The notes: generated by a model from the sequence alone, not told the origin. Positions 1 to 11,437 are shown, counted from the first letter of the stretch. The stretch is 11,437 nt of DNA from Thermoplasmatota archaeon (GCA_965234725.1 CBDDUX010000097.1:1-11437); one strand, 5' to 3'. Made by a program: numbers and translations.

Positions 1-10
1 TTGATCTAAA

Positions 11-50
11 GAGCCGTTAGGCTCGAGCATTCCGTAGGAATGCTTTTTTT
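11..50 (+). terminator. Two adjacent hairpins followed by a T-run; likely the 3' end or terminator of a + strand transcript entering from upstream of the window
   Basis: GAGCC-GTTA-GGCTC (11-24), then AGCATTCC-GTA-GGAATGCT (26-44), running into a T tract ending at 50. Confidence 0.6.
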
Positions 51-147
51 GTGATATATTTCACCATGGATCTCAAAAGAAGGAACCTATTCAGGGACAG
101 GAACTTATTGTATCCAAATTCAAATCTTTCAACATTAATCATCAAAA

Positions 148-201
148 TTATGCAGACACTCCAAAATGGAACCATTTCCTATTCATCAGTTCCCAGACCA
201 T
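148..201 (-). pseudogene. Displaced, diverged duplicate of the last 16 codons plus stop of the P-type ATPase gene
   Basis: Minus strand reads (M)VWELMNRKWFHFGVSA*, versus the ATPase C-terminus VWERINRKWFHFGVTA*. 13/16 aa identical and 37/51 nt identical by manual alignment; most differences are synonymous. Confidence 0.85.
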
Positions 202-342
202 CGACCAAAAATAATATCATAGGAATCTCAACCGTTTTTGGTCTGGCCAATGATGTTATATTGATTACAATGTGAACGGATAAACCTCATTCACGCTGTT
301 ACACCGAAGTGAAACCATTTGCGGTTTATCCGTTCCCAGACC
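189..342. repeat. 11-bp direct repeat GTTCCCAGACC (189-199 and 332-342) with internal inverted repeats; att-like scar
   Basis: Exact direct repeat at the point where the duplicated ATPase tail begins. Perfect 13-bp inverted repeat GAACGGATAAACC (274-286) / GGTTTATCCGTTC (323-335). 9-bp inverted repeat GACCAAAAA (203-211) / TTTTTGGTC (235-243). Confidence 0.7.
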
Positions 343-2984
343 TCCACAACGATCAGACCGAAGATACTGACAACAAGGACCCAGGTCCACTCTATCAATC
401 CCAAGGCTTCTGTACCGAAGACTTCCTGAAGGAATGGAACATAGATCACCGGAACCATCAGCAGAACTGCAAGAGCGATCGCTCCCAACAGTTTTTTATT
501 CGAGAACCAACCGATCTCTGCCATTGTGTGTGTTGTAGATCTTGTAGCAATGGCAGTCCACATCTGGAAGAAGATCATGGTTGTCAAAGCCATGGTCCTT
601 GACAGTTCGATGGACTCTTCCAGGTAGTCATGATAGTACCAGAAGACCCCGAGAGTACCAATTGTGATGATTCCAGCACTCACCAGGATCGAGACTATCA
701 TGTCCTTGGTAATGGCGGACTCCTTCGGGTTCCGCGGTTTTCTCTTCATCAGGTCCTTCTCCTTGGGTTCGGTAACAAGGGCCAGTGCAGGGAAGGAATC
801 GGTCACCAGGTTCATCCATAATATCTGCAAGGCAATGAGAGGAAGCTCCCAACCGACAATGATCGCTGCCAGCATAACCATGACCTCCCCCATGTTGCAG
901 GATAGAAGGAACTGTATTACCTTCCTTATGTTATCGTAAATGGATCGTCCTTCTTCAACTGCTGATACAATGGATGCGAAATTGTCATCAGTGATGATCA
1001 TATCCGAGGCTTCTTTCGAAACATCTGTTCCGGTGATCCCCATTGCAACCCCTATATCAGCCGTCTTCAGGGACGGAGCATCGTTCACGCCATCTCCGGT
1101 CATGGCAACGATCTCACCTTGCTTCTTCAGTTCCTTGACAATTCTCACTTTATGTTCCGGAGAGGCCCTTGCGAATACCGAGACCTTTCGGATCGTTCTT
1201 GCGAATTCCTTCACTCCCATCCCGTCCAGGTCCCTGCAGTTGATGGATTGACCGCTCTTTCTGATTATCCCGATCTCCTTTCCTATGGCAGCTGCGGTCA
1301 ACCGGTGATCCCCAGTGATCATGATCGGTCTTATCCCGGCCAGCTTTGCAGTATGGACCGCCTCTTTTGCTTCACCTCTAACCTTATCCCTGATACCGAC
1401 AAGTCCCAGGAACACCATCCTGTCTTCCATTCTTCCCTCTTTCGAAAATGCGAATCCCATGGTCCTGTAACCATTCTTTGCCATGGATTCTGTCAGTGTC
1501 AGAATTTCGTTCATTCTTTCAGGTGTTAGGATATCAACATCATTTCCGTTGTACTCCCTATTACAGATTTTCAGAACTGATTCAGGAGCACCTTTTGTAT
1601 AACCTACCAACTTCCCTTTCACATCGTGAAGAGTGGACATCATTTTTCTTTCGGCATCGAATGGGAGCTCTTTCTCACGAGGATCTTCCTTTCTCCAACC
1701 TGTGAATGAAAATCCAGCCTTTTCAGCCATTACTATGAGGGCTCCCTCGGTGGTATCACCGAGGACCTTCCATCCATCATCATTCACCAGAGAAGCATCC
1801 GAACACAATATTGAAGCTTTGAAAATGTGCTCGAGAGGAACCGGAAAATCATATTGCTCCTTTCCGTTCGAAAGGATCCTTCCCTTGGGTTCGTATCCGG
1901 TCCCTGTGACCTGATAGCTTCTTTCGGAGATGTGGATCATATCAGCGGTCATGGCTCCTGTGGTCAAGGTTCCTGTTTTGTCAGTACATATCACAGTTGC
2001 ACTGCCAAGTGTCTCCACCACGGGGAGCTTCCTGATGATAACGTTCTTACCTGCCATCACCCTCAAACCCACAGCAAGTGCTATGGTAACGACAGCGGGC
2101 AATCCTTCGGGGATCGCAGCTACTGCAAGGGAAACTGCAGTCTCGAACAGTTCTACCGCTATCTCGAAGGAGAGGTTGTCCCACTCCCTCCAGATCTCCA
2201 GACCAAACATCAATACACAAATACCCAGAACAAGAACACCGAGGAACTTTCCCAGCTTCTTCAATCTTTTCTGAAGTGGCGTATCGGTCCTGGGAACCTC
2301 CTGGATCATTCCCGCTATCTTTCCTATCTCCGTATCCATCCCGGTACCTGTAACTACAGCTCGCCCTCTCCCAGTCTCTATGGTAGTGGTCATGTAGGCC
2401 ATGTTTTTTCTTTCTGCAAGTGGAGCTTCTTTTCCCAATTTACCTGTCGATTTCTCTACAGACATAGATTCCCCGGTAAGGGCTGCCTCATTGATCCTCA
2501 GTCCATAAGCCTCGATCAGTCTCACATCGGCGGGTATCCTCATCCCGGATTCAAGGTGAAGAATATCCCCTGGGACAAGGTTTCTCGCATCTACCTCTTT
2601 TCTCTTTCCATTCCTTATAACAGCGGCTTTTGGGGAGGACATCTTCTTGAGCTTCTCTATGGCATCTTCCGCCTTCTCTTCCTGAACGAAGCCAATAATG
2701 GCATTGATCACAACGATCGCAGCGATCACTATCCAATCGATGGATCTCGGTTCCAGAACGAATGTGATCACAGCTGCGATTAAAAGTACTATGATCAAAA
2801 CATCCGTGAATTGTCTGAGGAACTTGACCCAGACAGGGGTCTTTTTACCTTTTTCAAGTTCATTTGGGCCGAATTTTTCCAATCTTGAAATTGCCTCTTC
2901 ATCTGAAAGACCCTCGGGAGATACCATAAGCCCCTCCATCAAATCCTCTTTGTGAAGTTGGTAGGCATCTCCCTGTTTCATCAT
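291..2984 (-). CDS. Cation-transporting P-type ATPase, type IIA (Ca2+-ATPase-like)
   Basis: TGES actuator motif, AIPEGLP (M4), DKTGTLT phosphorylation site, KGAPE, MITGD, GDGVNDAP hinge, SCNMGE (M5), LWMNLVTD (M6). The ORF track starts at TTG 2993. In-frame ATGs at 2990, 2984 and 2981; a TTTTTAAC TATA-like box about 25 nt upstream favours 2984 or 2981. Confidence 0.96.
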   Translation of the reverse strand: MMKQGDAYQLHKEDLMEGLMVSPEGLSDEEAISRLEKFGPNELEKGKKTPVWVKFLRQFTDVLIIVLLIAAVITFVLEPRSIDWIVIAAIVVINAIIGFVQEEKAEDAIEKLKKMSSPKAAVIRNGKRKEVDARNLVPGDILHLESGMRIPADVRLIEAYGLRINEAALTGESMSVEKSTGKLGKEAPLAERKNMAYMTTTIETGRGRAVVTGTGMDTEIGKIAGMIQEVPRTDTPLQKRLKKLGKFLGVLVLGICVLMFGLEIWREWDNLSFEIAVELFETAVSLAVAAIPEGLPAVVTIALAVGLRVMAGKNVIIRKLPVVETLGSATVICTDKTGTLTTGAMTADMIHISERSYQVTGTGYEPKGRILSNGKEQYDFPVPLEHIFKASILCSDASLVNDDGWKVLGDTTEGALIVMAEKAGFSFTGWRKEDPREKELPFDAERKMMSTLHDVKGKLVGYTKGAPESVLKICNREYNGNDVDILTPERMNEILTLTESMAKNGYRTMGFAFSKEGRMEDRMVFLGLVGIRDKVRGEAKEAVHTAKLAGIRPIMITGDHRLTAAAIGKEIGIIRKSGQSINCRDLDGMGVKEFARTIRKVSVFARASPEHKVRIVKELKKQGEIVAMTGDGVNDAPSLKTADIGVAMGITGTDVSKEASDMIITDDNFASIVSAVEEGRSIYDNIRKVIQFLLSCNMGEVMVMLAAIIVGWELPLIALQILWMNLVTDSFPALALVTEPKEKDLMKRKPRNPKESAITKDMIVSILVSAGIITIGTLGVFWYYHDYLEESIELSRTMALTTMIFFQMWTAIATRSTTHTMAEIGWFSNKKLLGAIALAVLLMVPVIYVPFLQEVFGTEALGLIEWTWVLVVSIFGLIVVEVWERINRKWFHFGVTA

Positions 2985-3166
2985 GACCATCAACAGACCT
3001 ATTGTTAAAAATCCTTATTATCCTCTATCATAGAAAAAAGTGATACCATCAAATTTTTTATAGAGATACAATAATCAACCGATTGCTTAACCATCCAAAA
3101 TTTAAATATACAAAGACAAAAACCCCCTCAATCTCTTTTTATATGCACCTATCTCTCATATTTAAC

Positions 3167-3335
3167 GGGAGTTGTTCAGCATGGAGTGGTTCGAAGATGA
3201 TTCGGATCACTTTCATACCCCAAACCGGACTCGGACGGACCCCGGCTTGTAGCCATAATCCCCACATTCCCCACCATAACTACATACCTCCCCTATAGGA
3301 ACCTGATTTTTCCCGTCCGGGTCCACATCTTTTGT
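3167..3335 (+). ncRNA. Candidate structured non-coding RNA of unknown family
   Basis: TATA-like TTTTATAT at 3137-3144. Hairpin 3181-3195 / 3201-3216 and 12-bp helix 3227-3238 / 3313-3324; their non-Watson-Crick pairs are G-U only on the + strand. A T-rich tract follows the second helix. Boundaries are approximate. Confidence 0.4.
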
Positions 3336-3432
3336 TCAGGGTTCTCTCTGCCCATCTTCCAGAACGTAAAATCGAGATATGGTAAGTTCTGGTAAGGACC
3401 CTACACTTCAGATTTTTAAAAAATCAGAGTGA

Positions 3433-4407
3433 TCAAATTAAATGAAATCTCCTCTTTAGGATATTCATAACCTTGAATGTTATCCAAGGAGAGGGTTCTT
3501 TCTTCTGGGAGAAGTCCCATCCCTTCCAGGCTAACCAAATACTCTCAGCTTTGAAAAGACCATTCTCATCAGCTTTGGATTCAATTATGTTTGCCATCTC
3601 AGAGAACCTTTCATCCTTCCTTGCGATATCGAACCTTGAAAGGACATTAGTGACATGAAGAATGTCATACCAGATCATAGGAGCCTTCAGTTTTTTAAAA
3701 TCGGTTCCCATAGCAAAGAGGAAAGGTTTTCTCTTTTCTCTCTCGGTCCAGAGGTCCAAGATGGTATTCACACCTATTTTCGCTTCCCTTCCATCTCTGA
3801 GGTCCGGATATTCCGAGATAAGCTTTAACATGATCAGGGTCGAGTACGGACATTCAAGCTTTCTCCCCCCTGGTCCTCTAAATTTTCCAAGGTTCCTGGA
3901 AACATGGCATCCCCATCCGTTCTCGTCTACCAGAGAGATCAGATGATCACGAGCTTTCATCACCCTTTCATCTTTTGAATATCCCAACCTTGCCAGTGAA
4001 CAGACTATAGTTGGAGCATCACAGAGGAACCATGCCTTCTCATCATTTCCGGATCCTCCAAACCTCTCATACAGGTGAGTAAGTATTCGAAAAGGACCTT
4101 CTTCATCCTGATCACACATGATCTTCTCCACTATCTCCTCAATTCCCGGGTCTTGTCTATTCAATCCGATTTCTGACAGGAAACAAAGCTTGTGTATCAA
4201 CAGCGAAGCATCATTATGCCTCTTCAAAACAGGGCCTGGCCAGGCAGCACATTCCTCTATCAATGAATGTACTCTCGTATCATTCAACATCTCTTTTCTG
4301 GCAGATTTGACAGATATATCGTATAGAGGTATTCCCATCAGATGAATGTAAGTGTTATATCTGACATAAGCAGGTCCCCTCAATAAGAATTCAATAGCTT
4401 CTTCCAT
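3433..4407 (-). CDS. Conserved hypothetical protein, probable prenyltransferase/squalene-cyclase-like alpha/alpha toroid fold
   Basis: 324-aa ORF with ATG start and an AT-rich TATA-like region upstream. QW-repeat-like segments (DQDEEGPF, DENGWGC, KADENGLF), P-x-x-WYDIL and a C-terminal PSPWIT motif resemble a widespread family I recall; function unknown. Confidence 0.7.
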   Translation of the reverse strand: MEEAIEFLLRGPAYVRYNTYIHLMGIPLYDISVKSARKEMLNDTRVHSLIEECAAWPGPVLKRHNDASLLIHKLCFLSEIGLNRQDPGIEEIVEKIMCDQDEEGPFRILTHLYERFGGSGNDEKAWFLCDAPTIVCSLARLGYSKDERVMKARDHLISLVDENGWGCHVSRNLGKFRGPGGRKLECPYSTLIMLKLISEYPDLRDGREAKIGVNTILDLWTEREKRKPFLFAMGTDFKKLKAPMIWYDILHVTNVLSRFDIARKDERFSEMANIIESKADENGLFKAESIWLAWKGWDFSQKKEPSPWITFKVMNILKRRFHLI

Positions 4408-4480
4408 TCTGATCCCGTAATAGTATATTTTTATGAATATTTATACTGGATATCGAGGGAGGGTGTTGTAAAAGTGGAGA

Positions 4481-5740
4481 TCAATCGGTCCTTGGTGTCC
4501 CGTAATAAATTATCTCCTCTCCCATTCTGACATTCTCAACATCTCTTAGAGTGAATCCCAATGAGTAGTGCTTGGTCCCTCTTCCACCGGAGATCACAGG
4601 AACAAGGGCGTTGATCACTGTATCTACCATGACATTGCTCATAAGAAGGTTGGAGATCCCATCCTTTCCATCCACCATTATAGATGATATACCCATTCTA
4701 TCCAGTGCCTCGTAAAAGGCTCCGATATCCAGATCTCCTTCGTTATCCAATATTGTAAAATGCGGAATGGACCTCTCTTCAATCTCTTTCAAAGTATCGT
4801 TATCCACAGGACCATGAAGTACAGCCAGAACCGGCCCACCATCTCCCAGAAGTGGGTGATCCGTTCGTATTCGAAGATCAGGGTCATAAACGAGTACCTT
4901 TCCTTCGGTCTCTCTCACCTGAAGGGCAAGGTCCAGGTCATCGTTTGTAACCAGTAGAGCATCATGTTCTTTCATCAGCTTCATCCTCAGGACCTTGTAA
5001 AGGGCAGGACCTTTTCCAGGTAATGATGGTTCATAAGTGAGCTGACCGTCCAATCCGGATATATTGAAAACGCTAATGTAAGGGGTGCCCAACTTCTCAC
5101 TCCTCTTCTTTAAAATGTATCTCCTCACATCATCCATCTCAGGCTGGAACGGGAAGAGCTGGGTGGAACCAAGTTCATGCCCCATCCTGTCTATCTTGGT
5201 CTTGAGATATTTCAGGTTCTCTATATTGACATCCGGCTCCAGTGTGACCCTTGAGGCAACATCAATACCTAGACTCTTCAGTTTGTTCTCCTTGTCAGGA
5301 TTGTTTGAGAGCAGTCTTATTGACAGAACGCCAAGGTCTCTGAGTACCTCAGCTGCTACGTGGTAATCCCTTTCTTCTGCTTTATGTCCCAGATACAGGT
5401 TCGCATCTACGGTATCCAGGCCGGCATCCTGCAGATTGTATGTCTTCAATTTCTCAGCCAGATCTATCCCTCTCCCCTCCTGCCTGAGGTATATCAGGAT
5501 CCCTTCTTCCTGTTCTTCGAGGATCCTCATTGCATGATGAAGCTGGGGACCGCAGTCACATCTGAGGGAACCGAATAGATCTCCTGTAAGGCATTCGGAA
5601 TGGACCCTTGTCATCACATTCTCCTTGTTTCTAACTGAACCCTTGACCAGGGCCACATGTTCTCTTCCCTCTTCATCCTTGAACAGATGTATCCTGAAGC
5701 TCCCATCCTTTGTGGGAAGTCTGGTCGCTACTTCATGCAT
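4481..5740 (-). CDS. ribA: GTP cyclohydrolase II fused to a C-terminal RibD-reductase-like (RibD_C) domain
   Basis: RLPT, EHVAL, RVHSECLTGD, SLRCDCGPQL (three Zn cysteines), YLRQEGRGI, DTVDAN, RDY, NNPDK and YLKTK..RMGH motifs. The C-terminal ~200 aa has GLDGQ, HDALLV, ISSIMVDG and PVISGG segments that map onto RibD_C. The start is more likely ATG 5740 than TTG 5839 because recognisable homology starts there. Confidence 0.93.
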   Translation of the reverse strand: MHEVATRLPTKDGSFRIHLFKDEEGREHVALVKGSVRNKENVMTRVHSECLTGDLFGSLRCDCGPQLHHAMRILEEQEEGILIYLRQEGRGIDLAEKLKTYNLQDAGLDTVDANLYLGHKAEERDYHVAAEVLRDLGVLSIRLLSNNPDKENKLKSLGIDVASRVTLEPDVNIENLKYLKTKIDRMGHELGSTQLFPFQPEMDDVRRYILKKRSEKLGTPYISVFNISGLDGQLTYEPSLPGKGPALYKVLRMKLMKEHDALLVTNDDLDLALQVRETEGKVLVYDPDLRIRTDHPLLGDGGPVLAVLHGPVDNDTLKEIEERSIPHFTILDNEGDLDIGAFYEALDRMGISSIMVDGKDGISNLLMSNVMVDTVINALVPVISGGRGTKHYSLGFTLRDVENVRMGEEIIYYGTPRTD

Positions 5741-6037
5741 CACCTGTTCGTGATGATAATGGCCATGATCGAGACCGATTATGGTCTCTTTTTTTATTGC
5801 ACTAAAGAGCATTGTATCAATAGGTGTCAAGTTAAACAACCTCCCTCATACGGGTCAGAATCGAAGGATAGAACAGTTCTTGATCCCTTCGACCCTTCTT
5901 ATTCTCTCGATAGAGTCAATTAGGTCCAGGAAACGTATATAAGGTTCCCCTGAAGGTTTAGCCACCGGGATTTAAACGATAGTCTTTAATTCAAATAGCT
6001 CTTAGGTATTTTAGATTAAATATCATCCAAGAAGTAA

Positions 6038-6111
6038 GGACCCATAGGGTAGCCTGGATATCCTGCTGGCCTTCGGAGCCGGTGACGAGGGTTCGAATCC
6101 CCCTGGGTCCG
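6038..6111 (+). tRNA. tRNA-Arg (anticodon TCG), no intron, CCA not fully encoded
   Basis: Acceptor stem GGACCCA/TGGGTCC, D-arm GGGTAGCCTGGATATCCT, anticodon stem CTGGC/GCCGG with loop CT-TCG-GA (anticodon 6073-6075), T-loop TTCGAAT, discriminator G6111 followed by CC. Confidence 0.96.
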
Positions 6112-6117
6112 CCTTAT

Positions 6118-6141
6118 TTTTGGTTCGGAACCAAAATATAT
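6118..6141 (+). promoter_or_regulatory. Perfect palindrome abutting the putative integrase TATA box
   Basis: TTTTGGTTC-G-GAACCAAAA (6118-6136) overlaps AAATATAT (6134-6141), about 30 nt before ATG 6169. Confidence 0.55.
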
Positions 6142-6168
6142 TAGTATTTTCGAGTCCATTAACTCATC

Positions 6169-7443
6169 ATGAGGAAGAAAAATAAGTCATTGAACATGCT
6201 CAAAGATCCCAATATCAAACGATGGTATGATAATGTATCCAGAGGAGCATTGACAACTGCGGATGTGTACCTTCGACGGTTAAGCTGGTTCTGCGAACAA
6301 GTAGACATAACACCAAATGAACTGATTCAAAAGAATGAGAAAGAACTAGCAGATATGATGATGGATTTCGTAGCCAGTGAGGAGAAAAGGGGAAAAACAG
6401 GATCGTATATCCATTCGACTCTCAAGGGGTTGAAGAGCTGGTTGTTACACAATGATATTACCATTAAGAAAAAAATAAAGATCAAGGATTATAGGAAGGC
6501 CACCACACTTGTAGATGAACGAATTCCAACAGTTCCTGAACTTCGTAAGATCTTCTTATCCGCCACCCCACGTGACAGGGTATCCTGTGTCCTGTTGGCG
6601 CATTCTGGCTTGAGACCTGAGTCATTGGGCAGCTACAAAGGGGATGACGGTTTGCGGATCAAGGACCTTCCGGAGATGAAGATTGAAAACGGAAATGTCA
6701 CTTTCAGCAAATCACCAACACTTGTCAAAGTAAGATCAGAGTTATCCAAAGCAGGCCATTCATATTTCACGTTCCTCGGCCCGGAAGGGATTGATTATCT
6801 CGTCCAGTATCTTGAGGAGCGGTTGAGATCAGGGGAGGAATTTACTCCTGATACGGATCTGCTAACACCAAAATCTGCTGACAAAAAATTCATTAGAACC
6901 ACAAATATCTCAGATGGGATTAGGAATGCTATCCGATCAGCGGGATACCGGTGGAGACCTTACATCTTGAGAAGTTTTTTCGATAGCCAGATGTTGATAG
7001 CCGAGAGCAAGGGTCGAATGACCCTGGCCTATCGAGAATTTATGATGGGCCATGTCGGGTCCAACATGGAAGCCCGATATACAACCCATAAAGGTGGCCT
7101 CACCGATCAGATGATCGAAGACATGAGAGAAGCTTACCAAAAAAGTATAGTGTATATACAGACAATTGAAACAGAAGACCAGGAGAAAGATACGATTGAG
7201 TTCCGCAAACATATTCTCCGGATGTCAGGAACAGCCCAGGAAGAGATCGACCAGCTCGATGTCTCCAATATGGACGATTCCGATGTGATGGAACACCTCC
7301 GAAAAAAATTGCTTAAAACACTTGAGGAGAACGGGAACCGTCAGAAAGTGATCTCGCTTGGTGATGTCGAGGATTATATCCTCAAGGGTTGGGAATATGT
7401 CAACAATCTCCCGGATGACCGGGCCATCATGAAACTGCCATAA
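6169..7443 (+). CDS. Tyrosine recombinase / site-specific integrase (archaeal tRNA-associated type)
   Basis: N-terminal SAM-like region (TADVYLRRL). Catalytic residues R (HSGLRP), K (LSKAG), YxxR in place of HxxR (PYILRSFF), MGH and Y (ARYT). Adjacent to a tRNA. Confidence 0.93.
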   Translation: MRKKNKSLNMLKDPNIKRWYDNVSRGALTTADVYLRRLSWFCEQVDITPNELIQKNEKELADMMMDFVASEEKRGKTGSYIHSTLKGLKSWLLHNDITIKKKIKIKDYRKATTLVDERIPTVPELRKIFLSATPRDRVSCVLLAHSGLRPESLGSYKGDDGLRIKDLPEMKIENGNVTFSKSPTLVKVRSELSKAGHSYFTFLGPEGIDYLVQYLEERLRSGEEFTPDTDLLTPKSADKKFIRTTNISDGIRNAIRSAGYRWRPYILRSFFDSQMLIAESKGRMTLAYREFMMGHVGSNMEARYTTHKGGLTDQMIEDMREAYQKSIVYIQTIETEDQEKDTIEFRKHILRMSGTAQEEIDQLDVSNMDDSDVMEHLRKKLLKTLEENGNRQKVISLGDVEDYILKGWEYVNNLPDDRAIMKLP

Positions 7444-7452
7444 TCAATGATA

Positions 7453-7605
7453 TTAATGGGACAGGTGAAGCCAAACCTCGACCTTGCCCAACAGTTCCTT
7501 GGGATCTTCAATTTCGTCCTTCTCAAGGAGAATGATACGGAGCGGATGATCATCGGGATAATGATCCCTGATAAACCTCTTGATTGGTTTGAGATTGTAT
7601 GCCAA
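7453..7605 (-). CDS. Small 50-aa protein convergent with the integrase (absent from the ORF track)
   Basis: TTG start preceded by GGAGGGG; translates to MAYNLKPIKRFIRDHYPDDHPLRIILLEKDEIEDPKELLGKVEVWLHLSH. It fits exactly between the stop of the upstream minus-strand ORF (7634) and the integrase stop (7443). Confidence 0.75.
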   Translation of the reverse strand: MAYNLKPIKRFIRDHYPDDHPLRIILLEKDEIEDPKELLGKVEVWLHLSH

Positions 7606-7633
7606 TTCCCATCCCCTCCGTTATTCAATCGTA

Positions 7634-7924
7634 TTATGAGCAGTCAGGATTTTTGTTATCAGATTCCTCGTTCCTTTCCTTTCCGATATTCTTGATCGTC
7701 TCATAGGCTCCCACCATCTTCTTCATTTCTTCAACAGAAGGGAGCTTGGCATTCTTTGTCTGCGAGATCGTCTTCTCCACATTCTCAAGAATGATCTCGT
7801 CAAGGTAGACAGGTTGTTCTGCTCTTGGACTATCACTGGATGCTTCTTCCGAGTGCTCAAATTCTCCACTATCATTGTTGTTGTCCTTTTTCTTTTTCTT
7901 TGGTATGATGTCATCTTCTGACAT
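7634..7924 (-). CDS. Hypothetical charged, low-complexity protein (96 aa)
   Basis: ATG 7924 is preceded by an archaeal-type GGTGA ribosome site (CAGGGTGATACA-ATG), so it is preferred over the 7954 start. Lys run followed by an acidic tract. Likely co-transcribed with 7453-7605. Confidence 0.7.
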   Translation of the reverse strand: MSEDDIIPKKKKKDNNNDSGEFEHSEEASSDSPRAEQPVYLDEIILENVEKTISQTKNAKLPSVEEMKKMVGAYETIKNIGKERNEESDNKNPDCS

Positions 7925-8062
7925 TGTATCACCCTGAAAGTGCATAACTCTCAAAGTATATCTATCTTATGTCAAACCACCATATCGCATGATGATGTGT
8001 GACTATCTATTAATATGTGAATAGCAATATAGGATTGCAACTGATATGGGAGCGGTCGTAAC

Positions 8063-9226
8063 ATGACATCTGAAATAGAATCAGACTTGACAGATATTTT
8101 GAAAGATCCGATCAAGAGAAGAACCGTCAGGTCAGGTATGAAAATATTACAGGCCATCAAACACCTGATGGAAAATTATCAAGAATCCAATCCAAGGAAC
8201 ATCACACTTGTTTATTATAAAAATGAAACTATCAATATATCTGATGCGGATAAGTCTATGTTTGTGAAGAAGAGAAGATCAATTATCTCTAGAAAATTAT
8301 CTGAACTTCAGGACATCCGACTTGTTATGCCAATGGAAGGAACTGAAAGAACGGATGGAAGATCCATCCCATATCATCTAACACTTTCAGGAATTGAACT
8401 CCTTGAAAATGAAGATCTATATCTGTCGGTGATGGAAGACCGGTTCTTCCCTAATGACAATCCCGAAATAAATGATCCTGATGGTGATATGGAATTTCGA
8501 CGAAAATACCACAGCGACAGGATAAGGGCACTATTGAAAAAGATCAAAGACGAGATCTCAAAGGTATTCGACAGGGATTTCTTTCCGGATGAGATCAATC
8601 CTGCAATAATAAGATTCAAGGTGAACAACCTATCATTCGAAAATGATACCTTGTTTGATGACTTACGAAATCATATCGGAACATTTCTGAAATCCGAGGA
8701 TCTGGAAATAAAACTTGAAGAGATGAGAGTATCTGTAAACAATTTCCTTGACCTTGATGAGAAGGTCAGACGGATCATCATCTCTGAGCTATCACGTGAA
8801 CTCGGAATGGCCTATGCTGAACATCACGACAGAATTGATTCATTCGGCCCCAATCTTGTCGATTGGGTGATAAGGAACTTATATTATCTGAGTTTCGGGG
8901 ATGATTCTCTTTACAAGAGATATACACAGAAACTGAAATCCGAAAAAGAGAGAATCATGGTCGGTAATGAAAAGGTCAAACAAATCAGACTGGATGGTGC
9001 AGTGATAATGGTACTACCTCTGAACAAGAAAGAATCACATTACCTTAGGAAAATAAGTGAATTGATGGGGTCAATTAAAGACACTCCTATTCTGAAACAT
9101 TATTCCGTGATCAGATCAGAAAAACAAGTCGCAGAAGACATGCAGAAGGAATTGATCAAATCCCTTGAGAAGGAGATCGAGATACCGATCTACCCCGGAA
9201 TTTGTCCTTATATTGAATCAAGATAA
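8063..9226 (+). CDS. Hypothetical protein with N-terminal winged helix-turn-helix and a large helical C-terminal region
   Basis: 387-aa ORF preceded by GGAG. The segment RSIISRKLSELQDIRLV...GRSIPYHLTLSGIELL is a typical recognition helix plus wing (Y-x-LT-x-x-G). Confidence 0.8.
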   Translation: MTSEIESDLTDILKDPIKRRTVRSGMKILQAIKHLMENYQESNPRNITLVYYKNETINISDADKSMFVKKRRSIISRKLSELQDIRLVMPMEGTERTDGRSIPYHLTLSGIELLENEDLYLSVMEDRFFPNDNPEINDPDGDMEFRRKYHSDRIRALLKKIKDEISKVFDRDFFPDEINPAIIRFKVNNLSFENDTLFDDLRNHIGTFLKSEDLEIKLEEMRVSVNNFLDLDEKVRRIIISELSRELGMAYAEHHDRIDSFGPNLVDWVIRNLYYLSFGDDSLYKRYTQKLKSEKERIMVGNEKVKQIRLDGAVIMVLPLNKKESHYLRKISELMGSIKDTPILKHYSVIRSEKQVAEDMQKELIKSLEKEIEIPIYPGICPYIESR

Positions 9227-9348
9227 ATACACCAACATATTGTTTGAAAAACCGTTGGTATTTGAATCCACTTTATTCAAAAATTTAAGGGGATGATTTT
9301 AGATTTAGGAAGAAAGGCCCTTAGTTCGATTTCATTCCCATTCTCATT

Positions 9349-9388
9349 TTCCCAGTTTTTTCTCAGAATATTCTCAGATCATTCTCAT
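9349..9388. repeat. Four 7-bp motifs at exact 11-bp spacing
   Basis: TTCCCAG 9349, TTCTCAG 9360, TTCTCAG 9371, TTCTCAT 9382. Extra out-of-phase copies at 9335 and 9341. Confidence 0.6.
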
Positions 9389-9445
9389 CTGATTCCTTGA
9401 ATATTAAAATCAATCAGATCTTCTGGTCATGTATACAATAGAAAA

Positions 9446-9622
9446 TTATTTTGTCCTTATTGGTTGAATGACTCCTTTTTGAATATAGATCCTATCATCC
9501 TCTTCATAGAACAATATAAAATCCCCTTCCTCTACGTTTCCCAGTTTCTCCCTGACCTTTGAAGGGATGACAATCTGATTCCTTATTGTCACTTTAGCCT
9601 GTGCAAATTGCTTGTCTACCAT
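9446..9622 (-). CDS. AbrB/MazE/SpoVT-family DNA-binding protein (58 aa, absent from the ORF track)
   Basis: MVDKQFAQAKVTIRNQIVIPSKVREKLGNVEEGDFILFYEEDDRIYIQKGVIQPIRTK matches the swapped-hairpin pattern KV-x-x-x-x-QI-x-IP-x-x-VR-x-x-LG-x-x-x-x-GD. TTTTATAT box 21-28 nt upstream suggests a leaderless transcript. Confidence 0.9.
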   Translation of the reverse strand: MVDKQFAQAKVTIRNQIVIPSKVREKLGNVEEGDFILFYEEDDRIYIQKGVIQPIRTK

Positions 9623-9708
9623 GTTATTCCGAATATCGAAAAATATAAAAGAACATAATACACTGTAATCTTGTATTCAGAATAACGGATTCAGAAGAGG
9701 TGAAGTGC

Positions 9709-10128
9709 ATGAAAGAAGGAAAAATGATATTGATCAGTGCTCTAGTCGTTATTGGTTTCATAATGATCTTAGTGCTCATTGGAGCGATCTGGTTATTCTC
9801 AATGGACTCAGATCCAAGGAGTACCGCTTTGTCTGAGGAGGGATCCGAGATCATACTACCGTTATCATTCATCGAAGTCGATCTATCGGATTATACGGAC
9901 ATTGATATTTCATTCGAATCAACTGATGTAATAAATGTATTTATCCAGGAAAAAGGGACCTTTGATCCACTCGGTATGAAAAACCAATACCGGTTGTATG
10001 ATGAAAAGAGCATCTTATCAGATGATTTCCAGATCCTATTGTCCAATGAAAATGACTACTCATTGATATTTCATAATCCGAATGCATCGGGGGTAACAGT
10101 GACCTACGAGATCTGGGAAGCTATCTGA
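9709..10128 (+). CDS. Membrane-anchored or exported small beta-rich protein
   Basis: GAGGTGA ribosome site before ATG 9709 (the track starts at GTG 9700). Basic N-terminus, one long hydrophobic helix, then an acidic domain with alternating beta-strand patterning (INVFI, YSLIFHN, VTVTY). Confidence 0.8.
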   Translation: MKEGKMILISALVVIGFIMILVLIGAIWLFSMDSDPRSTALSEEGSEIILPLSFIEVDLSDYTDIDISFESTDVINVFIQEKGTFDPLGMKNQYRLYDEKSILSDDFQILLSNENDYSLIFHNPNASGVTVTYEIWEAI

Positions 10129-10172
10129 AAGGGATCCATATACCTGAATGAAAATCTAACGGGATCATACGA

Positions 10173-11198
10173 CTATCTTCTTCGTTTTCTCCTTCGTCTC
10201 TTCGATTCCTCAAGAATGAAATCCATTCTTTTCAACCTATGTTCCATTTCATTTGAATGTTCAACTTCGGACATATCTATAACATTCTTACTAGGCGAAA
10301 ACAATTCCATAATAGAATTCATATCTTCAAGGAATTTAATACCCCAATCCCATGTAGATACTTGGACATTTTCAGGAGGTTTCTCAGCTTCAGTAGGTGT
10401 TCTCGGAAAATCTTCCTGAAATGGTTTGCTATAGTCCTTCCAGAGAATATCATGAATATAATCTTCATATATCGCTCTTGATTCCAAAGGATTCACCTCT
10501 CCCTTGATCTCATTGTATATTTCATCCATTTTGATCAAGGTGGTCAGGATATATCTTATCCTCCATTCCTCCTCAAGTAATTGATACAACCCCGTTAGTT
10601 CTCCGCAATTCCTGGTTCTGAACATTTCTTTCCGTTCTTCTGGACCCATCCCTCTCAATTTCACACAAAGCTGCATAAACTCTCCAGGTATCTCACAGGA
10701 CAAATCAAGAAGTCTGACCTTTAAAGATACCGAAAACAATGTCGGACCATGGATCTTCTCTACTTTATCCGTAAGGGACCGGCTCTGTTTGATACATTGG
10801 AGGTTTTCATTCTTTATCCTGGTCAGATCAAAATAATGAAAGATATCAAGATGATATTTCGGGAAATGAGTGAAGATATACCGACCATATTGCTCTCCAC
10901 CCAACGTTAACCTATACCAAAAAGGTCGGGTCTTCGAGATCTTTTCGATATGTTTTCTCTTCAACATTTTACTGAGGGTTGCTGATACCACTCCCTTGTT
11001 CAGGTCGAATTCGTCTATCAGCTCCTTTTGGGTGACTATCTCAGAATCCACCCCAATTGTCTTATAGCACATATATGCTAGAAACCTGTGCTGATGATGG
11101 GGCCAACATCGCTGAAGATAGGCATTGATCCCAATGCTGCGTCCTATCCTATAGGACCTTCTTCCGACAGGAACATGGTAATTGAATCCATTATTCAT
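10173..11198 (-). CDS. Hypothetical protein with MarR-like winged helix-turn-helix and a basic C-terminal tail
   Basis: 341-aa ORF. VTQKELIDEFDLNKGVVSATLSKMLKRKHIEK...WYRLTLGG is a clear wHTH. It ends in KRRRRKRRR. TTTTATGA box about 27-33 nt upstream of the ATG. Confidence 0.8.
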   Translation of the reverse strand: MNNGFNYHVPVGRRSYRIGRSIGINAYLQRCWPHHQHRFLAYMCYKTIGVDSEIVTQKELIDEFDLNKGVVSATLSKMLKRKHIEKISKTRPFWYRLTLGGEQYGRYIFTHFPKYHLDIFHYFDLTRIKNENLQCIKQSRSLTDKVEKIHGPTLFSVSLKVRLLDLSCEIPGEFMQLCVKLRGMGPEERKEMFRTRNCGELTGLYQLLEEEWRIRYILTTLIKMDEIYNEIKGEVNPLESRAIYEDYIHDILWKDYSKPFQEDFPRTPTEAEKPPENVQVSTWDWGIKFLEDMNSIMELFSPSKNVIDMSEVEHSNEMEHRLKRMDFILEESKRRRRKRRR

Positions 11199-11298
11199 TG
11201 TTAGGGATAACTTATGTACAACTTCATAAAATTTATCTTTGGAAATATAATGATTTTTAATTCAAATCACAGTCCCGTGTGAATGAAGGGGGTTATTA

Positions 11299-11317
11299 TA
11301 CAGATTAATAATCTGTA
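11299..11317. promoter_or_regulatory. Perfect 9-1-9 palindrome, candidate operator
   Basis: TACAGATTA-A-TAATCTGTA in the AT-rich region upstream of the wHTH gene. Confidence 0.5.
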
Positions 11318-11437
11318 ATTTTAACGAATAAGGTTAAAATACCCTGTTTCCGATTAGTGGTTGAAGACGGAAAGTTTCCGCAAATGGACGGAACGTGTTA
11401 TTAAAGACTATCGGCGAGGGGGGTTGGTTGTTCAAGG

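Follow-up and report, generated by a model that had tools for sequence, protein, structure and literature searches.

The window analysed here, a stretch of 11,437 nucleotides, corresponds to the first 11,437 bases of contig C97 in its own assembly, G000 (3,535,829 bases, 114 contigs, 97.65% complete). Its minus strand carries at positions 291-2993 a gene for a P-type ATPase (900 aa from the first TTG) of type IIA, resembling the PMR1/SERCA Ca2+ pumps. The product scored 735 bits with NCBIfam TIGR01522 and 694 bits with TIGR01116, both slightly below the equivalog cut-offs, and lay far over the cut-off of TIGR01494 (P-type ATPase). The reading frame is intact up to the conserved C-terminus, whose closest public match shares 96% of its amino acids. 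Searches with this C-terminus returned mostly distant bacterial homologues, with one close locus among genome contigs and four among metagenome contigs. The gene-attached end, tail 1, occupies 291-341 on the minus strand and consists of 16 codons and a TGA stop (VWERINRKWFHFGVTA*). As the earlier note had claimed, these last 16 ATPase codons recur 143 bp downstream on the same strand: translation of the minus strand revealed a second copy, tail 2 (VWELMNRKWFHFGVSA*, 16 codons and TAA), at 148-198, outside any long ORF. Direct comparison of the two tails confirmed the reported similarity of 37/51 nt and 13/16 aa together with an exact 11-nt match, GGTCTGGGAAC. The two copies of this 11-mer, presumed to be the crossover region and hereafter called the core, stand at the tail starts on the minus strand (copy 1 at 332-342 and copy 2 at 189-199) and are 143 nt apart.

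In the frame of tail 2, a stop codon is found 6 codons upstream. When the whole assembly was scanned in six frames for 16-aa windows resembling the tail, only the 16/16 and the 13/16 copies were recovered; no third copy was present in the 3,535,829 bases, the next best hits being two windows at 8/16. The two-tail arrangement was also found in the assemblies G004 (same genus, 92% nucleotide identity), G003 (same genus, 79%) and G016 (another genus). All genomes of the sample are metagenome-assembled, and the sequencing runs were examined as contigs. Among these, contigs from other studies bridge the two-tail locus, contig X2 over 189-342 with 0 differences and contig X8 over 79-369 with 9 differences. 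The recurrence of the structure in three further assemblies and in bridging contigs of two other studies indicates that it is not an assembly artefact.

The contig end at which the window begins has features of its own. Positions 1-52 form a 52-nt double hairpin (GAGCC..GGCTC and AGCATTCC..GGAATGCT) with a TTTTTTT run. The same sequence is found at 12 other contig ends of G000 or a few bases from them, and one more, near-identical copy lies about 22 nt in. In the likely source run, its contig depth adds up to about 120 times the depth of the remaining window, and the assembly breaks at this high-copy repeat. Contig C10 starts (1-62) with the reverse complement of window 44-105 (98%), and C97 therefore probably runs on into C10 past this repeat. 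The plus-strand translation of 66-83, MDLKRR, resembles the beginning of the gene that comes after the distal tail in G004, but lies on the opposite strand.

One 143-nt repeat period, 199-341 on the minus strand, was taken as the mini-element as integrated; it is made up of tail 1, an inverted repeat (IR), a linker and a hairpin (H1). The spacer between the tails is 92 nt long and no ORF of at least 60 aa lies within 199-290. The IR (GGTTTATCCGTTC, 274-286, minus strand) begins 4 nt past the stop codon and is a perfect 13-nt inverted complement of 323-335, i.e. of codons 3-7 of tail 1 (GAACGGATAAACC, minus strand), which form the 5' arm of the tail/IR hairpin. The IR pairs with tail 1 and not with tail 2, for which the match is 9/13 in G000. 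In G003 the two arms are GAACGGATCAATC with GATTGATCCGTTC, two compensatory changes relative to G000, and G016 has another pair, AGCAGGTCAA with TTGACCTGCT. In three lineages, the ATPase IR matches tail 1 without a mismatch. The conserved linker motif ACATTGTAATC (263-273, minus strand) follows the IR directly on its 3' side and corresponds in the alignment to a family consensus TTGYAAT. The hairpin H1 (196-248, minus strand) has the outer stem GGCC..GGTC, whose 3' foot ends at the start of the second core. Single-stranded DNA folding of 188-345 places the tail/IR hairpin beside H1 with the core between them, at z values of -4.5 for the minus strand and -3.9 for the plus strand. No terminal inverted repeats were seen by eye at the unit ends. 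A search of window 1-600 against Rfam 15 yielded no family at the gathering score (best 23.1 bits against a gathering score of 38).

The earlier note had read the spacer of about 90 nt as a minimal element, and this reading was borne out by its homology to units that each stand beside a duplicated tRNA 3' end, an arrangement characteristic of integration into gene 3' ends. Window 191-284 matches units located behind tRNA-Tyr in G004 and G003, where this tRNA gene contains an intron, behind tRNA-Pro(CGG) in G018 and behind tRNA-Leu(CAG) in G013; with the unit behind tRNA-Tyr, the ATPase spacer shares 78% identity over 87 nt (E 3e-13). At these sites, the final 14-17 nt of the tRNA recur 2-3 times at a spacing of about 137-143 nt, and a homologue of the ATPase spacer precedes each repeated end. 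The units belong to a structured, non-coding and lineage-specific repeat family of about 125-145 nt, normally found in tandem behind tRNA genes, in which the tRNA 3' end appears as an inverted complement at the start of each unit and as a copy at its close.

A covariance model, R1, was built from ten units in the ATPase-like orientation. It recognised 191-272 of the window at 91.5 bits and gave 198 matches (E <= 0.01), distributed over 24 of the 24 genomes of the family. A search pattern for H1 (ACCAAAAA, about 23 nt, TTTTTGGT), calibrated on G000, occurred 14 times in G000, 16 times in G003 and 13 times in G004, and it was present in 15 of the 23 other genomes of the family. Elsewhere in the phylum it was detected in 13 of 277 genomes, approximately the level of the reversed-pattern control. 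As far as searched, the repeats thus appear confined to one family of uncultured Thermoplasmatota, and no description of such elements was found in the open-access full-text literature searched. When the H1 loci of relatives were fetched, 16/17 lay within 500 nt downstream of a tRNA gene. A set of 51 further units at 40 loci was found behind tRNA-Pro, Tyr, Val, Ile, Arg(CCT), Met and Ser(CGA), and their repeated tRNA ends all open with TCCGG or TCTGG. No second protein-gene target was present among these 51 units; five cases without a tRNA, inspected by eye, were decayed tRNA-end copies or unclear. The ATPase gene is consequently the sole protein-coding target seen, in 4 genomes and 2 genera.

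Both hairpins behave across the family as conserved structures. In the tRNA-linked units, the segment directly 5' of TTGYAAT complements the upstream copy of the tRNA end. Among the 51 further units, the 40 with an upstream target copy of at least 12 nt were assayed for this pairing: a perfect IR of at least 7 nt was present in 35/40, compared with 2/40 in the reversed control and a mean of 4.5 nt in shuffled sequences. For H1, 16 pairs of which 6 are compensatory were counted in ten units. In 63 aligned units, 94.8% of the cells are paired against 76.4% after shuffling, changes on both sides occur at 13/16 pairs, and sliding of the partner abolishes the signal. The outer stem GGCC/GGTC has compensatory variants, e.g. 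GACA/TGTC, and ends exactly at the start of the repeated target sequence, while the linker between IR and H1 keeps a constant length across targets in the unit alignment.

In G000 itself, copies of the last 14 nt were found downstream of 15 of the 52 tRNAs called by ARAGORN, a set including a few calls with giant "introns" that are surely spurious; upstream copies were found for 0/52. The arrays hold 1-5 copies, often with a period of 143-165 nt (e.g. C20:24650-25491, C109:20600-21188, C14:51250-51656, and on C2 and C5). The end of tRNA-Arg(GCG) recurs at +128, 271, 414, 557 and 759, and that of tRNA-Gly(CCC) at +165, 330 and 491. At least three unit types are present in this genome, one of which has a T-arm complement and another no inverted complement. 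Many G000 contigs end at or next to tRNA genes, probably because the tRNA-linked arrays break the assembly; such units would explain the assembly breaks of metagenome-assembled genomes at tRNA genes in this group. The tRNA-Tyr array counts one unit in G000 (L323, contig C8), two in G004 (L022, contig C21) and two in G003 (L023, contig C10), and in all three species the most distal copy of the tRNA end is the same variant, ending GCCGGGCGGGATCA. A shared distal variant combined with a varying number of units points to addition at the tRNA-proximal side, which suggests, from the sequences compared, that new units join next to the tRNA.

Larger cassettes also occur at tRNA genes of G000. Three islands at tRNA-Ala (L026, C28:3000-14500; L364, C38:68000-83322; L365, on C12) consist of cassettes with one gene apiece in an integron-like layout, every cassette being bordered by a copy of the 3' end of tRNA-Ala. 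Their cargo comprises large surface or secreted proteins (FG-GAP, lectin/peptidase C1, PKD, DOMON, SBBP/fn3) together with a methyltransferase and a protein of 754 aa that matches no Pfam family; the cassettes were found to contain no recombinase. At L027 (C75:14800-18483), two copies of the tRNA-Ser(AGA) 3' end enclose an AbiEi/AbiEii toxin-antitoxin pair.

The comparison of G000 with G004 discriminates between the two tails. No difference was found in 179-355, while the flanks show 5-18 differences per 100 nt along the ATPase gene on one side and 12 differing positions in 117-178 on the other. At 10% divergence, the chance of an identical tract of 177 nt is 0.9^177 = 8e-9. The tract takes in 20 nt at the start of tail 2 (the core and 9 nt more), the spacer, all of tail 1 and 14 nt of the gene. 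Two crossovers located in the cores would be expected to delimit this interval. Tail 1 is thus identical (51/51) in the two species, although the gene upstream is about 10% diverged. An identity tract inside diverged flanks indicates that tail 1 and the spacer form a young mobile unit in older host DNA. Since the H1 loop varies freely among family members in the alignment, constraint on every base of the tract is unlikely, and a recent arrival or exchange of the unit would be the better explanation. A short import by homologous recombination could in principle yield the tract, though its ends coincide with those of the element. The itemised differences in contigs from other runs (118 and 151 in X8, 369-378 in X6) all lie outside the tract, which is only suggestive, as 7 of the 9 differences in X8 and 1 of the 6 in X6 are not itemised.

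The distal tails of G000 and G004 differ at 6 nt, corresponding to four synonymous codon changes and one TGG to TTC replacement (W to F), and F is a residue that also occurs in natural tails. Such mostly synonymous differences imply that the divergence took place while the sequence was still coding. In G016, the distal tail (..FFHLGAGT) is nearer than the attached one to the single tail of its congener G007 (..FFHLGAST). These comparisons support the view that 291-341 would have arrived with the element and that 148-198 would be the displaced host tail. Both statements had been made in the earlier note, and each has stood: the ATPase end lies in a segment identical in G004 within diverged flanks, and the distal part of 148-198 has diverged from its G004 counterpart, mostly synonymously.

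Empty sites, for which the earlier note had proposed to look among single-tail relatives, are present among the ATPase loci scanned. In the scan of 17 loci (L003-L017 less L011, which had no tail match; L001 and L002 are the window itself), two tails were seen in G004, G003 and G016 only and the rest are single; at least 12 relatives with an ATPase ortholog have a single tail, and so does each of the four closest metagenome loci. In genus g4, the flanks are too diverged for an alignment of occupied and empty sites. The same note had also named an integrase-bearing island between the two ATPase tails as possible support, and none was found in any genome. The tail motif WE..N...FH.G is kept in all single-tail relatives, a conservation which explains why only an element supplying a replacement tail would be tolerated.

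A tree of the units was constructed with the start of the target copy trimmed off and is, given the short sequences, indicative only. In this tree, the ATPase units of genus g1 are mutual closest relatives (79-100%) and group next with the tRNA-Tyr units of g1 (69-76% identity, local support 0.79-0.86), and the G016 unit groups weakly with tRNA-Tyr units (support 0.46-0.62). TCTGGGA is common to TCTGGGAGCC, the target in tRNA-Tyr, and to the codons ..GTC TGG GAA C.. of the ATPase. The simplest history compatible with these sequences would be the acquisition of the ATPase target by a tRNA-Tyr-specific lineage. At the nucleotide level, the attached tail of G000 and G004 has its best match in the distal tail of G003 (45/51), and the best match of their distal tails is the tail attached to the G003 gene (40/51); tails at the same position agree at 37/51. 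G003 therefore has the two tail types the other way round from G000/G004, yet in each case the IR pairs perfectly with the attached tail. Tail swap and re-matching of the IR are not predicted by plain conservative recombination at the core; the swap could have come about via differing crossover points in the 51-nt homology, gene conversion or hairpin-templated repair. In G016, the only exact match between the tails is CTGGGA, which is short for a crossover core.

The genome was searched for enzymes that could move the units. Seven matches to the tyrosine recombinases (PF00589), including a XerA-like one, were obtained in G000, none of them linked to units; no integrase was found inside the arrays and cassettes examined, or beside the ATPase locus of G004 and G003 in their ORF lists, part of which was run against Pfam. 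Two paralogous modules of G000 (C102:6778-8345 and C44:20242-21807) have the classic layout of a tRNA-adjacent integrase, with a tRNA-Thr gene, a tyrosine integrase of 320 aa and a coiled-coil protein of about 180-210 aa, and no mini-element motif was detected in either. No match to the Y1 transposases (PF01797) was obtained in G000 (97.65% complete), the control genomes being positive. The only reverse transcriptase match is on contig C47. Cas1 has two matches, neither linked to units: one within a 565-aa ORF on C106, the other a 408-aa ORF at a contig start (C59:3-2456), at most about 2.3 kb downstream of tRNA-Leu(CAG) in AT-rich DNA. The C59 locus may be a casposon at a tRNA 3' end, and no family module stands beside it. 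The search of mobile-element and virus sequences proposed in the earlier note, carried out with the unit pattern, produced at least 118 matches in viral contigs; 118 were checked for stem flanks above chance level and a plausible context and were chance-like, and no viral or plasmid partner emerged. Likewise, no joint skipping the 143 nt, a product that note had suggested looking for, and no excised circle or empty allele appeared in the contigs of four runs, where rare excised forms may escape notice. No autonomous element cognate to the units was found among the G000 cassettes, the tRNA-Thr modules and the viral contigs.

Taken together, these results make it quite probable that 199-341 is one miniature, gene-less, site-specific integrative element of a kind whose usual sites are tRNA 3' ends, where it forms tandem arrays. 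Of the three options offered in the earlier note, a deleted island, a tiny non-autonomous element and an allele-replacement scar, the second fits best. Each element carries a copy of the 3' end of its target, so that the target gene stays intact. An inverted complement directly after this copy forms a hairpin with it and is followed by a short conserved linker and by H1, whose foot abuts the crossover core. The sequences themselves show the family, this architecture, the association with targets, the empty sites and the youth of tail 1 and spacer compared with their flanks. A sub-lineage derived from the tRNA-Tyr elements would use the ATPase codons GAG-GTC-TGG-GAA as its core, because of their likeness to the T-stem/acceptor sequence TCTGGGAGCC of tRNA-Tyr, and would bring the last 16 ATPase codons in place of the tRNA end. 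Integration would then have fused the gene to the element tail (291-341) and shifted the native tail to 148-198.

The proposed steps of the reaction do not all deserve the same confidence. That the element moves by conservative recombination at the core, catalysed by a trans-acting recombinase, is in our estimate an evenly balanced proposition. We are more hesitant about the tail/IR and H1 hairpins being the recognised form, possibly as folded single-stranded DNA, which we advance as a tentative idea. A little more speculative still is the proposal that the IR is a programmable specificity determinant, a folded strand or guide presenting a duplex copy of the target. A host-supplied recombinase of relaxed specificity would in that case integrate the element wherever the target sequence occurs, and retargeting, from tRNA-Tyr to the ATPase or between tails A and B, would need a new target copy and a matching IR only.

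Alternative origins were weighed against the miniature element. The locus could be what deletion has left of a large, integrase-bearing island, a scar of about 90 nt of att arms, and G000 does hold kilobase cassettes bounded by tRNA 3'-end copies at tRNA-Ala and tRNA-Ser together with seven tyrosine-recombinase matches. The same deletion would however have had to occur repeatedly, as about 200 units of near-equal length and order stand at many tRNAs of 24 genomes with a linker of the same length between IR and H1 across targets. No genome has a large insert between two ATPase tails, and two species with about 10% divergence share an identical unit; we regard such a scar as improbable. To the same small extent we credit the mini-element with a non-conservative or strand-specific route, catalysed by a Cas1-type casposase or by an HUH or other single-strand enzyme with the IR as guide. 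The 14-17 nt of the repeated tRNA ends are near the size of casposon duplications, one of the two Cas1 matches of G000 lies near tRNA-Leu(CAG), and a target complement beside a hairpin recalls the guide-based choice of IS200/IS605. Against this route, the ATPase repeats differ at 14/51 nt and the proximal one moves with the element, which excludes a simple target-site duplication; moreover, PF01797 had no match in G000, no terminal inverted repeats were seen at the unit ends and no family module stands next to the Cas1 locus.

The units are also strongly structured and always downstream of genes, and the copy number of their arrays could be altered by unequal crossing-over. These properties would suit a host structural or regulatory 3' element, acting on transcript ends or replication, with the tails produced by slippage or unequal crossing-over. 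We consider this very improbable, because slippage would give identical tails and not tails with synonymous differences, and because homologous units occur at unrelated loci, each with its matching target copy and IR. The identity tract lies within diverged flanks, and most relatives have no unit at the ATPase. In the tRNA-Tyr arrays, a T-run stands between tRNA and IR, so that the tRNA transcript would not fold into the hairpin. A leftover of a tandem ATPase paralog lost by deletion and a chimeric assembly were both rejected and retain hardly any credibility. Other P-type ATPase-like matches exist in G000 (C61) and the window begins at a contig end, but only 16 codons recur, with a stop 6 codons upstream, the DNA preceding tail 2 is the repeat unit, and four assemblies and contigs of two other studies agree on the structure.

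If the miniature-element reading is correct, what is new is a gene-less element of 143 nt that has apparently moved recently, a whole family of such units at tRNA genes across an uncultured archaeal lineage, and one branch re-aimed at a protein-coding gene with the conserved C-terminus of the protein kept. The systematic pairing of an internal segment with the target copy suggests that the choice of target is encoded in the element's own sequence. The family would then offer a compact natural system in which to study, and possibly from which to borrow, sequence-programmed site-specific integration in archaea; should the IR be programmable, this would be a naturally programmable, protein-free integration cassette. 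Together with the kilobase cassettes at tRNA-Ala, the tRNA-linked arrays would in that event amount to an integron-like gene capture anchored on tRNA genes.

The 143-nt unit can be set beside several known systems. The IS200/IS605 elements choose their targets through a guide, a 4-nt complement beside a hairpin. The unit is alike in that a short internal sequence by a hairpin complements the target just upstream, and differs in that the complement is 7-16 nt long and a full target copy is carried, and in that no Y1 transposase was found in G000. Casposons, which occur in archaea including Thermoplasmatota, make target duplications of 14-15 nt and are found at tRNA 3' ends. The units share with them the archaeal host, the tRNA 3' ends and the short repeated target segments, whereas they have neither Cas1, PolB nor terminal inverted repeats, and the ATPase repeats are non-identical, one of them being element-borne. 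A gene 3' end repeated shortly downstream is also reminiscent of the VR/TR pair of diversity-generating retroelements. This candidate was rejected: the mismatches involve all bases and are not adenine-specific, the sole reverse transcriptase is on contig C47, and the spacer belongs to the tRNA-linked repeat family.

In integrated CTX-phi/IMEX and in integron attC sites, the folded single strand is the recombination substrate. The 143-nt unit presents the same order of target copy, loop, inverted copy, body and second target copy. The crossover region is likewise in a hairpin and the units stand in tandem arrays; non-coding cassettes are known among integrons as well. The traits of a folded-hairpin att site are found in the unit, namely a 13-bp tail/IR stem, an H1 foot at the core, an IR that covaries with the target and covariation in H1. 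It differs by its targets, tRNA and ATPase 3' ends instead of dif or attI, and by a target copy that changes with each target. By analogy, the order of the unit would thus parallel CTX-phi and integrons, with a candidate single-stranded substrate. The CIMEs of streptococci, which follow a MITE-like logic, are non-autonomous, are bounded by att-type repeats and accrete in tandem at one site. The unit resembles them by its att-type repeats, the lack of recombination genes, a mobilisation presumably in trans and tandem accretion; it is one to two orders of magnitude smaller, archaeal and highly structured.

The closest frame remains that of the tyrosine-integrase elements, since integration into a gene 3' end with a replacement end is textbook biology. 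In the account given by PMC9897764 (citing Reiter 1989 and Williams 2002), the integration target of these elements is the 3' end of a tRNA or protein gene, for which attP supplies a replacement. With reference to that account, the 143-nt unit is alike in its direct repeats of the target 3' end, the intact gene, the distal native end, the empty sites and the usual tRNA targets, and it differs in having no integrase or genes, in its tandem arrays of near-constant length and in its inverted complement. The 143-nt unit is a new, very small and structured variant of the elements that restore the 3' end of their target.
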